Both the position numbers and the translations under genes were made by a program. This document shows positions 1 through 64,000 of a stretch of 64,000 nt of DNA, one piece after another. The notes under the pieces were generated by a model. That model was given only the letters and a program-made list of their open reading frames with translations, was not told the DNA's origin and searched no databases. Source of the DNA: a bacterium (GTDB lineage Bacteria; Sysuimicrobiota; Sysuimicrobiia; Sysuimicrobiales; Segetimicrobiaceae); the NCBI GenBank assembly GCA_035703895.1, contig DASSXJ010000113.1, forward strand, positions 4,159 through 68,158. Reading direction: 5' to 3'. Every line of letters begins with the position of its first letter. The stretch's first letter is position 1.

Positions 1-130
1 CATGAGCGATGCGCCGCTGGTCTTCCTCTACTCGCTCAACTTTGTGCTCGGCTATAAGGCGACGCTCACGGGCGTGCGTTTGCTGCCCAATCGTTTCGTG
101 GACTTTCGGGAGGCGAAACGGGTTCGATAG
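1..130 (+). CDS. C-terminal fragment of an ABC transporter substrate-binding protein (family 5); gene begins upstream of the window
   Basis: Frame 2 reads ...DAPLVFLYSLNFVLGYKATLTGVRLLPNRFVDFREAKRVR and stops at TAG 128-130. It resembles the C-termini of the complete family-5 SBPs elsewhere in the window. Two Dpp-type permease genes follow, matching the SBP-permease-permease order of the other loci. Confidence 0.5.
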   Translation, partial: MSDAPLVFLYSLNFVLGYKATLTGVRLLPNRFVDFREAKRVR

Positions 131-176
131 CGGGGCCAGAGTCCGAGCGCGCCGACTTCCGCCGGGTGTCTCTGTC

Positions 177-1097
177 GTGGTAACCTACGTCGTGCGCCGG
201 TTCGCGGAAATGGCGCCGACGTTATTCGGCGTGTCCATCGTCGTGTTCATGATTGTTCGGATGGTACCCGGCGATCCCGCGCGCCTGATTGCCGGAGTGG
301 AAGCCAGTGAGGCGGACGTCACGAACATCCGCCGGCAGCTTGGACTGACCGACTCCCTCCCCCAGCAATACGCGCGCTTCCTGAGCGGTGTGGTGACGGG
401 AGACTTTGGCCGCTCCCTAAAGAATCACCAACCCGTCCTGGCCATCATAGCCCAACAGCTGCCGTACACCGTGCAGCTGGCCGCCGCAAGCCTCGTCGTG
501 ACGCTCAGCATGGGGCTCACCGCCGGCGTGCTCGCGGCCGTCAAGCGGGGCACGGTGCTTGACAGCGGCAGCATGGTGCTCGCGCTGCTGGGCGTGAGCA
601 TGCCAAGCTTCTGGCTCGGTCTGATGATGATTTTCCTCTTCGCCGTCACCCTACGCTGGCTCCCGACGAGCGGCGCGGGGAGCCTACGGCACCTCATCAT
701 GCCGGCCATCACGCTGGGGATCGGGTCGGTCGGGATCGTCGCCAGGATGACGCGCGCCAGCCTGCTCGAGGTCCTGGGCCAGGATTTCGTCCGGACGGCG
801 GTCGCCAAAGGGCTCCACCGACGTGCGGTGGTCATGAAGCACGCGCTCCGTAACGCCATGATTCCGACCGCCACGGTCGTCGGCGTCCAGATCGGCACGC
901 TGCTCGCCGGGTCGGTCGTCACCGAGACGGTATTTGCCTGGCCGGGCGCGGGGCGCCTGCTCGTCGATTCCGTGGCTTTTCGAGACTATCCGCTCATTCA
1001 GGCGACGATACTGCTGTTTGCTCTGGTCTTCATGCTGGCGAATCTCCTGGTGGATGTCTCGTACGCGGTCTTGGATCCGCGCATCCGGTACGACTAG
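177..1097 (+). CDS. ABC transporter permease (DppB/OppB-like, peptide/opine family)
   Basis: ORF 9..1097. The conserved N-terminus YVVRRFAEMAPTLFGVSIVVF points to a GTG start near 177 (alternative ATG at 210). An EAA-like loop and multiple TM segments are present, and it ends in ...LDPRIRYD as DppB proteins typically do. Confidence 0.85.
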   Translation: MVTYVVRRFAEMAPTLFGVSIVVFMIVRMVPGDPARLIAGVEASEADVTNIRRQLGLTDSLPQQYARFLSGVVTGDFGRSLKNHQPVLAIIAQQLPYTVQLAAASLVVTLSMGLTAGVLAAVKRGTVLDSGSMVLALLGVSMPSFWLGLMMIFLFAVTLRWLPTSGAGSLRHLIMPAITLGIGSVGIVARMTRASLLEVLGQDFVRTAVAKGLHRRAVVMKHALRNAMIPTATVVGVQIGTLLAGSVVTETVFAWPGAGRLLVDSVAFRDYPLIQATILLFALVFMLANLLVDVSYAVLDPRIRYD

Positions 1098-1111
1098 GAC
1101 GCCATCGCCAT

Positions 1112-2005
1112 ATGACGCCAGGAGATCCAACACCGGTTTCCCGGACAGCGGCACCCATGCGGGTTCGGCGAGGGCCGATGTCTAGGCTGCTCCGGAACCG
1201 GGCGGCCGTGGGGGGAGGTGTGGTCGTGCTGGCCGCGGCTCTGGTGGGCCTTCTGGCCCCGGTCGTCGCTCCGTATGATCCGCTTCGGGTAGACTTGTCC
1301 GCGGCTTGGGACCACCCGGACGCCCGGCACCTTCTGGGCGCCGACGAGCTCGGCCGCGACATTTTGAGTCGGATCATCTACGGCAGCCGTACTTCTCTGG
1401 AAATCGCCGTCGTCGGCGTGACCATCGCCCTCGCCCTCGCATTGCTGATCGGGCCGCCGGCCGGATTCTACGGCGGGTGGCTCGATCGCCTGCTCATGCG
1501 ACTGGTGGATGTGATGCTCGCGTTTCCGAGCATCCTGCTTGCGATCGTCATCATCGCGATCATCAGGCCGGGCGTCCTCAGCACCATGCTCGCAGTTGGC
1601 ATCTCCTCGGTCCCGACCTTCGCGCGCCTCGCCAGAGGGTCGACGCTCTCACTGCGCAACGAGGAGTACGTCACGGCGGCACGCGCCGTTGGGGCCACCG
1701 ATGCGCACATCATCGGCGCCCACATCCTCCCCAACCTCGTGACGCCACTTATCGTCCAGTCGACACTTCGGCTCAGCACGATGGTACTGACAGCGGCGGG
1801 GTTGTCGTTCATCGGCCTCGGCGTGCAGCCGCCCTTCCCCGAGTGGGGGACGATGATGAGTCAGGCGCGGTCGGCGATCCGCGAGGCGCCGTTTGGAATC
1901 CTCTTCCCGGGGTTGGCGCTGATGCTTGTGGTGCTTGGCTTTAACCTACTTGGTGACGGCCTACGCGATGCGCTTGATCCGCGCGACGTCAAGCAGGACG
2001 TCTAG
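1112..2005 (+). CDS. ABC transporter permease (DppC/OppC-like)
   Basis: 297-aa ORF with the DppC-type motif LGADELGRDILSRIIYGSRTSL and C-terminus ...GDGLRDALDPR. The start is uncertain (ATG at 1112, 1157 or 1178). It overlaps the convergent downstream gene by 17 nt. Confidence 0.85.
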   Translation: MTPGDPTPVSRTAAPMRVRRGPMSRLLRNRAAVGGGVVVLAAALVGLLAPVVAPYDPLRVDLSAAWDHPDARHLLGADELGRDILSRIIYGSRTSLEIAVVGVTIALALALLIGPPAGFYGGWLDRLLMRLVDVMLAFPSILLAIVIIAIIRPGVLSTMLAVGISSVPTFARLARGSTLSLRNEEYVTAARAVGATDAHIIGAHILPNLVTPLIVQSTLRLSTMVLTAAGLSFIGLGVQPPFPEWGTMMSQARSAIREAPFGILFPGLALMLVVLGFNLLGDGLRDALDPRDVKQDV

Positions 2006-4037
2006 AGCGCGCCACCTCCACCATCGCGTCGAAGGCCGCCTGGCCCGCGGAGAAGCCGAAGGTGTCGACCGCTTCGTCGGGGATCGAGGGAGCCCCCGAG
2101 GTGAGGTTGTTCAACCCTTGCCAGCCGTCACGCATCCACACGGTCCCCGGCGGGATCCGGTCGGTGACGTGTGCGTGCGCCTCGAACTCACCCCGGTCGT
2201 TGAAGATGCGGATCGGTGCGCCGTTCTCCAGGCCTCGTGCCGCCGCATCCGCCGGCGAGACCCACAACTCCGGCCCGGGGTCGAGCCGCGCGAGCGTGGG
2301 CAGCGCCTGGCCGTGGTCGTAGAAGCCGTGAAACTGGGTCAGCGTCCGTCCCTGGCGGAAGCTCAACGGGTAGCCGTCGGACGCGGGCGGCGGGACGTAA
2401 ACCGGCAGGGCTGGAAGCCCGATGGATTTCGCACGCTCCGAGTAGAATTCGATCTTGCGGGAGGGTGTGGGGAAGGCCAGGTCGGGGTGGGCGACGTGGG
2501 AGATGCGCAGTGCCCGGATCCCACCCTCGGCGCGCAGCGCGGCCACGGTCACGCGGCCTGTCGCCGGATGATCGAGCAGGGCGTCGATCAGCCCCTCGTC
2601 CGATTCCCATGGGAAGAAGTCCGCGAGATCAAGGCGGCGTGCCAGCTCACGGAGAATCCGCGTCAACGACCGCGCCTCACCGGCCGGGTCGAGGATCCTC
2701 GGCATGAGGTAGAGGTGGGTGTTCGTGCTCTTGCAGCCCAGCTCCTCAAGCCACGCCGTCGCGGGGAGGACCACATCGGCGAAGCGGCGGGCCGTGTCGT
2801 TCATGAAAAGGTCGTGACAGACGATGAGGTCGGCCCGGGCGAGCCCCCCGGCCACGCGGTCCGCGTCGGCGAACGAAGAGAGCATATCGGTTCCCAGCAG
2901 GAAGAGGACGCGGACGCTGCCGTCGCACAGAGCCTCTGTCATCCGGGACATCTGGTTCGGGACGTAGCGCCCCGGCGGCCGGCGTTCCAGAGCGGTGATG
3001 TCCCCGAGCGCCTGGCCGTGGCTCGCGCCCCCGTGCCGTGGCCCGAGGCCTCCGCCCGGGACGCCGAGGTTTCCGGTGAGCGCTGGGAGACATGCGACGG
3101 CCCGACCCCCCTGCCAGCCGTTCGCGCCCTTGTGCATGGAGCTGCCCCCGAGAAGGATCATCGCGGGCCGGCTTGTGGCGTAGCGGCGGGCGAGCGCCAC
3201 GATCCGATCGGCCGTGAGCCCAGTCTCCCGCGCCGCCCATTCGGGGGAATACGTCCGGATGTGCTCGGTCAGCCGGTCGAAGCCGACCGTATGCGCTTCG
3301 ACGAACTTGGAGTCGTAGAGCCCCTCGCCGACGATCGTGTGGATCAGCGCGAGGGCGAGCGCGGCGTCGGTCCCGGGCCGGATGATGAAGACCTCGTTTG
3401 AGTGCGCCGCCGCCTCGGTGTGGCGTACGTCGATCGTGACGACCCACGCCCCGCGCCGCTTCGCAGCCGCGAGGTAGCGGGCGGTGTTCGGCTGGCTCGC
3501 CAGGTTCGCCCCCCAGAGGAGGATGAAGTTGGCGTGCGCACCCATGTCCTCCTTAGTATTCGTCTCGAGCGGACCCGTGAGCCCGATCCCCAGACCCCCA
3601 AGCCCCCAGCAGATTATCGCCGGGTGCCACCACTGGCAGCCGTAGAGGTTGGCAAAGCGCCGCAAGAGCTGCGGGGCGATGCGCGTCCCGTAATTGTTGG
3701 CAAAGTGGCCGTGGCCCTGCCAGAGCCCCACCGCCTCCCGCCCGGCGGCCTGCATCCGCGCCACGATCAACTCGAACGCTTCGTCCCAGGTCGCCCGCCG
3801 CCAGGCGCCGTCGATTCTTCGGTTGCGAACCAGCGGAAAGAGCACCCGCTTCGGGTTCCCGATGATCTCCCGCGAGGCCTGTCCCCGGATACAGAGGAAT
3901 CCCTGGCTGTCTGGGTTCTCGGGATCGCCCCGCACACCGATGAGTCGCCCGTCCTCCGCTTCCACCAGCATCCCGCAGAGTGTGGGGTGGCAGTTCATGG
4001 GGCACATCGTGCGGATCGTGCGGCGCGCGGCGACCAC
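1989..4037 (-). CDS. molybdopterin-dependent oxidoreductase catalytic subunit (assimilatory nitrate reductase / formate dehydrogenase-like, cytoplasmic)
   Basis: 682 aa. The N-terminal Cys cluster TMCPMNCHPTLC...C is the 4Fe-4S motif of the DMSO-reductase superfamily. Its length and MopB/molybdopterin-binding-like regions fit. No twin-arginine signal. GTG start at 4037 is preceded by a GGGAGGGAG Shine-Dalgarno (SD) sequence 7 nt upstream. Confidence 0.85.
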   Translation of the reverse strand: MVAARRTIRTMCPMNCHPTLCGMLVEAEDGRLIGVRGDPENPDSQGFLCIRGQASREIIGNPKRVLFPLVRNRRIDGAWRRATWDEAFELIVARMQAAGREAVGLWQGHGHFANNYGTRIAPQLLRRFANLYGCQWWHPAIICWGLGGLGIGLTGPLETNTKEDMGAHANFILLWGANLASQPNTARYLAAAKRRGAWVVTIDVRHTEAAAHSNEVFIIRPGTDAALALALIHTIVGEGLYDSKFVEAHTVGFDRLTEHIRTYSPEWAARETGLTADRIVALARRYATSRPAMILLGGSSMHKGANGWQGGRAVACLPALTGNLGVPGGGLGPRHGGASHGQALGDITALERRPPGRYVPNQMSRMTEALCDGSVRVLFLLGTDMLSSFADADRVAGGLARADLIVCHDLFMNDTARRFADVVLPATAWLEELGCKSTNTHLYLMPRILDPAGEARSLTRILRELARRLDLADFFPWESDEGLIDALLDHPATGRVTVAALRAEGGIRALRISHVAHPDLAFPTPSRKIEFYSERAKSIGLPALPVYVPPPASDGYPLSFRQGRTLTQFHGFYDHGQALPTLARLDPGPELWVSPADAAARGLENGAPIRIFNDRGEFEAHAHVTDRIPPGTVWMRDGWQGLNNLTSGAPSIPDEAVDTFGFSAGQAAFDAMVEVARSRRPA

Positions 4038-4222
4038 GGAGCTCCCTCCCCTCTCCCATCCCCACCCGCCGTTCGGGCGAAGGCAGGCGCTACGAGTCCC
4101 GAGTTGAAACTCATACTCTTTACGAGAAGCGTTGGTGCTCCCGTGCCGGTGCGCTTCGCCAGCATGTCAAGGAAATACTCCCCCGGAAGCACATCAAAGG
4201 CTCGGTGCGACCCTGTTCGGCA

Positions 4223-4251
4223 TTGACTATCGAACATCTGTGCGGTATTAT
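4223..4251 (+). promoter_or_regulatory. sigma-70-like promoter, TTGACT-N17-TATTAT
   Basis: TTGACT at 4223-4228, a 17-nt spacer, then TATTAT at 4246-4251. It lies in a lower-GC island, about 40 nt upstream of the small ORF at 4293, which has an AAAGAGG RBS. Confidence 0.45.
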
Positions 4252-4292
4252 CGTGCCGCTCCAATCGCTCTCCCAAAGAGGTCCCGGGTCAC

Positions 4293-4541
4293 ATGAGGAG
4301 GCTCGTCAATCCCGTGAGGCGCCGACAGCAGGAGCTAGGGTGGAGTGATGAACACACCGCTTACCGGGTCCGGATCGAGCTGGAACGATACCTCATGATT
4401 GTCAACGGGAACGGGAATCCGGAGCCGGATGAGATTGAAAAAATCGTGGCTGAGATGGCGCTGGCCCGGAACGAATTGTTGAATTGGGTCAGAACGTCAA
4501 CTGCCCAGGCCGAACGCGGCTTGCAGTCCTTCCGGGAGTGA
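4293..4541 (+). CDS. small hypothetical protein (82 aa)
   Basis: ORF MRRLVNPVRRRQQELGWSDEHTAYRVRIELERYLMIVNGNGNPEPDEIEKIVAEMALARNELLNWVRTSTAQAERGLQSFRE in an otherwise ORF-poor intergenic island. It is preceded by a near-consensus promoter and an RBS. No family recognised. Confidence 0.4.
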   Translation: MRRLVNPVRRRQQELGWSDEHTAYRVRIELERYLMIVNGNGNPEPDEIEKIVAEMALARNELLNWVRTSTAQAERGLQSFRE

Positions 4542-4644
4542 GGGCAGACCTCCGGAACGTCGAATGTCACACTTCGGGGCAGTGATGACGGCTCCCAATC
4601 CTAAGACGAATGGCCACAAGCCCACGTGCGCGGGGACAATTCGG

Positions 4645-5244
4645 CTACCTCACGACGCGAAAGCGGAGATTCGCCAGTTGCCCTGACTGGGTCACGCTCG
4701 TCGTCTCTAAATCGATCGGCAGAGTCCACGGTCGGTCGTACAGCCGAACGCCGTCGCCGAACAAGACCGGCGTCAGATGCACAAGGATCTCGTCGAGAAG
4801 TCCTGCCTGGATGCATTGTTGCGCGACGTTGGCGCCGATGACAACAACATTCTTGCCCTTGGCAGCGTGAAGCGCCGTGGTGACCGCGGACCGGATATCC
4901 CCTGAGAGGAACGTGATCGTCGGATCTTCGGGGGCGTCCGGAGCGCGGTGCGTGAGTACGAATTGCGGGCCGGCCCAGGCTCCACCGTAGACCTTGCGGA
5001 TTTCGGCGCGTTGCCCTTTGCCTCTCCCCACGTCGTAGCTACGCCGCCCCGCCAGCACCGCGCCGGTTGTGTTGATGATCTCGTCCATGATCGCCTCAAT
5101 ACCGGAGGCTTCTCGCGGTCCCGAATATCGCGAAATCCAGTCCATGGCATCGGCAGGGCCGGCGATGAACCCGTCCAAGGACATCGTCACGTGCCAGACG
5201 ACTTTGCCGGCCGGGCTTCCATTACGCCTCCGCTCATCCGCCAT
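4645..5244 (-). CDS. dihydrofolate reductase family protein (RibD C-terminal domain type)
   Basis: The motif KVVWHVTMSLDGFIAGP...VVVIGANVAQQCIQAGLLDEILVHLTPVLFGDG is typical of the RibD_C/DHFR-like family. Start taken at the internal ATG at 5244 (MADERRR...), which has an AAGGAGG SD 7 nt upstream. Confidence 0.8.
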   Translation of the reverse strand: MADERRRNGSPAGKVVWHVTMSLDGFIAGPADAMDWISRYSGPREASGIEAIMDEIINTTGAVLAGRRSYDVGRGKGQRAEIRKVYGGAWAGPQFVLTHRAPDAPEDPTITFLSGDIRSAVTTALHAAKGKNVVVIGANVAQQCIQAGLLDEILVHLTPVLFGDGVRLYDRPWTLPIDLETTSVTQSGQLANLRFRVVR

Positions 5245-5570
5245 GAGAACCTCCTTTCTCTCCCTCTGCAGAAGCTCTCTCATGATGTCCCCCTTGCGGT
5301 CGGGGCGGATCTAGGGGCCGGACGGTCTCGACCGGGCGCACCCTCGCTCCACCACCGATGGCTCTTCTCTCACTGGGTAGTCGAACGAGCGGCATCGAAA
5401 TCGACATTTTCGCCGCCGGGCCGTTACTTCAGAAGCAAAGTAAGCGTACGATGGTTTTGTGGGCAGGTCGTGGAGGCACTGTGGAGAGATTGTGGAGGTT
5501 TCCCCCGGCGCCACCTCGCATCCGGTCAACTCAACCGAGTGCCACGTGGGCTACGGGCGGCCGAACAGGG

Positions 5571-6683
5571 TCAGTGGCCAAGCAACGCGTCTTTGAGCGG
5601 CGCGCGCCAAGCGTGGGCGATCGGGTCGTAGAGGCCGAAGCCCGAGGCGAGCTCCCAGTAACTCCATGCGATGCCGCGGGCTTCCGCTTGATCGCGCATG
5701 AGGCGCGTGAAGGTGACGCGGGACCGCATGTCCGCCTTTCGGTAGGCACCGAATTCACCAAGGAAGATAGGATAGCGCATGGCGTCCGACCAGGCCTTGG
5801 CCGCCACCAGCGGCGCGGTGGCCTCGGCCTGCTGGCTGGCGTCGCAGCAGGACACGCCCGTGGGCCGCGTCGGTGACACCCACTCCGCGCCTTGATGGGT
5901 GAAGTTGAACGGCTGGTAGTTGTGGACCGTGACGATGAGGTTCGCGTCATCGGGAAGATGCAGGGACCACAGCGCCTTCGCGGCGTTCCAGCTCGTCGGG
6001 CCGATGACGACGATGCGGCCCGGGTTGCTCTTCCGGACCACGTTGAGCGCCCGCGCCGCGAGGCCGTCCCACGTTGAGGGCGTGAGCCGGCCATGCGGTT
6101 CGTTATAGAGCTCGAAGAGCAGGTGGTCGTTCTTGTCGCGAAACCGCTCCGCGATCTGCTGCCACAGAATCAGATATCGCACGTCTAAGACCGCGCTGTC
6201 GACCGCGAACTCTCCCGAGTTGAGCGTATCGCCGTCGAGCTGCCGGTAGTGGTGCATGTTCAGTACGACGTAGAGGCCCTTGGCCAGCAGCTTGTCGACC
6301 ACCGAATCGACGCGCGCGAAGAACAGCGGGTCGATCGTGAACGGTACCGTTGCGGCCGCGTGGTTGCTCCAGCGCACCGGAAGCCTCACCGAGGCGAACC
6401 CTGCTTCGGCCGTGACCTCGATAAACTCGTCGCGCGCGGTCAGGCCCCAGTCGCCTTCTTTGGGCGCGTCCAGCATGTTGCCGAAGTTCACCCCGCGCCC
6501 CAGCGCGGCGGCCATGGCGCGGGCCGCACCGGAGGCGCCGGGCGGATGGTCGTTGGGCATGGGGGGAAAGGCTTCGATACTGGGGTTGTCCGCCGGACTC
6601 GGGCCGGCCGCCGTGGCGTGCCATCCGGAGGCCGAGACCATCGCGAGGAGCGCCGGCACACATAGACCTCGGACGAACCACAT
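5571..6683 (-). CDS. secreted glycoside hydrolase family 5 (cellulase/endoglucanase-like)
   Basis: GH5 signature NEPHG, with catalytic Glu context LFELYNEP..., plus GEFG later. N-terminal signal peptide MWFVRGLCVPALLAMVSASG. Start chosen at ATG 6683. The longer ORF to 6875 is unlikely because it overlaps the upstream gene. Confidence 0.8.
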   Translation of the reverse strand: MWFVRGLCVPALLAMVSASGWHATAAGPSPADNPSIEAFPPMPNDHPPGASGAARAMAAALGRGVNFGNMLDAPKEGDWGLTARDEFIEVTAEAGFASVRLPVRWSNHAAATVPFTIDPLFFARVDSVVDKLLAKGLYVVLNMHHYRQLDGDTLNSGEFAVDSAVLDVRYLILWQQIAERFRDKNDHLLFELYNEPHGRLTPSTWDGLAARALNVVRKSNPGRIVVIGPTSWNAAKALWSLHLPDDANLIVTVHNYQPFNFTHQGAEWVSPTRPTGVSCCDASQQAEATAPLVAAKAWSDAMRYPIFLGEFGAYRKADMRSRVTFTRLMRDQAEARGIAWSYWELASGFGLYDPIAHAWRAPLKDALLGH

Positions 6684-6780
6684 CTTGATCGGCCTCGCTA
6701 GATGCAACGCTCGCTGAATGCAATGCTCGCCGGATTCCATAGTGCGGTCCGCGGACCCTGCAAGCAAGCGGGATGGACCG

Positions 6781-7209
6781 TCATTCTTGGGTCCGAGCGA
6801 GACTCCCCGCCACCGACGTGATCGTTGCCAACAGAGCAGCCGGGAGTAGCAGCACCCCGATGCTCGCGGCACCAAGGACCACAGAGATCCACAACAATGA
6901 GGTAAGCGCCCAGAGTATCGTCAGCGCTGCTTTGCCCCTCCGCCGGCTGTGCCGGTAGGCGACAGCGGCGACACTGACCACGACCAGGAACAAGACGACG
7001 AAAAAGACCACCCCGAGAGGTTCGAGGCTCCTCTGCACCACACTGGTGGACCCGCTGACCGTGGTGGTTCTCCCATTGCTCCTGATGGCACTTCCCACAT
7101 ACCGGGATGTCGGACCAAATACGGCGTAGGCCCAACCGAGGAGGCCGAGCACGCCGGTGGCAAGCCCGCTCATCAATTCAATGCGTCTGAGCATTGCTGA
7201 ACTGGTCAC
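6781..7209 (-). CDS. hypothetical membrane protein (142 aa, ~4 TM)
   Basis: Hydrophobic segments LATGVLGLLGWAYAVF, VVFFVVLFLVVVSVAAVAY and LTILWALTSLLWISVVLGAASIGVLLLPAALLA. It lies between the patatin gene and the GH5 gene on the same strand. No family recognised. Confidence 0.45.
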   Translation of the reverse strand: MTSSAMLRRIELMSGLATGVLGLLGWAYAVFGPTSRYVGSAIRSNGRTTTVSGSTSVVQRSLEPLGVVFFVVLFLVVVSVAAVAYRHSRRRGKAALTILWALTSLLWISVVLGAASIGVLLLPAALLATITSVAGSLARTQE

Positions 7210-7262
7210 CGTTTCAAGCGGACTCTACAAGCGTCGACCGCCCGCGCTGCCTTGCCGCCGAC

Positions 7263-9119
7263 TCACCCATCAGCAGCCGGTTTTCGCAATGCAGCATACG
7301 CACCCCAGGTTACGAGGATGATGAGGGCGCCCAGGCCTGCGCCGGGCACGATGGCGGCCCCCGGACCGAAGCGCGCGGCTATCTGGCCCGACAACCACGT
7401 CAATCCGGCGAGGACTGCCGTCAACACGATGAGCCCGAGGCATGCGATGCGAGCGATGGAGCGACCCAAGCCAGTCTGACTAAAGGCACCCAGTGCACCC
7501 GACCAGTTCAGCCGGGCCGACGTGGCACCGGGCAGGAGCGCCTTAACGACCGGTTCAAGCAGAACGCGCAGAGGCCTCACGAGCGGTCTCGGAATTGGTA
7601 ACCACCGTCCCGCCAGGACTTCCGCGCGGTCGAGGCCGCACCTTACGATGTCTTTCCCCCGGCTTCCGATGACCTCCTGAAGAGTGGGCACCCGCTGTGG
7701 CGGGGGCACCACAGCCGCCAGATACGTTTGGACCGCATCTCGATCGACCTGCGTCAACCCCAAGGCGTCAAATTGGGCGGGAAGCCAACTCGCCAGCCAC
7801 TCCCGCGCCTCGCTCTGCCCTACGGCGAAATCGTGCTCACGGAACGTTCGGTCCAGAAAACCGCCGAAATGCCCGAAGACTGCCCCCGCCAGCCGCGGCG
7901 TCCCGGGTGTAGGGATGTCTATGGGGATCCGTTCTAAACAAATGACGTCCTTGCGGGCCAGGCCAACGCTCTTCTTGAGTTCCTCGACTTCAGCGGGGTT
8001 GAGGTCCCACCGTTTCACAAGGGCCTCGAGGGCTCTCAGTTGCTCGTTGGTCTTTGCGGCCTCCTCGAAATCCCGGTACAGGGTGTCGGTGAAGTATGCC
8101 TGCTCGATCTTGCTCAGGACGCGGAGCGGCGACAGTCCGTGACTACCGACGGCGGCTGTCCCGATCTGCCCTGTCGCCATCTCGCGGGTCGATGGGTCAG
8201 GCTCGACAACAAGGTATGTCCGGGGGTCTCCCACGCGCCCCGGATCGAGACACGATAGGTATGACACCGCGTCGATGGCCCGCCCGATGGGCTCGTTGTT
8301 GAACACACCGCCATCTACATAGTTGAAGGACCGCGGCTGCTGCAGCTGCGTAGGTGCCAGGCCCGCCTCCTTGAGCCATTGCTGGATGCGGGGATTGGAG
8401 AGGAACTTCAGAGCGTATTCGGGATAGAGCTCCAGATCGCGCTCGAGAACCTGGCTGCGGAACGCAAGCGGGAAGGCTGCAGACGCGACCGCGTTATCAC
8501 GCGCCTCGTCCCACGTTGATTGCCGGCAGGCCCCCCATGTGGTGCGCGTGATGTTTTCGATCGGGACGCTCACGAAACGAATGCTGGGACCGCAGATGAA
8601 GAACGGCGAGTAATCCCGGTAGGATTGCGGGTAGAACGAAACGGCGCCGGCCCCCCAGCATCGCGTGAGGCGAATCTCATACTGGACGCCGTCCAGATTC
8701 GTGAGGGCGATCCACAGGGCGATGACGTTCTCCCCGCGCACGGGCGCCTCCGGGGACGGTGGCTCGGGGAGCACCCGCGACGCCACACTGTCAATCGACG
8801 CCTCGGTGAAAAACGCCGCTGCAGGGTCGGCCGCAGGGTCCAGGAGCGCTAGGATATCGAGGCCATCAACCCAACATGCGCGCAGCTGTGCTCGTAAGTC
8901 TTGTGCTGACTTCCCCAGGGCCAGCGCCTGCGCGAGAATCAGCCCAGTGACCGAACCTGCTGACGCGCCGGCGATCGCATCGATCACCAGGCGCGCTCGG
9001 CCCCTGGTCATGCGATTGCACGCTTCGAAATCTTGGTAGAGCTGCGCGAGCACGCCGGCCTCATATGTGCCGAGCGAGATCGCACCAGACACGACGAGCG
9101 CGAACCTGTGTGTCTTCAT
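7263..9119 (-). CDS. patatin-like phospholipase with C-terminal transmembrane anchor
   Basis: Patatin hallmarks: a GxGxxG-like oxyanion region near the N-terminus (VVSGAISLGTYEAG), the GxSxG lipase motif IAGASAGSVTG, and a DGG(v) Asp dyad region (YVDGGVFNNEP). Two hydrophobic helices lie at the C-terminus. Start ATG at 9119 has a GAGGGTGG SD. Confidence 0.85.
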   Translation of the reverse strand: MKTHRFALVVSGAISLGTYEAGVLAQLYQDFEACNRMTRGRARLVIDAIAGASAGSVTGLILAQALALGKSAQDLRAQLRACWVDGLDILALLDPAADPAAAFFTEASIDSVASRVLPEPPSPEAPVRGENVIALWIALTNLDGVQYEIRLTRCWGAGAVSFYPQSYRDYSPFFICGPSIRFVSVPIENITRTTWGACRQSTWDEARDNAVASAAFPLAFRSQVLERDLELYPEYALKFLSNPRIQQWLKEAGLAPTQLQQPRSFNYVDGGVFNNEPIGRAIDAVSYLSCLDPGRVGDPRTYLVVEPDPSTREMATGQIGTAAVGSHGLSPLRVLSKIEQAYFTDTLYRDFEEAAKTNEQLRALEALVKRWDLNPAEVEELKKSVGLARKDVICLERIPIDIPTPGTPRLAGAVFGHFGGFLDRTFREHDFAVGQSEAREWLASWLPAQFDALGLTQVDRDAVQTYLAAVVPPPQRVPTLQEVIGSRGKDIVRCGLDRAEVLAGRWLPIPRPLVRPLRVLLEPVVKALLPGATSARLNWSGALGAFSQTGLGRSIARIACLGLIVLTAVLAGLTWLSGQIAARFGPGAAIVPGAGLGALIILVTWGAYAALRKPAADG

Positions 9120-9341
9120 GGCCCCACCACCCTCGAATGGTGCTGAACGCGTCGCCCCCGAACACACTTTCTTACTTGCGTCCGTGGACGCGGGTGCGGT
9201 AATGTTGCGCTATACTAACCAACGTCGCGCTTCCTTGACCTTGAGGTTTTTCTTCCCGTGCACATTACTCCTTTCCGCGATGGAGGGTCCCCCAAGCAGT
9301 AGGCGGTGCGATACACGACAGAGGGATGTTGAGAGGGTCTC

Positions 9342-10550
9342 ATGCCAAGGAGAAACCCAGCCAGAAAAGCGGCGGCACGTCAGTCGCGCGGACCTCAGCG
9401 AGTCTTCGGAACACCCCGACCGTCGCAGCACAAGGTCAATTTCAACACGCCGCACCCTCCCTCAACGGGGGTGCCCTTTCAGCAGCTTCCGCCCCCGACC
9501 GGCCGCGCGCCCTACCACATGGCCCTGCAGGACATCATCCCCTCAAGTGTCATGACGGCGATCACGAATGAGGGGAAGATGGTCTTCCACACAGTCGGCG
9601 ATACCGGCGGGATCATGGATGCGACCCCGCAGCTTCTCGTAGCCAACGAGATGGAGAATGACTTTCAGAATCCGCCGAAGAGCCTCTCGGACAACCCGGT
9701 CTTTTTCTACCATTTGGGGGATGTCATCTACTTCAAGGGTGAAGCCGCCAATTACTATCCACAGTTCTACGAGCCGTACCAACATTACCCGGCGCCGATT
9801 GTAGCCATCCCCGGAAACCACGACGGCATTCCCAGTGATCCGAATACCCCGTCGTTGCAGGCATTCATGAGGAATTTCTGTTCCCCGCTACCCACGCACA
9901 GTGCGGATGCGGTAGATGCGACCCGCACCACCATGACCCTGCCGAACGTATACTGGACGTTCGACACCCCCTTCGCCACGATCATCGGATGGTACACGAA
10001 CACCCCCGATCACGGGGAGCTCGACGATCAGCAGATCCAGTGGCTGACCAGCGAACTGAAAGCGGCGCCATCGAAGCGGGCGCTGATTGTCGCCATGCAC
10101 CACCCTATTTTCTCCGCGGATACCGTCCACAGTGGCAGCCAGTATCTGGAAAAGGTGCTCAACGATGCGGTGGCCGCTTCGAAGCGCTTCCCCGACCTCG
10201 TCCTCACCGCGCACGTCCACAACTACCAGCGTTTCACACGTGTCGCGGGGAAACGACAGATTCCGTACATCGTGGCGGGCGCGGGAGGTTATCACAACCT
10301 CCATTATGTCGCCAAAGTGAACGGCCAGAATATGGCCACCCCCGCCCAGGGTCCCGAGCCGGGAGTGACACTGGAACACTATGTAGACAACCGGCACGGC
10401 TTCCTGCGACTGGAAGTGACCAACACAATCATCACTGGAACATATTTTGTCGCGCCGCGTCCGCAAGAACCATGGAGGGGAACCCCAACGCTCGCCGACA
10501 AGTTCACGTTGGACTGGACGGCCAATCAGCTGGTTCCGCTCCAGCCGTAG
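9342..10550 (+). CDS. metallophosphoesterase (calcineurin-like phosphoesterase) with a Pro/Arg-rich N-terminal extension
   Basis: Metal-binding motifs: VGDTGG, HLGDVIY, GNHD, and MHHP...HVHNYQR (GNH[DE]/GH triad pattern). The first ~60 aa (MPRRNPARKAAARQSRGPQRVFGTPRPSQ...PPPTGRAPYH) are low-complexity. The true start could be ATG 9342 (GAGAGGG SD) or the internal ATG at 9579. Confidence 0.8.
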   Translation: MPRRNPARKAAARQSRGPQRVFGTPRPSQHKVNFNTPHPPSTGVPFQQLPPPTGRAPYHMALQDIIPSSVMTAITNEGKMVFHTVGDTGGIMDATPQLLVANEMENDFQNPPKSLSDNPVFFYHLGDVIYFKGEAANYYPQFYEPYQHYPAPIVAIPGNHDGIPSDPNTPSLQAFMRNFCSPLPTHSADAVDATRTTMTLPNVYWTFDTPFATIIGWYTNTPDHGELDDQQIQWLTSELKAAPSKRALIVAMHHPIFSADTVHSGSQYLEKVLNDAVAASKRFPDLVLTAHVHNYQRFTRVAGKRQIPYIVAGAGGYHNLHYVAKVNGQNMATPAQGPEPGVTLEHYVDNRHGFLRLEVTNTIITGTYFVAPRPQEPWRGTPTLADKFTLDWTANQLVPLQP

Positions 10551-10657
10551 ACAATCCCGGCCCAGGCGGTCAGGGGGTCGATTTCCTCTCTATCGTTGAC
10601 AATCCGGGGCTGGTGCGAGAAACGTTCTAGGCCGGATGGCGCCAGCCGTGCGGTCCC

Positions 10658-10852
10658 CTACCCCACTTTCTTGATCGGCACGTTGTGCGACTTCCCGCAG
10701 CGAGGGCATGCCAGCTCGTAGACTCCTTCAAGGTACGCGGACAGAGGATATGGGCTCCACGTTCCGTCCTTGGACGAAAGCCGTGAAGAACAGTTAGGAC
10801 ACGTTACGCCCCGCTCTAGGAACGCAGAGAGCTCCATCACTGCCAGCTGCAT
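10658..10852 (-). CDS. small zinc-ribbon protein (64 aa), hypothetical
   Basis: CPNC...CPRC pair (C-x2-C...C-x2-C). GAGGGG RBS about 6 nt upstream. It sits in a low-GC island, divergent from the small peptide ORF at 10990. Confidence 0.45.
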   Translation of the reverse strand: MQLAVMELSAFLERGVTCPNCSSRLSSKDGTWSPYPLSAYLEGVYELACPRCGKSHNVPIKKVG

Positions 10853-10923
10853 TGCGCCACCCCTCGTTAGCGCTGCATCCGAGCAGGGTACAGAATCGCG
10901 GAAAGGACACCCACGGGTTATAT

Positions 10924-10937
10924 AGTATCAGAATACT
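10924..10937. promoter_or_regulatory. inverted repeat AGTAT-N4-ATACT next to an AT-rich -10-like element (TTATATAGT)
   Basis: Seen directly at 10918-10937, about 55 nt upstream of the small ORF 10990. It is a candidate operator in the divergent promoter region between the Zn-ribbon ORF and the peptide ORF. Confidence 0.3.
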
Positions 10938-10989
10938 CGGCCGTTCGGCGGTACTTAACAGACACATCACATTGCTGGAGGTGTGGCAG

Positions 10990-11145
10990 ATGAGAGGGTT
11001 TCTGTCATTCGTCGTAGGGGCTTGCTTCGTGGTCTTCGCGAGTATCGTGGTTGTTCCCGGTACGGTGTCCCAGCCTCACCCCGCAGGGCTCGGAGGAATC
11101 CATGTGGTTCTGGTTCCTGCCGGAGATGACCCCGGCGGCCACTAG
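10990..11145 (+). CDS. small pre-peptide-like ORF (51 aa) with a signal-peptide/TM-like N-terminus
   Basis: MRGFLSFVVGACFVVFASIVVVPGTVSQPHPAGLGGIHVVLVPAGDDPGGH. GGAGGTG SD 6 nt upstream of the ATG. It lies 220 nt upstream of the XRE-TPR regulator on the same strand. Its codon usage is atypical for this genome. Confidence 0.4.
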   Translation: MRGFLSFVVGACFVVFASIVVVPGTVSQPHPAGLGGIHVVLVPAGDDPGGH

Positions 11146-11364
11146 GTGAGGACCACCAACGGCTCGGTAACAACATGAGGTAACGTCAACGCCGAGCGGC
11201 CGTTTTCAAGCCTTGATCGCACTGCTGTGGTTCCTAGACTCGGCCGGTCCCTCGGCCGGGCTGAAGAATGCGCGGAATAAAGGTATTGGGTCAGAAAAAC
11301 CCGAAAGTGAGCAACCCAAACCACCGGAATTACGAAGGTAAACCCGTTCTGAGCGAGGATTCCA

Positions 11365-12675
11365 ATGGCTTTGCTTGGCGACCGAATACGAAGCCGACGC
11401 AGGGAACTGGGCCTCACGCAATCCAAGCTCGGGGGCGGGGAGCTGACGAAGGGCTTTATCAGCCTCGTTGAGACAGGGCGGACTAAACCCTCGATTGAGA
11501 CCTTGATGCTGCTGGCCGGCCGGCTCCAGAAACCGGTCGGATACTTCCTCGAAGAGGACACGCCGTTAAGCCGGAAGGCACTTCGGATCATGATCGCGTC
11601 CGCCTGGGTCGCGCTGAAACGTGCGGAATTTACACAGGCGGCGGAGTCCTTCGAACAGGCACGCGGTATCGCCCGGAAACACGACGAGGCGGTTGAAGCG
11701 GAGTGCTGTATCGGGTTGGGATCGGCGCTTGCGGGCCTCCGGCAGCTTGATCTTGCACGACGAAACGTCCAACGTGGCAAAGAGTTGGCTGAGGCCACGG
11801 GGAACTCTCAACTGCTTGTGAGGGTCAATCACGTCTTCGGGCTGATAGAGTTCTACGCACGCAATTTTTCAGGCGCCCGGCAGTATTTTCTTGAGGGGCA
11901 TCGCCTCCTGCGTGAGGTCGGCGACCCCGATCTCTCCCTTGCCGGAGAGTTCCTGTTGAAGATCGGGATCACTCACGAAGAGATCGGTGACTATGATGAG
12001 GCGACCCGCTGGTATCAAAAAGCCCTGAGCGCGCTTGAGCCTACGGAGGATCTCGAGCGCATCGGGATGATTCACGTCCGACTCGGCGTGACCTACCGCG
12101 AGAGTGGCCATCACGACATCGCGTTGGCGCAACTGAATCGGGCCGAGCACATTTTCGAGTTACGAAACTCTCTTCGCCTGCTGGCGCAAGCGCGCAACAG
12201 CATCGGGATTACGCTCCTGGAGCAAGGGAAGACGAGTGAAGCACTGATTCAGCTGCGCAGCAGCTTGAATATCAAGGAGATGGTGGGGGACGACCCCGGA
12301 CGGGCGCGAACGCTCACCGAGATCGCCCGGGCACTCATTGCGAAGGGTGCCTTCGAGGAGGCGGGAGACGCCCTCACGCAGGCTGAACGTCTCACGAAGA
12401 AGATTCGGGATGCGACTGAGGGGGCCAGGATCACGCTGGTGCGCGCGCGGCTTTTCCGCGCCATGGGGCGGCTGACCGAGGCGGTCAAGCACTACAAGGA
12501 GGCGGTCACCTCGTTCGATAAGCTGAGCATGCGCACGTATCTTGGAACCGCCTGCAACGAGTTGGGAAACGTCCTCATCAGGCAAAAACGTCGTTCAGAA
12601 GCGGCCCCGTACCTCGCCCGCGCCCTACGATCATTGCAGCCTCTTCACGGACCCCGTTCGACGGAAATGGTGTAG
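11365..12675 (+). CDS. XRE-family helix-turn-helix transcriptional regulator with C-terminal TPR repeat domain (RNPP/Rgg-like architecture)
   Basis: N-terminal HTH_XRE: LGDRIRSRRRELGLTQSKLG...GFISLVETGRTKPSIETLMLLAGRLQKPVGYFL. The remaining ~370 aa contain several TPR-like helical repeats (e.g. EEAIELYQKAL-type segments such as EATRWYQKALSAL and EAVKHYKEAVTSF). GAGGA RBS. Confidence 0.85.
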   Translation: MALLGDRIRSRRRELGLTQSKLGGGELTKGFISLVETGRTKPSIETLMLLAGRLQKPVGYFLEEDTPLSRKALRIMIASAWVALKRAEFTQAAESFEQARGIARKHDEAVEAECCIGLGSALAGLRQLDLARRNVQRGKELAEATGNSQLLVRVNHVFGLIEFYARNFSGARQYFLEGHRLLREVGDPDLSLAGEFLLKIGITHEEIGDYDEATRWYQKALSALEPTEDLERIGMIHVRLGVTYRESGHHDIALAQLNRAEHIFELRNSLRLLAQARNSIGITLLEQGKTSEALIQLRSSLNIKEMVGDDPGRARTLTEIARALIAKGAFEEAGDALTQAERLTKKIRDATEGARITLVRARLFRAMGRLTEAVKHYKEAVTSFDKLSMRTYLGTACNELGNVLIRQKRRSEAAPYLARALRSLQPLHGPRSTEMV

Positions 12676-12689
12676 CGAGCTTCTCCGCC

Positions 12690-14414
12690 CTAGAGCCCCA
12701 GGGCTCCCACCAACCACAAAGCCGCTTGACCGCGCGAGAGTTCGCTGCTCGGCCAATCGAGGGTGTTCCCTACAACATTCTCGATATCTCGGCGGTTTTG
12801 ATCGGTGAGTAAGTCGTTGGGGCGGAGGGTCATGTCATCGAACCCGCTCATGACGCCGCTCACGCCGAGCATATTTGCGGCGACAAAGAGGTCCCTGTTA
12901 TCGAACGAGATATCAGCCCACCAGTAAAGTGGGACTCCGACGTCGAGCAATGCGTGCTGATAGTCCCTCAACAACGCGGCCGTCTGCCACACGCTCCGCG
13001 GCTGCACACCCCGCTTGACGCAGAACGCGGCAAGCGCTCCGGCCGACTCGCCGATATTCCATTCGACGGGATGCAAGCGATAGGCACCGTTGGTGACATG
13101 CGTGACTCCGATGTTCTTGCACGAAGCAAGCAGGTTCGTCACCCGAACTGGGATGAGCGCCCCTACCGGGATCTGAAACGGTTTCACATTCAGAAACATT
13201 TGGGGCATCCCGACCGCGCGAAGCCCGTGGATGTCCATACCCCCGTAGTGGCCGATGCCGCACGAGTCGGCAAAGAGCTTCCCTCGGGGACCAGGATTGT
13301 AACTCGCGTCGACATCTTGCTGCACGATCGTCTTGAGCGCCTGAATGCGACGGGACTCCCGGACATACGGAGCCCGCGCGGTACCGTCCGGCGTACCGAA
13401 GAGGTCCCCGCGCGGCTTGAGTTCGGGGAACCCAGTTTGGTTAGGAATGTCGTCGCGTGGACATTCCGTCTGCAACCAATAGAGGTAGCCGAGCGAGGCC
13501 TGCCGTGCGGCTTCAATGATGGCTTGATCCGCAGTTGCGTTGCCGGTAGGAATGGTGGCTCCCTGATAATCGTTGCTGCCTGTGTTGATCATGCTCAGAT
13601 CGTACGGCAGCGCAGGATCATCAAAATTCCCCGCAGCGATGAAGCGCCGATAGCTCCACATATCCTTCCCAGGAACAAACATCGTGCTAATATAACCGTC
13701 AACGATCGTATAGTTCTGGTTCGCCTTAAGCTCGTCGTAGTTGGCCGGCCTTGCGATGGTGTACCTCTCCCCGTGTGGCCTGCGCTCGAGCGCTACCGGA
13801 ATGGTGATCGGTTGAATCCAGTCTGGGCGCGGCTGATCCGGAGCCCCCGGTTCTCCGGTCTGCGCGCGGCTTTCTGCCCCTAGAACATGCTCGACGCTTG
13901 CCAGCGGCAGCAGCTCGCCCAGATCGGTCGCATCCAGGAAAAATTTCGCAACATAACGGGTTGAAACGCCGTTGGTGTCGGTCGTCGAAAGCCCCCGAAC
14001 TGTATCGTCCTGAACGTCGGCACCGGTTACCCGCGTTTGCGACCGAAAGTGGAGATTCGGTGCTGCGGTCAGCTGCTGATGCAGCACGTCATGTCCGACG
14101 CGGGGATGCATCGAAAAACCTGGGTACCCTCCCCCGGGGTTCAGCGCCGGTTGACTGCGGCCTGGGGCCGACAATTGAAAGTTGTTCCGATAGAAGAGCC
14201 GAACCAAGTGGCGGAACTCGCGGTAGGATGCGGTGCTGCCAACCGTTTCGACGTATCGGTTTTCGTCTGGCTTCGTGACCCCCTGTGCCGTGAACTGGCC
14301 ACCGACCCAATCTGTCGCTTCGAGCAAACACACGCTTGCCCCCGTGCTCGCAGCTCGCAAGGCGGCCGCAACGCCACCGAGACTGGCACCGACAATCACG
14401 ACGTCGTAGCTCAA
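12690..14414 (-). CDS. FAD-dependent oxidoreductase (PF12831-like)
   Basis: N-terminal dinucleotide-binding motif YDVVIVGASLGGVAAALRAASTGASVCLLE. 574 aa. Same strand as, and immediately downstream of, the DMFase-like gene. Confidence 0.85.
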   Translation of the reverse strand: MSYDVVIVGASLGGVAAALRAASTGASVCLLEATDWVGGQFTAQGVTKPDENRYVETVGSTASYREFRHLVRLFYRNNFQLSAPGRSQPALNPGGGYPGFSMHPRVGHDVLHQQLTAAPNLHFRSQTRVTGADVQDDTVRGLSTTDTNGVSTRYVAKFFLDATDLGELLPLASVEHVLGAESRAQTGEPGAPDQPRPDWIQPITIPVALERRPHGERYTIARPANYDELKANQNYTIVDGYISTMFVPGKDMWSYRRFIAAGNFDDPALPYDLSMINTGSNDYQGATIPTGNATADQAIIEAARQASLGYLYWLQTECPRDDIPNQTGFPELKPRGDLFGTPDGTARAPYVRESRRIQALKTIVQQDVDASYNPGPRGKLFADSCGIGHYGGMDIHGLRAVGMPQMFLNVKPFQIPVGALIPVRVTNLLASCKNIGVTHVTNGAYRLHPVEWNIGESAGALAAFCVKRGVQPRSVWQTAALLRDYQHALLDVGVPLYWWADISFDNRDLFVAANMLGVSGVMSGFDDMTLRPNDLLTDQNRRDIENVVGNTLDWPSSELSRGQAALWLVGALGL

Positions 14415-14471
14415 CTCAGCTATGGGTATGCCCCCGCCGCGGGGTGACCTCCAGTAGGGATGCCGTGATTC

Positions 14472-16313
14472 TCACCGGCGATCGACCCAATCCGGATGCC
14501 CCGGAATTGCCATCACGGCAACGTTGTCAAACCAGGCCCGAAGACCGCCCGCGACCTGGATCTTCACGCGTGCCGGGAACACGGACTTGTCGCCTTGCAC
14601 CGATCCCACCGCGAACAGGTATTCCCAGTTTCCACTGCCGGTGTGTGCGGCCGTGACAAAATCAGCCCACGTATCGGTGGTCTGCAGCCGGATCGTCGCA
14701 CCCGGCGCGTACGCCTTGGCCCAACAGCCGACGCCGTACGTGGTCTCCGCCGCGCACAGGAGGCCTGGCTGGCTGATCCACGTCTCGCCCGCGGCCGCGT
14801 CAACCTTCAGGCTGAAATGGCCACCTCCATCATTACGGACGTTGGTGAAGTTGGGATCCGGCACGGCGCGCTCGGCGGACACGCGGCCCGCGCCGTCGAG
14901 CGACCAGCCGACGGGACCGGCGTTGATCCATTGCTCGAAGCCCGAGTTGGCGATCTCGAGGCCCGGGGGCCACGTGCCGGAGAGCCCGCGCAGTAGGTTT
15001 TTCGTGATCTGATCGACCGGGGTCCACGTCGCGTTGAGGCTGAGACCCCCGGCCCAGTTCACCGTCGCGGCGGTAAACACGGTGCCGTGCCGCTGATAGA
15101 TTCCCATCGTCGCCTGGCCCCGCTGTGCGTCCGGTGGGGCCCAATCGGATAGGTCTGCCGTCGCCAAGACGACGAAGTTCTTCGGCGTGCCGTCAGAGCC
15201 GACCACTTTGGGGGGAACGCTCCCCGCCGCGATGACCGCGGCGTCGGTTTCATAGCCGATGATGGTGTCGTCGACACTCGCGCCTTTGCCGAATTCATCG
15301 CCATCCGCCACCCCTGCGCCCCGGAACACCCAGTGAGCGGCGTTCGTTACGCGGTATCCTCGGTAGCGCTGCGCTGGGACGATCGGGTGGGGATCCCACA
15401 TGCCGGCTCCGGTCCGATAACTCACCCCTGTCATCGAGTTCTCCGGACGCAGCACCGGCGTCTCGTGCCAGTGGACGGTAATCCGCTCCGGAGGTTGTCG
15501 CTGGGGGTCTTGGATGTGCCCGGGGTTGATGACGGCATCCGTTTCTTTGTAGCACACCATGATGCGGCCACCGTTGCTGAAGTCAAACCGGATCTGCCAC
15601 CAGCACGTGTTTCCGCAGAAGAAGCCCACGTTTCCGCCGTTCCCGATAAATGCCTCTACCTGGTCACGCATCTCCCAGGACCAGTACTCGTCATGGCCGA
15701 AGCTGAGCAGCAATCGATAGTTCTCGAGCAGCCGTGGATTCGTATGCAGGTCCATCGCCGAGCAATACTCGAGCTCGAATCCGTTGGCTTCAGCCCACCG
15801 CAGAAACGGCAGCTGGTAGCTCTCGTAGAGGTCGAGGTCAGCGTACGGGCGATCGAACGAGATCCTGGGGGCAAACGGACTGCTGTACAGGCTCCGACCG
15901 CCCCACGCATTGTATGCCTGCGTAGTCGTGTCATTGATCTTGACGAGGATCTTGGACCTCGCGCCGGGCGCGGCGGATCGTACCACGAACGGAATCCACG
16001 CCACCTGGTCGGCGGAGATGAGCTTCCCGACGTAGTATCCGCTGGTCCAGGGCGAAGGGATCGTGATCTGGCACCCCGCGGCCGGCGGCCAGCTGCAGCC
16101 GGTGGCGGCGAGACGCGCATCATCCTGGGCGCCTGGCGTGAACGCGGTTCCGTTGCGTGTCTCGACGAGCCGATCGCTCAGCCCGCGGCGGTAGATCTCC
16201 AGCGTGAAGCCATTATGCGTTTGGTCGGCGCGAACGCAGAAATTGACAGTGTCCCCGGGTGCCGCAGAGGTAAGGGATGCGTACCCTTCGATTGCCGCCA
16301 TATCTGCCTCCAT
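14472..16313 (-). CDS. N,N-dimethylformamidase large-subunit-like protein with a C-terminal CBM4/9-like beta-sandwich
   Basis: 613 aa. The central region (KINDTTTQAYNAWGGRSLY...FGHDEYWSWEMRD...VGFFCGNTCWWQIRF) resembles the widespread DmfA2-like family. The last ~150 aa (ANSGFEQW...GWSLDG...AWFDNVAV) look like a carbohydrate-binding-module-type jelly roll. This is a judgement from memory. Confidence 0.65.
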   Translation of the reverse strand: MEADMAAIEGYASLTSAAPGDTVNFCVRADQTHNGFTLEIYRRGLSDRLVETRNGTAFTPGAQDDARLAATGCSWPPAAGCQITIPSPWTSGYYVGKLISADQVAWIPFVVRSAAPGARSKILVKINDTTTQAYNAWGGRSLYSSPFAPRISFDRPYADLDLYESYQLPFLRWAEANGFELEYCSAMDLHTNPRLLENYRLLLSFGHDEYWSWEMRDQVEAFIGNGGNVGFFCGNTCWWQIRFDFSNGGRIMVCYKETDAVINPGHIQDPQRQPPERITVHWHETPVLRPENSMTGVSYRTGAGMWDPHPIVPAQRYRGYRVTNAAHWVFRGAGVADGDEFGKGASVDDTIIGYETDAAVIAAGSVPPKVVGSDGTPKNFVVLATADLSDWAPPDAQRGQATMGIYQRHGTVFTAATVNWAGGLSLNATWTPVDQITKNLLRGLSGTWPPGLEIANSGFEQWINAGPVGWSLDGAGRVSAERAVPDPNFTNVRNDGGGHFSLKVDAAAGETWISQPGLLCAAETTYGVGCWAKAYAPGATIRLQTTDTWADFVTAAHTGSGNWEYLFAVGSVQGDKSVFPARVKIQVAGGLRAWFDNVAVMAIPGHPDWVDRR

Positions 16314-16336
16314 CTTTGCGGGGAGCCGAATCTAGG

Positions 16337-16849
16337 TCACTTGACATGCCCGAGCTCCCTGGTCCAGTCGGTGGAGATGATGCGCTGCGCTTCCGCGAGG
16401 GTCATCAAACCGCCGCACACCTGCTGGTGGAGGTAGTTCTCGACTTTGTCCTTCTCGTGCGCGCCCGGAGTCGGCGAGTATGGTTCGGGCCAGAGATTCC
16501 GCGGACTCGTCGGGTTGCCGCCAAGTTCGAGTGAGATGAGGTGATCAAGCTCGTATGCGCTGGCTGATCCCCTTTCGCCGTACGCGGCCATGAGCCGCGT
16601 CTTCAGTGGGTTCGTGTAACTCACGGGAGGCCGGATCGTCTTCGTGTAGCCCTGGACGCAAATCGTCGTCTTGATGTTTGCTTGGGTCACGCTCGGGTTG
16701 AGGGCGCCCGGCGTGCAGCCGCGGTCCGGGAGCGGCCCGCTCACCACGCAGTGCGCTGGGACGCTTCCCGCGCTGAATTGGCCGGCGAGCGTGGCCGCGG
16801 TGAGCACGGCTGCGGCGATCGCCGCGTGGTGCGGAGAAACGCGCGCCAT
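16337..16849 (-). CDS. secreted protein with HNH/His-Me-finger-like motif (possible extracellular nuclease), hypothetical
   Basis: Signal peptide MARVSPHHAAIAAAVLTAATLAG. The motif YELDHLISLELGGNPTSPRNLWP resembles the DH...GG...N core of HNH nucleases but lacks the terminal Cys/His pair. It is 4 nt downstream of the membrane protein gene on the same strand. Confidence 0.6.
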   Translation of the reverse strand: MARVSPHHAAIAAAVLTAATLAGQFSAGSVPAHCVVSGPLPDRGCTPGALNPSVTQANIKTTICVQGYTKTIRPPVSYTNPLKTRLMAAYGERGSASAYELDHLISLELGGNPTSPRNLWPEPYSPTPGAHEKDKVENYLHQQVCGGLMTLAEAQRIISTDWTRELGHVK

Positions 16850-16852
16850 GGC

Positions 16853-17692
16853 CTATGTCGCCTGCACCCGCTGCCGACGCGTCTTGGGCTTGGGGCCCGC
16901 CGAGCGAATGTTGGAAAAGCGGTTGAGGAGATCGAACCAGAAGGGCGCGCCGAGCGATACGGCGAAGACGGTGATGGCGAGGCCTGCGATCTTCATCACC
17001 CAATCGGCGAGCGTCGCCGGGTTAACCGTCCAGCCGATGGGCAGCGCGAACTCGGAGAGCGTGTTCACGGCGTCCTCAAGACGGGTGGCGCTTGCCTGTT
17101 GCGCCGCACCAGTCAGCGCGGCTCGGATGCCCTGTTCTTGCCAGAGCGTGGACGCTATGGCCACGCTGTCGACGCCCAAGAGGGCCACCACGAATGCGCC
17201 GATGGCAAACGTCACGAGCTGGATCTGGCGCTTGTACACGCCGCTTAGGCGATCCATGGTGCCGTCATACCAATCCTCAACCGCCTTGCGCTTCTCCTCG
17301 ATGCCACCTTGGGCGTTGGACAGGACGCTGCTGAGCGCATCTTTCGTTGATCCGTCGGGGAGTTTCGTGACGCTCTCTTCGATTGCGGCGAGGCTTCGCG
17401 TGCCCTTCGGCGGCACGAGTGCGTCGAAGAGCGCCTGCGCGAAGAGATCGCTCGGAATGTACGAAGGGCGGCGTCCGGGTTTCCCGGTGAGTCGCGCCAC
17501 GAGCGGATGCGCGAGGACGCGATCGGCGAGGGCCGGATCGGCGAGGAGATTCCTGATCCCCTCCTCGAGCAGCGTGGCGCGCCAGCTGAAGATCCCCCCC
17601 AGAAGCTCAGTGACGTGCGAAACAATGACGCTCAGCACGAAGTAGATGAAGATCAGACCGATCGCGACCTCGACGGACGCCGAGCCGAACAT
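16853..17692 (-). CDS. hypothetical integral membrane protein
   Basis: Hydrophobic helices at the N-terminus (VEVAIGLIFIYFVLSVIV), in the middle (LVTFAIGAFVVALLGV) and at the C-terminus (IAGLAITVFAVSLGAPFWF). Start is ATG 17692 (AGGGGGAA SD) or GTG 17806 (AAGGGAAG SD). Probably co-transcribed with 16337..16849. Confidence 0.6.
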   Translation of the reverse strand: MFGSASVEVAIGLIFIYFVLSVIVSHVTELLGGIFSWRATLLEEGIRNLLADPALADRVLAHPLVARLTGKPGRRPSYIPSDLFAQALFDALVPPKGTRSLAAIEESVTKLPDGSTKDALSSVLSNAQGGIEEKRKAVEDWYDGTMDRLSGVYKRQIQLVTFAIGAFVVALLGVDSVAIASTLWQEQGIRAALTGAAQQASATRLEDAVNTLSEFALPIGWTVNPATLADWVMKIAGLAITVFAVSLGAPFWFDLLNRFSNIRSAGPKPKTRRQRVQAT

Positions 17693-18120
17693 TCCATTCC
17701 CCCTAGCGGCCCGATCGAACCATTCGGCCGGCCCGGGACGGGCCCACCGCGATCTCCGAGCGCTTTCTACCGTTGGACGAAGTTTCGAGTGGGGGTTCAG
17801 TCCCACCCTATCGCTTCCCTTCTCAGGCGGTAGGTTGCGGGCCCGGGACTACGGGAGGTGGCGCGGGGCTTTTGGCATCCGATCTGCCGCCAATTTGCAC
17901 CAAATCGACCCTCTGTGCGATACTCTGGCGCAAAAGAGGCCCGTTTCAGTGAGATCGAAGGGATCGAGGGCCAGCTTCGGCGGGTGTCATGTGCCGATGA
18001 TGACCGCAATTGTGAAATCGGCATCGGGCCTGAGGGATGACTGTCTTATCTTGTGAAACCTCATGGTCTCGTGGTGTTCGATCTGGACGGCACAAAGCAG
18101 CATCATGACAAAGGCCCTGC

Positions 18121-19230
18121 ATGCTCCTTGATCTCCCGTTTAGGCTTCGAGACCATTCGGGTTTGGTACGGGTGACGGTTGAGCCGAACTCGGACCCCAT
18201 CCGCTGGGGCTGTGGGACGTATCTTGCGCATGATCAACTGAATGCCGCGCTTGGGTTCCCCGTCTGCATAGCGACCGTCGAGTATTCCGGCGAGGGCTAT
18301 CTGAGCCTCTTGGGATGGACGCAGATCGTCCGCAGTGGGCCGCCTGGCTGCGTGAGTTGGGAACTCGATCCGCTCGCAGTACTGAACGGCCTCGATGTAC
18401 CATTTGCCTTCTTCGGGTACACGCCCACACTGTTTGATGCGCCGGCCCGACAGGATCGATCAGTTGCGCTTGACTGGTTGGCGCACAGCTTCCTATGTGC
18501 CGTTCCTAGCCCGCGCGGCCCACGCATGGTTACCCCCCTCGTCGCGTTCTGTTGGGGTTTCCAATTGCGCGAAGGTAAGGTATCGATCGAAGGACCGTCG
18601 GCACTTGCTCTCAATGCATGGGACCAGCACGTGGGAATCTTACGCCGCACCTGTCCCAGTTGGACATTCTCCCCCGCGTCGATCGAGGGTGAAGTCCCTC
18701 AGGGCGATGAGGTGCCGGGAACCCGGGCCACGACCTTGTTCGGACCGCCACCGGCAACACTCCAAGTGTTGTTGGATGATCGCCAAGAACACGACTTCCC
18801 CAGCGTGACTCGCGTCTTAGGCGGACTGACGTCCACGCAAGCGTTCGCCGTGCGGCTTGGGGTGCCATACACGATTGCCCAAATTGTGGCCCACATGCTC
18901 GCCAACATGCGGTTCAACTTGGAGTTAATCTATGCTCAGGATCCAGCGTGCGTCGAGAAACCCGGTGAGCTTTGGCCCGAGGTGGCCGCGGATGAGTGGC
19001 CCGTCCTCAGCGACGAGTTTATCGCGACCCTCGAGGCCCTGAAGCACATTGCGAAGACGGACGATTTGGATCGAATCGTGCACCCGACGACGGCCAACGA
19101 ACCTGCATGGACCGTGGGCTACAAACTCGCGTGCAGTGTGGCGAAGCACAATGCGTACCACTTGGGCCAGATCGTGGCGCTACGACGACTCATCGGTGCC
19201 TGGAGGGATCCGGCGGGCCCAGCAAGATAG
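18121..19230 (+). CDS. hypothetical protein with C-terminal DinB_2/DinB-like four-helix-bundle domain
   Basis: 369 aa. The C-terminal ~150 aa (TIAQIVAHMLANMRFNLELI...AKHNAYHLGQIVALRRL) fit the DinB/YfiT-like metal-dependent family. The N-terminal 200 aa are unassigned. A TTGCAC-N18-GATACT promoter-like element sits about 230 nt upstream. Confidence 0.6.
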   Translation: MLLDLPFRLRDHSGLVRVTVEPNSDPIRWGCGTYLAHDQLNAALGFPVCIATVEYSGEGYLSLLGWTQIVRSGPPGCVSWELDPLAVLNGLDVPFAFFGYTPTLFDAPARQDRSVALDWLAHSFLCAVPSPRGPRMVTPLVAFCWGFQLREGKVSIEGPSALALNAWDQHVGILRRTCPSWTFSPASIEGEVPQGDEVPGTRATTLFGPPPATLQVLLDDRQEHDFPSVTRVLGGLTSTQAFAVRLGVPYTIAQIVAHMLANMRFNLELIYAQDPACVEKPGELWPEVAADEWPVLSDEFIATLEALKHIAKTDDLDRIVHPTTANEPAWTVGYKLACSVAKHNAYHLGQIVALRRLIGAWRDPAGPAR

Positions 19231-19530
19231 CCGAGCACGGCCGTGATAGCCGTTTGAGGTCAAAGTACGCGCTTAAGAATCCGGGAGCGTTCGTCGCAAT
19301 AGCCAGAAGAGCGTCCGGCTCTCTACCCTCGCTCGATGCATCCCCAGTTTTTCTAGTATCCGGAGCGAGCCCACATTGTCATCATCACATCTTGCGTCGG
19401 CCCGATTAGCTGCCCTGCTGTAACCGTGCCGACATCAATCCTGTCAGGTGCCTGATAGATCACCAGCATCGAGATCAGGTATAGATTGGTGCGTAGCCGC
19501 CCCGCACATTTGCATCCCCGGAGGTGACAG

Positions 19531-19704
19531 GTGAATAGAGTTCTGGCGATCCTCATCCTGGCGTTACTCTCACTGGTCGCTCTGTCGGCACCCGGTCATG
19601 CAGGCCAGGATGGACCGGGTCAGTCGGTCAAGGTAGGAACGCTCCCATCCCACCCCATAGCTCCGCCACCAATTCCGTTCGGCCAGGACGGACCTGGCCA
19701 GTAA
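19531..19704 (+). CDS. small secreted proline-rich peptide (57 aa) with GQDGPGQ at both ends of the predicted mature part
   Basis: GTG start preceded by GGAGGTGA (4 nt spacer). Translation VNRVLAILILALLSLVALSAPGHA|GQDGPGQSVKVGTLPSHPIAPPPIPFGQDGPGQ, stop TAA at 19702-19704. It has a classic n-h-c signal peptide with a GHA|G cleavage site. It is absent from the ORF track because it is shorter than 60 aa. Confidence 0.45.
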   Translation: MNRVLAILILALLSLVALSAPGHAGQDGPGQSVKVGTLPSHPIAPPPIPFGQDGPGQ

Positions 19705-19780
19705 ATCCAGGTTCCTGTTATCCTGATTCGACGCTCCAACGGCATTCGCGGGGCGGCTACCGCGACGCCAGACGTCCCGA

Positions 19781-20944
19781 TCAACTGAGCTGCCGTCGGA
19801 ACCGCCAAACGCTCAAAGAAACGAGTACGGCCGTAAAGAGGAGCAACGCCACCAGATTCGGCCAGAGCGCGTCGAGCCCGGTGCCTCTGAGCATCGCGCC
19901 CCGGGTAATGCGGCCGAAGTGGTAGATGGGGTTCAGGACGGTGAACGGCTGCAACCAACGCGGCATCGCCTCTACGGGCGTGAGCGCGCCAGACAGGGAC
20001 GCGAGCGGCGGGTTCACAAAGAAAATCGTCAACTGCGCCTGTTGCGCGGACTTCGTGAAGGTCGCGATCATGGTCCCGATCCCGATGCCGGAGAGCAGGC
20101 ACAGCAGAGCGCCGCCGAGCACGAGCAGGAGGCTGCCGCGAAACGGCACCTGGAACACTACCCGACTCAGCCCCAGCGAGAGCAGCGCCATCGCGAACAG
20201 CAGCACCACGAGCGGGGCAACCTTGGCCAGGATGATCTCCGCCGTCGTGGCCGGGGACATCAGAAGCTGCTCGATCGTCCCGACCTCCCGCTCCTTGAGC
20301 ATGACCGTCGAGGCGACGATGGCGCCGTTGAGAATCAGGAGGATGCCCAGCACTCCGGTGGCAATAAACCACGTGCTCACGAGACCGGGGTTGAAGAGGA
20401 AGGCCGGATCGAGCTCGACGGATCCTCGACGGCTCACCGGCTGCGCGGCGATCTGCTGAAAGCGGACGTGCAGACCCTGCGCCGCGAGCCCGGCGTTGTA
20501 CGCTGCGATAACCCCTTCCGCGTACCCCCGGCTGATCTGGGCGGTGTTCACGTTCATCGCGTTGAGCAGGAACTGCACGGTGGTGGGCCGGCCGCGCACG
20601 AGGGTGCGGGCGTAGTCGTACGGAATCACGATACCGGCATCGGCCACCCCACGGCTGATGGCGTCCCCCAGCCGATCGGCCGAGAGGTAATAGCCGGCCA
20701 AGCGGAAGCTCTGGCTCTGCGTGAGCACGGCCACCAACTCGCGGCTCTCCGGTGTCCGGCTCTCGTCCACCACGCCTAGGGCCACGTCGGCCACGGTAGA
20801 ATTCAGCACGGAGCCAAACACCAGGAGTTGGAGCACGGGGGCTACGGCGAGCGAGAAGACCAGGCGCCGGTCGCGCAGGATCTGCCGAAACTCCTTCGCG
20901 GCGAGGGCCCGCCACCGGTCGGATAGGAAGGCGCGCAGGAACAT
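19781..20944 (-). CDS. ABC-2 type transporter permease
   Basis: 387 aa with an N-terminal cytoplasmic segment, a large loop and six C-terminal TM helices (ABC2_membrane_3-like). Last gene of the TetR-HlyD-ABC operon. The 497-aa ORF in the alternative frame on the same strand is rejected. Confidence 0.85.
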   Translation of the reverse strand: MFLRAFLSDRWRALAAKEFRQILRDRRLVFSLAVAPVLQLLVFGSVLNSTVADVALGVVDESRTPESRELVAVLTQSQSFRLAGYYLSADRLGDAISRGVADAGIVIPYDYARTLVRGRPTTVQFLLNAMNVNTAQISRGYAEGVIAAYNAGLAAQGLHVRFQQIAAQPVSRRGSVELDPAFLFNPGLVSTWFIATGVLGILLILNGAIVASTVMLKEREVGTIEQLLMSPATTAEIILAKVAPLVVLLFAMALLSLGLSRVVFQVPFRGSLLLVLGGALLCLLSGIGIGTMIATFTKSAQQAQLTIFFVNPPLASLSGALTPVEAMPRWLQPFTVLNPIYHFGRITRGAMLRGTGLDALWPNLVALLLFTAVLVSLSVWRFRRQLS

Positions 20945-20956
20945 CGTCGGAGGCAC

Positions 20957-22063
20957 CTAGTCCGACAGCTGCATGCGGTGGATGGTCCGCCAGGCCAGCG
21001 CGTAGAAGATCCCGCCGATCACGCCGGGGATCAGGACTTTGTACCACACCGCCGGCCACCCGCCGCCCTGGAGGAGCGCGTCGCGCACGACCTCGATATA
21101 GTACCGTCCCCACACCAAGTTACTGATCCATCGGAGGCCCGCGGGGATGTTCGTGATCGGGAACAAGAGTCCCGACAGGAGCATCACGAGGAGGAATCCG
21201 CCGAGAGACACCGCCTGCAGTGCGGCGGCCTGGTTGGGCACGGCGGCCCCGACCATCGTGCCGAAGGCCACCACGCAGAAGGCATACAATATCGTGGCCA
21301 CGAAAAACGGCGTCGGGTCCCCGGCGAAGCTGAGCCCGAAGTATGTGAAGAGCAGGAGGAGCAGGATCAGCGCTTCGGCCAGCGCCACGGCCATGAACGC
21401 GAAGATCTTCCCGAGCAGGAACTCACTGCCGGAGATGCTGGACACATAGACCTGCAGGATCGTCTTCTGTTCGCCCTCTTTCGCCATCGCGAGTGTGGCC
21501 AGCAGGGCCGGGAACATCGAGAGCCCCAATACGAAGATGCCCGGCCCATAGAACTTCTTGGACGATTCGCCGGGATTGTACCACAGCCGGATCGCCGCCT
21601 GTACCGGCGCGGGGCGCGTTGCGCCCACCGTTCGATCGTTGTACGCTCGCACGATGCTGGCGGCATCGCCCGAGATCAGCTTGGCCGTGTTCGCGTCCGC
21701 ACCATCCACCAGGAGCTGCGCGGCGGCCGGAACGCCGCGGGCGATGTCGCGGCCAAAGCGGGCGGGAATGATCAGCGCCGCGCGCGCCGTGTTCGTCGTG
21801 AGCGCCTGCTCTGGCGCCCGGTCGACGGGCCACGGCACGAGGTGGAATGTGAGGGAGGCGCGGAACGCGTCGAGGAACTCGTGTGATGCAGCGGAATCGT
21901 CGAGGTCCTGCACCGCAAGAGGGACATTGGTAACCGACAGCGAGAACGCCGTGCCCAGCAGCAAGAGGAGCCCCACTGGCAGCCCGAGGGCCAGCGCGAG
22001 CGACAGCCGGTCCCGCAGGAATTGGGTCAGCTCCTTGCGGGTTTGCGCCAGCGTCCGTCTCAT
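20957..22063 (-). CDS. ABC-2 type transporter permease
   Basis: 368 aa, paralogous in architecture to the downstream permease. Immediately follows the ATPase gene. Confidence 0.85.
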   Translation of the reverse strand: MRRTLAQTRKELTQFLRDRLSLALALGLPVGLLLLLGTAFSLSVTNVPLAVQDLDDSAASHEFLDAFRASLTFHLVPWPVDRAPEQALTTNTARAALIIPARFGRDIARGVPAAAQLLVDGADANTAKLISGDAASIVRAYNDRTVGATRPAPVQAAIRLWYNPGESSKKFYGPGIFVLGLSMFPALLATLAMAKEGEQKTILQVYVSSISGSEFLLGKIFAFMAVALAEALILLLLLFTYFGLSFAGDPTPFFVATILYAFCVVAFGTMVGAAVPNQAAALQAVSLGGFLLVMLLSGLLFPITNIPAGLRWISNLVWGRYYIEVVRDALLQGGGWPAVWYKVLIPGVIGGIFYALAWRTIHRMQLSD

Positions 22064-22067
22064 CGGT

Positions 22068-24092
22068 TCACGCGCTCTCCTCGGACACCCGGCCCTGCTC
22101 TCGCGCCTGCTCTACGACGCTGATGAAGACGTCCTCAAGGGAGAACCGTCCCTCCCGGGCGTTGATGACGCGGACCCCGTTCGCCTGCAGGACCCCGGCG
22201 GTCGCGCGCATGGCCCGCTCCGCGTCCTCCTCGGTGATGACGTGGAGCCGATCCCCGAACAGCGAGACCCGCCAGGGCGCGGTGCCTTCCTTCAACACGT
22301 CCGCCGCGCGCTGCGGGGAATCCACACGGAATTCCAGCAGGTGGCTGTGGGCCATCTCCCGCCGCTTGATGTCGCTCGGCGGACCTTCCACGACGAGCTC
22401 GCCGGCCACCATCAGCCCGATCCGGTTGCACTGCTCTGCTTCCTCGAGGTAGTGCGTCGTGACCAAAATCGCGGTGCCGGCGTCGGCGAGCTGGTTGATC
22501 ATGCCCCAGAAGGCGCGACGCGCTAGGGGATCGACGCCCGAGGTCGGCTCGTCGAGGAAGAGGACGCTCGGCTCGTGCATGATCGCCGCACCGAAGGCGA
22601 CGCGCTGTTTCCACCCCCCGGGCAGGCTTGCTGTCATCTGGTCTTGCTTCCCCTCGAGTCCGGAAAATGCGAGCACCCAGCGCGCCTTCTCCTCGCGCTC
22701 GTCGTCCGGCACGCCGTAGACGCCCGCGAAGAACCTGAGGTTCTCCGCTATCGTGAGGTCGTTGTACAGCGAGAATTTCTGCGACATGTAGCCGACCCGC
22801 TGGCGTACCTGGGGCGAGCGCACGGTGCCCCGTTCACCCGCCAGTTCGACCTGTCCGCTTGTGGGGTCGAGGAGGCCGCACAGCATCTTGATCGTCGTCG
22901 TCTTGCCTGCGCCGTTGGCGCCCAGGAGGCCGTAGATCTCGCCGTAGCGCACTTGGATGGCGACGTCCGCGACGGCCGTGAAGCTCCCGAACCGTTTCGT
23001 CAGCCTCGTGGCCCCGATCGCGGTCCGGCCGCGCGTGCCGGCGTGGTCGTGCCGCTGGGGGAAGGGTGCGGCAGCGGGTTCCTGGCCTAGGCCGCGCAGC
23101 GTCGCGACGAATGTGTTCTCGAGTGTGGGCTCATCGACGCGCATCTCCTCGATGGGCACGCCTGCGCGGCCCATCGTCTCCTCGACGAGGCGCCGCGCAT
23201 CATCCGCGTTGTGGACGAGGAGGTCGAGGCGGTCGCCAAATCGCTGGACATCGATGATCTCGCGGCCGGGGCCGCTGGTCTCCATCAGGGCGTGCTCGGC
23301 ATCGCTCAGCGCCGTGGTGCGGAATTCGATCCGTTGGGCGTGCAGGCTCGCCCGCAGCTCCGCCGGAGGTCCCAACTGGTGAATCACACCGAGGTGCATG
23401 AGCGCCACCCGGTGGCAGCGCTCGGCCTCATCAAGGTAGGGAGTGGCGATCAGAATCGTCAGGCCGTCTGCGGCGAGGTGCGCGAGCGCATCCCAGAACT
23501 CGCGGCGTGAGACCGGGTCCACACCGGTCGTCGGCTCGTCCAGCAGCAGCACCTTGGGCTGGGGTACGAGGGCGCAGGCCAGCGCGAGCTTTTGCTTCAT
23601 GCCGCCGCTGAGCTGTCCGGCCAGCCGGTCCGCGAATCGATCCATGTCGAACAACCGGAGATACCGGCGGCCCCGTTCCGTGATATCCCGGAGCGGCACC
23701 TGCCGCAGATCGCCGACATACCGGAGGTTCTCTGCGACGCTTAAATCCGGGTAGAGGCTAAACGTCTGGGTCAGATACCCCGTTTGCGCACGGGCCTCGC
23801 GCGCGGGGCGTCCGAATACCTCCGCGGTCCCTGCCGTGGCCTCCATGACGCCGGCCAGAATCTGGAAGGTCGAGGTCTTGCCTGCGCCGTCCGGGCCGAT
23901 CACGCCGAAGATCTCCCCTGCGCGGACGTCAAACGCGATGCCCCGGACGGCCTCGATCGATCCATAGCGCTTCCACAGGCCGCTGACGCGAATCGCCGTG
24001 CCCGCCGGCGTGGCCTCGGCGCGTTCGTTGACGGTGGAGACGGCGCCCCCGGCCATCACTGACTGTGCCAGCCCTTCCAGCCCGGCGGCCAC
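22068..24092 (-). CDS. ABC transporter ATP-binding protein with two tandem ATPase domains (RbbA/YhiH-like)
   Basis: Two complete sets of Walker A motifs (GPDGAGKTS / GANGAGKTT), signature motifs (LSGGMKQK / LPGGWKQR) and Walker B motifs (LLLDEPT / LFLDEPT). Confidence 0.9.
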   Translation of the reverse strand: MAAGLEGLAQSVMAGGAVSTVNERAEATPAGTAIRVSGLWKRYGSIEAVRGIAFDVRAGEIFGVIGPDGAGKTSTFQILAGVMEATAGTAEVFGRPAREARAQTGYLTQTFSLYPDLSVAENLRYVGDLRQVPLRDITERGRRYLRLFDMDRFADRLAGQLSGGMKQKLALACALVPQPKVLLLDEPTTGVDPVSRREFWDALAHLAADGLTILIATPYLDEAERCHRVALMHLGVIHQLGPPAELRASLHAQRIEFRTTALSDAEHALMETSGPGREIIDVQRFGDRLDLLVHNADDARRLVEETMGRAGVPIEEMRVDEPTLENTFVATLRGLGQEPAAAPFPQRHDHAGTRGRTAIGATRLTKRFGSFTAVADVAIQVRYGEIYGLLGANGAGKTTTIKMLCGLLDPTSGQVELAGERGTVRSPQVRQRVGYMSQKFSLYNDLTIAENLRFFAGVYGVPDDEREEKARWVLAFSGLEGKQDQMTASLPGGWKQRVAFGAAIMHEPSVLFLDEPTSGVDPLARRAFWGMINQLADAGTAILVTTHYLEEAEQCNRIGLMVAGELVVEGPPSDIKRREMAHSHLLEFRVDSPQRAADVLKEGTAPWRVSLFGDRLHVITEEDAERAMRATAGVLQANGVRVINAREGRFSLEDVFISVVEQAREQGRVSEESA

Positions 24093-25321
24093 GCACCCCC
24101 GCTCACCAGGATCTCGCCGTCGGCCGGCATGCCCGGCTTGGCGAGGCCGGTCGCGCCCTTGAGTTGCAGCTTGACGCCAACGACCTGCTTGACGCGGTCC
24201 TGGCGAAAGTAGGTGTTTTCCGGCGTGAACGTGGCCTGAGGATCGATGCGGAGGACCAAGGCGTCGACGGCCCGATTCGGATTCGAATCGAGGTACACGT
24301 GCGCCGGCTGCCCGATCTTGACCTTGCCGATCTGCCCCTCAGGGATAAACCCACGCAGATAGACCTGGCTCAGGTCGAGGAGCGTGACGATTGACGTCCC
24401 AGCGGTCACGACCTCGCCCGGCTCGGCGGAGCGCGTGATCACCGTTCCGCCGAAGGGGGCGCGAACCACGAGATCCTGCCGGTTGGCCTCCGCCTGCGCC
24501 AACGCCGCACGGGCCTGCGCCACCTGGGCGGTGGCGCTCCCGATCGTCGCGTGCTGCTGGACGATCTGCTTCTCTACGGCGGCCATCTGGGCGCCGCGGA
24601 TCCCAGGATTGGCGAGGTTGGCACGGGACGCCGTCAAGGCACCCTTCGCGGCCGCCACGCGCCGCTGTGCCGCCGCGAGCGCCGCCCCCTGCGCCTCGGC
24701 CGCCGTGACGGCCTGCACACGCTGCTGTTCCGATACGGCGCCCTGCTGGGCGAGCCGTGTGAACGCGTTCCGGTTAAAAACCGCATTTTCGTAGGCGGCG
24801 CGCTGTTGGGCCACGTCGGCTTCGGCCGCGGCCAGGTCCGCCTCGCCCTGCCGTACCCGGCCCTCGGCGTCGGTCACCGCTTGTGCCATGAGGAGCTGAT
24901 TCTGTTGCAGCTGCTGCTGGAGTACCGCGATCTGGTCGTTGGCGGCCTGCGCCCGCGCCTCCGCATCCCGCAAGGATGCCCGGGCCTGGTCCTCTTGGGC
25001 CCGGAGTTGTACGTCATCGAGAATCGCGATGACGTCCCCCGCCCGCACGCTGTCGCCTTCGCGCACCCGGACGTCTAAGATCTTCCCCGCCACCTTCGGG
25101 GCGATCGCTGAGTCGTCGCCCTCGATCCGGCCACTGAGCGTGACGATGCTGTCCGGCACCGGAGGCACGGCAAAGTACGTGCGCCAGACGTAGACGCCGA
25201 GGCCGGCGAGCACCACGAGCGCAATGAGCCCGAGCGACCGCCGACGCGCGTGCGGCCGCGCCGCGGAGGGGGCGACCGGTGGCGCCTGCGCGGGAGCGTG
25301 AGCAGCGTCCTGGGCCGTCAT
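24056..25321 (-). CDS. HlyD-family secretion/efflux periplasmic adaptor protein
   Basis: N-terminal TM anchor (LGLIALVVLAGLGVYVW), a long coiled-coil region rich in A/Q/E, and a C-terminal beta-barrel region (VYLRGFIPEGQIGKVKIGQPA). Start chosen at ATG 25321, overlapping the TetR stop. The upstream part of the ORF to 25522 is unlikely. Confidence 0.85.
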   Translation of the reverse strand: MTAQDAAHAPAQAPPVAPSAARPHARRRSLGLIALVVLAGLGVYVWRTYFAVPPVPDSIVTLSGRIEGDDSAIAPKVAGKILDVRVREGDSVRAGDVIAILDDVQLRAQEDQARASLRDAEARAQAANDQIAVLQQQLQQNQLLMAQAVTDAEGRVRQGEADLAAAEADVAQQRAAYENAVFNRNAFTRLAQQGAVSEQQRVQAVTAAEAQGAALAAAQRRVAAAKGALTASRANLANPGIRGAQMAAVEKQIVQQHATIGSATAQVAQARAALAQAEANRQDLVVRAPFGGTVITRSAEPGEVVTAGTSIVTLLDLSQVYLRGFIPEGQIGKVKIGQPAHVYLDSNPNRAVDALVLRIDPQATFTPENTYFRQDRVKQVVGVKLQLKGATGLAKPGMPADGEILVSGGAWPPGWKGWHSQ

Positions 25322-26037
25322 GTCCGCCTCCGAACGGGTATGGACGACGCGCGCCCACGCCAGGACTTGAACGCCTGGAGATATGCCAGCGAAAAGTCGG
25401 CGATGTGATCCGCGATCCGGTCCACCTGCGCAGGCGTCATCTTCAATTCCGGCCACAACCTCGCCAGAATCGGGCGCGCCACGACGTAGTGGACGATCTG
25501 CCCGATGACGCTGTGCGTGCACAGCCGCGTGGTGTCGTGATCGCGCGGCAGCCCCAGGATGGCTCCGACGATGTCCCTGAGGCGATCGTACATCGGCCGC
25601 AGGGCCTCATTCACGACGCGGGACATGGCCGGGGTAGGCTGCGCGAATTCATGGGCCATCAACAGCACGAGCCGCGCCGGCCGATCTCCCTCCCCCACGC
25701 CCCGAAGCCTGAGTTTGATCAAGCGCCTGAGGGCCTGCTCGGGCGGGACGTTCTGGCCCGCCACCGAGCGCATGGGCTCGAGCTGATCCCCACGCACCGC
25801 GTTCCGCAGCACCTCGGTATACAGTCCCAACTTGTCTCCGAAGTGATAGTTGACGGCCGCGATGTTGGCCCCCGCCCGCGCGCAAATCTCGCGGACGGTT
25901 GCGTCGTGGAACCCGCGCTCCGCGAAGACCGCGCCGGCGGCATCGAGCAGCTTCGCGTGGGTAGGATCGCCGGCGCGTGCCTTCGCCGGCTCCCCCTCTG
26001 GGGATCGCCTCGCCTGAAGATTCGGCATTTCAAACAC
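25318..26037 (-). CDS. TetR/AcrR-family transcriptional regulator
   Basis: The N-terminal HTH LLDAAGAVFAERGFHDATVREICARAGANIAAVNYHFGDK is the TetR_N signature. First gene of the efflux operon. Confidence 0.85.
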   Translation of the reverse strand: MFEMPNLQARRSPEGEPAKARAGDPTHAKLLDAAGAVFAERGFHDATVREICARAGANIAAVNYHFGDKLGLYTEVLRNAVRGDQLEPMRSVAGQNVPPEQALRRLIKLRLRGVGEGDRPARLVLLMAHEFAQPTPAMSRVVNEALRPMYDRLRDIVGAILGLPRDHDTTRLCTHSVIGQIVHYVVARPILARLWPELKMTPAQVDRIADHIADFSLAYLQAFKSWRGRASSIPVRRRT

Positions 26038-26145
26038 CAGTTTAAATCATGCATTTTAGAAAGTCAAGCCCCGTGATGTTATCATGGACGGCGGACACTC
26101 TTCGTCCCCGCGCCATGTAGAACGTCATCCAGTTCGGGTTACATC

Positions 26146-26691
26146 GTGCCGACGTACACTGCGATGCTGCGAGGAATGAATGTGAGCGGACACAACACCA
26201 TCCGCATGGAACATCTTCGTGCATTGTGCGCGGCGTTGGGATTTCGGAATGTCGAGACGTACGTCCAGAGCGGCAACATCGTTTTCCGAGCCCCTTCGAC
26301 GTCGCCATCCTTGCTCTCGAAGCGCATCAGCGAAGCCATTCTCCGTGACGTGGGCTTCTCCGTGCCCGTCCTCGTCAAGACACGGCGAGAAATGGGCATC
26401 GTGATCAAGCGCAACCCGTTCTTGAAAGAACACGGCATCGATCGATCGAAGCTGCACGTCACGTTTCTTTCAACGGTCGTGTCAAAAAGCGCTCTGGGGA
26501 ACCTGGACGGCCTTTCCACCACACCAGATCGGTTTTCCCTTCGCGGCCGGGAAATCTACCTGTATTGTCCCGGCGGGTATGGCAAGACCAAGCTCTCCAA
26601 TGCCGCGTTTGAAAAAGCGCTGTCAGTCAGCGCGACGACTCGGAACTGGAACACCGTCACCACATTATTTGAAATGGCCTCGAAACTCTGA
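26146..26691 (+). CDS. DUF1697 family protein
   Basis: N-terminus YTAMLRGMNVSGHNTIRMEHLRALCAALGFRNVETYVQSGNIVF matches the DUF1697 pattern. The region has visibly lower GC than its flanks. Confidence 0.75.
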   Translation: MPTYTAMLRGMNVSGHNTIRMEHLRALCAALGFRNVETYVQSGNIVFRAPSTSPSLLSKRISEAILRDVGFSVPVLVKTRREMGIVIKRNPFLKEHGIDRSKLHVTFLSTVVSKSALGNLDGLSTTPDRFSLRGREIYLYCPGGYGKTKLSNAAFEKALSVSATTRNWNTVTTLFEMASKL

Positions 26692-27251
26692 TGAAAATCC
26701 TGAGCTTCGCATCTTCGCGTGTGTTCCGGACCTGGCTTGCCAAACACCATCGCCAACCGGACGGCATCTGGCTGCGCATTTACAAAAAGGACTCGGGCGT
26801 CGCCACCGTGACGTATGCAGAGGCGCTTGATCAAGCCCTGTGCTTTGGTTGGATTGATGGACAAAAACAGCCCTTGAACTCCCGATCCTGGCTACAGAAA
26901 TTCACGCCGAGGCGCCCCAAAAGCGGATGGTCCAAGATCAATACGCGGCATGCCCACCGCCTCATGAAATCCGGGGACATGGCCCCCGCCGGGCTGAACG
27001 AGGTGAACGCCGCCAAGGCGGATGGTCGATGGCAGGCTGCCTATGATTCATCCAGCAGCCCCGTCGTGCCGGATGACTTTCTCAGGGCGCTCGGGAAAAA
27101 CAAGGAGGCGCACACCTTCTTTAAAACGCTCAACAAGGCGAATGTGTATTCGATAACGTACCGGCTCCAGACGGCAAAGAAGCCTGAAACCAGAGAGAAG
27201 CGAACGCGAGCGATCGTGGAGATGCTGGCCCGGGGAGAGAAGTTTCATTGA
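26691..27251 (+). CDS. YdeI/OmpD-associated family protein (bacteriocin-protection-like)
   Basis: FRTWLAKHH...IWLRIYKK...AEALDQALCFGWIDGQK...PRRPKSGWSKIN are hallmark segments of the YdeI_or_OmpD-assoc family. ATGA overlap with the upstream gene. Confidence 0.75.
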   Translation: MKILSFASSRVFRTWLAKHHRQPDGIWLRIYKKDSGVATVTYAEALDQALCFGWIDGQKQPLNSRSWLQKFTPRRPKSGWSKINTRHAHRLMKSGDMAPAGLNEVNAAKADGRWQAAYDSSSSPVVPDDFLRALGKNKEAHTFFKTLNKANVYSITYRLQTAKKPETREKRTRAIVEMLARGEKFH

Positions 27252-27317
27252 ATCACGATGTCATGCACCGAGCCGAGGCGCATGCGGATGTCACACGGTG
27301 AGGGAGCGTCACGTGCA

Positions 27318-27989
27318 ATGAGCCACCAGCATCCTCGCGTGCTGCTCGATCACGTCCTGGTCGCGGTCCCGGACCTGGCCGAGGGCGCCCGCCGGTTCGA
27401 AGAGCGGTACGGGCTTCGCGCTCTGGAGGGAGGGCGACATCCCGGAATCGGGACGGCAAACATGATCGTCCCCCTCGGATCGTCCTATCTAGAGCTCATC
27501 GCGGTCGTTGACCCTGAAGAGGCCAGCCGGACGCCTACCAGGGGCCGCATCACCCGGGCGCTCTCCGAGGGCCGGACGTTCGCCACGTGGGCGGTCCGCA
27601 CCGACAACCTCGACGCGCTGCGCGCGCACCTCAAGGAGGCGGGAGTGAAGCTGTCGGAGCCGACCCCTGGGGCACGAAAGCGTCCGGATGGCGTGATCCT
27701 TCGCTGGCGCACACAGTTCCTGGCGGCGGAGGAACCAAGCGCGCTGCCATTCGTCATCGAGTGGTCGGTACCGCCCGGGATGCATCCTGCCGAAGCCCCG
27801 GTCGACCACCCGTCGAAAGCCCGAGGCATCCGCGCAGTGCGATTGGGGGATCCCGACCCGGCCGGCACCTCCGTGCGGATTCGATCACTGCTGGGGAACG
27901 ACATTCACTTCGAGGTTGAACGAGCCGGCACCGGCGGGGTCCTGGCCGTGGAGATCGACACGCCCGGCGGTGTCACGGTGATCCGCTAG
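27318..27989 (+). CDS. VOC (glyoxalase/bleomycin-resistance/dioxygenase) family protein
   Basis: LDHVLVAVPDLAEGARRFEERYGL...HPGIGTANMIVPLGSSYLELIAV resembles a glyoxalase-like betaalphabetabetabeta module, followed by a second half-domain. Start taken at the internal ATG (MSHQHPRVLL). The ORF could begin at 27258. Confidence 0.65.
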   Translation: MSHQHPRVLLDHVLVAVPDLAEGARRFEERYGLRALEGGRHPGIGTANMIVPLGSSYLELIAVVDPEEASRTPTRGRITRALSEGRTFATWAVRTDNLDALRAHLKEAGVKLSEPTPGARKRPDGVILRWRTQFLAAEEPSALPFVIEWSVPPGMHPAEAPVDHPSKARGIRAVRLGDPDPAGTSVRIRSLLGNDIHFEVERAGTGGVLAVEIDTPGGVTVIR

Positions 27990-29160
27990 CGATGCCGTCT
28001 CTGACCACTCTCCCTCCCTGCATCACGAGCGAGACCCGATGCAGCGCAGCGATGTCCTCGGTGGGATCGCCTTTTACCGCGACAAGGTCGGCCAGCGTGC
28101 CCCTGCCGACGGCCCCAAACCGGTCCGGCATCCCAATGGCCGTGGCTCCGTGAGCGGTCGCCGCGACCAAGGCATCTGCAGGACTCATGCCGCAGGCAAC
28201 CATATATTCCAGTTCCCGGGGGAGCGATTCAAAATCCCCCAGGCCAAAGAAGAGATCGGTCCCGGCCGCGATCGTCACGCCGGCGGCCATCGCGATCTGG
28301 AAACTCTCCACGTGACGCTTGGCGCGCACGGGGATCGACCGCATCATGGGCACCGCCTTGAATTCCTCCCATCGGTCCATGATGAGTTTTGACACCAGGA
28401 GCGTGGGCACAAGTACGACCCCTTGACCAGCCATCTCCCGCGCCGTCTGCTCATCCAGGTCGCATCCATGCTCGACCGTATCGACACCGGCCCGCAGAGC
28501 CATTCGAGTCGAATCTAGGATCGAGGCGTGGCAGGCCACGCGCCTCCCCAGGCGGTGCGCCTCGTCAACCAGGGCATTCAACTCCTCCTGGGTGAATTCG
28601 ACAACGTTCAGGGGACCGTTGGTCGTCACCTTGATGAAGTCGGCGCCCGCCTTCACCTGTTCGCGCACCGCCTTGCGGCAGTCGTCGGCCCCATCGGCCT
28701 CGCGGGCCATCCCCGGGAGGGCCGGGGGCTCGGACCCGTGACCCCCTGTCATGCAGAGAATGCGACCGCAGGGCACGACCCGAGAGCCGGAGATGTCCCC
28801 CCGGACCACCGCGTCGCGCACGGCGATCGCGACCCCATCCGTCGTCCCGACATCGCGCAGCGTCGTGATGCCTGCCGCCTGCGCAGCGCGTGCGTTGCGC
28901 GCGGCCCGCAGCGCAATGGAGGCGGGACTGGTCTCGAATCCCCGCGACCCCCAGCCCAGGTGGACGTGCAGATCAACGAGGCCGGGCAGCAGGGTGCACC
29001 CGGTGAGGTCCACGACTCGGGCCGACCCTGGATCGCCGACCGTTGCGGATGGGACCACATCGGCGATGCGGTCCCCCTCGACGACCACGGCGACCCCCGC
29101 CAGGGCTCGCCTGGCGGTAACGTCGAAGACCTTCGCGCCGCGCAGGATGATCCGACTCAT
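27973..29160 (-). CDS. amidohydrolase family protein (metal-dependent hydrolase, imidazolonepropionase/dipeptidase-like)
   Basis: The HxH metal motif in LPGLVDLHVHLGWG and distal His/Asp residues (e.g. ...ACHASILD..., ...GTDLFFG...) are typical of Amidohydro_1. Last gene of an ABC-importer operon. Confidence 0.85.
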   Translation of the reverse strand: MSRIILRGAKVFDVTARRALAGVAVVVEGDRIADVVPSATVGDPGSARVVDLTGCTLLPGLVDLHVHLGWGSRGFETSPASIALRAARNARAAQAAGITTLRDVGTTDGVAIAVRDAVVRGDISGSRVVPCGRILCMTGGHGSEPPALPGMAREADGADDCRKAVREQVKAGADFIKVTTNGPLNVVEFTQEELNALVDEAHRLGRRVACHASILDSTRMALRAGVDTVEHGCDLDEQTAREMAGQGVVLVPTLLVSKLIMDRWEEFKAVPMMRSIPVRAKRHVESFQIAMAAGVTIAAGTDLFFGLGDFESLPRELEYMVACGMSPADALVAATAHGATAIGMPDRFGAVGRGTLADLVAVKGDPTEDIAALHRVSLVMQGGRVVRDGIASGSP

Positions 29161-29175
29161 GACCCGCCTCCTTCG

Positions 29176-30072
29176 CTAGATCTGCAGCTTCGGGTCGAAG
29201 GCATCCCGCAACCCGTCACCGAGGAGATTGAACGCCATCACCGCCAGGAACACGCACAGGCCGGGAAAGAGCGACACCCACCAGGCGATGCCGAGATACG
29301 CCCGGCCGTCGGCGATGATGTTCCCCCAGCTCGGCCGCGGAGGCTGCACGCCCAGGCCCAGAAAGCTCAATCCGGCCTCGGTCAGGATGGCCAGCCCGAT
29401 ACGGAGCGTCGCCGAGATGACGATCACCGGCACGACGTTCGGCAGGATGTGCCTGATAATGATCCGCGCGTTGGATGCCCCGGTGGCGTGGGCCGCCGCC
29501 ACGAAATCGCGCGCGCGCAAGGTGAGGAACTCCGCCCGCACGAGACGGGCCGTCGGAGGCCACGCCGTGAGCCCGATGATCCAGATCAATCCGGGAATGC
29601 TCGGCCCAAACAGCGCGAGAAACGCCACGGTCAGGAAAAAGACCGGGATCGCGATGACCATGTCCGTCAGCCGCATCAGCAGTCCGTCGAGGTGGCCGCC
29701 GAAGAACCCCGCCAGCGCTCCCATGAAGGTCCCAAGCACGATCGAGACCAGCATCGACAGCACCCCGATCGCCAGCGAGACGCGCGAGGCGATGATGATC
29801 CGGCTCAGGATGTCCCGCCCCAGCTGATCCGCCCCGAGGAGGTAGGGGGCCCCCGGAGGGTGGAGGACATCCGGGATATGGGGCTGATCTGGGGGAAACG
29901 GCGCCAGGCGCGGCGCGGCAACCGCGACGACGACAAAGAAGAGCATCAGCCCGGCGCCGAGGATCGCCCGCGGATTGCGGAGGAACCGCTGCCAGGGCCC
30001 CCGGCGCCGGCCCGCGGCCCGCACCGGAAGGGACGGCGCGAGAGCGTCCAGGCCCGCTGAGCGGCTAGCCAT
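29176..30072 (-). CDS. ABC transporter permease (DppC/OppC-like)
   Basis: LGADQLGRDILSRIIIASRVSL motif and C-terminal GDGLRDAFDPKLQI. Overlaps the upstream permease by 8 nt. Confidence 0.85.
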   Translation of the reverse strand: MASRSAGLDALAPSLPVRAAGRRRGPWQRFLRNPRAILGAGLMLFFVVVAVAAPRLAPFPPDQPHIPDVLHPPGAPYLLGADQLGRDILSRIIIASRVSLAIGVLSMLVSIVLGTFMGALAGFFGGHLDGLLMRLTDMVIAIPVFFLTVAFLALFGPSIPGLIWIIGLTAWPPTARLVRAEFLTLRARDFVAAAHATGASNARIIIRHILPNVVPVIVISATLRIGLAILTEAGLSFLGLGVQPPRPSWGNIIADGRAYLGIAWWVSLFPGLCVFLAVMAFNLLGDGLRDAFDPKLQI

Positions 30073-31018
30073 GCCGGATGCGGGGATCCAGGTAGAAATA
30101 GCCGATGTCGGCCAGCAGGTTGCTCAGCACCACGAGCATCCCGGCGATGGTCGTCGTCGTCAGTACGGTCGGATAGTCGCGGGACAGCGCGGAGTTTACC
30201 GCAAGCTGCCCAACCCCGGGGAGCGCAAAGACGGTCTCGATCACGACCGAGCCGCTCAACAGAAAGGGGACGAGCAGCGCCAGGATCGTCACCACCGGGA
30301 CGAGAGAGTTCCGCGCGACGTGCCGCAGCATGACGGCGCGCTCCCGGAGGCCCTTGCTGCGGGCCACCCGGATGTAGTCCTGGTCCAACGTCTCCAGCAG
30401 CGAGGACCGCGCATAGCGGACCAGCACCGGCAGGATGCCGAGCGCCTGCACGACGGTGGGCATGACGAGGTACGGCCAGATGACGAAGAGATCGTACCCC
30501 GAGGTACCCGCGGGGCGGAGGCCGCTGGCCGGCAACACTCCGAGCCGCTCGGTGAACACGAAGATCAGCCCCAGCCCGAACCAGAACGTCGGGAGCGAAA
30601 TGCCCAGCAAGGAGAACAGTGTCGCGCCGTGGTCCACGAGGCTGTACGGGCGCCGCGCGGATAGAAAGGCGATCGGCGCCGCCAGGAGGACCGTCATCAC
30701 GATCGACGTCGCGGTCAAGATCAGCGTCGCGGGGAGCGCCTCGGTGACCCGCTGGATTGTCGGTCGCCGGTCGCTGAATGCACGGAGCCGGCCGGTGAGC
30801 AGGTCCCGCATCATGGAGATGTACTGGACGGGGAGCGGGCGATCCAGTCCGAGCTGGTGGCGCATCTCGGCGAGGTCGGCCTGCCCCCGCTGCTCAGGCG
30901 GGATGAGAAACGTCACCGGGTCCCCCGGCGCCAGCACCAGCAGCGCAAACACGATCCCCGTGACTCCGAGCACGAGCGGGACCAGGGCGATCACGCGCCG
31001 GGCGAGATACGCACCCAC
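30065..31018 (-). CDS. ABC transporter permease (DppB/OppB-like)
   Basis: Starts MGAYLARRVIALVPLVLGVTGIVFALLVLAPGDP and ends ...YLDPRIRHG. Confidence 0.85.
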   Translation of the reverse strand: MGAYLARRVIALVPLVLGVTGIVFALLVLAPGDPVTFLIPPEQRGQADLAEMRHQLGLDRPLPVQYISMMRDLLTGRLRAFSDRRPTIQRVTEALPATLILTATSIVMTVLLAAPIAFLSARRPYSLVDHGATLFSLLGISLPTFWFGLGLIFVFTERLGVLPASGLRPAGTSGYDLFVIWPYLVMPTVVQALGILPVLVRYARSSLLETLDQDYIRVARSKGLRERAVMLRHVARNSLVPVVTILALLVPFLLSGSVVIETVFALPGVGQLAVNSALSRDYPTVLTTTTIAGMLVVLSNLLADIGYFYLDPRIRHG

Positions 31019-31031
31019 CCCGGAAACTATC

Positions 31032-32630
31032 TCACCGGCTCCGCCACGTGGGGATGGAACTGAAAAACGCGAACAGCGAGTTGACGCCCCCGGGCAGCGT
31101 CAGCGTCTTTTTCACTCCCCAGATGACGTCCGGCCGCACCGTCATCACCCGCGGGACGTCCCGCAGCACCAGCTCCTGGATCTGATCGTAGAGCGCTTTC
31201 TGCCGCGTCCGGTCGCGGGTGGCATTGGCCTCATCGAGAAGCCGGTCCATCTCCGGATTATTGTACCCGCTGATCTGCGCGACGGACCCGGTGCTCTTGA
31301 AGCCCGTCTCCAGTTCGCTCTGCGGCGGGAAGAGGAGGTTGAACCAGGCGATGCCCACGAGCTCGATTGGAGCGCCCGGGACGAAGTAGCGGCCGAAGAA
31401 GTCGCCCCGCTCGATGGCCTGCACGTCGATCTCAATGCCGACCGCCCGGAGGTACTGCTGGATCAGCAGCGCCTGATTCTGAAAATCCTTGCCGGCGAGA
31501 AACGCGTACTTGACTTTGAAGCGCTGCCCCCCCTTCTGGAGGATGCCGTCCGGTCCCGGCGTCCATCCGGCTTCCGCGAGCAGCTGTTTCGCCTTCGCCG
31601 GGTCGTACGTGTAGCCTTTGAGCTGTTTATCGTATTGCCACAGGCTTGGATGAATCGGGCTCTGGACCGTCGTCCCCAGCCCCCGATACAGCGCCCTGAG
31701 CATCTCGTCGCGATTGACCGCATAGGCCATGGCCTGCCGCGCCCGCGGGTCCTGAAAGACCGGCAATTTCACGTTCATGGTAAACCAGTAGTTCGTGTCC
31801 CCCGGCATGCGCAGCACGCGCACACGAGGGTCGGTCCGGAAGCTGTCATAGGCTTCAGGAATGATGCGGCCGGCATCGATGTTCCCGGCGCGCAACTCGG
31901 CGATCACCGTCGCATCCTCGGGAATGAGCTTCAGCACGACGCGCTTCAGGGTCGGAACGCCTCCCCAGTAGTCGGGGGACGCCTCGAAGGTCATGCTTTC
32001 CTTCTCACGCCACTCCACCAAGCGGTAGGGGCCGGCCCCGATCGGCTTTCGCACGAACGGCGCCTCTTGCAGACGGGCGACGTCAAGATTGAGGAGCGCG
32101 TGTTCGGGAATGATCGGCGCCGTCCCGATCTGCTCGTAGAAGTACGGGTACGGCCGGTTGAGGATGAACCGGATCGCGCGTGGTGTCAGCACGGTGATGC
32201 CGCTCACCGATGCGGCCTTGCCGGCCTTGTATTCTTGCGCACCCGCGATCTCCAGGAGGGCGGGTGACGTTGTCGGATACTTGGCGTGCAGGTAGAGCTC
32301 GTAGGTGAATTTGACGTCCCGGGCCGTGACCGGGGTGCCGTCCTGGAATTTGGCCGCCCGGAGCGTCATCACGTAGGTCTTGCCGTCGGGGGAGGCCGGG
32401 TATTTCTCGGCCAGGTGCCCGGAGACATTCCCCTGACCGTCCACGGCCGTCAGCGAGTCGTTGAGCAAGAGACTGACATAGGACGTCACCGCTTCGGTGC
32501 TGCCCAAAATGCGGATCGGGAGCCCCCAAATGGAGACGATGGCCTGCGAGGTGCCTTGGCCGAGCGCGGGAACCCTCGCCCCGCACGCCACCACGAGCGC
32601 TAACAGCAGAACACCGATCCGTTTGCTCAT
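31032..32630 (-). CDS. ABC transporter substrate-binding protein, family 5 (peptide/nickel/opine type)
   Basis: Start at ATG 32630 (MSKRIGVLLLALVVACGARVPALGQG, a signal peptide). The longer ORF to 32969 is Arg/Pro-rich and unlikely. SBP_bac_5-like length and segments. Confidence 0.85.
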   Translation of the reverse strand: MSKRIGVLLLALVVACGARVPALGQGTSQAIVSIWGLPIRILGSTEAVTSYVSLLLNDSLTAVDGQGNVSGHLAEKYPASPDGKTYVMTLRAAKFQDGTPVTARDVKFTYELYLHAKYPTTSPALLEIAGAQEYKAGKAASVSGITVLTPRAIRFILNRPYPYFYEQIGTAPIIPEHALLNLDVARLQEAPFVRKPIGAGPYRLVEWREKESMTFEASPDYWGGVPTLKRVVLKLIPEDATVIAELRAGNIDAGRIIPEAYDSFRTDPRVRVLRMPGDTNYWFTMNVKLPVFQDPRARQAMAYAVNRDEMLRALYRGLGTTVQSPIHPSLWQYDKQLKGYTYDPAKAKQLLAEAGWTPGPDGILQKGGQRFKVKYAFLAGKDFQNQALLIQQYLRAVGIEIDVQAIERGDFFGRYFVPGAPIELVGIAWFNLLFPPQSELETGFKSTGSVAQISGYNNPEMDRLLDEANATRDRTRQKALYDQIQELVLRDVPRVMTVRPDVIWGVKKTLTLPGGVNSLFAFFSSIPTWRSR

Positions 32631-32694
32631 CGAAGTCCCCCTTCTCGCTCGAGCCGGTGTCGCCCCTTCACAGCTCGGGCCTGTACCTTCCTCG

Positions 32695-33102
32695 TCACGT
32701 TTTGAAGACCCCGCGTCCGATGGCCACGAGCGTGCCGTCTTCGCCCACCACCTCGATGTCGGCAACCGCAAGAGACCGCCCGGATTTGACCGCGCGGGCG
32801 GTCGCGGTGAGGGCGCCTTGTGGCGCCGGGCGCAGGTAGTCCACGCGCAGGTCGACCGTGGGGACATCGTACCCCACAGCGGCAATGATCGCGAAGTCAC
32901 CGGCGGTATCGATGAGGGTGGCGATTGCCCCCCCGTGGACATACCGGCCCGTCTCGTCGTCTCCCGCAAACAGGTCCTCTCGGAACGGCATGCGGACGAC
33001 GACCTCGCTGGGGCTCGCCCGCACCATCTCCAGCCCCAGCAACCGATGGAAGGGCGACCGGCGAAGGACGTCCGCGAGGGTCTCGAGCGGCAGGCGTGAC
33101 AC
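32695..33102 (-). CDS. PaaI-family (hotdog-fold) thioesterase
   Basis: The ...YVHGGAIATLIDTAGDFAI... motif is typical of 4HBT/PaaI thioesterases. 135 aa. Confidence 0.8.
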   Translation of the reverse strand: MSRLPLETLADVLRRSPFHRLLGLEMVRASPSEVVVRMPFREDLFAGDDETGRYVHGGAIATLIDTAGDFAIIAAVGYDVPTVDLRVDYLRPAPQGALTATARAVKSGRSLAVADIEVVGEDGTLVAIGRGVFKT

Positions 33103-34664
33103 TACCCCCCTCCCCTCAGCACGCCGACCATCTCTTTCGCACGCTTCCGCAGCGCCAGACGGTCGACCTTGCCTGTACTCCCGAGCGGCACAGCCTCGAG
33201 GAAGAAGACCCGCCGGGGATGCGCATAGGCCGGGCCGCGCCCCAGAAAAAACTGCGTGAGTTCTTCATCCGTCGCTGCCTGCCCGTCGTGGAGCACCACG
33301 AACGCCACGGGGGCCTCGCCCTTTACGACGTGCGGCACGGAGACCACAATGGCCTCCCGGACCGCCGGGTGCCGGAGGAGCGTATCCTCGATCTCCTTGG
33401 GGTACACGTTTTCTCCCCCGACGTTGATCATGTCGTCCGTCCGGCCGAGGATGTAGTAGTAGCCGTCTTCATCGCACCGCACGAGGTCCCCGGTGTGCAG
33501 CCATCCCTCGCCGTCGAATTTGTTCGCGGTGATCTCCGGCGCCTTATAGTATCCCTTGGCCAGTCCGGGGTTCCGGACCCAGAGCTCGCCCGCCTCCCCG
33601 GTCTGAGCCTCCCGGCCGCCGGGCGTCACCACCCGCACCTCACAGCCCGGGAGCGGCAGCCCCGTGCTCCCTGTTTTTCGGGGACCGAAGCGGGGGCTTT
33701 CGAAGACCACCGGACCGCCTTCGGTCAACCCGTAGCCCTCGCTGATCCCTGCGTGAAACGTCGCCTGAAACTCGTGCAGCAAGTCCGGCGGCACCATCGC
33801 CGATCCGCACGCCGCCCAGCGCACCGAGCTCACGTCGTACTCCAACAGGAGCTGCTTTTGGTTGAGGATCATGCGAAACATCGCCGGCACGCCCGTGAGG
33901 TAGGTGCACCGGTGGCGGGCGATCGCCTTGATCACCTCGCCGGCATCGAACCCGGGCAAGATGACCAGCGCTCCCCCGGCCATCAGGAGCGGCTTCACCG
34001 CGGCCGCCATGGCATTCTTGTGGTACAGGGGCACGGCGACGAGGCCCCGGTCGGTCTCGTCGAGCATCATGACGTGCCGCACCATGTCCGCGTTCCAGAA
34101 CTGCCCTCCGTGCGTCAGCAGCACGCCTTTCGGTCTCCCCGTCGATCCTGAGGTATAGGGCTGCATGCAGAGATCGTCACCCCTGACCGGAACCGTCTCG
34201 AATTCCGGTGGAGCCGCCTCGAGCAGCCGCTCGTACGAAAACATTCCCGAAGGCGTCGCTCCCGTCACCACGATCGTGCGGAGGGCCGGGACGTCTGCCT
34301 TGAGCCGCGCGGCCTGATCCCGTAGCGTCCGCGACGCGAACAGCACCTCGGCGTCCGAGTGCTCGACGCAGTACCGGAGGGTGTCGTAGCCCAGCCGGAT
34401 GTTGAGGGGGACCGGCACCGCGCCGGCACGCATGCTGCCGAAGCAGAGCTCGATGAACGGCCACTCGTTCGGGAAGAGGAGGGCCACGCGCTGCCCCTTG
34501 TGGACGTCCAGGCCCCGGAGCAGGCGGCCGACGCGCTTCATCCGCGCATCGAGCTCGCCGTAGGTCAGCGTGACGTCGCCCTGGATGACGGCCGGCCGCT
34601 CAGGAAAGGCCCGCATCGGGATGTGGGCGAGGTCACCGAAGTTGCCCGAAGGCGCCGGCATCAC
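33102..34664 (-). CDS. AMP-dependent acyl-CoA synthetase/ligase
   Basis: AMP-binding box-like (YTSGSTGRPKGV) and later TGDL...DGYYYILGRTDDMINVGGENVYPKEIE. Classic ANL-superfamily layout. Confidence 0.9.
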   Translation of the reverse strand: MMPAPSGNFGDLAHIPMRAFPERPAVIQGDVTLTYGELDARMKRVGRLLRGLDVHKGQRVALLFPNEWPFIELCFGSMRAGAVPVPLNIRLGYDTLRYCVEHSDAEVLFASRTLRDQAARLKADVPALRTIVVTGATPSGMFSYERLLEAAPPEFETVPVRGDDLCMQPYTSGSTGRPKGVLLTHGGQFWNADMVRHVMMLDETDRGLVAVPLYHKNAMAAAVKPLLMAGGALVILPGFDAGEVIKAIARHRCTYLTGVPAMFRMILNQKQLLLEYDVSSVRWAACGSAMVPPDLLHEFQATFHAGISEGYGLTEGGPVVFESPRFGPRKTGSTGLPLPGCEVRVVTPGGREAQTGEAGELWVRNPGLAKGYYKAPEITANKFDGEGWLHTGDLVRCDEDGYYYILGRTDDMINVGGENVYPKEIEDTLLRHPAVREAIVVSVPHVVKGEAPVAFVVLHDGQAATDEELTQFFLGRGPAYAHPRRVFFLEAVPLGSTGKVDRLALRKRAKEMVGVLRGGG

Positions 34665-34665
34665 C

Positions 34666-35652
34666 CTACTCCTGGGGACGGATGATGACCTTGCCGAAGA
34701 CTTCGCGGTCCTCGAGGAGTCGCTCGCCTTCGGCGGTCTGTGCCAGCGGCAGCACCCGATCGATCACGGGCCGGATCCGCCCGGCGCCCGTCGCGTCCAG
34801 CAACGCCAGCAGATCCGGCCGGCTCCAGCCGTCTGAGCCGAGGATGGTGAGTTCCCGGACCCAAATGTACCGGATGTCGGTCCTGGCGTCGAACCCGGTG
34901 GTCGCTCCGCAGGTGAGGAGGCGCCCTCCTTTGCGGAGGCTCCGCAGGCTCCGCGCCCAGGTCTCGGCGCCGGTGTAGTCGACCACCACATCCACTCCAC
35001 GCTTGGTCGTGAGCCGCCACACCTCGCGGTCGAACTCCCCGTCCCCCGAGTTGATCAGGTGATCGGCGCCGAGCGCCCGCAGCCTCGCAAGCTTGTCCTC
35101 CGTCGAGGCCGCGGCGTACACGATACAGCCGGCCATTTTCGCGATCTGCACGCACGCCGTGCCCACGCCACCAGAGGCTCCCAGGATCAAGACATGCTCC
35201 CCGGGGCCGATCCGGCCCCGCGTGCGCAACATCCGCCAGGCCGTCCCGTAGGCGATCGGCAGGGCCGCCGCCTGATCAAACGCCAGGATGTCAGGAAGGG
35301 GGATAAGGTTTGCCGCCGGCACGAGCGCGTATTCAGCCAGTCCGCCCGGGGCGTCCTCTCCGATGGCGCCGTGCTCGATCGCCGGGTCGACCAGTACCCG
35401 CGTTCCGACGGCGAGCCCCGGCGCCTCCGGGCCGATCTCCGCGATCACGCCCGCGATGTCGCCCCCGCTGACAAACGGCAACGGCGTCCGCTTGCCCGGC
35501 ATACCGCGCCGGACGAAGATGTCAAGGTGGTTGAGGCTGCAGGCGTGGACGCGGACCACCGCCTGGCCTGCCTCGGCGCGCGGGGTGGGCCAGTCCTGCT
35601 CCAACGTAAGCTTGTCGCGTCCGCCGTGCTCGTGGATCACGATCGCCCGCAT
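34666..35652 (-). CDS. zinc-binding/quinone-type medium-chain dehydrogenase/reductase (MDR family)
   Basis: GHE-like N-terminal catalytic domain and a Rossmann motif LILGASGGVGTACVQIAKMAG. Confidence 0.85.
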   Translation of the reverse strand: MRAIVIHEHGGRDKLTLEQDWPTPRAEAGQAVVRVHACSLNHLDIFVRRGMPGKRTPLPFVSGGDIAGVIAEIGPEAPGLAVGTRVLVDPAIEHGAIGEDAPGGLAEYALVPAANLIPLPDILAFDQAAALPIAYGTAWRMLRTRGRIGPGEHVLILGASGGVGTACVQIAKMAGCIVYAAASTEDKLARLRALGADHLINSGDGEFDREVWRLTTKRGVDVVVDYTGAETWARSLRSLRKGGRLLTCGATTGFDARTDIRYIWVRELTILGSDGWSRPDLLALLDATGAGRIRPVIDRVLPLAQTAEGERLLEDREVFGKVIIRPQE

Positions 35653-35703
35653 GACGGCCTCTTTTCTGGATCCCCTCGGGTTCTCCTCGTCGCGCCGCGG
35701 CGG

Positions 35704-36537
35704 CTAGGCCCGCACGCGGATCCTCGGATCGAGCGCGTCGCGGATGCCGTCTCCCGCGAAGTTCAGGGCGATGACGGTGAGAAAGATCGCGAGTCCCGGG
35801 AACGTCGCCACCCACCATTGCGCGAGAAGCTCCCGGCCGGCGCTGACCATCGCCCCCCACTCCGGCGTCGGCGGCGTCGCACCGAGGCCGAGAAAACTCA
35901 AACCGGCGCCGGTGACGATCGCCGCGCCAAGATCGATTGTGGCAAGGACCACCATCCCAGGCAGGATGCTCGGCAAGATCGCGCGGCGGAAGATGCCCCA
36001 CGGGGTGTGCCCGATCGCGGTGGCCGCCTCCACGTACTCAAGAGTCCGGACCGCCAGCACTTCGCCCCGCGCCAGACGCGCGTAGGGGGGCCACCACACC
36101 AGGACCATCGCGAGCCCCGCATTGACCAGGCCGGGCCCGAGCGCGACGACGATCGCCATCGCCAGGATGATTGCCGGAAACGCCATGACGAGCTCCGTCA
36201 CCCGCATCACCGCCTCGTCGACCCATCCGCCGAAGAACCCGGAGAGCGCGCCGGTGAACATGCCGGCCACACCGGCCAGCGCCACGACCGAAAACGCGAG
36301 GGTCAGCGTATAGCGCCCACCGTACAGGACGCGGACTGAGACTTCGCGCCCGAGATCATCGGTGCCGAACGGATGGCCCACCGAGGGCGGCTGAAACGCC
36401 GCCTCGAGGCGTTGCTCGTCCGGTCCGTGGGGCGCCAGGATCGGCGCGGCTATTGCCGCCCCTACTCCGAGGCCGACGATCACGCCGCCGAGGATCAACC
36501 CGACCGGCCGGCGCCGGCGCCGGGGGCGCTCAATCAA
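35704..36537 (-). CDS. ABC transporter permease (DppC/OppC-like)
   Basis: FGTDDLGREVSVRVLYGGRYTL motif and C-terminal GDGIRDALDPRIR. Overlaps the upstream permease by 8 nt. Confidence 0.85.
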   Translation of the reverse strand: MIERPRRRRRPVGLILGGVIVGLGVGAAIAAPILAPHGPDEQRLEAAFQPPSVGHPFGTDDLGREVSVRVLYGGRYTLTLAFSVVALAGVAGMFTGALSGFFGGWVDEAVMRVTELVMAFPAIILAMAIVVALGPGLVNAGLAMVLVWWPPYARLARGEVLAVRTLEYVEAATAIGHTPWGIFRRAILPSILPGMVVLATIDLGAAIVTGAGLSFLGLGATPPTPEWGAMVSAGRELLAQWWVATFPGLAIFLTVIALNFAGDGIRDALDPRIRVRA

Positions 36538-37549
36538 ACCGCACCCGAGGATTCACCAGGACGTAGAGAACATCGACGCAGAGGTTGACCATCACGTAGA
36601 TGACGCCGATAACGAGGGCCACGCCCATCACCGCGGGAAAGTCGAGGCTGGCCGCCGAGGAAAATGCATACCGTCCCATCCCGGGCCACGAAAAGATGGT
36701 TTCGGTCAACACCGTCCCCGACATGAGCTGGGCGTAGAGCGTGCCCCCGATGGTGATCACCGGGATGAGGGCGTTCCGAAGCGCATGACGAAGAACCACA
36801 CTCCACCGCGCCAGGCCCTTGGCCCGCGCCGTCCGAACGTAATCCTGTGTGAGGACCTCCAGCATGCTCGCCCGCGTGATCCGCGTGACAAAGCCAATGC
36901 CGACGGTGGCCAGCACTGTCGCGGGCAACACCATGTGGCTGAGCGCGTCGGCAAAGAGATCGGGTCGCCCGCGCAACAGGGTATCCACGAGATACATGCC
37001 GGTCACCGGTTCGGGAGGGATCAGACCCGCCGTGAGGCGCCCCGGCGCGGGTGCCCATCCAAGGCGGAAGTACACCGTGGAGACGAGGAGAATCGCAAAC
37101 CAGAACGTGGGAATGGCCACCCCCACCGCGGACAGACCGCGCGTGGCCGCGTCGACCGCAGAGTTTCGGGTGGCCGCCGCGAGCACGCCCATCGCGATGC
37201 CCGCGCCGAGCGCGGCGAGCAGCGCCAAGGTCGCAAGCTCCACCGTCGCCGGGAGCGAGAGTGCCAGTTCAGACAGCACGGGACGGTTCGTCGCAATCGA
37301 CATGCCGAGATCGCCATGGAGCAGATGCCTGACATAGATCATGTACTGAACCGCCACCGGCCGGTCGAGGCCCCAGCGGTGGCGGAAGGCGGCGACGAGC
37401 GCGGGACTCTGGGTGGCCCGGTCCCCCAGGCTGGTCAAGACGAGATCCGCCGGAAGCAGGTGGGAGACGAGGAAGGTCACGCACGTGATGCCGACGAGGG
37501 TCGGCAGCGCAAGGATCACCCGGCGGATCAGATAGCGGCCCATCACCAT
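36530..37549 (-). CDS. ABC transporter permease (DppB/OppB-like)
   Basis: MVMGRYLIRRVILALPTLVGITCVTFLVSHLLP... ends ...LVNPRVRFD. Confidence 0.85.
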   Translation of the reverse strand: MVMGRYLIRRVILALPTLVGITCVTFLVSHLLPADLVLTSLGDRATQSPALVAAFRHRWGLDRPVAVQYMIYVRHLLHGDLGMSIATNRPVLSELALSLPATVELATLALLAALGAGIAMGVLAAATRNSAVDAATRGLSAVGVAIPTFWFAILLVSTVYFRLGWAPAPGRLTAGLIPPEPVTGMYLVDTLLRGRPDLFADALSHMVLPATVLATVGIGFVTRITRASMLEVLTQDYVRTARAKGLARWSVVLRHALRNALIPVITIGGTLYAQLMSGTVLTETIFSWPGMGRYAFSSAASLDFPAVMGVALVIGVIYVMVNLCVDVLYVLVNPRVRFD

Positions 37550-37591
37550 ACCGGGAGGGGACCCGGCGAGCGCAGGTCCCCTTCCCCGCTC

Positions 37592-39175
37592 TTACTTACG
37601 CCGGAGGGAGTCCACCTCGAGGAAGTAGAGCGGGTGGAACTTGAACCCGGTGATGCCGGCGCGCGCCCCCACCAGGTTGGTCGGCTGCGCGAGAAACACA
37701 TAAGGGGAGTCGGGGGCGGCCAGCATTGTGTTGTACTGTTCGTACATTTTCTCCCGGCTCGGGACGTCCGCCGTCTTCTGCGCCTGCGAGACAAGCTTGG
37801 CCGCCTCGGGGTTCTGCCAGTGCAGGCGCTTGTTGATGAACCCGGTCACAAAATACGACCAGTTGTCCGGATCCATGTAGTCGGGGAACCAGAACCCGAT
37901 CGCGGTCTGGGGTTTGCCCTGGCGGTAGAAGGTGAGGAAGATCGACTGCTGTACCGGCTGGAGGCGGAGGTCGATCCCCACCTTGCCGAGGTCTCCCCGA
38001 AGCTTCTGCGCCAGCCGGTCGAGCGGAAGCGCGCCATAGTTCGTCCCAGAGGCCCAGGTGAGGGGCACACCGGCCCGGCTGACGCCGGCCTCTTTCAGGA
38101 GCGCGGCCGCTTTGGATGGATCGTGTTTGTAGAGCAGTTGTGTGTTAAGCGACTCGGGGAATCCCAACATCCCGGGCATCATGATGCTCCCGATGCGGCG
38201 CCCGTGACCGCGCATGATGCCCGAGACGATGCCGTCATAGTCGATCGCGTATTTGACCGCCTCACGGACCTTGATGTTGTCCCAGGGTGCCACGCTGGTG
38301 TTGAGCCCCATGTACACCGTGTAGGCGGACGGATCTTCAAACAGCGTGACGCCGGACTTCCCCTTCAGGCCTTCCGCTTGATCCACGCTCAGGTCGAGAG
38401 CCATGTCCACATCGGCCCGCTGGAGGGTGAGCGATTGCGTGCTCGGATCCTTGATATGCTTGACGATGACCTCACGGAAGAACGGCTTGGACCCGTAATA
38501 TTTCTCGTTCCGCTCGAGGACGATCTCGGTCTCGCGGGTGTACCGCTGGAGGACATACGGTCCCGCGCCTGCCGAATGCGAGTAGAACCACTGCTCGGCC
38601 TTGTCGAGGGAGTCCGCCCCAACGGTTTCCACGCCGCCCTGCGCGCGGACCGTCTTGCTGTCGACGATGGAAAACACCCCCGCGGCCAGCGCGGCAAGGA
38701 ACGTCGCGTCGGGCCCGCCCAGGATCACGCGCACGGTCCGCGGATCGACAATCTCGACGGTCTTAAGCGGATCGGCGAGGAACGAGCCGTAGCCTTTGAT
38801 GTTCTTTGCCCGCAGCAGGGAGAAGCGGACGTCCTCGGAGGTCACGGGGTTCCCGCTGGGAAACACCGCATCCTTGCGCAGCGTGAACGTGTAGGTCGTA
38901 GCGTCCGAACTCACGCTCCATGACTCGGCCAGGTCGCCTTCGATCTTCCAGAAATTCGGCGCCCGTTGCCTGACGAGGCGGCTGTAGATGGGAAACTGGA
39001 GAAAGACGCCGCCGACGTCGTACGACTTGCTGGGATCTGGAGTACGGATATCGGAGATGTCCTTCGCAACGACAAGAACGTCGGTGCGAGCGGCGGCGAT
39101 CGTCGACGTCCCGGAAAGGCCCAGGGACAACCCCACGGCGACGACGGCCGATATGACTCGGGCCATCGAGTTCAT
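37592..39175 (-). CDS. ABC transporter substrate-binding protein, family 5
   Basis: 527 aa with signal peptide MNSMARVISAVVAVGLSLGLSG. First gene of the operon that continues into the permeases, the dehydrogenase, the CoA ligase and the thioesterase. Confidence 0.85.
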   Translation of the reverse strand: MNSMARVISAVVAVGLSLGLSGTSTIAAARTDVLVVAKDISDIRTPDPSKSYDVGGVFLQFPIYSRLVRQRAPNFWKIEGDLAESWSVSSDATTYTFTLRKDAVFPSGNPVTSEDVRFSLLRAKNIKGYGSFLADPLKTVEIVDPRTVRVILGGPDATFLAALAAGVFSIVDSKTVRAQGGVETVGADSLDKAEQWFYSHSAGAGPYVLQRYTRETEIVLERNEKYYGSKPFFREVIVKHIKDPSTQSLTLQRADVDMALDLSVDQAEGLKGKSGVTLFEDPSAYTVYMGLNTSVAPWDNIKVREAVKYAIDYDGIVSGIMRGHGRRIGSIMMPGMLGFPESLNTQLLYKHDPSKAAALLKEAGVSRAGVPLTWASGTNYGALPLDRLAQKLRGDLGKVGIDLRLQPVQQSIFLTFYRQGKPQTAIGFWFPDYMDPDNWSYFVTGFINKRLHWQNPEAAKLVSQAQKTADVPSREKMYEQYNTMLAAPDSPYVFLAQPTNLVGARAGITGFKFHPLYFLEVDSLRRK

Positions 39176-39327
39176 ATCGTACCCTCCTCCACTGACATGC
39201 TCGGCTGGTGCCTTCTGGTCCTACGGAGAAACTCCTCTCTTCCGGTCAGTCGGGATGAGATCGACCGCCTGGGAGAGAACGGAACGTTGCCGTGTTCTAC
39301 AAGGACCTGACGCGAAGGGGGAGACAC

Positions 39328-40317
39328 ATGAAGTTCGGCCTGACGCTTCCGAATCGCGGGGTGCTGTTTGGCGCCATCACGCCGAATCAAATGCTCGAGA
39401 TGGCCGAGGTTGCCGATCGGTCGGAGCGGTTCGATTCTGTGTGGGTGGGTGACAGCCTGTTGGGAAAACCGCGGATGGAAAGCATCGCCTTGATGGCGGG
39501 AATCGCGGCGCGCACGAAGCGGGTGCGGATCGGCCCGGCCTGCATGGCGAGCTTCCCGCTCCGCGATCCTGTGCTGCTCGCGTATCAATGGGCCAGCCTC
39601 GATCTGCTCGCCGGGGGGCGCACCATTCTGGTCGCCTGTACCGGCATCGTCCCTCAGGCGGGCGGCGCCGCCGAAGATGCCCACTACGGGGTCAACAACA
39701 AGGCCCGGGCCGAGCGGCTCGTGGAATGGATCACCGTCCTCAAACGGCTCTGGACCGAGGACAATGTCAGCTTCGAAGGGAAGCACTGCCGGCTACAGGG
39801 CATGACGATCGAGCCCAAGCCCGCGGCAAAGCCGTGGCCGCCCATCTGGATTGCCAACAACTCGCTGGCGTCGCGCGAGGTCGTTGAACGCACGCACCGG
39901 CGTGTGGCCCGCCACGCGGATGGTTGGATGACGTCCCTCTCCGATCCCAACGAGGTGGGGTGGCGCCTGCGCGATGTGCGTGAGAAGGCTCGCGAACTCG
40001 GTCGCAATCCCGCGGAACTCGAGACCTGCCTCTATCACAACATCAACGTCAACGAGGACCGGCCCGCCGCGCTCGCGGAGACCAAGCGATTCCTTGACAC
40101 ATATTACATGGTGGACATGCCCATGCATCGCGTCGAGAGCTGGACGGCCGCGGGATCTCCCGAGCAGTGCGTGGAGCATCTCCGCGTCTATGAACGGTTG
40201 GGAATCGATAGCGTGGCGCTCCGCTGCACGAGCTGGAACCAGATGGCCCAACTGCGCCGCGTGATCGCAGACGTCCTCCCGAGCTTTGCCGGCGCCTCGG
40301 CGCCGGCATCCGGATAG
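39328..40317 (+). CDS. LLM-class (luciferase-like) flavin-dependent oxidoreductase
   Basis: MKFGLTLPNRG...FDSVWVGDSLLGKPRMESIALMAGIAARTKRVRIG is the typical N-terminal region of F420/FMN-dependent LLM enzymes. GAAGGGGGAG RBS. Start at the internal ATG 39328. Confidence 0.85.
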   Translation: MKFGLTLPNRGVLFGAITPNQMLEMAEVADRSERFDSVWVGDSLLGKPRMESIALMAGIAARTKRVRIGPACMASFPLRDPVLLAYQWASLDLLAGGRTILVACTGIVPQAGGAAEDAHYGVNNKARAERLVEWITVLKRLWTEDNVSFEGKHCRLQGMTIEPKPAAKPWPPIWIANNSLASREVVERTHRRVARHADGWMTSLSDPNEVGWRLRDVREKARELGRNPAELETCLYHNINVNEDRPAALAETKRFLDTYYMVDMPMHRVESWTAAGSPEQCVEHLRVYERLGIDSVALRCTSWNQMAQLRRVIADVLPSFAGASAPASG

Positions 40318-40321
40318 GACG

Positions 40322-41362
40322 CTAGAACAGCGCACGTTCGCAGAACTCGCCCAGCAACCGGACAGTCGCTTCGAGATCCTCCTCGCGCACCGTCTCAATG
40401 GGGCTGTGCGAGTACCGCGTCGGGTAACAGACCAGGGCCGATGGGATACCTTTCCTGAGCAGCGCCGCAGCATCGGAGGCGTACGATTGGAAGGCGACGT
40501 GCTGGACGGGGATGTCCGCCGCCTCGGCCGCCCGGGCCAGCGCCTCGGTGAGCCCCCGATGGTACCTCACCGCGGAATCTTTGTGTACGAGCACAGGACC
40601 TCGTCCCAGCGCACAGGGCACTTCATCGGCGGACACGCCGGGGATGTCGCCGACCAGCCCGATGTCGATGGCAATGGCAAGGTCGTACTCTCGTCCGAGC
40701 CCGTCGGCCCCGATCAAACCGCCTTCTTCCTGGATTGTGGAGGCCACCCACACTTCGTAACCGAGGCGAGGCCGGACTGCCCGGCGGGCGACCTCGATCG
40801 CGATGGCCAGGGCCGCCCGGTCGTCCATCGCCTTTCCCACGATGTTGCCGCCGAGCCGGCGAGTTGACGGCGGGTTCCAGATGACCGAGACGCCGGGGTG
40901 AATGCCGAGCTTCTCCGCTTCTCCCCGCGACCGAAGCCCGAGGTCCACAAAGAGATCGTCCCAGCCGAGGACCTCGGACTCGCGCTTTGCCGCCGACCTG
41001 AGATGACCTGTGCGGGCTCCAACCACGCCCGGCACGGTTCCGGCGGCGGTCATGACGAGGCAGTGCTGACCGGCCAGCGTGGAGGACGGGGGCATCCGAG
41101 AGCTGAGCGGCCCTCCGCCCGCCATGAGACGGAGAAACCCGTCCGCGGTGATGCTCCGAACGATCACGGCGATCTCATCGGCGTGCGCCAGCAGGACGGC
41201 CCGTTTGCCCCGACCGCCCACCTTTGCCAGCACGTTCCCCACGGGCGTCGCAGCGACCTCGCACCCTGCGTCCCGCAACGCCTCGGCCGCGAACTCCTGA
41301 ACCTCCTTCTCGTATCCGCCCGGACCCGCCAAATCGCACAAGGCTTTCACGAGCTCAAACAT
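40322..41362 (-). CDS. M42-family metallopeptidase (glutamyl aminopeptidase/FrvX-like)
   Basis: 346 aa. N-terminus MFELVKALCDLAGPGGYEKEV and the HADEIA metal-ligand region resemble M42 aminopeptidases. Last gene of an ABC-importer operon. Confidence 0.8.
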   Translation of the reverse strand: MFELVKALCDLAGPGGYEKEVQEFAAEALRDAGCEVAATPVGNVLAKVGGRGKRAVLLAHADEIAVIVRSITADGFLRLMAGGGPLSSRMPPSSTLAGQHCLVMTAAGTVPGVVGARTGHLRSAAKRESEVLGWDDLFVDLGLRSRGEAEKLGIHPGVSVIWNPPSTRRLGGNIVGKAMDDRAALAIAIEVARRAVRPRLGYEVWVASTIQEEGGLIGADGLGREYDLAIAIDIGLVGDIPGVSADEVPCALGRGPVLVHKDSAVRYHRGLTEALARAAEAADIPVQHVAFQSYASDAAALLRKGIPSALVCYPTRYSHSPIETVREEDLEATVRLLGEFCERALF

Positions 41363-41408
41363 TCCACTTGTCCCCCTTCTCTCCCGACTCGCCTTCAGGT
41401 GGCGCGGG

Positions 41409-42290
41409 CTACATCCTGAGCCGGGGATCGAGCGCGTCCCGCAGGCCGTCCCCGAACAGGTTGATCGCCATCACCATGATCATGATGGCGAGGCCCGGAA
41501 ACGTGGACAGCCACCACGCCGTGGTCATGAACGACCGGCCGTTGCTGAGCATCTCCCCCCAGTCCGGCGTGGGCGGCCGGACGCCCAGGCCGAGGAAGCT
41601 CAACGCGGCGCCGGCGATGATCGCACCGGGGATCCCGAGCGTGACCAGGACGATGACCGGGGCGGCGACATTCGGCAGCACGTGGCGGGCGAGGATGCGG
41701 GCGTCCCCACAGCCGGCCACTCGGGCGGCTTCAATATATTGGAGCTCACGGACCGCGAGGGTCGAAGCGCGCACCACCCGGATGAAGATGGGCATCCCCG
41801 AGACGCCGACCGCAATCATGGCGCTGCCGAGATTGGGGCCAAGAACGGCAATGATGACGAGGGCCAGCAGGATGCCGGGGAACGCCAGCATGACGTCGAC
41901 CAAGCGCATCACCAGGATGTCGACCGTCCCCCGCGCGTACCCCGACAGGAGCCCTAGGATCGAGCCTCCCACAACCGAGATGGTCACCGCGACCAGGCCC
42001 ATCGCCACCGAGACGCGCGAGCCGTAGATGATCCGGCTGAGGATATCCCGGCCGAACTGGTCGGTCCCCAGCCAGTGCCGCGCACTCGGCGGCTCGAGCG
42101 ATTCCGATACGTTGAGCCGGACCGGGTTGCCGTGAGCGAGCCCCTGGGCGGCGAGCGCGGTCGCGATAATCAGCAGGAAGATGACGCCGCCGGCGGTGGC
42201 CCCCTTGTTGCCGAACAGGCGGTGCAGCGCATCGCTCCACAACCCGCGAACACGCACCCGGCTCGGGCCGGCGTGGTCACCGGCGCTCAT
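41409..42290 (-). CDS. ABC transporter permease (DppC/OppC-like)
   Basis: LGTDQFGRDILSRIIYGSRVSV motif and C-terminal GDGLRDALDPRLRM. 4-nt overlap with the upstream permease. Confidence 0.85.
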   Translation of the reverse strand: MSAGDHAGPSRVRVRGLWSDALHRLFGNKGATAGGVIFLLIIATALAAQGLAHGNPVRLNVSESLEPPSARHWLGTDQFGRDILSRIIYGSRVSVAMGLVAVTISVVGGSILGLLSGYARGTVDILVMRLVDVMLAFPGILLALVIIAVLGPNLGSAMIAVGVSGMPIFIRVVRASTLAVRELQYIEAARVAGCGDARILARHVLPNVAAPVIVLVTLGIPGAIIAGAALSFLGLGVRPPTPDWGEMLSNGRSFMTTAWWLSTFPGLAIMIMVMAINLFGDGLRDALDPRLRM

Positions 42291-43210
42291 TCGAACCGGA
42301 TCCTCGGATCGATAAACGCGTAGGACAGATCGACCAGGAAGTTCATGACGACATAGATTAAGGCGAGGACGAGGATGACCCCCTGCACGGTTGGAAAGTC
42401 CTTGTTCTGAATCGAGTCGACGACGAGCTTACCAAGGCCGGGTCGTGCGAACACGGTCTCCGTGATGACGGCACCGCTCAGCAGACTGCCAAACTGCAAC
42501 CCCATCGCGGTGATCACAGGGATGATGGCGTTGGGCAGCGCGTGCCTCAGGATGACCACGGCGGCGTGGAGGCCTTTGGCGCGAGCGGTCGTCAGGTAGT
42601 CCAGCCGCAGCACCTCGAGAATGCTCGAGCGCACCAGACGCGCCAGCGTCGCCGCCGAGAGGAGCGCCAGCGACACCGATGGCAACACCAGGCCCCTGAG
42701 CCCCGGCTCGCTGGTCGCGGGAACCCAGCGAAAATGGACGGCAAACAGCATGATCAGCAGGAGCGCCAGCCAGAACACCGGAACCGAGATGCCGAAGAGC
42801 GCGACCACCATCGACAACGTGTCGGAGAGACTGTTCCGCCTGAGCCCGGAGATCAGGCCGAGGGCGAACCCGAGGAAGATTGCCAGCACCATCGCCACCA
42901 TCGCGAGTTCCAAGGTGTTCACCCACCGGCTCGAGATCTCCACGGTCACGGGCCGGTCCGTCTGCAGCGACCTGCCCAGGTCGCCGTGCAGCGCTTTCCA
43001 AATGAAATCGGTGTACTGGACATAAGCCGGACGGTCCAGCCCCATGGCGTGCCGGATCTGAGCCAGCCGCTCCGGCGTGGCTGTCCGATCGCCCACGTAG
43101 ATCGACGCCGGATCGCCGGGGATAAGGAAGAGCATCAGGAAGACGACCAGCGACGTCAGGAAGACGGTCGGAAACGCGAGCGCCACTCGCTTTTGGACAT
43201 AGTTCAACAT
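42287..43210 (-). CDS. ABC transporter permease (DppB/OppB-like)
   Basis: MLNYVQKRVALAFPTVFLTSLVVFLMLFLIPGDP... ends ...IDPRIRFE. Confidence 0.85.
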   Translation of the reverse strand: MLNYVQKRVALAFPTVFLTSLVVFLMLFLIPGDPASIYVGDRTATPERLAQIRHAMGLDRPAYVQYTDFIWKALHGDLGRSLQTDRPVTVEISSRWVNTLELAMVAMVLAIFLGFALGLISGLRRNSLSDTLSMVVALFGISVPVFWLALLLIMLFAVHFRWVPATSEPGLRGLVLPSVSLALLSAATLARLVRSSILEVLRLDYLTTARAKGLHAAVVILRHALPNAIIPVITAMGLQFGSLLSGAVITETVFARPGLGKLVVDSIQNKDFPTVQGVILVLALIYVVMNFLVDLSYAFIDPRIRFE

Positions 43211-43291
43211 ACGTGGCGGCCCCCCGGCACGTGTCCACGAGACCCCCTGGGCGCCGCGCGAAGCCGCCTGAGGATCAGCCTGGCCGCGGGC

Positions 43292-44917
43292 CTACTTCCT
43301 CAGCCACGTGTCGTAAAAGAGCATATTCGTGGACGACCAATCCAGCATCGCGCCCATGACTTTGCTCTTCTGATAGGCGAAGATGTTCAGCGGGTCGGCA
43401 AAATACACCATGATAGCCTCGTTGAGCGCCTTCATTTGAATACGCGTGTACATCTGCCTCCGCTTGGCCGGATCGGTGGTCCCCGCCGCCTCGTCGATGA
43501 GCTTGTCCATCTCGGCGTTTTTGTACCGGTTCCGGTTCGTCCCTCCATTGGCATTCGCCGAGTAGAAAAGAATCCGAACGACGTCAGGGTCGGTGTCCGT
43601 CTCCCACCAGAATTGAAGGTGATGCTGTCCTGCGCGGACGGCCGAGAAGTACCCCGATTGCGCCAACCCATGGAGGTCGATCTTGATCCCAATCAGCTGG
43701 TACATACCCTGCAGGAACGTGGCCATCGCCGTGGCGTCGCCGCTGTCGGAGCGGTAATACAGGCTGAGGACGAGATCCTGTCCGTCCTTTTCCCGGATGC
43801 CGTTGGGCCCCATCTTCCAACCGGCTTCGTCTAACAACGCGCCGGCCTTCTTGGGATCGTATTTGTAGACGTTGCACGTCGCCCGATCGTACCCAAATGT
43901 CGAAGACGTCAGCGGGCTGCACGCCGGCGCGTACAACCCCTGCCAGATCGCCTTGATCATGCCAACCTTGTCGACACCCCACTCCAGCGCCTGACGCACC
44001 CTGAGGTCGTCGGTGGGCGGCTTGGTCACGTTGATCATCATGGTGTTGCCCGACCCGGCCAGCGGCCCCTGGATCAACTGGATGGACCCGTCGTTCTGCA
44101 GATTGCGATAGTCCTGCGTGGGCACGTCCTGGATGACGTGGACCTCTCCGGACTTGAGCGCAGCGAGCCGCGTCGAGGCCTCGGGGATGATCCGCCAGCT
44201 GATGGCATCCAGGTACGGCGGCCCCTGGTGTTTAAAGATCGACGGGGCCCAACGATAATCGGGGTTCCGGATCATGCGCACCACGTTATCGGTCTTGTAG
44301 GAATCGAACTGAAAGGGCCCTGTCCCCACGGGATGTGTCCCGAAGTCCTTCCCGTACTTCTTCACGGCTTCCGGCGAGACGGGCGCCAGCACCGATTGTG
44401 CGACCGAGCTCAAGAATGGCGCGTACGGATCTTTGAACTTCACGACGATCGTAGAGGGATCGAGTACCGTGCTGCCCTCATAGGGGCCGATGGCGGAGAA
44501 TGCCGACTGCGACTTCAGGTCGGGGTTGACGACGCGGTCGAAGGTGAATTTGACGGCCTCCGCGGTAAACGGGGTGCCGTCGTGAAACTTTACGTCCTTG
44601 CGAAGGTGAAAGGTGTACTGGTTGGCGGCCGCGTTGACCTCCCACCTCTCGGCCAGGCCGGGAACGAACACCCCCGGCTTGGATTCCCAGACCAGCGTGT
44701 CGAAGAAATGGTAGGAGATGCGTCCCACATCGCTGAAGGTGGTGATGTTGGGGTCCAGCGTGTCGAATCTGTTGGTGAGCCCGTACACCAGCTCACCCCC
44801 GGCCGCCGGCGGACCCGAGGGAGCCGCGAAGGCACCACGGCGGCCGCCAAGAACTCCACCGAGTGCTGCGGCCGCGCCGGCCCCAAACGCCGCACGTATG
44901 AACAGACGGCGCGACAT
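43292..44917 (-). CDS. ABC transporter substrate-binding protein, family 5, with twin-arginine-like signal
   Basis: Start at ATG 44917: MSRRLFIRAAFGAGAAAALGGVLGG (an S-R-R-x-F motif). The rest matches SBP_bac_5 layout. Confidence 0.85.
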   Translation of the reverse strand: MSRRLFIRAAFGAGAAAALGGVLGGRRGAFAAPSGPPAAGGELVYGLTNRFDTLDPNITTFSDVGRISYHFFDTLVWESKPGVFVPGLAERWEVNAAANQYTFHLRKDVKFHDGTPFTAEAVKFTFDRVVNPDLKSQSAFSAIGPYEGSTVLDPSTIVVKFKDPYAPFLSSVAQSVLAPVSPEAVKKYGKDFGTHPVGTGPFQFDSYKTDNVVRMIRNPDYRWAPSIFKHQGPPYLDAISWRIIPEASTRLAALKSGEVHVIQDVPTQDYRNLQNDGSIQLIQGPLAGSGNTMMINVTKPPTDDLRVRQALEWGVDKVGMIKAIWQGLYAPACSPLTSSTFGYDRATCNVYKYDPKKAGALLDEAGWKMGPNGIREKDGQDLVLSLYYRSDSGDATAMATFLQGMYQLIGIKIDLHGLAQSGYFSAVRAGQHHLQFWWETDTDPDVVRILFYSANANGGTNRNRYKNAEMDKLIDEAAGTTDPAKRRQMYTRIQMKALNEAIMVYFADPLNIFAYQKSKVMGAMLDWSSTNMLFYDTWLRK

Positions 44918-45295
44918 GCGACCATTCAGCCACCCTCCCGCCCCATGACTGTCGCGCCCTTCGGGCACCTTCCTGATCGGGGATGTCATCGCGCTCCTCC
45001 TCCCTTGGGATGACGGGTCAAATCCGGTCGCGAGCCCTCACCGGGGCCATCTCATCGATTCGGCGGCAGGCATGCCGCTTCAGATCTCGGAGCGACTGCG
45101 CAAAGAACGTCAGCATCCGCTCCCCTCGTGAATGTAGATCGTCGGTCGCCGGGATTTGGAGGTGTCATCGAAATGATAGCGCTGAGAGTGCCGACAGTCT
45201 ACCGGACGTGGTGCCGGAGGGGTTGCGCCACCGGCACAGAACTCCGGTCTACGCAAGCCATCGCCGCTCTCCGGCTGGATGTGCCCGGCCGGCCA

Positions 45296-46900
45296 ATGAT
45301 GCGGCAGACCCGGAGGAAGATGACGATGACCCATGCCCGCCTCGTCTGCCTGCTCCTCACGACCGTCTTGACGGTGACCGCGGCGGTGCCCGGCATCGGT
45401 GCGCAGGTCCGCGGCGGGACGCTCAACCTCGTGATCGAGTCCGATCCGCCCTCCCTCGATCCGCATAAGACGCCGTCGGCGGATCTCACCCACCAGCTGA
45501 TCTACGGCACGCTCGTCACGGTCGACAGGAACACGGGCGAGTTCATCCCCTCCCTGGCCGACTCGTGGTCCCTCGGGGAAAACGGCCGGGTGATTACGTT
45601 CAAGCTGCATCCCGGGGTGAAGTTCCAGGACGGCGCCCCCTTGACATCCCAGGCGGTGCAGGCAACGATCGAGCGGCTGGTAAATCCCGCGACGGCGGCG
45701 CCGGGGGCGAGCTGGATCGGGCCGATCGAACGGGTCGAGACCCCGGATGAGCTCACCGCGCGGCTCGTGTTCAAGCAGCCCTACGCCCCCATCTTTTCCT
45801 CGCTCCGCATCGCGTTCCTGGCCATGCTCTCCCCCGCAGCCATGGCGAAGCTGGGGAAGGACTACGGGCAGAATCCGGTCGGGACCGGCCCGTTCAAGTT
45901 CCGGCAGTGGATTCCGGGGGACCGGATCGTGCTGGACCGTAACCCCGACTACGCGTGGCCCCCGGGGTTCTACAAGAATCGCGGCGCGCCCTACGTCGAT
46001 GGGGCTGTGGTGCGGATTATCCCCGATGAGTCGACGCGCGTGATCGCCTTCGAGCGCGGCGACCTCGACGTCCTGCCGGCCACCCCGGCGCGCGAAGCGA
46101 GCCGGCTGATGCGGAGCGGCAAGTACCAGGTGTTCCGGACGCCGATCGACGGCGGCCTGTACCTCGGCCTGAATGTCACCAAGCCGATCCTGAGCGACGT
46201 GCGCGTCCGCCAGGCGCTCGGGTGGGCGGTCAATCGGGACGAGGTCGTCAACTACGCACTGGAGAAGCTCGCGGTCCCGATGGACAGCCCACTCGCACCG
46301 ACGATCTGGGGGTACGCGCAGGGCCTGAAGAACGCCTATCACTACGATCCCGAGCGGGCGCGGCGGCTGCTGGCGGAGGCGGGATGGAAACCCGGCTCTG
46401 ACGGCATCCTCCAGAAGGACGGCCGGCCGTTTACGTTCACGGTCTGGACATACCCGCTCGAGACCAACGTGCGCGTGGCGATCGTCCTGCAGACCCAGCT
46501 CAAGAAAGTCGGGATCAGGATGAACATCGAGCAGATCGAGACCGCCACGCTCCTCGCGCGCACGCCGAAGGGCGAGCACGACGCAATCCTGATCAGGTAC
46601 GGCTGGCCGGACGCCGATATTCTCTACTATTTCTTCCACAGCAGCCGGATGGCAAGCACAAACCGCGTGCACTTCTCCAACCCGGAGGTCGACCGCCTTC
46701 TCGACGAGGGCCGCGTCACCGTGGATCCCGAGAAGCGCCGTCAAACGTACCGGCAGCTCCAGGAGATACTGCTCCAGCAAGCGCCCTGGATTCCCCTGGC
46801 GAGCCCGTACACGATCACGCTCGCGCACCCGTGGGTCCACGATCTCTACGTAGACAAGTACGGCAACCTGCTTACAAACGACCTGTACATCCGCAAGTAG
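45296..46900 (+). CDS. ABC transporter substrate-binding protein, family 5
   Basis: Start about 45296-45320 (MMRQTRRKMTMTHARLVCLLLTTVLTVTAAVPGIGAQ). The upstream part of the ORF from 45128 is unlikely. Confidence 0.85.
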   Translation: MMRQTRRKMTMTHARLVCLLLTTVLTVTAAVPGIGAQVRGGTLNLVIESDPPSLDPHKTPSADLTHQLIYGTLVTVDRNTGEFIPSLADSWSLGENGRVITFKLHPGVKFQDGAPLTSQAVQATIERLVNPATAAPGASWIGPIERVETPDELTARLVFKQPYAPIFSSLRIAFLAMLSPAAMAKLGKDYGQNPVGTGPFKFRQWIPGDRIVLDRNPDYAWPPGFYKNRGAPYVDGAVVRIIPDESTRVIAFERGDLDVLPATPAREASRLMRSGKYQVFRTPIDGGLYLGLNVTKPILSDVRVRQALGWAVNRDEVVNYALEKLAVPMDSPLAPTIWGYAQGLKNAYHYDPERARRLLAEAGWKPGSDGILQKDGRPFTFTVWTYPLETNVRVAIVLQTQLKKVGIRMNIEQIETATLLARTPKGEHDAILIRYGWPDADILYYFFHSSRMASTNRVHFSNPEVDRLLDEGRVTVDPEKRRQTYRQLQEILLQQAPWIPLASPYTITLAHPWVHDLYVDKYGNLLTNDLYIRK

Positions 46901-46908
46901 GGACCGAC

Positions 46909-47829
46909 GTGCAGCGCTACATCGCCCAGCGGCTCCTGCAACTCGCGCCGGTCCTGCTGAGTGTCTCGATCCTCGTCTTCCTGATGATCCATCTGGTGCC
47001 GGGCGATCCGGTCCAGGTGATGCTTCAGGATTACGGCTCCTCAGAGCAGGCGGCCACGCTGCGGCATGCGCTTGGACTCGACAGGCCGCTCGTGGTTCAG
47101 TACGGGTCATTCGTGTGGCGCGTGTTGCACGCGGACCTCGGGCGATCGATCCGGACCGGCCGGCCGGTCGCATCCGAGATCGGCCTTCGCCTCCCCTACA
47201 CCCTCAGGCTCACGGCGGCCAGCATGGCGGTCGCGATCGCCCTTGGCCTCGCGCTGGGCACGGTCGCGGCGATGCGGCATCGAGGCCTCCTCGACTACGC
47301 GGCGATGGTCGCCGCGCTGGCGGGGATTTCTCTCCCGAGTTTCTGGTTCGGGCTGGTGCTGATCCTGATCTTCTCGTACCATCTGCGCTGGTTTCCCCCA
47401 GCGGGTGCCGACAGCGCCGCGAGCCTGATCCTCCCGGCCATCACGCTCGGCGCGTCTGCGGCCTCGATCATCGCTCGTCTGAGCCGGAGTAGCCTGCTGG
47501 AGGTGCTCCGGCACGAGTTTATCCGGACGGCGCGGGCCAAAGGGTTGGGGGAATTGCGGATCTTGTACCGACACGGGCTCCGGAACGCGCTCATCCCGGT
47601 GCTGTCGATCGTCGGGCTGCAGTTCGCCGGGCTCCTGGGCGGGGCCGTCATCATCGAATCGGTCTTCGGGTGGCCCGGGCTCGGCCGGCTGGCCGTCGAC
47701 GCAATTTTCAACCGGGATATCCCGACGATCCAGGGAATTGTCCTGGTCGCCGCCGCCATCTTCGTGGCGGTGAACCTCTGCGTAGACCTCCTCTATGCTC
47801 TCGTCGACCCGCGGATCCGCTTCCAGTGA
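46909..47829 (+). CDS. ABC transporter permease (DppB/OppB-like)
   Basis: GTG at 46909 gives VQRYIAQRLLQLAPVLLSVSILVFLMIHLVPGDP, the canonical DppB N-terminus. Ends ...VDPRIRFQ. Confidence 0.85.
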   Translation: MQRYIAQRLLQLAPVLLSVSILVFLMIHLVPGDPVQVMLQDYGSSEQAATLRHALGLDRPLVVQYGSFVWRVLHADLGRSIRTGRPVASEIGLRLPYTLRLTAASMAVAIALGLALGTVAAMRHRGLLDYAAMVAALAGISLPSFWFGLVLILIFSYHLRWFPPAGADSAASLILPAITLGASAASIIARLSRSSLLEVLRHEFIRTARAKGLGELRILYRHGLRNALIPVLSIVGLQFAGLLGGAVIIESVFGWPGLGRLAVDAIFNRDIPTIQGIVLVAAAIFVAVNLCVDLLYALVDPRIRFQ

Positions 47830-48722
47830 TGCACGTCACGTCTGACCCCGCTGCTGCAGGCGCCCCTCCCTGGCGGTCCAGGACGCTCTCGCACTGGACC
47901 ATCGGCTACCGGCGGCTCACCCGGCACCACGGCGCCATTGCGGGAGCGGCCCTCATCGCCGGGTTGCTGCTGGGTGCGCTGCTCGCCCCTCATCTTGCCG
48001 GCTATGACCCGGCGGAGCCGCACTTCGACCTTCGGCTTCGGCCTCCGTCTACCGCCTTTCCGCTGGGCACGGATTCTTTCGGTCGCGACATCCTGAGCCG
48101 CCTGCTCTTCGGCGGCCGCACCTCGCTCGTGGTGGGGGTCATCTCGGTGATCCTGTCGTTTCTCCTGGGGGTGCCGTCCGGCATCATCGCCGGGTACTAT
48201 GGGGGCCGGATCGACACCGCGATCATGCGGGCCATCGACGTGTGGCTCGCTTTCCCTGGGCTGCTGCTGGCTATCGGGATCGTCGCCGTGCTCGGACCGG
48301 GCCTCCCGAACGTCATGCTCGCGATCGGCATCTCCGGCGTACCCGGCGTCTGCCGCCTCGTCCGCGGATCGGTGCTCCCCATCAAGCAGGAGGTCTACGT
48401 CGAGGTCGCCCGCGCCGTGGGGGGACGTGACGCGCACATCATCCGAATGCACATCCTCCCCAATGTGCTTGCGCCCATCGTGGTTCTGCTGACGCTCCGT
48501 CTGGGAACGGCGATCCTCACTGGGGTCGGGCTCAGCTTCCTAGGGTTAGGCGTGCAGCCTCCCACCGCCGAGTGGGGCGCGATGGTGGCTGAGGGTCGGG
48601 CATACTTACAGCAGGCGTGGTGGGTGTCTACGATTCCGGGGACCGCAATCTTCCTCAGCGTGATGGGATTCAACGTGTTGGGCGATGGGCTGCGGGACGC
48701 CCTAGATCCCAGATTGCATTGA
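47829..48722 (+). CDS. ABC transporter permease (DppC/OppC-like)
   Basis: ATG 47829 overlaps the upstream stop (ATGA). LGTDSFGRDILSRLLFGGRTSL motif. Ends GDGLRDALDPRLH. No ATPase gene follows. Confidence 0.85.
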   Translation: MHVTSDPAAAGAPPWRSRTLSHWTIGYRRLTRHHGAIAGAALIAGLLLGALLAPHLAGYDPAEPHFDLRLRPPSTAFPLGTDSFGRDILSRLLFGGRTSLVVGVISVILSFLLGVPSGIIAGYYGGRIDTAIMRAIDVWLAFPGLLLAIGIVAVLGPGLPNVMLAIGISGVPGVCRLVRGSVLPIKQEVYVEVARAVGGRDAHIIRMHILPNVLAPIVVLLTLRLGTAILTGVGLSFLGLGVQPPTAEWGAMVAEGRAYLQQAWWVSTIPGTAIFLSVMGFNVLGDGLRDALDPRLH

Positions 48723-48804
48723 ACTCACGGTGTCGAAATCCGGGTTGCCGGTCCGTCATGACACTGAATGGACAACTCAAGGCCCGACTGGGAGGTGGAT
48801 GTTC

Positions 48805-49152
48805 ATGCACTACAGCCTGCTGTTCTATCAGAGTCCCGAGGACTTTGCCGCTCGAACGGACCCGCGCAAGCGGGAGGCGTTCTGGGGCGCATTCCTTCCG
48901 TACATGAAGGCGCTCAGGGATGCCGGCGTCGTAGTCGCCGGAGCCGGTCTACAGCCACCCGACTCTGCCACCACATTGAGGCTGCAGGGCGACAAGCGCC
49001 TGGTGCAGGATGGACCGTACTCTGAGGCCAAGGAGCAACTGGGCGGATTCTTTGTCATCGATGTGCCGGACCTCGACACCGCCCTCGAATGGGCGGCACG
49101 CTATCCCGGCAAAGTGGTCGAGGTGCGGCCCAATCTCCCACCCGTCGAGTGA
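48805..49152 (+). CDS. YciI-like (YCII-related/DGPF) family protein
   Basis: MHYSLLFYQSPEDFAARTDP...FLPYMKALRDAGVVVAGAGLQPPDSATTLR...DGPYSEAKEQLGGFFVIDVPDLDTALEWAARYP is the YciI-like pattern, including a DGPY motif. GGAGG SD at 48791-48795. Confidence 0.8.
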   Translation: MHYSLLFYQSPEDFAARTDPRKREAFWGAFLPYMKALRDAGVVVAGAGLQPPDSATTLRLQGDKRLVQDGPYSEAKEQLGGFFVIDVPDLDTALEWAARYPGKVVEVRPNLPPVE

Positions 49153-49245
49153 AGGCCGATCAGCGACGCGCATCGCGCCATAGAGCGGGCGGCGTCTGAT
49201 TCGTACCGCCGTCTCGTCGCCTTTCTCGCGGCGCGGTCACATGAT

Positions 49246-50385
49246 GTGGCGGCGGCGGAGGACGCGCTTGCGGATGCGTTCCTGGCCGCGCTGGAGACGT
49301 GGCCGCGCACGGGGGTGCCGCACAAGCCTGAAGCGTGGCTGCTCACGGCGGCCCGCCGGCGGCTGATCGACGGATCCCGCCATGCGCGCGTGGAAGCGGG
49401 AGCGCTGCCCGCCCTACTCGCGGCGGCGGACGACGCGCACGCGGCAGCGGGCGCCGACACCGTATTCCCGGACGAGCGGCTCAAATTGCTGTTCATCTGC
49501 GCCCATCCCGCGATCGACGCGGCCGTGCGCACGCCGCTCATGCTTCAGACAGTCCTGGGGCTCGACGCGGCACGTATCGCGTCCGCGTTTCTCGTCAAAC
49601 CGGCGACGATGGGGCAGCGCCTCAGCCGCGCAAAGGCCAAGATCCGCGACGCGGGCATCCGATTTGAACTCCCCGATACTCTGGACTTGCCGCCGCGCCT
49701 CGACGCCGTGTTGGAAGCGATCTACGCCGCCTATGGCGCCGGCTGGGACGATCTGGCGGGAGCCGATCCGCGCCGAAGGGGGCTCGCCTCGGAGGCGATC
49801 GAACTCGGACGGCTCCTCCGGCACCTGATGCCGGGTGAACCGGAAGTACAGGGCCTCCTGGCGCTCATGCTGCACTGCGAGGCGCGCCGCGAAGCACGGC
49901 GCACCGAGGCCGGCGCCTACGTCCCACTGTCGGAGCAGGACACGACGCGCTGGTCCCGGCCGATGATCGAAGAGGCGGAGCAGCTGCTCGCAGAGGCCGC
50001 GCAGGCGGGCCGGCCGGGACGCTTTCAACTCGAGGCGGCGATTCAGTCGGTGCACGCGCTGCGCGCGGGAACGGGCGTGACCGACTGGGAGGCCGTTGCC
50101 CTGCTGTACGAAGGCGTGGTGCGCGCAGCGCCTACGATCGGAGCGCTCGTCGGGCGCGCCGCGGCGGTTGGCGAGGGCGGCGATGCGGTGAAAGCATGGG
50201 CTCTACTGGACGCGATCCCTGCCGAGGCGGTCGAACGGTACCAGCCCTACTGGGCGCTTGCGGCGCATCTCCTCACGCGCCTCGAGCGGCGGGGCGAGGC
50301 CGCCGCGGCGTACGACCGCGCCATTGGCTTGTGCGAGGATCCCGCCACGCGCGAATACCTGGCGCAGCGGCGACGATCGCCCTAA
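49246..50385 (+). CDS. ECF-type RNA polymerase sigma factor with long C-terminal extension; annotated start is suspect (see findings)
   Basis: Region 2 (AAAEDALADAFLAALETWP...PEAWLLTAARRRLID) and region 4 (ARIASAFLVKPATMGQRLSRAKAKIRDAGIRF) are recognisable. The conserved N-terminal segment ISDAHRAIERAASDSYRRLVAFLAARSHD is encoded in frame at 49159-49245 but has no ATG/GTG/TTG. Confidence 0.75.
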   Translation: MAAAEDALADAFLAALETWPRTGVPHKPEAWLLTAARRRLIDGSRHARVEAGALPALLAAADDAHAAAGADTVFPDERLKLLFICAHPAIDAAVRTPLMLQTVLGLDAARIASAFLVKPATMGQRLSRAKAKIRDAGIRFELPDTLDLPPRLDAVLEAIYAAYGAGWDDLAGADPRRRGLASEAIELGRLLRHLMPGEPEVQGLLALMLHCEARREARRTEAGAYVPLSEQDTTRWSRPMIEEAEQLLAEAAQAGRPGRFQLEAAIQSVHALRAGTGVTDWEAVALLYEGVVRAAPTIGALVGRAAAVGEGGDAVKAWALLDAIPAEAVERYQPYWALAAHLLTRLERRGEAAAAYDRAIGLCEDPATREYLAQRRRSP

Positions 50386-50410
50386 CGATCTCACCGACGG
50401 AGGCACGCGC

Positions 50411-51331
50411 ATGCGATTTGCGATCGCCATTCCCCAGTTCGTCGCCGACGGGACGTTCAATCCTTCCGGTCTCCGCGCCTACCTGGCACGGGCCGAAACG
50501 CTCGGGTTCGACAGCGCCTGGACGCAGGAGCAGGTGCTGGGCACGATGCCCAACCTGGGACCGATCGAGACCATGACGTATGCGGCGGCGTGCACGGAAC
50601 GGCTGCGTCTGGGCTGCGCGGTGTTCGTCACCCCTCTGCACAGCCCGGTCCATCTGGCCAAGAGCCTCAGCACAGTTGACCAGATCAGCCGGGGCCGTCT
50701 CGAGGTGGGCGTCGGCACCGGAGGGCGGGGTAGAATGTTCTCCGCGTTCGCGGTCGATCCCGATACACTGGTCACGCGGTTCGTCGAGGGACTGCAGCTG
50801 ATGAAGGCGCTGTGGACAGAACCTCGGGTCACGTTCAACGGCCGATTCTGGCAGCTCGACGGCGCGGCCATGGAGCCCAAGCCGTTTCAGAAGCCGTACC
50901 CACCGATCTGGTTCGGCGGCAGCCACCCGGCCGCGGTCCGGCGTGCCGTCCGGCACGGCGATGGCTTCTTCGGCGCCGGGTCGCAGACAACCGGCCGGTT
51001 CGCTGAGCAGGTACGGGTTCTGCGAGACGCGCTCGCGGAGAGTGGACGGTCTGCCGCCGGGTTCCGAATCGCCAAGCGCGTCTACCTCGCCGTGGACGAT
51101 GACGCCGCGCGCGCCCGGCAGCGGATCGGTGCCGCGTTGAACAAACTCTACGGGTACTTTGGATTACGAGACCTCGAGGCCGTCGGTGTCTTCGGTCCGC
51201 CGGAAGCGTGCGTGAAGGGCCTGCGCGCGGTGGCCGACGCGGGCGCCGAGATGATCCTGCTCAATCCGCTCTTCGATGAAGCCGAGCAGATGGAGCGCCT
51301 GGCCGCTGAGGTCGTACCCCAGCTGTCCTAG
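50411..51331 (+). CDS. LLM-class F420/flavin-dependent oxidoreductase
   Basis: MRFAIAIPQFVADG...LGFDSAWTQEQVLG...RLRLGCAVFVTPLHSPVHLAKSLSTVDQISRGRLEVGVG is the canonical luciferase-like monooxygenase fold signature. Start at the internal ATG 50411. Confidence 0.85.
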   Translation: MRFAIAIPQFVADGTFNPSGLRAYLARAETLGFDSAWTQEQVLGTMPNLGPIETMTYAAACTERLRLGCAVFVTPLHSPVHLAKSLSTVDQISRGRLEVGVGTGGRGRMFSAFAVDPDTLVTRFVEGLQLMKALWTEPRVTFNGRFWQLDGAAMEPKPFQKPYPPIWFGGSHPAAVRRAVRHGDGFFGAGSQTTGRFAEQVRVLRDALAESGRSAAGFRIAKRVYLAVDDDAARARQRIGAALNKLYGYFGLRDLEAVGVFGPPEACVKGLRAVADAGAEMILLNPLFDEAEQMERLAAEVVPQLS

Positions 51332-51356
51332 CCGAGATGTCCCCCAGTGATTGACG

Positions 51357-52346
51357 TTAAAGTCGGAGTAGACGCTCAGCGTTGCCGTGCGCGATCTTGT
51401 CTCTGTCGAGAGGAGTGACTGGTGCGGCGTTGATGAAAGTTTGGCCCTCCTCGTTTGTGCTGTACGGGTAGTCGACTGAGAACATGACCCGGTCGGCTCC
51501 AACGACCTGCAGCGCGCACACGAGGGGCGGGTGGGCGAAGAACCCGCTGGTGGTGATGTAGAAGTTCTCGACGAAATAGTCCTTGACGGCGTGCTCCAGC
51601 TTGGTGACCTCCTGAGTGAGGCACATGTCGATCCGGCCGAGCATGAAGGGAACGGCTTCTCCCATGTGGCCGATGATGCACCGCAAACGCAGGAAACGGT
51701 CGAAGACGCCGGCGACAATGAGGCGAAGCGCATGCAAGCCGGTCTCGATGTGCCAGCCCCAGGCGGCGGTCGAAAGCCAGCGGCTAATCGCCGGTGACAA
51801 GTTTTCGTAGTACTCCTCCCTCACCGCGGCAGGCGGGAGGCCGGGGTGGAGATAGATCGGGACGTCGAGGTCCTCGGCGCGCTCGAAGATCGGCCAGAAG
51901 AACTGGTCGTCCATGAAGCGGTTGTGGGTGCGACCGTTGATCAGTGCGCCCTTGAAGCCGAGCGTGGCAACGGTTCGTTCGAGCTCAGCTGCGGCCGCGT
52001 TGGGGTCGGGGGTCGGTAGCGTGGCGAAACCGCAGAAGCGGTCTGGGTGGCGGGCGACGACCTCGGCCAGCGCATCGTTGGCATCCCGGGCCAGGGGAAT
52101 CGCGGCGGCAGCATCAAGTGTCTCCACGCTCGGATATGTATGGGAGAGGATTTGCATATCGATTCCGGCGGCGTCCATATCGGCAAGCCTCTCGGCTCCC
52201 AGGTCGTCGAGCTTCCTTAAGACCTCCGACCCGTGCCGGAGTGCTTGCGGGCCCAGCCTACGAAGGGTGTTGGACCACTCGCCTGAGCTCGTCGCAGCCT
52301 TGATCCCCGGGGTCCTGAAGTGCTCTTCGATAGCGATTGTTCTCAC
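51357..52346 (-). CDS. amidohydrolase-2 family protein (ACMSD-like metal-dependent hydrolase/decarboxylase)
   Basis: IAIEEHF at the N-terminus and the ...HPGLPP..., ...IGHMGE... and ...FSVDYPY... motifs are characteristic of Amidohydro_2. Confidence 0.8.
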   Translation of the reverse strand: MRTIAIEEHFRTPGIKAATSSGEWSNTLRRLGPQALRHGSEVLRKLDDLGAERLADMDAAGIDMQILSHTYPSVETLDAAAAIPLARDANDALAEVVARHPDRFCGFATLPTPDPNAAAAELERTVATLGFKGALINGRTHNRFMDDQFFWPIFERAEDLDVPIYLHPGLPPAAVREEYYENLSPAISRWLSTAAWGWHIETGLHALRLIVAGVFDRFLRLRCIIGHMGEAVPFMLGRIDMCLTQEVTKLEHAVKDYFVENFYITTSGFFAHPPLVCALQVVGADRVMFSVDYPYSTNEEGQTFINAAPVTPLDRDKIAHGNAERLLRL

Positions 52347-52410
52347 ATGGGTGCTCTAAGAGAGATTCCGCGGCGCCCCCGTGGCCGGCGGACCCGGACT
52401 CCGCCTACGC

Positions 52411-53073
52411 TCACCCTTTCGGCTGCGCCACGATGCGGATGTAGGGCCTCGGGGACTTCCAGCCCTGCGGATACGTCTTCTTGGCTTCGTCCTCGCTCAC
52501 GGAACCCGCGATGATCACGTCCTCGCCCTGCTTCCAGTTAACGGGCGTCGCCACCTTGTGTTTCGCGGTCAATTGCAGTGAATCGATCACGCGGATGACC
52601 TCGTCGAAGTTGCGGCCGGTGGTCATCGGGTAGACGATGATCAGCTTGATCTTTTTGTCCGGCCCGACGACGAAGACGTTGCGCACCGTCTGATTGTCGG
52701 CCGGTGTACGCTTGGACGCGTCACCTGAAGCGCTGGCGGGCAGCATGCCGTAGAGTTTGGAGATGCTCAGATCCGTATCGCCGATCATCGGGTAGTTGGG
52801 CGCGAAGCCCTGGGTCTCTTTGATGTCGTTCGCCCACTTCGCATGGTTGTCGACCGGGTCGACGCTGAGCCCGATGATCTTGGTGTTCCGCCGATCGAAC
52901 TCGGGCTTGAGCTTGGCCATGTACCCGAGCTCGGTGGTGCAGACAGGCGTGAAGTCCTTCGGATGCGAAAACAGCACGGCCCAGGAGCCACCGATCCAGT
53001 CGTGGAACCGGACGCGGCCTTCGGTCGTCTCCGCCTCGAAATCCGGAGCAATATCACCAATCTGAAGAGCCAT
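52411..53073 (-). CDS. 1-Cys peroxiredoxin (Prx6-type)
   Basis: The peroxidatic Cys context FTPVCTTELG, with PKDFTPVC, and 220-aa length are typical of 1-Cys Prx. Confidence 0.9.
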   Translation of the reverse strand: MALQIGDIAPDFEAETTEGRVRFHDWIGGSWAVLFSHPKDFTPVCTTELGYMAKLKPEFDRRNTKIIGLSVDPVDNHAKWANDIKETQGFAPNYPMIGDTDLSISKLYGMLPASASGDASKRTPADNQTVRNVFVVGPDKKIKLIIVYPMTTGRNFDEVIRVIDSLQLTAKHKVATPVNWKQGEDVIIAGSVSEDEAKKTYPQGWKSPRPYIRIVAQPKG

Positions 53074-53273
53074 TCACGCACCTCCTCTTGAGCCTCAAGG
53101 TCCTTTCCATCCTATCACCTAGGGTCGTACGATCCCGACGATGGGTTTCCTCTTCTTGCGCGCCTTGTCATCCTCGAACACATGCTCGTGAAGACAGGAT
53201 ATAGCCTCATTCTCTATGAGGCAGTGCGGGGAGGTCAAGTGCGCGGTCGTGATTTCGCAATGCGATTACGTGG

Positions 53274-54842
53274 TCAGATGAACTCCTCAACCACCTTGCA
53301 GAACACCTCAGTCACCCGCGGGTCAAACTGGTTGCCCGCACAACGCTTGATCTCCGCCACGGCCTCTGCGACTGTCCGTGCCGGTTTGTAGGGGCGAGCT
53401 TCCGTGATGGCCCCATACGCATCCACCACGGCCAGGATGCGCGAGCCGAGAGGAATCGCGTCGCCTGTCAATCCGTCGGGGTAGCCTGTGCCGTCCCACT
53501 TCTCTTGGTGATGGCGCACAAGCTTTGCCACGCCGCGCATCCGGTCCAACGAGCTGAGGATCTCCTCCCCGAGGATCGGATGCCGCCGCATGGTCGCCCA
53601 CTCTTGTTCCGTGAGGCCGCCCGGTTTACTCAGAATGGCGTCCGGTACGCCGATCTTCCCGATATCGTGCAGCCGGGCTCCCCAGCGGATATCCTGTACC
53701 TCTCCCTCCGGACAGCCGAGCTCGCGCGCGGTGCGCTCGGCCAGGTCCACCATGCGGTCACCGTGTTCGGCGGTGTATGAGTCCCGAGATTCGATGGCTT
53801 GTGCCAGCGCGATCACCATCTGCACGTACGCCTGCTGGAGTTTGTGATGCAGGCGGGCTCTGTGGATCGCCGTCCCCCCGATTTCGGCGATACCTTCCAA
53901 TAACCGGACTTCGGCATCCACGAACGGATGCGATCCAGCCCTCTTGATGCGCCCGAGGGCGATCGTCCCGATAAACTCTTGTTCGGACCGGACAGGAACA
54001 ATGACGACGGGGCCGAGCTGTTGATAGCGCGCCACATCCGGTCCGGCAGAAAGGGCGGTCACGAAATCGTCCGTGACGAACGGGGCGCCCGTCTCTACGA
54101 CACGCCCCGAGGGGGTGCCCGCAAGGGGGAAGGTCGTGCCACGTTCCTCGGTCGGCGTTCCCACCGTGTACACGCGCATGAAGGCCGGCCGGTCTGGACT
54201 CAACAAGGCGAGCGAACCATGATCGGCGCACAGTAACCGCATGCCGTGTCCAAGAAGGACGGGGTACATCTCCTCCGGGGCACAGGCCTTTCGCAGCTGC
54301 GCACTGAGATCGAAGAAGGTTTCCAGTTCGGCCGCGCGCCGGCGGATTTCCGCTTCCGCCGTCTTGCGCTCGGTGATGTCCACTATGGCGCCTTCGAGAT
54401 ATCGGGTCCGACCATTGACGGCGCGGACGGCGTGAGCGCTCGCGCGGATCCACATCGCCGTGCCATCGTGCCGCCACAGCTTACTTTCGAAATCTGCGAC
54501 CACCCCCTCCCGCTCGAGCAGCGTCGTCCACCGCTGCCGCGCCTCGGGATCGACATAGAGAGAGGCCGCGTTTACCGCCATCAGTGTTTCGCGATCTGGA
54601 TAGCCCAAGATGCGCAGAAAGGCGGGGTTGGCATCCAATATTTTCCCGCTCGGCGTGGACCGGTAGAGGCCTATGGGAACGCGTTCGAACAGGCTCCGGT
54701 AGGGCGAGTCGCGCGATGGATCCTCGATGCCTCCCGTATGGCGCGCGGTTGTGGGAGGCCCCGCAATGCCGGCCTCCGCTACGGACCGTCGTGAGCGCAG
54801 CGATGGCACGTTGCCGGCCTTCGGTTTCCCCACGGCTGCCAC
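53274..54842 (-). CDS. PAS-GAF-HD-GYP domain signalling protein (putative c-di-GMP phosphodiesterase)
   Basis: PAS-like N-terminal part (LFERVPIGLYRSTPSGKILDANPAFLRILGY), a GAF-like middle, and C-terminal HD-GYP motifs (HDIGKIGVPD ... GTGYPDGL). The exact start is uncertain because a terminator-like hairpin lies just upstream of the annotated GTG. Confidence 0.8.
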   Translation of the reverse strand: MAAVGKPKAGNVPSLRSRRSVAEAGIAGPPTTARHTGGIEDPSRDSPYRSLFERVPIGLYRSTPSGKILDANPAFLRILGYPDRETLMAVNAASLYVDPEARQRWTTLLEREGVVADFESKLWRHDGTAMWIRASAHAVRAVNGRTRYLEGAIVDITERKTAEAEIRRRAAELETFFDLSAQLRKACAPEEMYPVLLGHGMRLLCADHGSLALLSPDRPAFMRVYTVGTPTEERGTTFPLAGTPSGRVVETGAPFVTDDFVTALSAGPDVARYQQLGPVVIVPVRSEQEFIGTIALGRIKRAGSHPFVDAEVRLLEGIAEIGGTAIHRARLHHKLQQAYVQMVIALAQAIESRDSYTAEHGDRMVDLAERTARELGCPEGEVQDIRWGARLHDIGKIGVPDAILSKPGGLTEQEWATMRRHPILGEEILSSLDRMRGVAKLVRHHQEKWDGTGYPDGLTGDAIPLGSRILAVVDAYGAITEARPYKPARTVAEAVAEIKRCAGNQFDPRVTEVFCKVVEEFI

Positions 54843-54851
54843 CTCGCGGCC

Positions 54852-54887
54852 GAAAAATGAAACCAGTCGAGCACGGTGCTCGACTGG
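54852..54887 (-). terminator. rho-independent terminator-like hairpin (11-12 bp GC-rich stem) followed on the minus strand by UUUCAUUUUUC
   Basis: Plus-strand CCAGTCGAGCACGGTGCTCGACTGG is a perfect inverted repeat (54863-54887). It is preceded on the plus strand by GAAAAATGAAA (54852-54862), which is a U-tract on the minus strand. It lies downstream of the DUF2294 gene (minus) and 10-20 nt upstream of the annotated HD-GYP start. Confidence 0.5.
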
Positions 54888-55059
54888 TCTGCCACGGTAG
54901 CTACTGATGCCGCGCTACGGCAACAACTCCACCATGCCTCCCAGTCCCACACTGCACGCCGTTGCCCGGGCGCCGCGGGGCGTGCCCCGAAACCCTGGAC
55001 GTGGTTAGGGCCTCCTCCACCTTCGATCTCGTGATGCCCATACCCGTGCGTCTTTAGAC

Positions 55060-55509
55060 TCAACCACGATCGGCGTCGGGGGGGGCATCTGCGACCATCG
55101 CAATCTTTCGATCGAGCACGATGATGATCACGAGGTGGTCGGCGGCCGTGTCGAGATCGCTGTGGATGCAGACGACCCGCGCGCCCACCGCTTGTGCGAC
55201 CAGAGTCAACAGCATTGCCCCCCACGCGTCGAGCAGGCTGGTTCGAAATTGCTCGACCAGGCGGCGACCTTCAGGAGTCGCGGCGACATGCGTCTCCGCG
55301 GGGGTGAGCACATTCTTGAGGCGCAGCAGGATCATATCGTCGATCAGATAGACCTTCATGTTCTCCGGTCCCCGGCCGACCTGCTGCTTCATTAACCTCG
55401 TCAGGGCGTTTCCGATCGTCTCTTCCACTCGACGTCTGAGTTGGTCCAAGTCTCGATTCATCTCCCCATCCGGTATCCAGCTGATATTCGCAGACTGGCT
55501 AAGCGCCAT
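55060..55509 (-). CDS. DUF2294 family protein
   Basis: QQVGRGPENMKVYLIDDMILLRLKNVLTPAE matches the DUF2294 core as I recall it. Start at ATG 55509. Confidence 0.6.
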   Translation of the reverse strand: MALSQSANISWIPDGEMNRDLDQLRRRVEETIGNALTRLMKQQVGRGPENMKVYLIDDMILLRLKNVLTPAETHVAATPEGRRLVEQFRTSLLDAWGAMLLTLVAQAVGARVVCIHSDLDTAADHLVIIIVLDRKIAMVADAPPDADRG

Positions 55510-55587
55510 AGAGCGAGGCGCGCCACTCTGCCGTCGAAGCATAGTGTAGGGCGCGTCGCGAGAGAAATCTTTGCGCTACCACAATTC

Positions 55588-55601
55588 TTGCGCAGGCGCA
55601 A
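55588..55601. promoter_or_regulatory. 14-bp palindrome TTGCGC-AG-GCGCAA (candidate operator) with an additional TTGCGC half-site 12 nt upstream
   Basis: Seen directly in the ~190-bp divergent region between the DUF2294 gene and the MEDS-Crp gene. Half-sites at 55571-55576 and 55588-55593/55596-55601. Confidence 0.35.
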
Positions 55602-55701
55602 TGACAGCAGGTGCAGGGAAGGCGTGCGCTGGGCGCTCGTAGAGGATCTTACGCGCCTGAGTGGAAGGGGGACCCTCGCGACAGAGGGCAAGGTGACGAG
55701 T

Positions 55702-56943
55702 ATGGCTCGCGCCTTTGGGCAACGGTGGGGTGAGCTTCGGCCCGGAGACCACATCGGGTTCATCTATGAAGATGTGGGCGAGCTCACGTCGTTTGCCGTG
55801 TCCTTCATCAAAGACGGTCTTGCCCGGGGCGAACGCTGCGTGTACCTTGACGACGAACTTGGGCCGGCTGAGGTGACCGAGGCGCTGGTCAAAGGCGGAG
55901 TGGACGCCAATCGCGCGCTCGACCGCGGCACGTTGGTGATGTCGAGTCCGCGGGAATACTTCGCGCTGCCGCCATTCGAGCCCTCGCGAGTCATAGAGCT
56001 CATGCGCACCCGAGTGACGGAGGCCGTCTCCCGTGGCTTTAGCGGCTTGCGAATCGCCGGGGAAATGACGTGGACGCTCCACGAGGGTATCCGCGACGAT
56101 GCCCTCGTAGAGTATGAGTCGCTCCTCGACAAGGCTCTTGGTTCCGGCCTTCTCACCATGGCGTGTATGTATCGAAGAGATCGATTTCCCGCCGCAGTGC
56201 TCCAGCGATTGGTGCGCAGCCATGCGAAAGTTGTTGCCGGCGATCACGTGTACTTGAGCCTCAGCGCCTTGTTCCAGACCCTTGCCCGATCGGATTTGCA
56301 AGGACTCGTGCAGTCCGCGGGTGAACGCCGCGTACGCCAGGGAGACTTCTATTTTCTCCAGGGGGACCGGGCGACGGAAGTCTATATGCTGACAAGTGGG
56401 GAGGTAAAGCTGGTTCGAGCCGATCCCAACGGGCGAAACGTGATTCTCCGGATTATTGCGCCGGCGGAGCCGTTCGGAGAACGCGCTCTGTTCGGCGGGC
56501 CCACCCGGCTTTCCTCAGCACAAGCATTGGTGGACTCTCGGGCACTTGTCTGGGACGCCCCGACGATTCTTCACGTGATGATGAATCATCCCGCGGTCTC
56601 CTTAGATGCCGTTCGTCTGATGGAAGATAGGCTTGAGCAAGAGCGGATCCGCTTTCAGGATCTTGCCACAGCGCCTGTAGAACGCCGCCTGGCGCGTCTG
56701 TTGCTCCGCCTCGCCCAATCGATGGGGCGCAAGACGCCGCAGGGAATGGACATTGAGCTTTCGCTCTCGGGACAGGATTTGGCAGAACTGACGAGCGCCA
56801 CGCCGTCCACGGTCAGCCGAATTCTTGCGGAGTGGAGGCGCTCGGACATTGTAGACGCGCGGCGCGAGCGGATCTCCATTCTGAACCCCGAGCGCGTCGG
56901 TGCTATCGCTGGGGTAAGCGGCGATGAACGACCTTCCGCGTGA
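55702..56943 (+). CDS. MEDS-domain / Crp-FNR-family fusion transcriptional regulator
   Basis: N-terminal ~200 aa carry MEDS hallmarks (HIGFIYED... and LRIAGEMTW). The C-terminal half has a cNMP-binding-like beta-roll (YFLQGDRATEVYMLTSGEVKL...FGERALF) and a Crp-type HTH (LSGQDLAELTSATPSTVSRILAEW). Alternative GTG start at 55624 has an AGGGAAGG SD. Confidence 0.75.
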   Translation: MARAFGQRWGELRPGDHIGFIYEDVGELTSFAVSFIKDGLARGERCVYLDDELGPAEVTEALVKGGVDANRALDRGTLVMSSPREYFALPPFEPSRVIELMRTRVTEAVSRGFSGLRIAGEMTWTLHEGIRDDALVEYESLLDKALGSGLLTMACMYRRDRFPAAVLQRLVRSHAKVVAGDHVYLSLSALFQTLARSDLQGLVQSAGERRVRQGDFYFLQGDRATEVYMLTSGEVKLVRADPNGRNVILRIIAPAEPFGERALFGGPTRLSSAQALVDSRALVWDAPTILHVMMNHPAVSLDAVRLMEDRLEQERIRFQDLATAPVERRLARLLLRLAQSMGRKTPQGMDIELSLSGQDLAELTSATPSTVSRILAEWRRSDIVDARRERISILNPERVGAIAGVSGDERPSA

Positions 56944-56954
56944 CCCCTACCGGA

Positions 56955-57338
56955 TCACGAGACGGTGGGCAGCCCCAGCGTGAGCCGGACGGTGGTGCCG
57001 GCCGCGGTGGCATTGACGTGTACGCTGTCCGTGAGCGCCCGCATCAACTCGAGCCCGTGTCCGCGGCGTCGCCCCGACCGCCTCCAACGGCCGCGGTCCT
57101 CAACCTCGATCACCAGCATCGGGCCCTCCTGGCGTGCCCTCAGGAAGATTGTCCCCCCGGAGCCCAGGTAGGCGTGCTCGATCGCGTTGCTGACCGCCTC
57201 CCCGACCGCCACGAGCAGGCCTTCGGACTGTTCTCGATCGAGTTCGAGATCACGGGCGAGGGCCCTGAGCGCCCGTCGGATGTGCTGCAGGACGTGGGGG
57301 TCTGCCGGAACGCTCAAGTCCAACCGATCGACAAGAAC
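56955..57338 (-). CDS. HATPase_c-type anti-sigma-factor/serine kinase-like protein (RsbW-like)
   Basis: The C-terminal part (LAVGEAVSNAIEHAY...GTIFL...GHGLELM) is the Bergerat ATP-binding fold of RsbW/SpoIIAB-like kinases. The ORF extends to 57617, but the N-terminal 90 aa look non-coding and would abut the LOG gene, so the start was placed at an internal GTG about 57338. This is uncertain. Confidence 0.55.
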   Translation of the reverse strand, partial: VLVDRLDLSVPADPHVLQHIRRALRALARDLELDREQSEGLLVAVGEAVSNAIEHAYLGSGGTIFLRARQEGPMLVIEVEDRGRWRRSGRRRGHGLELMRALTDSVHVNATAAGTTVRLTLGLPTVS

Positions 57339-57618
57339 GCTCGGGGTTGGGCGGCGCTTGGGCTGCGTCGCGGTGCGGAGGCCGAAGCCAAGCTTATCGA
57401 TCAACGCGCGGACCAACACCGCGGCACCAACTCGTTCGTCCTCGTGGCGCACTCTGCGCCCTCGTGTCACAATACCCGTAACCGAACGCTCTCGCACAAC
57501 GGCTGCGGCGTTCGCCGGATTGTTGATCGACAGATACTTACCCTCTTCCCGGTCGTCCCAAACACCGGGACGAGCCCGGCGGTGCAGATTTACCGATGAT
57601 GCGACGAGGAGGAACACG

Positions 57619-58173
57619 ATGGCGGTGGCTCGCGTGACCGTGTTCGGGTCGTCCCGAGCGGCCGAGGGTGAGCATGGGTATCAGGAGGCGCTGCGCCTCG
57701 GCCGGTTGCTCGCGGGAGCAGGGTACGCGGTGTACTCGGGCGGATACGGCGGCGCGATGGAGGCCGTGAGCCGAGGGGCGGCGGATGCCGGCGGCATGGT
57801 GGTCGGGATCACGGTCCAACCGTGGGCGCCCCGCCTCCAGGCGAACTCCTGGGTGGGCGAGGAAGTCGTCACCCCGCACCTCTTCGAGCGGCTGCTGCGA
57901 TTGACAGAGAGCGACGCATTCGTCGCCCTCCCCGGCGGGCCGGGCACCCTCGGCGAAATGGCGCTCGTGTGGAACCTCTTCCAAACGGAGTCCGCCCCAA
58001 TCCGGCCCCTCATCCTGGTTGGTGCCCAATGGCGTCGGTTGGTCCGATGCTTCGAAGCGGAACTGCGTGTCGAGGCGAGGGATCTCGAGCTCCTGCAGTT
58101 TGCCGCGACGGTGGACGAGGTCCTCCCCCTCCTCCTCGGTCACTCGACCGGCGCGGCGAGCACCTCGGAGTAG
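57619..58173 (+). CDS. LOG-family protein (TIGR00730; cytokinin riboside 5'-monophosphate phosphoribohydrolase-like)
   Basis: VTVFGSSR...GYAVYSGGYGGAMEAVSRGAADAGGMVVGI...PGGPGTLGEMALVW are the LOG/YvdD family motifs (GGGxGxMG and PGGxGTxxE). GAGGAGG SD 6 nt upstream of ATG 57619. Confidence 0.8.
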   Translation: MAVARVTVFGSSRAAEGEHGYQEALRLGRLLAGAGYAVYSGGYGGAMEAVSRGAADAGGMVVGITVQPWAPRLQANSWVGEEVVTPHLFERLLRLTESDAFVALPGGPGTLGEMALVWNLFQTESAPIRPLILVGAQWRRLVRCFEAELRVEARDLELLQFAATVDEVLPLLLGHSTGAASTSE

Positions 58174-59585
58174 GACACCGGCGTCGGAAACATCTTCCAC
58201 GGGTTCATGATGCCGATGGGGTCGAACACGGCTTTGAGCCGGCGCATCGCGTCGAGATCCGCCTCGCTGAAGATCCACGACATGTAGTTGTTCTTCTCAA
58301 ACCCGATCCCGTGCTCCCCGGAGATCGTGCCGCCGGATGCGACACACAGGCGCAGCATCTCTTCCCCGGCACGGATGACCCGTTCGGTCTCTCCCGGGAT
58401 GCGCGCATCGAAGATAATGATGGGGTGCAGGTTGCCGTCTCCTGCGTGAAAGACGTTGACCAAGGTCAGTGCATCGCGACGAGCGATCTCCTGCACGCGG
58501 CGCAGAACGGCGGGAAGCCTAGACCGGGGCACGGTGGCATCGTGGAGGTAGTAGTTGATCGCGATGCGACCGAGCGTGCCAAAGGCGGCCTTGCGCCCCA
58601 ACCACAGGGCCTGCCGCTCCTCCTCGGTATGCGCGATCCGGACGTCCTGCGCGCCGTGGCGGCGGCAGATCTCCTCCACCAGATTGCGCAGCCGCGGGAG
58701 GACCTCGCGGATCCCCTCCACCTCGATGAGCAGCACGGCTTCCGCGTCCAGCGGGTATCCGGCATGGACAAACGGCTCGACGACCCGGATCGCGTTGCGG
58801 TCCAGCATCTCAAGCGCGACGGGGCCCACACCTCGCCCGATCACCTCGGTGACGGCCTCGCTGGCCCAGTCGAGGTCCTCGAACACCGCGAGCAACGTGG
58901 TGACGGCCTCGCGCCGCCGGAGCAGCTGCACCCACACGCGCGTGACGATGCCAAAGGTCCCTTCCGATCCTACGACCAGCCCGGTCAGATCGAGCCCCGG
59001 GGGATCGGGACCGGTGGCACCGACGCGGACCAGCGCTCCGCTCGGCAACGCGATCTCCAGGCCGAGGATGTGGTTGGTCGTGACCCCGTACGCGATCGTG
59101 TGGGGACCGCCGGAGTTGTGGGCGACGTTCCCGCCGATGCTGCTCGCATACTGGCTGGAGGGATCCGGTGCGTAGAAGTAGCCGGCGTCACCCACGGCCC
59201 GAGAGATCTCGATGTTGGTGACGCCCGGCTCGACCACGGCGATGCGGTTCATAAGGTCGATTTCCAGGATGCGGTTCATGCGCGTCATGACCACGACGAC
59301 CCCGCCAATGATCGGCAGGGCGCCGCCTGCGACTCCGGTCCCGGCCCCGCGGGGGACCACGGGCGCCTGGTGCCGCGCCGCGATCCGGAGCACCTGGACG
59401 ACCTCCTCCGCCGAGCCCGGCAACACGGCCAGGTCTGGCACCGCCGTAAAGTTGGACGCGTCGTACTCGTAGGCCAGCAGGTCGCCCGGCTCCGAGAGCA
59501 CGTGTCCGGCACCCACGACGTCGCGCAACTCCCGAACGAGCGCGCCGCGGGAGGCCAAGTGTACCCGAGCCTCGGAGAGGTTCAT
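58140..59585 (-). CDS. FAD-linked oxidase (GlcD/D-lactate dehydrogenase-like, FAD_binding_4 + FAD-oxidase_C)
   Basis: PVVPRGAGTGVAGGALP FAD-binding motif, ...GNVAHNSGGP..., C-terminal ...GGTISGEHGIGFEK.... Confidence 0.85.
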   Translation of the reverse strand: MNLSEARVHLASRGALVRELRDVVGAGHVLSEPGDLLAYEYDASNFTAVPDLAVLPGSAEEVVQVLRIAARHQAPVVPRGAGTGVAGGALPIIGGVVVVMTRMNRILEIDLMNRIAVVEPGVTNIEISRAVGDAGYFYAPDPSSQYASSIGGNVAHNSGGPHTIAYGVTTNHILGLEIALPSGALVRVGATGPDPPGLDLTGLVVGSEGTFGIVTRVWVQLLRRREAVTTLLAVFEDLDWASEAVTEVIGRGVGPVALEMLDRNAIRVVEPFVHAGYPLDAEAVLLIEVEGIREVLPRLRNLVEEICRRHGAQDVRIAHTEEERQALWLGRKAAFGTLGRIAINYYLHDATVPRSRLPAVLRRVQEIARRDALTLVNVFHAGDGNLHPIIIFDARIPGETERVIRAGEEMLRLCVASGGTISGEHGIGFEKNNYMSWIFSEADLDAMRRLKAVFDPIGIMNPWKMFPTPVSYSEVLAAPVE

Positions 59586-59598
59586 GAGGAACGACCCG

Positions 59599-60993
59599 CT
59601 AGACCGTGGGCAGGTTCGAGGCGTTCCAGGCGGTGATGCCCCCTACGAGATCGGCGACCTCCGGCACCCCGTGCCGCTCCAGGACGCTCGCTGCCATCGA
59701 CGAGCGGTATCCGCTGGCGCAATGGACCACGACCGTCCGCGGGCCACACGGAACTTCGGCGAGGCGCTCCAGGAGATGCTGCAGGGGGATGTGCATGCTT
59801 CCCGCGATGCTGGCGCCCGTCCGCTCGGCCTCTCCACGGACGTCGAGCACGACCGGCGGCTCGGGAGACGCCAGTAACTCCGCGAGCGCGTGCGCCGTGA
59901 CACGAGGGGTCCGCCGGAGAAGGTCGCGGCGCATCCCAACCGCCTCGATCCCCCCCTCGAGATACCCGGCGACATGATCGAAGCCGATGCGGCCCAAGCG
60001 CATGGCCGCCTCCGACTCCCGGCCCAAGCCCGCGATGATCACGATCGGTCGCTCGCGGTCCAGGAGCGTCCCCGCCCAGCTCGCATACTGGCCCCCCAGC
60101 CCGATGTTCACGCTGCCCAGCAGATGCGCCGCCGCAAAGTCCGCGGGATCCCGCGCGTCGAGCAGCTGCGCCTGGTCGCCTCGAAGCCGGACGACCTCCT
60201 CGATGGTGAGCGCCCGCAACCCCCTCGCGAGCGCGCGCTCGAGCGTGGGACGCTCTTTGGCGTTGAGGATCGCGTCGAAGGTGAAGTACGCAGGCGCGTC
60301 CGGCTGGTCCGCAGTCACGATCTTCATGAACGTGTCCCTGCTCATCGGCTGCAGCGCGTAGTTGTACCGCCGCTGGACGCCGATCGTCGAGACGGTCTCC
60401 TTGCTGATGTTCCTGCCGCAGAGCGACCCGGCTCCATGGGTGGGGTAGACCAGCGTGTCGTCGGGGAGGGTGAGCAGCTTGTCGTGGAGGGAGTCGTAGA
60501 GCATGCCGGCGAGTTGGTCGGCCGACCAGCCGAGGGAGGCACGCAGATCCGGCCGCCCGACCTCCCCGATGAACAGGGTATCTCCGGTCAGCACGGCGGA
60601 CGGACGCGCGCCGTCCTTGCCGAGGTCATGCACGAGGACGCAGATCGATTCGGGTGAGTGGCCGGGGGTCTCGAGGGCCGTTAGGCGCACGGAGCCAAAC
60701 GAGACCGCCTCCCCATCGCCCAGCGGGACAAACGCGTACTCGGCCCGTGCTGCTCGGCCGAGGTAGATTTTCGCGCCCGTGCGGTCCCGCAACTCCAGGT
60801 GTCCCGCCACGAAGTCAGCGTGGAAGTGCGTCAAAAAGACGTGCCGGATCTCGACCCCGAGGCGCTCCGCATCCGCCAAGTACTGGTCGACGTCGCGCTG
60901 CGGATCGATCACCGCCGCGGTGCGGCTCTCCTCGTCGGCCACGAGGTAGGACGCGTGGGCGAGGCATCCGAGGTAATACTGTGTCAGGATCAT
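59599..60993 (-). CDS. MBL-fold metallo-hydrolase fused to two rhodanese domains (persulfide dioxygenase-sulfurtransferase-like)
   Basis: N-terminal metallo-beta-lactamase motif LTHFHADFVAGH with ...TPGHSPES.... Two C-terminal rhodanese-like modules, one with a Cys loop CASGYRSS. Confidence 0.8.
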   Translation of the reverse strand: MILTQYYLGCLAHASYLVADEESRTAAVIDPQRDVDQYLADAERLGVEIRHVFLTHFHADFVAGHLELRDRTGAKIYLGRAARAEYAFVPLGDGEAVSFGSVRLTALETPGHSPESICVLVHDLGKDGARPSAVLTGDTLFIGEVGRPDLRASLGWSADQLAGMLYDSLHDKLLTLPDDTLVYPTHGAGSLCGRNISKETVSTIGVQRRYNYALQPMSRDTFMKIVTADQPDAPAYFTFDAILNAKERPTLERALARGLRALTIEEVVRLRGDQAQLLDARDPADFAAAHLLGSVNIGLGGQYASWAGTLLDRERPIVIIAGLGRESEAAMRLGRIGFDHVAGYLEGGIEAVGMRRDLLRRTPRVTAHALAELLASPEPPVVLDVRGEAERTGASIAGSMHIPLQHLLERLAEVPCGPRTVVVHCASGYRSSMAASVLERHGVPEVADLVGGITAWNASNLPTV

Positions 60994-62171
60994 GTTGCCT
61001 CGACGATCGCCGCGATCCCCTGGCCTCCCCCGATGCAGAGCGTCGCGAGCCCGAACCGCTGGCGGCGGCGCCGCAGCTCATAGAGGAGGGTCAGCAGCAA
61101 CCGGGCGCCGCTCGCGCCGATCGGATGGCCGAGCGCGATCGCTCCGCCGTTTGGGTTCACGCGCTCCCGGTCGAGTCCCAATTCCTTCTCGACGGCGAGA
61201 TATTGGGCGGCAAACGCTTCGTTGACCTCGACCACGTCGATCGCATCCAGCCTCAGCTCAGCGCGGGCGAGCGCGTCGCGGCTCGCCGGCGCCGGCCCGA
61301 TGCCCATGATTTCCGGGGGCACACCCACCGTGGCCCAGGCGAGGAGGCGGCCCAGCGGTTTCATCCCTGAACGGACCGCGAACCGGTCGGTGGCGAGCAC
61401 GACGGCAGCGGCGCCGTCGTTGATCCCGCTGCTGTTCCCCGCGGTGACGGTGCCGGGCTCCCGGAACCGGGCAGGCAACTGCCGAAGTCGCTCGACCGTG
61501 GTCTCAGGACGGATGTGTTCGTCCTCCGCGACGGCGGCCGAACCGCGGCGGCCGTCCGGGGCCTGCACCGGGACAATCTCCTCGGCGAACCGTCCCGTAG
61601 CGCGGGCGCGGGCTGCCAGCACGTGGCTTCGGGCCGCGAACTCATCCTGGGCGTCGCGGGTGATGCGATATTCCTCCGCTAAGTTCTCGGCGGTCTCCGC
61701 CATCCCCAGGCCGCATCCGGCGTCGGTGAGCGCGGCCCACAGCCTGTCTTCGAGCACCCCCGGTCCGAGCGGTAAGCCCTCGCGGGCACCCCGCACCACG
61801 AACGGCGCCTGACTCATGTTCTCGGTCCCGCCGGCCAAGACGACTTCGGCCTCGCCGCCTTGGATCAGCCGCGCGCCCGAGACGACCGCCTCGAGCCCGG
61901 ATCCACATAAACGGTTGACCGTGAGCGCGGGACACTCGACGCGAACCCCGACGCCGAGCCCCACGTGGCGCGCCAGATAGACGGCGTCGGAGCTCGATTG
62001 GATCACGTTGCCGAAGATGACGTGGTCGATGGCCTCGGAAGACACGTTCGAGCGGGCCAGCGCCCCGTTCGCCGCCGCGACGCCCAACTGCGTCGCCGTG
62101 ACGCTGCGGAGCCCGCCCCCGAAGCGCCCGAATGCCGTGCGGGCTCCCTCGAGGATCACGACGTCACTCAT
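60990..62171 (-). CDS. acetyl-CoA C-acyltransferase (thiolase)
   Basis: Active-site Cys context VNRLCGSGLEA, C-terminal ...NPNGGAIALGHPIGASGARL... and ...CIGGGQGIA... thiolase signatures. Confidence 0.9.
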   Translation of the reverse strand: MSDVVILEGARTAFGRFGGGLRSVTATQLGVAAANGALARSNVSSEAIDHVIFGNVIQSSSDAVYLARHVGLGVGVRVECPALTVNRLCGSGLEAVVSGARLIQGGEAEVVLAGGTENMSQAPFVVRGAREGLPLGPGVLEDRLWAALTDAGCGLGMAETAENLAEEYRITRDAQDEFAARSHVLAARARATGRFAEEIVPVQAPDGRRGSAAVAEDEHIRPETTVERLRQLPARFREPGTVTAGNSSGINDGAAAVVLATDRFAVRSGMKPLGRLLAWATVGVPPEIMGIGPAPASRDALARAELRLDAIDVVEVNEAFAAQYLAVEKELGLDRERVNPNGGAIALGHPIGASGARLLLTLLYELRRRRQRFGLATLCIGGGQGIAAIVEAT

Positions 62172-62328
62172 AGGCCCCTCCCTGCCCGAATCCGTGGCTG
62201 CCGGGTCTTTCCGGGGGAGGCGAGGAACTCCTCCTGCCGGCGAGAAACGACATCACCAGGGTGAAACGCCGGCCGCGCGGAGTTGCTTCCGCGACCCACG
62301 AGGTCCATACCCTCGAGGAGGTCACTCC

Positions 62329-62727
62329 ATGATCACGTTCGACCACGTCGCCATCGCCGTCCGCCGGATCGCCGAGGCGGCGACGTTCGTTGAGGAGATG
62401 TTGGGCGGCGTCCCCGGCGAAGGCGGTGAGGGCGGTGGATTTACGTTCCAGCAGTGGACCTTTCCCGGCGGCACGGTCGAGCTGTTGGAACCCCGCGGGG
62501 AAGGCAGCTTCCTGCGCCGCTTCCTCGACGAACGCGGGGAAGGGTTGCACCACATCACCTTCAAGGTGCAGGATCTCCCCCAATGGGCCTCCCGGCTCCG
62601 CGCGGCCGGCTATAGGGTGGTCGGCGAGAACTACGACAACCCGGAGTGGCGGGAGATCTTCGTACACCCCAAAAGCGTGCACGGGGTGCTCATCCAACTC
62701 GCCGAGACGCTATCGGCACACAGGTAA
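62329..62727 (+). CDS. VOC-family protein (methylmalonyl-CoA epimerase/glyoxalase-like)
   Basis: MITFDHVAIAVRRIAEAATFVEEMLGG...GLHHITFKVQDL is a VOC betaalphabetabetabeta module. GAGGAGG SD 7 nt upstream of ATG 62329. The ORF-track start at 62008 is antisense to the thiolase and unlikely. Confidence 0.75.
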   Translation: MITFDHVAIAVRRIAEAATFVEEMLGGVPGEGGEGGGFTFQQWTFPGGTVELLEPRGEGSFLRRFLDERGEGLHHITFKVQDLPQWASRLRAAGYRVVGENYDNPEWREIFVHPKSVHGVLIQLAETLSAHR

Positions 62728-62736
62728 TGCACGGCC

Positions 62737-64000
62737 TCACGGCCCCGTCGCGATCTCGGCCCGGAGCTGCCGGCAGGCCTCCCGCGCTTCCTCGATCGAT
62801 CCCTCGTCCTCGATCGTCGAGACGTCGCCCGGATCGCGTCCCAGCACGAGCGCCTTGAGGACGCGCCGCATGATCTTCCCGCTGCGCGTCTTGGGCGCCA
62901 TGCTTACGAAGTGGAGATCCGCGATCACCGCCACGGGCCCCAGTTCCCGGCGCGCCGTCTCGAGCAGGGCCTGCTTGAGGGTTGGAGACGCCTCGTGCCC
63001 CACCTTGAGCACGATGAACGCGCTGATCACTTCGCCGCGGATCGGATCGGGGCGGCCGGTGACCGCGGCCTCCGCGACGGCCGGATGCTTGAGGAATGCG
63101 GTCTCGACCTCGATCGTGCCGATCCGGTGGGAGGCGATCTTGATGATCTCGTCCGCCCGGCCGACGAACCACACGTATCCATCCTCGTCGATGTGCGCGG
63201 AGTCGCCCGTATAATAGGCGCGGGGGATGCGTTCCCAGTAATCCCGCGCGTAGCGCTCCGTTTCGCCCCACAGGGTCTGAATCAGTCCAGGGAATGGCCG
63301 CCTGATGACCATGATCCCCTTCTCCCCGGCCGCACACGGCGCGCCGTCCGGGGTGACCACCGCCGCGTCGATGCCGGGGAGCGGGATCCCCGCCGAACCA
63401 GGCTTGATGGGGAGTAACCCCAACCCGTAGGGGTTGCCGAACACAGGGCCTCCGGTTTCCGTCTGCCACATATGGTCGATCACCGGCACCCGACCGCCGA
63501 GCACGCGGTTCTGTAGCCACTCCCAGGCGGGAGGGTTGAGCACCTCGCCTGCGCAGAACACCCGCTCGAGCGAGGACAGGTTGAACTTGCGGGCGTGCTC
63601 CTCCCCATATCGCATCAGGAGGCGGACGCCGGTCGGCGACGTGAAGATGCCGGACACGCCAAATTCCTCGACCACCTGCCAGAGCACGTCCGGGGCGGGG
63701 TGGTCGAGGGCGCCCTCATACGCGATCGTCGTGCAGCCGGAGAGCAGCGGCGCGTAGACGATATAGCTGTGGCCTACCACCCATCCGATGTCGGAGGTGG
63801 ACCACCACACATCGTCCGGCTTCATGCCGAACACCCAGCGTCCCATACTGTGAATGTAGACCTGGTACCCCCCGTGCGTGTGCACGGCCAGCTTTGGCTT
63901 CGCGGTCGTCCCCGAGGTCGCCAGGATATACGCGGGCTCGTTCGCTTCCATCGGCACGGCATCCCCGCTCTGACCCGCGCCCTGCGCGAGGAACTCGGTC
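62737..64000 (-). CDS. Acs-like acyl-CoA synthetase (acetate/propionate--CoA ligase family), N-terminus beyond window
   Basis: The C-terminal ...KTRSGKIMRRVLKAL and the ILATSGTTAKPK phosphate-binding loop are Acs/PrpE-like. The reading frame stays open to position 64000 (translation ...TEFLAQGAGQSGDAVPMEANEP...), so the gene is truncated by the window edge. Confidence 0.85.
   Translation of the reverse strand, partial: TEFLAQGAGQSGDAVPMEANEPAYILATSGTTAKPKLAVHTHGGYQVYIHSMGRWVFGMKPDDVWWSTSDIGWVVGHSYIVYAPLLSGCTTIAYEGALDHPAPDVLWQVVEEFGVSGIFTSPTGVRLLMRYGEEHARKFNLSSLERVFCAGEVLNPPAWEWLQNRVLGGRVPVIDHMWQTETGGPVFGNPYGLGLLPIKPGSAGIPLPGIDAAVVTPDGAPCAAGEKGIMVIRRPFPGLIQTLWGETERYARDYWERIPRAYYTGDSAHIDEDGYVWFVGRADEIIKIASHRIGTIEVETAFLKHPAVAEAAVTGRPDPIRGEVISAFIVLKVGHEASPTLKQALLETARRELGPVAVIADLHFVSMAPKTRSGKIMRRVLKALVLGRDPGDVSTIEDEGSIEEAREACRQLRAEIATGP

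What the first reader, a model, noticed from the sequence alone, without database searches (positions are those of the whole stretch)
49148..49250. Sigma-factor gene whose conserved N-terminus has no canonical start codon: possible frameshift, rare ATC start, or YciI-sigma read-through
The ORF-track start is GTG at 49246, giving MAAAEDALADAF.... The 29 codons before it are in the same frame, follow the YciI stop at 49150-49152 without interruption, and encode ISDAHRAIERAASDSYRRLVAFLAARSHD. That is exactly the conserved region-2.1 segment these YciI-associated ECF-like sigma factors start with.

There is no ATG, GTG or TTG in that stretch, only ATC at 49159 and ATA at 49180. A GTG at 49148 overlaps the YciI stop as GTGA, the classic coupled arrangement. 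It is in the adjacent frame and would need a 1-nt correction near 49157 to join the conserved frame.

The possible explanations are a genuine frameshift mutation (a decaying sigma factor), a sequencing or assembly indel, initiation at a non-canonical AUC codon, or stop-codon read-through giving a YciI-sigma fusion.
Basis: seen in the sequence. Interest (0 to 1): 0.55.

Follow-up and report, generated by a model that had tools for sequence, protein, structure and literature searches.

The report
Sigma-factor gene without a normal start codon
An ECF42-type sigma-factor gene sits one nucleotide out of register with the GTG start its nearest relative uses, yet it stays conserved in at least seven independent soil metagenome assemblies. 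It is probably translated at a low level from a rare AUC start codon just after the upstream YciI gene. This is a tidy but not unprecedented case of non-canonical translation initiation.

Summary

- **Layout.** YciI (48805-49152) and the sigma ORF share a frame. The 31 codons between TGA 49150 and GTG 49246 contain no ATG, GTG or TTG.
- **What those codons encode.** They encode the first sigma-2 helix, which all full-length orthologues have.
- **Not a sequencing error.** The junction GAG TGA AGG CCG ATC AGC is identical in seven independent assemblies.
- **Not a decaying gene.** Within this clade pN/pS is 0.245 for the gene body. First and second codon positions of the upstream segment vary as little as in the rest of the gene.
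- **The key comparison.** The nearest relative with DNA (L110-L112) starts sigma at the GTG of the GTGA overlap and has exactly one nucleotide fewer (G49158).
- **Best explanation (about 0.48).** Ribosomes finishing YciI re-initiate at AUC 49159, 6 nt after the stop, giving low, YciI-coupled sigma synthesis.
- **Parallels.** Two other lineages of this family also lack a canonical start. One has ATG changed to ATC and one has CTG, each behind a good Shine-Dalgarno sequence.
- **Not excluded.** UGA read-through giving a YciI-sigma fusion, a truncated product, and +1 frameshifting.

This is a new member of a known kind, of moderate interest.

The parts
48731..48757 (+). ECF42-type promoter motif TGTCGA-N17-CGTC upstream of YciI
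   Evidence: It has the same form and spacing as the S. meliloti RpoE10 (ECF42) motifs TGTCGG-N17-CGTC (PMC6180224). A TGTCGAA...CGTC motif sits at the equivalent position, about 70 nt before YciI, in 23 of 40 related loci.
48791..48795 (+). Strong Shine-Dalgarno sequence (GGAGG) for YciI
   Evidence: The duplex with the anti-SD is -11.5 kcal/mol, with a 7-nt spacer to ATG 48805.
48805..49152 (+). YciI / DGPF-type gene (115 aa), stop TGA 49150-49152
   Evidence: Pfam YCII scores E=3.4e-15. It is called as 115 aa in relatives. pN/pS is 0.11 within the clade.
49149..49199 (+). GTG overlapping the YciI stop (GTGA), opening a 16-codon ORF (VKADQRRASRHRAGGV*) one base out of the sigma frame
   Evidence: Translation is shown. 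The homologous GTG is the real sigma start in L110-L112. It has no SD.
49158..49158 (+). The one extra nucleotide (G) relative to the GTGA-start relative L110
   Evidence: Nucleotide alignment: window gagtgaaggccGatcagcgac against L110 gagtgaacgcc-atcatcgac. It is present in all seven clade assemblies.
49159..49161 (+). ATC, the proposed near-cognate start codon of the sigma factor
   Evidence: It is the only near-cognate codon between the stop and the conserved helix that is invariant in the clade. It lies in the alignment column where several orthologues have their ATG; for example L035 reads RPMSDARR against the window's RPISDAHR. It is 6 nt after the YciI stop, inside the -8..+10 nt range reported for termination-reinitiation (PMC10666635).
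49159..50385 (+). Full-length ECF42-type sigma factor ORF (408 codons plus stop)
   Evidence: Pfam finds Sigma70_r2, Sigma70_r4_2 (just under cut-off) and DUF6596. It is 72-85% identical to 405-420 aa orthologues over the whole length. The AlphaFold2 model has pLDDT 84.8, and its best PDB fold matches are TPR proteins (E about 2e-3).
49180..49182 (+). ATA, the start used in the NCBI annotation of this gene (HET8999567.1, 401 aa, MERAASDSY...)
   Evidence: This codon is GTA in all six other clade sequences, so it cannot be the conserved start.
49246..49248 (+). GTG chosen by ORF and gene callers (379-aa truncated call)
   Evidence: Its SD is poor at -3.4 kcal/mol. It corresponds to Val30, so a product from here lacks the whole of helix 2-27.
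50411..51331 (+). Luciferase-like monooxygenase gene 25 nt downstream (context, syntenic in relatives)
   Evidence: The ORF appears. Bac_luciferase is called directly downstream in L001, L002, L004 and L005.

Best explanation
This is a YciI(DGPF)-ECF42 sigma operon in which the sigma reading frame has no canonical start codon.

The nearest relative starts sigma at the GTG of a GTGA stop/start overlap. In this clade that GTG is one nucleotide out of register because of G49158. The sigma factor is nevertheless still made and still under selection.

The most likely route is as follows. Ribosomes translate YciI from its strong Shine-Dalgarno sequence. They terminate at UGA 49150-49152. A small fraction re-initiate 6 nt downstream at the near-cognate AUC 49159, which is decoded as Met by initiator tRNA. 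This would give a full-length sigma (M-SDAHRAIE...) in small amounts, strictly tied to YciI translation. Most re-initiating ribosomes probably take the better GTG 49149 and make a 16-residue peptide.

Shown:
- the anatomy of the junction;
- its conservation across assemblies;
- purifying selection on the gene;
- the one-nucleotide relationship to the GTGA-start relative;
- the parallels in other lineages.

Inferred:
- that AUC is the codon actually used;
- that initiation is by re-initiation;
- that output is low.
For: 1. **The state is real and old.** The sequence GAG TGA AGG CCG ATC AGC is identical in seven independent assemblies. P0008, at 84% identity, has the same 93-nt spacing.
2. **The gene is functional.** pN/pS is 0.245 over 378 codons, with no stops or indels.
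3. **The 28 codons after ATC are coding.** Their first and second positions vary at 8/56 sites, against 125/378 for gene-wide third positions (Fisher p=0.0047). That is indistinguishable from first and second positions in the rest of the gene (p=0.38). The other two frames contain stops and give pN/pS of 1.1-1.4. All invariant family residues are retained.
4. **ATC is the only candidate.** It is the only near-cognate codon between the stop and the conserved helix, it is invariant in the clade, and it lies in the orthologues' start column.
5. **Tight coupling is the family norm.** Of 43 loci, 16 have a -4 NTGA overlap and 31 have a stop-start distance between -4 and +11 nt. A distance of +6 is within the experimentally supported re-initiation range (PMC10666635).
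6. **There are independent parallels.**
   - The L057/L059/L063 clade has ATC exactly where its sister L048 has ATG. It keeps an SD of -6.4 to -10.9 kcal/mol, and YciI is in a different frame, so a fusion is impossible there.
   - The L107-L109 clade has a conserved CTG 6 nt after a GGGAG SD and stays under selection (pN/pS 0.27 at pS 0.35).
7. **AUC and CUG are known to work.** They initiate at about 1-2% of AUG in E. coli, and for AUC an N-terminal Met was confirmed by mass spectrometry (bioRxiv 10.1101/063800).
8. **There is no separate entry point for ribosomes.** No sigma-70-type promoter or terminator lies between the genes. None of the sigma candidates has a good SD.
Against: - There is no direct evidence of the N-terminus.
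- The SD-like AAGG is only 2-3 nt from ATC (-4.2 kcal/mol), too close for normal SD-guided initiation.
- GTG 49149, at the ideal -4 overlap, should out-compete AUC for re-initiating ribosomes.
- ATC is also simply the preferred Ile codon. It is an internal Ile in relatives P0004 (V-I-D-D) and P0032 (V-N-A-I-I-D), so its presence need not reflect selection as a start.
- The within-clade contrast of codon positions in the 28 codons alone is not significant (p=0.14).
- Because YciI and sigma are in frame, read-through would also translate these codons.
- One apparent parallel was withdrawn. In L046, P0033 and P0110 an upstream ATG exists and the old Met column drifts between I, L and K.
Confidence: 0.48

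Rival explanations
1. Stop-codon read-through. A small fraction of ribosomes decode UGA 49150 (probably as Trp) and continue in frame. The product would be a 526-residue YciI-W-RP-sigma fusion, and that fusion would be the functional or selected form.
For: YciI and sigma are in the same frame with a single stop between them. That stop is UGA followed by A, which I recall to be a relatively weak termination context in E. coli. Read-through would translate the conserved 29 codons equally well. The CTG clade L107-L109 is also in frame.
Against: - No natural YciI-sigma fusion was found. None of the 120 best homologues of either the sigma factor or an artificial fusion query exceeds 441 aa or carries PF03795.
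- None of the roughly 110 loci has an uninterrupted YciI-sigma frame.
- The in-frame arrangement has a one-in-three chance expectation, and in this group it is inherited rather than independent.
- The L057 clade lacks a canonical start although YciI is in another frame.
- No RNA structure or Rfam element lies near the stop.
Confidence: 0.15
2. A truncated sigma factor. Translation starts at GTG 49246, or in this genome alone at ATA 49180 as NCBI annotated it. The protein would work without its first helix, or with only part of it.
For: Every ab initio gene caller chose GTG 49246 for clade members. PGAP chose ATA 49180 for this very gene (HET8999567.1). Purifying selection on the 378 downstream codons is compatible with this reading.
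Against: - The upstream 28 codons evolve like coding sequence.
- They keep all invariant family residues.
- A GTG-49246 product would lack the whole of helix 2-27 of the sigma-2 domain.
- GTG 49246 has no usable SD and lies 93 nt from the YciI stop, beyond the coupling range.
- ATA 49180 is GTA in all six other clade sequences.
Confidence: 0.1
3. Programmed +1 ribosomal frameshifting. Ribosomes re-initiate at GTG 49149 through the GTGA overlap, read Val-Lys(-Ala), then slip +1 into the sigma frame around AAG-G or GCC-G.
For: GTG 49149 is the homologue of the real start in L110-L112 and sits at the optimal -4 overlap. Exactly one nucleotide has to be skipped. An SD-like AAGG lies within the site.
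Against: - There is no slippery P-site codon with good +1 re-pairing.
- There is no slow or stop codon in the A site. A shift at codon 1 would land on UGA itself.
- There is no SD-like element at the roughly 3-nt prfB-type spacing.
- No stimulatory structure is predicted (z=0.62), and there is no Rfam hit.
- The L057 clade would need a shift in the opposite direction.
Confidence: 0.07
4. A silenced gene. The start was lost and sigma is not translated at a meaningful level, so the locus is on its way to decay.
For: There is no canonical start and no good SD, and a competing GTG decoy ORF is present.
Against: All differences among clade members arose after the start-less state was established. 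They still show pN/pS of 0.245, with 125 of 206 variable columns at third positions, and no stops or indels in 408 codons across seven sequences. P0008, at 84% identity, is still intact.
Confidence: 0.07
5. A sequencing or assembly error, that is a spurious extra G at 49158.
For: Removing a single base would restore a GTGA-coupled start.
Against: The junction is identical in seven assemblies from different samples, pipelines and archives. It is not in a homopolymer run.
Confidence: 0.01

Closest known systems
[quoted passage not shown]
   Same: [quoted passage not shown] A YCII gene lies immediately upstream, probably in the same transcript. A TGTCG(G/A)-N17-CGTC promoter motif is present. No anti-sigma gene is adjacent.
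   Different: The sigma ORF has no ATG, GTG or TTG start. Described members and most relatives have a canonical start, usually overlapping or abutting the YCII stop.
Genes with conserved near-cognate start codons. Examples recalled from my own knowledge are infC with AUU, E. coli pcnB with AUU, and Myxococcus xanthus dsg/infC with AUC
   Same: A one-base variant of AUG sits where relatives have AUG or GUG. It is conserved in a clade, and the expected effect is low translation. AUC gives about 1-2% of AUG in E. coli.
   Different: There is no evidence here of IF3-type autoregulation. The SD is poorly placed, so initiation would have to rely on ribosomes delivered by the upstream gene. The N-terminus has not been verified.
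Translational coupling by termination-reinitiation at NTGA or short-spacer gene junctions
   Same: The stop-start distance of +6 nt is within the working range. The downstream gene has no independent SD. The family norm is a -4 overlap.
   Different: The restart codon would be AUC rather than AUG or GUG. A better GTG in another frame competes with it at the -4 position.
prfB-type programmed +1 frameshifting
   Same: An in-frame UGA and a one-nucleotide offset separate a short ORF from the main conserved ORF.
   Different: There is no CUU-U-type slippery codon, the stop codon is not in the A site of the shifting ribosome, and no SD-like stimulator sits at the required spacing.

Membership tests
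ECF42 sigma factor group | Sigma-2 and sigma-4 core domains of an ECF sigma factor | tested here: met
   Pfam Sigma70_r2 scores 36.2 bits against a cut-off of 24. Sigma70_r4_2 scores 23.4 bits, just under its cut-off of 25.7. Weak matches to NCBIfam ECF models span residues 16-166. Helices in the AlphaFold2 model fit this layout.
ECF42 sigma factor group | C-terminal extension of about 200 aa containing TPR-like repeats | tested here: met
   DUF6596 scores 110 bits at residues 182-283. The model of residues 174-406 is all-helical with pLDDT around 90. The best PDB fold matches are TPR proteins, with Foldseek probability 1.0 and E about 2e-3.
ECF42 sigma factor group | YCII-related (DGPF) gene directly upstream in the same orientation | tested here: met
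   YCII scores E=3.4e-15 at 48805-49152. The arrangement is the same in relatives and in S. meliloti.
ECF42 sigma factor group | Group-specific promoter motif TGTCGG-N17-CGTC | tested here: met
   TGTCGA-N17-CGTC lies at 48731-48757. It compares with the S. meliloti motifs and is positionally conserved in 23 of 40 loci. Activity was not tested.
ECF42 sigma factor group | No cognate anti-sigma factor gene adjacent | tested here: inconclusive
   The neighbours are ABC-transporter permease and binding-protein genes upstream and a luciferase-like monooxygenase downstream. Only immediate neighbours were examined, and only through Pfam labels.
Near-cognate (AUC) initiated gene | No canonical start in frame between the upstream stop and the conserved domain | tested here: met
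   and the same in all clade members.
Near-cognate (AUC) initiated gene | Near-cognate codon conserved among relatives at the orthologous start position | tested here: met
   ATC is invariant in seven sequences and lies in alignment column 15, where L015, L017, L035, L036 and others have ATG.
Near-cognate (AUC) initiated gene | Ribosome-binding site at functional spacing | tested here: not met
   The best duplex is -4.2 kcal/mol with a 2-3 nt spacer. The parallel ATC and CTG clades do have proper SDs.
Near-cognate (AUC) initiated gene | Experimentally mapped N-terminus (Met at the AUC position) | not testable with these tools
   This needs proteomics or initiation-site ribosome profiling.
Termination-reinitiation coupled gene pair | Stop-start distance of about -8 to +10 nt on one transcript | tested here: met
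   The distance from TGA to ATC is +6 nt. No promoter-like or terminator-like site lies between the genes. The range is taken from PMC10666635.
Termination-reinitiation coupled gene pair | Downstream translation depends on upstream translation | not testable with these tools
   This requires reporter constructs with YciI start or stop mutations.
Programmed +1 frameshift (prfB-like) | Slippery P-site codon that re-pairs in +1, with a stop or hungry codon in the A site | tested here: not met
   Inspection of GUG AAG GCC GAU shows that only AAG to AGG re-pairs even partially. The A-site codons GCC and GAU are ordinary.
Programmed +1 frameshift (prfB-like) | Upstream SD-like stimulator about 3 nt before the shift site, or a stimulatory RNA structure | tested here: not met
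   There is no SD upstream of GTG 49149. The fold z-score is 0.62, and there is no Rfam match.
Functional stop-codon read-through fusion | In-frame downstream ORF behind a leaky stop | tested here: met
   The context is UGA-A, there is a single stop, and the frames are the same.
Functional stop-codon read-through fusion | Fused architecture exists as a natural protein elsewhere | tested here: not met
   No YCII+sigma protein appears among the 120 best hits for either query. This is a limited test, because only close relatives are listed.

The most novel reading that the evidence does not exclude
Near-cognate initiation may be a recurrent, selected expression governor in ECF42 operons.

In at least three lineages the sigma factor can be made only from a codon with roughly 1% efficiency: AUC here, AUC in the L057 clade and CUG in the L107-L109 clade. 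Here that codon is reached only by ribosomes that have just finished the YciI/DGPF partner.

This would fix a very high partner-to-sigma ratio. It would also damp the positive feedback of an autoregulated promoter. The out-of-frame GTG ORF would act as a decoy that tunes the fraction of ribosomes reaching AUC.
Probability: 0.25. Interest if true: 0.55.

Novelty: new member of a known kind. Interest (0 to 1): 0.36.

Why it matters
**Annotation.** Gene callers truncate this sigma factor by 29 residues in every clade member, removing the first helix of the core-binding domain. NCBI's annotation uses an ATA that is not conserved. Family-aware start prediction would correct this here and in two other lineages.

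**Biology.** If AUC re-initiation is confirmed, this would be a natural example of a regulator whose synthesis depends on, and stays far below, that of its operon partner. The function of ECF42 sigma factors and their DGPF/YciI partners is still unknown, so knowing that their ratio is tightly controlled would be a useful clue.

**Evolution.** The case also shows that a one-nucleotide indel at the 5' end of a gene can be tolerated for a long evolutionary time.

Tried and rejected
- **Sequencing error.** Rejected by seven concordant assemblies.
- **Pseudogene.** Rejected by pN/pS.
- **L008/L046 as an independent ATG-to-ATC case.** I first counted it as one. I withdrew it after finding that L046, P0033 and P0110 have an upstream in-frame ATG (MTA[RQ]RGGS...) and I, L or K in the old Met column. 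Only L008 lacks any canonical start, and it remains ambiguous.
- **ATA 49180 (the NCBI start).** Rejected as the conserved start, because it is GTA in all other clade members.
- **Stimulatory RNA structure at the junction.** None was found (z=0.62), and there was no Rfam family.
- **Internal promoter or terminator.** None was found.
- **Natural YciI-sigma fusions.** None appeared in two database searches.
- **Solved structures.** Only a weak SigC sigma-2 hit was found.
- **DNA of the closest canonical-start relatives.** P0004 (86% identity, GTG one codon before the ATC) and P0057 could not be fetched because the sample file was too large. The polarity of the indel therefore stays unresolved. 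Relatives show both 11-nt and 12-nt spacings between TGA and the conserved GAC codon.
- **Primary ECF42 paper.** PMC6182237 is not in the library.
Full report
**1. The observation**

- A 115-codon YCII-family gene (Pfam E=3.4e-15) runs 48805-49152 and ends GAG TGA.
- The sigma ORF found by mechanical ORF listing starts at GTG 49246 (379 aa).
- The same frame is open back to the YciI stop. It reads RP-ISDAHRAIERAASDSYRRLVAFLAARSHD and contains no ATG, GTG or TTG.
- ATC is at 49159 and ATA at 49180.
It opens a 16-codon ORF in the neighbouring frame that ends at TGA 49197-49199.

**2. What the gene is**

The extended protein has three Pfam matches: Sigma70_r2, a Sigma70_r4_2 match just under its cut-off, and DUF6596. 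An AlphaFold2 model built on 36 sequences (pLDDT 84.8) is all-helical. Its best PDB fold matches are TPR proteins.

These features, together with the upstream YCII gene, fit the ECF42 group described in the literature. TGTCGA-N17-CGTC at 48731-48757 has the same form and spacing as the S. meliloti RpoE10 (ECF42) promoter motifs. A comparable motif lies about 70 nt upstream of YciI in 23 of 40 related loci.

No sigma-70-type promoter or intrinsic terminator lies between YciI and sigma. The two genes are therefore most likely one ECF42-dependent operon.

**3. The upstream segment belongs to the protein**

- Pfam Sigma70_r2 aligns from residue 18 of the extended protein.
- The segment forms helix 2-27 of the model, ahead of helix 30-51. 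GTG 49246 encodes Val30.
- In an alignment with 35 full-length homologues, the window keeps every invariant residue (R18, L19, L23, R26, D29) and every nearly invariant residue (E9, A12, S15, A21, A24, S27) upstream of the GTG.
- Orthologues at 80% identity or less are 405-420 aa. They begin M-D-A-R-R-A-V-E or M-x-D-A..., about five residues before the conserved A-[IV]-E.

**4. It is neither an error nor a dying gene**

The seven closest database proteins (84-99% identity) are all called at 378-383 aa, which is the same truncation. I fetched the DNA for six contigs from different projects: ENA ERZ1758404, NCBI GCA_030157205.1, Logan SRR30884395, and JGI 3300025922, 3300005468 and 3300076621. 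All carry GAG TGA AGG CCG ATC AGC unchanged and no canonical start.

All differences among these sequences arose after the start-less state was established. They show purifying selection:

| Region | pN/pS | Variable columns by codon position (1, 2, 3) |
|---|---|---|
| 378 codons after the GTG | 0.245 | 41, 40, 125 |
| YciI | 0.11 | 10, 3, 32 |
| 28 codons after ATC | 0.54 | 4, 4, 8 |

The other two frames of the 28-codon segment give ratios of 1.1-1.4 and contain stops.

In those 28 codons, first and second positions vary at 8/56 sites. That is significantly less than gene-wide third positions (125/378; Fisher p=0.0047). It is no different from first and second positions elsewhere in the gene (p=0.38). 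The contrast within the 28 codons alone is not significant (p=0.14).

**5. The one-nucleotide offset is real**

P0032 (77% identity) is encoded on eight JGI contigs. Three were fetched as loci L110-L112. Its YciI C-terminus is almost identical to the window's: WAARYPGKVVEVRPNVLPVE* against ...NLPPVE*. In these loci sigma starts at the GTG of the GTGA overlap:
- L110: GTG AAC GCC ATC ATC GAC... (V N A I I D P R R A L E R A A S D S Y)
- window: GTG AAG GCC G ATC AGC GAC...

These differ by one extra base, G49158.

Its direction is unresolved. The relatives L107-L109 and L052, L076 and L079 share the window's 12-nt spacing between TGA and the conserved GAC codon. L110, L047 and L020 have 11 nt. 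DNA for the closest canonical-start relatives, P0004 and P0057, could not be retrieved.

**6. How sigma is probably translated**

Shine-Dalgarno strength for each candidate start:

| Candidate start | Duplex with anti-SD | Spacer |
|---|---|---|
| YciI ATG 48805 | -11.5 kcal/mol | 7 nt |
| GTG 49149 | none | - |
| ATC 49159 | -4.2 kcal/mol (AAGG) | 2-3 nt |
| GTG 49246 | -3.4 kcal/mol | 7 nt |

Sigma therefore has no ribosome entry site of its own and must depend on ribosomes arriving from YciI.

That is the family norm. Among 43 related loci with a canonical start, 16 have the -4 NTGA overlap and 31 lie within -4 to +11 nt. Experiments place efficient termination-reinitiation within about -8 to +10 nt (PMC10666635; review PMC12548453).

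ATC 49159 is +6 nt from the stop. It is the only near-cognate codon before the conserved helix, it is invariant in the clade, and it lies in the column where several orthologues have ATG. For example, L035 reads RPMSDARRAAE and the window reads RPISDAHRAIE. AUC initiates at about 1-2% of AUG in E. coli, with Met at the N-terminus (bioRxiv 10.1101/063800).

I therefore favour re-initiation at AUC, which would give a low, YciI-dependent sigma supply. GTG 49149 would probably capture most restarting ribosomes into a 16-codon decoy ORF. That last point is inference.

**7. Parallels in the family**

- **The L057/L059/L063 clade.** It has ATC exactly where its sister L048 has ATG. It sits behind a GAGGG SD (-6.4 to -10.9 kcal/mol), and YciI is in a different frame, so no fusion is possible there.
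- **The L107/L108/L109 clade (gene calls P0120, P0078, P0089, all truncated).** It has TGA, one codon, then a conserved CTG 6 nt after a GGGAG SD (about -8 kcal/mol). It remains under selection (pN/pS 0.27) at substantial divergence (pS 0.35).
- **L008/L046.** This third apparent case was withdrawn, because its relatives have an upstream ATG.

**8. Rival explanations**

- **UGA read-through.** It is compatible with the in-frame layout. However, no natural YCII-sigma fusion appears among the best 120 hits to sigma or to an artificial fusion, and no stimulatory structure or Rfam element exists.
- **+1 frameshifting from GTG 49149.** It lacks a slippery codon, a slow A-site codon and a stimulator.
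- **A truncated product.** One starting at GTG 49246 would lack the first sigma-2 helix and has no SD.
- **NCBI's ATA 49180 start.** HET8999567.1 (401 aa) is identical to the window's protein. ATA is GTA in all other clade members, so it cannot be the conserved start.

**9. Verdict**

The feature is a real, conserved ECF42 sigma gene without a canonical start. It differs by one nucleotide from the GTGA-coupled arrangement of its relative and is most likely expressed from AUC by coupled re-initiation (confidence about 0.48). It is a new member of a known kind and of moderate interest. Its main value is as an annotation correction and as a testable example of expression-limiting start-codon choice in an autoregulated sigma operon.

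Noticed in passing
window 48731-48757: There is an ECF42-type promoter motif, TGTCGA-N17-CGTC, about 48 nt upstream of the YciI start. The same TGTCGAA...CGTC motif is positionally conserved in 23 of 40 related loci. Looser matches elsewhere on the + strand of the window (2559, 16856, 44698, 52695, 63789) were not examined for downstream genes.
   Followed up: partly
window 49149-49199: A 16-codon ORF (VKADQRRASRHRAGGV*) starts at the GTG of the GTGA overlap. It is present in all clade members and could act as a decoy for re-initiating ribosomes. Its stop arises from the conserved Ser-Asp codons (TCT GAT) of the sigma frame.
   Followed up: partly
window 49180-49182: The NCBI protein HET8999567.1 (MAG TPA, unclassified 'bacterium', 78,432-nt contig) is this gene annotated from the non-canonical ATA start. 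The neighbouring YciI is HET8999566.1, annotated at 117 aa from ATG 48799 rather than 48805.
   Followed up: yes
window 50411-51331: A luciferase-like monooxygenase gene follows sigma after 25 nt and has its own GGAGG. It is syntenic in L001, L002, L004 and L005, so it may belong to the same operon or regulon.
   Followed up: no
contig of P0008 (JGI 3300047160; no DNA) and L107 604-1437: The P0008 contig carries two consecutive YCII-ECF42 gene pairs. L107 has two tandem YCII genes ahead of its sigma gene. Local duplication of the module therefore seems common.
   Followed up: no
L046 about 150-235; proteins P0033 and P0110: One sub-lineage has gained a 21-residue N-terminal extension from an upstream ATG (MTA[RQ]RGGS...). 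The ancestral Met column has since drifted to Ile, Leu or Lys. L008 keeps the extension sequence, but there it is cut off by the YciI 3' end and an in-frame TGA, which leaves no canonical start.
   Followed up: partly
L057 125-2128: The sigma ORF in L057 runs for 668 codons, against 423 in its close relatives L059 and L063. Either the stop codon is missing or there is an assembly difference at the 3' end.
   Followed up: no

What the first reader, a model, noticed from the sequence alone, without database searches (positions are those of the whole stretch)
53274..57620. Signalling cluster built around an unusual MEDS-Crp/FNR fusion regulator, with an HATPase (RsbW-like) partner, DUF2294 and a PAS-GAF-HD-GYP protein
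The MEDS domain (LRIAGEMTW signature) is a small-molecule or hydrocarbon sensing module. It is usually found with histidine kinases or as a stand-alone protein such as DcmR. Here it replaces or augments the N-terminus of a Crp/FNR-type regulator with a cNMP-like beta-roll and a C-terminal HTH. This is an uncommon fusion.

The gene is divergent from a DUF2294 gene and convergent on a gene encoding an RsbW-like ATP-binding kinase/anti-sigma module. Just beyond are a c-di-GMP-type HD-GYP phosphodiesterase with PAS and GAF sensors and a 1-Cys peroxiredoxin. Together these look like a stress or redox second-messenger relay whose input ligand is unknown.
Basis: partly seen in the sequence, partly recalled or inferred. 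Interest (0 to 1): 0.55.

Follow-up and report, generated by a model that had tools for sequence, protein, structure and literature searches.

The report
MEDS-Crp regulator linked to HD-GYP enzyme
The window encodes a real but uncharacterised transcription factor, a Crp/FNR regulator with an inactive KaiC-like MEDS sensor domain at its N-terminus; in uncultured soil bacteria it keeps its own palindromic operator and recurs beside HD-GYP c-di-GMP phosphodiesterases, while the neighbouring RsbW-like kinase and the peroxiredoxin are bystanders.

Summary
Window 55702-56943(+) is one 413-aa protein with MEDS, cNMP-binding and Crp-type HTH domains.

The fusion is not a frameshift artefact. About 109 protein clusters, all from uncultured soil or sediment bacteria, share the architecture. 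A high-confidence model shows a KaiC/RecA-like MEDS domain without a P-loop on a canonical Crp body.

- **HATPase.** It is not a conserved partner. No RsbW-like gene lies near MEDS-Crp in 24 distinct related loci. Its own conserved partner is the divergent LOG/SLOG gene.
- **Peroxiredoxin.** It is syntenic only in close relatives.
- **HD-GYP.** HD-GYP genes with five different sensor architectures sit next to MEDS-Crp in about 7 of 24 distinct loci.
- **DUF2294.** It recurs in a smaller number of loci.
- **Operator.** A perfect palindrome, TTGCGC-N2-GCGCAA (FNR/NnrR type), lies upstream of MEDS-Crp genes (p ~1e-12). It is the only perfect copy in the 64-kb window.

Best reading: an autoregulated one-component regulator coupled to HD-GYP signalling, ligand unknown. 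It is a new variant of a known kind. A very conserved 217-nt leader with a terminator precedes the HD-GYP gene.

The parts
55702..56943 (+). MEDS-Crp one-component regulator, 413 aa. MEDS (inactive KaiC/RecA-like) covers residues 16-174 (about 55747-56223). The cNMP-binding beta-roll covers 209-296 (about 56326-56589). A long dimerisation helix spans 297-323. The Crp-type wHTH covers 329-398 (about 56686-56895).
55588..55601 (.). Perfect 14-bp palindrome TTGCGCAGGCGCAA. It is the predicted operator of MEDS-Crp (FNR/NnrR-type TTG-N8-CAA box) and lies in the mpsC / MEDS-Crp divergent intergenic region.
   Evidence: It is the only perfect copy in the 64-kb window. Perfect copies lie 115-390 nt upstream of MEDS-Crp genes in L001, L003, L011, L015, L018, L020 (two), L043 (two) and L050. 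Counts are 10 in 11,875 nt upstream against 2 in 260,119 nt elsewhere, p = 1.5e-12. It is the best-conserved island of the intergenic alignment.
55571..55584 (.). Second, imperfect box TTGCGCTACCACAA (1 mismatch), 3 nt from the perfect box.
   Evidence: The same tandem arrangement is found in L015 (TTGCGGTAACACAA + TTGCGCTGGCGCAA) and L050.
55060..55461 (-). DUF2294/MpsC small protein (133 aa from ATG 55461; the ORF extends to 55542). It is divergent from MEDS-Crp and is a recurrent neighbour.
54843..55059 (-). Highly conserved 217-nt spacer or leader upstream of the HD-GYP gene. It ends in a 14-bp hairpin plus T-run (54890..54860), 18 nt before the start codon. It is a candidate cis-regulatory RNA or attenuator.
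   Evidence: Terminator scan. Identity to L050 and L015 is 98.2% and 88.4%, against 92.3/84.8% for mpsC, 95.1/83.4% for HD-GYP and 86.7/71.4% for the other intergenic region. Four copies aligned. Frame-breaking 1-nt indels argue against coding. No Rfam match. One compensatory pair only.
53274..54842 (-). PAS-GAF-HD-GYP protein (522 aa), a putative c-di-GMP phosphodiesterase and the most specific recurrent neighbour of MEDS-Crp.
   Evidence: Pfam HD_5 2.9e-42, GAF_2 and PAS_9. HD and GYP motifs are visible in the translation. Orthologues or analogues lie next to MEDS-Crp in L002, L008, L015, L020, L030, L043, L050 and L051.
56955..57452 (-). HATPase_c_2 (RsbW-like) protein, probably 165 aa (the ORF extends to 57617). 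Evaluated and judged NOT part of the MEDS-Crp module. It forms a conserved divergent pair with the LOG/SLOG gene.
   Evidence: Pfam. Homologues. Contexts L046-L049. Absent near other MEDS-Crp genes.
57619..58173 (+). LOG / SLOG-cluster-4 (Lysine_decarbox) protein, the conserved divergent partner of the HATPase_c_2 gene. Not part of the MEDS-Crp module.
   Evidence: Pfam PF03641 and PF18306. The same pair occurs in L046, L047, L048 and L049.

Best explanation
The centre of the finding is a member of a small, lineage-restricted family of one-component transcription factors. In it, an N-terminal MEDS domain is fused to a complete Crp/FNR body.

**Shown**
- The MEDS domain has a KaiC/RecA-like fold that has lost its P-loop.
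- The Crp/FNR body has a beta-roll effector domain, a long dimerisation helix and a winged HTH.
- The architecture is conserved in more than 100 clusters.
- A perfect palindrome TTGCGC-N2-GCGCAA lies upstream of these genes far more often than chance allows.
- HD-GYP genes, and to a lesser degree DUF2294 genes, recur as neighbours.

**Inferred**
- The protein binds that palindrome as a dimer. It thereby controls its own promoter and the divergent promoter: mpsC in this window, and the HD-GYP gene itself in L002, L008 and L043.
- The MEDS domain acts as the regulatory input. The nearest MEDS domains sit at the N-terminus of histidine kinases, PP2C phosphatases and RsbA anti-sigma kinases, so it behaves as a portable input module.
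- The regulator and the HD-GYP phosphodiesterase form a functional pair. Either the regulator sets HD-GYP expression, or the enzyme sets the level of a nucleotide that the regulator senses through its beta-roll. The phosphate-binding-cassette Arg-x-x-Ser-Ala of that beta-roll is conserved.

The HATPase_c_2 and LOG pair and the peroxiredoxin are neighbouring but independent units.
For: **Domains and single ORF.**

**Family.** 109 clusters share the architecture (alignments).

**Structure.**
- AF2 gives pLDDT 90.2 and pTM 0.87.
- In the sequence the strand-loop-helix 'HIGFIYEDVGELTSF' leaves no room for a GxxGxGK[ST] loop. This is read.
- MEDS is classed as an inactivated KaiC in PMC5847659.
- The Crp part is closest to the cAMP-binding GlxR and Mtb Crp (5e-37). 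R269, S272 and A273 are conserved.

**Operator.**
- Evidence comes (p = 1.5e-12).
- The box is kept in L011, where the divergent gene is different.
- It is of the NnrR/FNR type, ctTTGcgnnnncgCAAag (PMC1274295).
- A box also lies 126 nt upstream of an mpsC gene in L012.

**HD-GYP linkage.**
- Five architectures were seen: PAS-GAF, GAF, REC-PAS-PAS-GAF, dCache-HAMP-GAF-GAF and HD only.
- Three arrangements were seen: divergent, downstream of a second MEDS-Crp gene, and via mpsC. Together these argue for repeated rather than inherited association.
- Perfect or 1-mismatch boxes lie in the shared HD-GYP / MEDS-Crp intergenic regions of L043, L002 and L008.

**MEDS as a modular input.**

**Bystanders.**
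Against: - No experiment exists. DNA binding, the ligand and HD-GYP activity are all unverified.
- 14 of 24 distinct loci have no HD_5 gene within 5 kb, so the coupling is facultative.
- About half of the family, the clades at about 50-53% identity, lack a perfect box. Their operator may differ, or autoregulation may not be general.
- The box could be bound by another Crp/FNR paralogue. Extra Crp genes lie beside MEDS-Crp in L007/L031/L032, L019 and L035.
- The Glu of the canonical cNMP cassette is not conserved, so a classical cNMP ligand is uncertain.
- In this window no box lies directly before the HD-GYP gene. A terminator-like hairpin separates that gene from mpsC.
- The loci are phylogenetically related, so the counts overstate independence.
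Confidence: 0.6

Rival explanations
1. All five genes form one stress or redox second-messenger relay, and the MEDS domain of the regulator works with the adjacent RsbW-like HATPase_c_2 protein. That would be a 'split RsbA': MEDS plus kinase, acting by partner switching or phosphorylation of the regulator.
For: - MEDS and HATPase_c_2 are fused in RsbA-family anti-sigma factors.
- The NCBIfam RsbA model NF041045 matches the MEDS part over model positions 3-153 (2.4e-14). It matches the HATPase protein over positions 184-302 (4.5e-16).
- RsbA-family proteins with MEDS + HATPase_c_2 appear among distant HATPase homologues (P0162, P0163).
- The two genes are only 11 nt apart.
- The adjacency is kept in a 91%-identical relative (L046).
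Against: - The genes are convergent, so they are not co-transcribed.
- No HATPase_c_2 gene lies near MEDS-Crp in any of 24 distinct related loci.
- It is absent downstream of an 81%-identical MEDS-Crp (L016).
- The HATPase is instead always paired with the LOG/SLOG gene, while its other neighbour varies.
- Both proteins score far below the RsbA family cutoff (53 and 59 bits against 210).
- The peroxiredoxin is syntenic only in the closest relative.
Confidence: 0.08
2. MEDS-Crp is essentially an ordinary cAMP- or cNMP-responsive Crp of the actinobacterial GlxR/Crp type with an extra N-terminal oligomerisation or scaffold domain. The HD-GYP and DUF2294 genes are merely members of its regulon, and there is no signalling feedback between enzyme and regulator.
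For: - The closest solved relatives of the C-terminal 220 residues are the cAMP receptors GlxR and Mtb Crp (5e-37).
- The window protein has a nearly canonical cassette, FGERALFGGPTRLSSA, against FGELSIFDPGPRTSSA in GlxR.
- Boxes lie in shared promoters with HD-GYP genes.
- KaiC-like domains oligomerise; this rests on established knowledge of KaiC/RecA.
Against: - The cassette Glu that contacts the ribose is not conserved across the family.
- All Crp equivalog models score far below their cutoffs.
- The operator is FNR/NnrR-like rather than the Crp type TGTGA-N6-TCACA.
- The closest MEDS domains behave as sensor inputs of kinases and phosphatases.
Confidence: 0.22
3. The gene neighbourhood carries no functional meaning. 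MEDS-Crp is an isolated regulator that happens to lie in signalling-rich regions. The recurrence of HD-GYP reflects shared ancestry of a few syntenic loci plus a high density of signalling genes in these genomes.
For: - Neighbourhoods are very variable.
- 14 of 24 distinct loci lack HD_5 within 5 kb.
- Response regulators and histidine kinases are also frequent neighbours.
- W, L015, L050 and L051 are one syntenic clade.
Against: - The HD_5 neighbours have five different domain architectures and three different arrangements in separate clades of the MEDS-Crp tree.
- The 64-kb window has only one HD_5 gene, and it is the one here.
- In L020 an HD-GYP gene directly follows a second MEDS-Crp gene on the same strand.
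Confidence: 0.1

Closest known systems
Crp/FNR superfamily regulators: actinobacterial Crp/GlxR (PDB 4cyd, 3mzh, 3i54) for the protein body, and NnrR/Dnr/FNR for the operator type
   Same: - C-terminal 220 residues: beta-roll, long C-helix and wHTH.
- Profile E 5e-37 to GlxR and Mtb Crp.
- Predicted 14-bp palindrome with a TTG-N8-CAA core, like the NnrR consensus ctTTGcgnnnncgCAAag.
   Different: - It carries an extra 185-residue N-terminal MEDS domain that no characterised Crp/FNR protein has.
- It scores far below every NCBIfam equivalog cutoff (NtcA 65/245, CRP 49.5/266, FNR 37/228).
- It has no FNR Cys cluster, and the cassette Glu is variable.
DcmR and other MEDS + HTH regulators (Methylorubrum DcmR; the Methylohalobius crimeensis MEDS-HTH protein)
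   Same: MEDS domain combined with a DNA-binding domain in a single one-component regulator (PMC11507031).
   Different: Those proteins have a simple HTH without a cNMP-type beta-roll or a Crp dimerisation helix. They are linked to C1 or C2 halocarbon and epoxide catabolic genes, which are absent here.
RsbA-family anti-sigma factors (NF041045; MEDS + HATPase_c_2)
   Same: N-terminal MEDS domain. The window even has an HATPase_c_2 gene next door, and each half matches the matching half of the RsbA model.
   Different: - The two parts are separate, convergent genes whose adjacency is not conserved.
- Scores are 53 and 59 bits against a cutoff of 210.
- The output here is DNA binding, not sigma-factor sequestration.
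Clp, the Crp-like c-di-GMP-responsive regulator of Xanthomonas and Lysobacter, with its phosphodiesterase partners (RpfG HD-GYP; LchP)
   Same: A Crp-family transcription factor functionally coupled to a c-di-GMP phosphodiesterase. LchP binds Clp and forms a local signalling complex (PMC6182147).
   Different: - Clp has no MEDS domain.
- c-di-GMP binding by MEDS-Crp is untested.
- The coupling here is inferred only from gene neighbourhood.
- The lineage is unrelated.
KaiC/RecA-like ATPases (PH0284, archaeal FlaH) and 'iKaiC' output domains
   Different: The Walker A loop is deleted (strand 17-22, then 'ED', then helix 25-41). ATP binding and hydrolysis are therefore not expected.

Membership tests
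Crp/FNR superfamily | cNMP-binding-type beta-roll effector domain | tested here: met
   [not shown]
Crp/FNR superfamily | C-terminal Crp-type winged HTH preceded by a long dimerisation helix | tested here: met
   PF13545, 59.7 bits against a cutoff of 27, residues 329-398. The AF2 model has helix 297-323 followed by the HTH.
Crp/FNR superfamily | Binding as a dimer to a palindromic operator (TTG-N8-CAA or TGTGA-N6-TCACA type) | tested here: inconclusive
   The palindrome TTGCGC-N2-GCGCAA is strongly enriched upstream of MEDS-Crp genes (p = 1.5e-12). Binding itself is not testable in silico.
Crp/FNR superfamily | Allosteric effector: cAMP, 2-OG, haem, an Fe-S cluster or another ligand | not testable with these tools
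   The cassette Arg269, Ser272 and Ala273 are conserved and Glu260 is not. There is no Cys cluster. The ligand is unknown.
Named Crp/FNR equivalogs (NtcA, CRP, FNR, FixK, LdrP, PtrA) | Score above the NCBIfam equivalog cutoff | tested here: not met
   The best is NtcA at 65.3 bits against 244.95. CRP scores 49.5 against 266 and FNR 37.1 against 228.
MEDS domain family (PF14417) | Match to the Pfam model above the gathering score, including the conserved R-x-x-x-E-x-x-W block | tested here: met
   134.7 bits against 29.8, covering model positions 1-160 of 161. R117 and W124 are conserved in at least 90% of 96 family members.
MEDS domain family (PF14417) | Inactivated KaiC/RecA-like fold | tested here: met
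   [not shown]
MEDS domain family (PF14417) | Sensing of small hydrocarbon derivatives, as proposed for DcmR and EtnR2 | not testable with these tools
   No hydrocarbon or C1 catabolic genes were seen in the neighbourhoods. The proposal itself is a prediction in the literature.
RsbA anti-sigma factor family (NF041045) | MEDS and HATPase_c_2 in one polypeptide, scoring above the family cutoff | tested here: not met
   The two parts are separate convergent genes, scoring 53.3 and 59 bits against a cutoff of 210.
RsbW/SpoIIAB-type anti-sigma kinases (for the HATPase gene) | HATPase_c_2 domain with N-box and G-boxes | tested here: met
   PF13581, 80.5 bits against 27.4. The motifs GEAVSNAIEHA and GHGLELM are visible in the translation.
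RsbW/SpoIIAB-type anti-sigma kinases (for the HATPase gene) | Equivalog-level similarity, and a cognate STAS antagonist or sigma factor gene alongside | tested here: not met
   RsbW scores 43 bits against 145 and SpoIIAB 44.6 against 135. In L046-L049 and in the window the conserved neighbour is a LOG/SLOG gene, not a STAS or sigma gene.
HD-GYP c-di-GMP phosphodiesterases | HD_5 domain with HD and GYP motifs | tested here: met
   PF13487, 144.7 bits against 27.2. The motifs 'LHDIGK' and 'HHQEKWDGTGYP' are in the translation.
HD-GYP c-di-GMP phosphodiesterases | Hydrolysis of c-di-GMP | not testable with these tools
   This needs an enzyme assay.
c-di-GMP-responsive Crp-like regulators (Clp type) | Direct c-di-GMP binding that changes DNA affinity | not testable with these tools
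   The only evidence is genomic linkage to HD-GYP genes.

The most novel reading that the evidence does not exclude
MEDS-Crp, the HD-GYP enzyme and DUF2294 form a previously undescribed local second-messenger module.

- The Crp beta-roll or the pseudo-KaiC MEDS domain senses c-di-GMP or an HD-GYP product (pGpG or GMP).
- The regulator in turn controls the enzyme and a small sensor protein, which may have a V4R/H-NOX-like fold.
- The HD-GYP gene is additionally gated by a new riboswitch-like leader, the 217-nt element that is conserved more strongly than the flanking coding DNA.

This would be the first functional assignment for a MEDS-Crp architecture, and possibly a new cis-regulatory RNA class.
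Probability: 0.15. Interest if true: 0.7.

Novelty: new variant of a known kind. Interest (0 to 1): 0.45.

Why it matters
**Gaps in current knowledge.**
- Crp/FNR regulators are among the best-studied bacterial transcription factors. Their known inputs all act through the beta-roll or an N-terminal Fe-S cluster.
- MEDS is a widespread but biochemically uncharacterised 'sensor' domain. The full-text search returned no experimental ligand or structural study of it. The profile search of PDB sequences matched only the Crp body.

**What this family offers.**
- It joins the two into a simple one-protein system with an easy readout, DNA binding to a predicted 14-bp operator. That would be a convenient handle for finding out what MEDS domains actually sense or bind.
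- The repeated pairing with HD-GYP phosphodiesterases gives a concrete, testable hypothesis for a second-messenger link. The host is an uncultured soil lineage in which nothing is known about c-di-GMP signalling.

**Annotation practice.** The negative result also matters. The attractive 'split RsbA' reading of the adjacent kinase does not survive comparative analysis.

Tried and rejected
1. **Frameshift or two-gene artefact.** Rejected. It is a single ORF, and 109 clusters have the same architecture.
2. **A longer 500-aa ORF from TTG 55441.** Rejected. The N-terminal extension is not conserved as protein. It overlaps the conserved DNA box ('QFLRRRND' is the translated palindrome). ATG 55702 also has a conserved Shine-Dalgarno.
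3. **HATPase_c_2 as a conserved partner.** Rejected.
4. **Peroxiredoxin as part of the module.** Rejected. It is found only in L050.
5. **A known riboswitch before the HD-GYP gene, for example c-di-GMP-I or -II.** No Rfam match at E <= 1. A covariance model of the 5' half of the leader found no further copies in 23 sources.
6. **The leader as a small ORF.** Unlikely, because of frame-breaking 1-nt indels between copies.
8. **Sigma-70 promoter scan.** Uninformative; it found 1 hit against 1.0 expected.
9. **Taxonomy of 'ANGP1'.** The name is not in the taxonomy copy, and the literature search was irrelevant.
10. **Literature on a MEDS-Crp fusion.** None was found. Only 8 papers contain 'MEDS domain', and none of the six listed concerns a Crp fusion.

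Full report
**1. What is in the sequence**

- **MEDS-Crp, 55702-56943(+).** One 413-aa protein. MEDS covers residues 16-174 (E 3.3e-39), cNMP_binding covers 209-296 (2.4e-19), and HTH_Crp_2 covers 329-398 (2.7e-16).
- **DUF2294/MpsC, 55060-55542(-).** It lies divergently upstream (1.1e-27).
- **PAS-GAF-HD_5, 53274-54842(-).** It has intact HD and GYP motifs.
- **1-Cys peroxiredoxin, 52411-53073(-).**
- **HATPase_c_2, 56955-57617(-).** It lies convergently downstream, 11 nt away, and is RsbW-like (1.4e-22).
- **LOG/SLOG-cluster-4, 57619-58173(+).** It is divergent from the HATPase gene.

Gene starts can be refined from homologues.
- MEDS-Crp starts at ATG 55702, behind a conserved AAGGTGA.
- MpsC starts at ATG 55461, giving 133 aa.
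- The HATPase starts at GTG 57452, giving 165 aa.

**2. The fusion is a real, conserved but rare family**

- A search of 5.8 billion clustered proteins returned 109 clusters, 39-97% identical to the query. All carry MEDS + cNMP_binding + HTH_Crp_2 in about 405-430 residues. After them the list drops straight to ordinary Crp proteins of about 240 aa.
- All hits come from metagenomes or MAGs, mostly soil. The few named records are deposited as 'Bacillati bacterium ANGP1', 'Bacillota bacterium', 'Chloroflexi bacterium' or just 'bacterium'.
- Only 8 of 185,579 species-representative genomes carry it.
- In the library of 1.84 billion 50%-identity representatives, the profile finds just three full-length representatives plus fragments.
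- The full-text search found no paper describing the architecture.

**3. Anatomy of the protein**

- An AlphaFold2 model built on 96 family members is confident (pLDDT 90.2, pTM 0.87).
- This agrees with the published classification of MEDS as an inactivated KaiC (PMC5847659).
- In the sequence, strand 17-22 runs into helix 25-41 through only 'ED'. The Walker A loop is therefore gone, and ATPase activity is not expected.
- By profile search, the Crp body is closest to the cAMP receptors GlxR and M. tuberculosis Crp (5e-37). The phosphate-binding cassette keeps Arg269, Ser272 and Ala273 in at least 90% of members. The ribose-binding Glu is variable.
- No NCBIfam equivalog (NtcA, CRP, FNR, FixK and others) comes near its cutoff.
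- The nearest MEDS domains outside the family sit at the N-terminus of histidine kinases, MEDS-MEDS proteins and a GAF-SpoIIE phosphatase. In RsbA-type proteins MEDS precedes an HATPase_c_2 domain. MEDS therefore behaves as a portable N-terminal input module, and here it has been placed on a Crp output.

**4. A candidate operator**

- The mpsC / MEDS-Crp intergenic region contains a perfect palindrome, TTGCGCAGGCGCAA (55588-55601), and an adjacent 1-mismatch copy (55571-55584).
- The perfect one is the only perfect copy in the 64-kb window.
- Perfect copies lie 115-390 nt upstream of the start of the MEDS domain of MEDS-Crp genes in L001, L003, L011, L015, L018, L020 (two), L043 (two) and L050. 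One-mismatch copies occur in L002, L008 and L044.
- Across 24 distinct loci there are 10 perfect boxes in the 11,875 nt upstream of these genes, against 2 in the remaining 260,119 nt (binomial p = 1.5e-12).
- One of the two 'other' boxes lies 126 nt upstream of an mpsC gene (L012).
- In an alignment of four intergenic regions, the box is the best-conserved island. That includes L011, where the divergent gene is unrelated.
- The motif is of the FNR/NnrR type (ctTTGcgnnnncgCAAag; PMC1274295).
- I infer that MEDS-Crp binds it and autoregulates, and that in this window it also controls mpsC.
- On the minus strand a conserved TAcACT (55548-55543) would put the imperfect box at about -41.5 of an mpsC promoter. 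That is inference only.

**5. Which neighbours matter**

I collected 51 related loci and scored them with local profiles and with Pfam.

*HD-GYP.*
- HD_5 genes are immediate or next-but-one neighbours of MEDS-Crp in W, L002, L008, L015, L020, L030, L043, L050 and L051.
- After merging close relatives, that is about 7 of 24 distinct loci. Three more loci have an HD_5 gene within 5 kb (L017, L018, L044).
- The enzymes differ in architecture: PAS-GAF, GAF only, REC-PAS-PAS-GAF, dCache-HAMP-GAF-GAF, and bare HD-GYP.
- They also differ in arrangement. Some are divergent, some lie behind mpsC, and in L020 one directly follows a second MEDS-Crp gene on the same strand.
- They fall in separate clades of the MEDS-Crp tree.
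- The window itself has one HD_5 gene in 64 kb, and it is this one.
- This pattern argues for a functional link, not inherited synteny alone.

*DUF2294/MpsC.* It recurs in W, L012 (two copies), L015, L020, L050 and L051.

*Paralogues.* Tandem MEDS-Crp paralogues are common (L001/L017, L018, L043, L020).

*HATPase_c_2.*
- A profile built from its homologues finds no copy in 45 related loci.
- It is absent from the 25 most frequent families among 127 neighbouring ORFs.
- L016, which is 81% identical, has a dehydrogenase-like gene in its place.
- Looking from the kinase outward, in L046-L049 it is always divergently paired with the LOG/SLOG gene. The gene on the far side is MEDS-Crp (only in the 91%-identical relative), an HD_5 gene, or an ABC permease.
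- The 'split RsbA' idea is tempting. The RsbA model NF041045 hits the MEDS part with positions 3-153 and the kinase with positions 184-302. The idea is not supported by conservation, and both scores are far below the family cutoff.

*Peroxiredoxin.* It is present only in the nearest syntenic relative.

**6. Mechanism proposed**

*Shown.* The architecture, the fold, the conserved operator-like palindrome, and the recurrent HD-GYP and DUF2294 neighbourhood.

*Inferred.*
- A dimeric one-component regulator binds TTGCGC-N2-GCGCAA. It controls its own gene and the divergent gene, which is mpsC here and the HD-GYP gene in L002, L008 and L043.
- MEDS supplies the regulatory input.
- The regulator and the HD-GYP enzyme are coupled. 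Either the enzyme is a regulon member, or it controls a nucleotide sensed by the regulator.
- There is precedent for a Crp-like factor coupled to c-di-GMP phosphodiesterases in Clp with RpfG and LchP (PMC6182147). That is a resemblance, not a demonstrated membership.

The ligand is unknown. Overall confidence in this reading is about 0.6. The purely anatomical part is near certain.

**7. An extra feature worth a look**

- The 217-nt spacer between mpsC and the HD-GYP gene (54843-55059, minus strand) ends in a 14-bp hairpin plus T-run. The hairpin lies 18 nt before the HD-GYP start codon.
- The spacer is more conserved than the genes around it. Against L050 it is 98.2% identical, compared with 92-95% for the genes. 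Against L015 it is 88.4%, compared with 83-85%. The other intergenic region is only 87% and 71% identical.
- A fourth copy (L051) shows the same pattern. Substitutions concentrate in predicted loops, 1-nt indels rule out a reading frame, and there is a single compensatory pair.
- There is no Rfam match, and a covariance model found no copy in more distant loci.
- It may be a lineage-specific attenuator or riboswitch-like leader of the HD-GYP gene. With four close copies this cannot be decided.

**8. Verdict**

It is partly wrong: the kinase partner and the redox relay do not hold.

The object is a new, uncharacterised domain architecture within two known families, and it is restricted to an uncultured lineage. 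I call it a new variant of a known kind. It is of moderate interest, mainly because it offers a tractable route to the function of MEDS domains and a testable link to c-di-GMP signalling.

Noticed in passing
window 54843-55059 (-); also L050:1469-1685, L015:1365-1576, L051:2161-2378: A 217-nt spacer between mpsC and the HD-GYP gene is more conserved than the flanking coding DNA. It ends in a strong terminator-like hairpin (54890..54860) just before the HD-GYP start codon. There is no Rfam match. It is a candidate new cis-regulatory leader, an attenuator or a riboswitch-like element.
   Followed up: partly
window 56955-57452 (-) and 57619-58173 (+); L046, L047, L048, L049: The RsbW-like HATPase_c_2 gene and a LOG/SLOG-cluster-4 (Lysine_decarbox) gene form a conserved divergent pair separated by about 166 nt. 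The pair is kept in four other loci while the outer neighbours change. I know of no described pairing of an anti-sigma-type kinase with a SLOG protein. No STAS or sigma gene lies adjacent.
   Followed up: partly
L001/L017 (3692-6194), L018 (176-2680), L043 (5028-7861), L020 (3282-4478 and 5254-5838): MEDS-Crp genes often occur as tandem paralogue pairs (54-65% identical to the window protein). Each clade of the pair is conserved, which suggests heterodimers or a two-tier circuit. Extra plain Crp genes also lie beside MEDS-Crp in L007/L031/L032, L019 and L035.
   Followed up: no
[not shown]
   Followed up: partly
window 48730-50385 (+); L050:6246-7832: A YCII-domain gene is followed by an ECF-type sigma factor with a DUF6596 C-terminal extension. 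The pair is syntenic in L050. It lies about 3 kb from the HD-GYP gene and was not examined for any link to the cluster.
   Followed up: no
L032:2180-2193 (= L007:2305-2318): A perfect TTGCGTCCGCGCAA box lies 131 nt upstream of a glucose-6-phosphate dehydrogenase gene, 2.8 kb from the MEDS-Crp gene of that locus. It is a possible additional regulon member.
   Followed up: no
L011 and L044: Pyruvate:ferredoxin oxidoreductase genes (POR/PFOR alpha and beta subunits) lie within 2-4 kb of MEDS-Crp in two distant loci. This is too few to judge.
   Followed up: no
window 1-48000: The rest of the window is dominated by peptide- and oligopeptide-type ABC transporter genes (10 BPD_transp_1 permeases, 4 SBP_bac_5 proteins) and metabolic enzymes. 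No further MEDS, HD_5, MpsC or HATPase_c_2 genes were found with the local profiles.
   Followed up: partly
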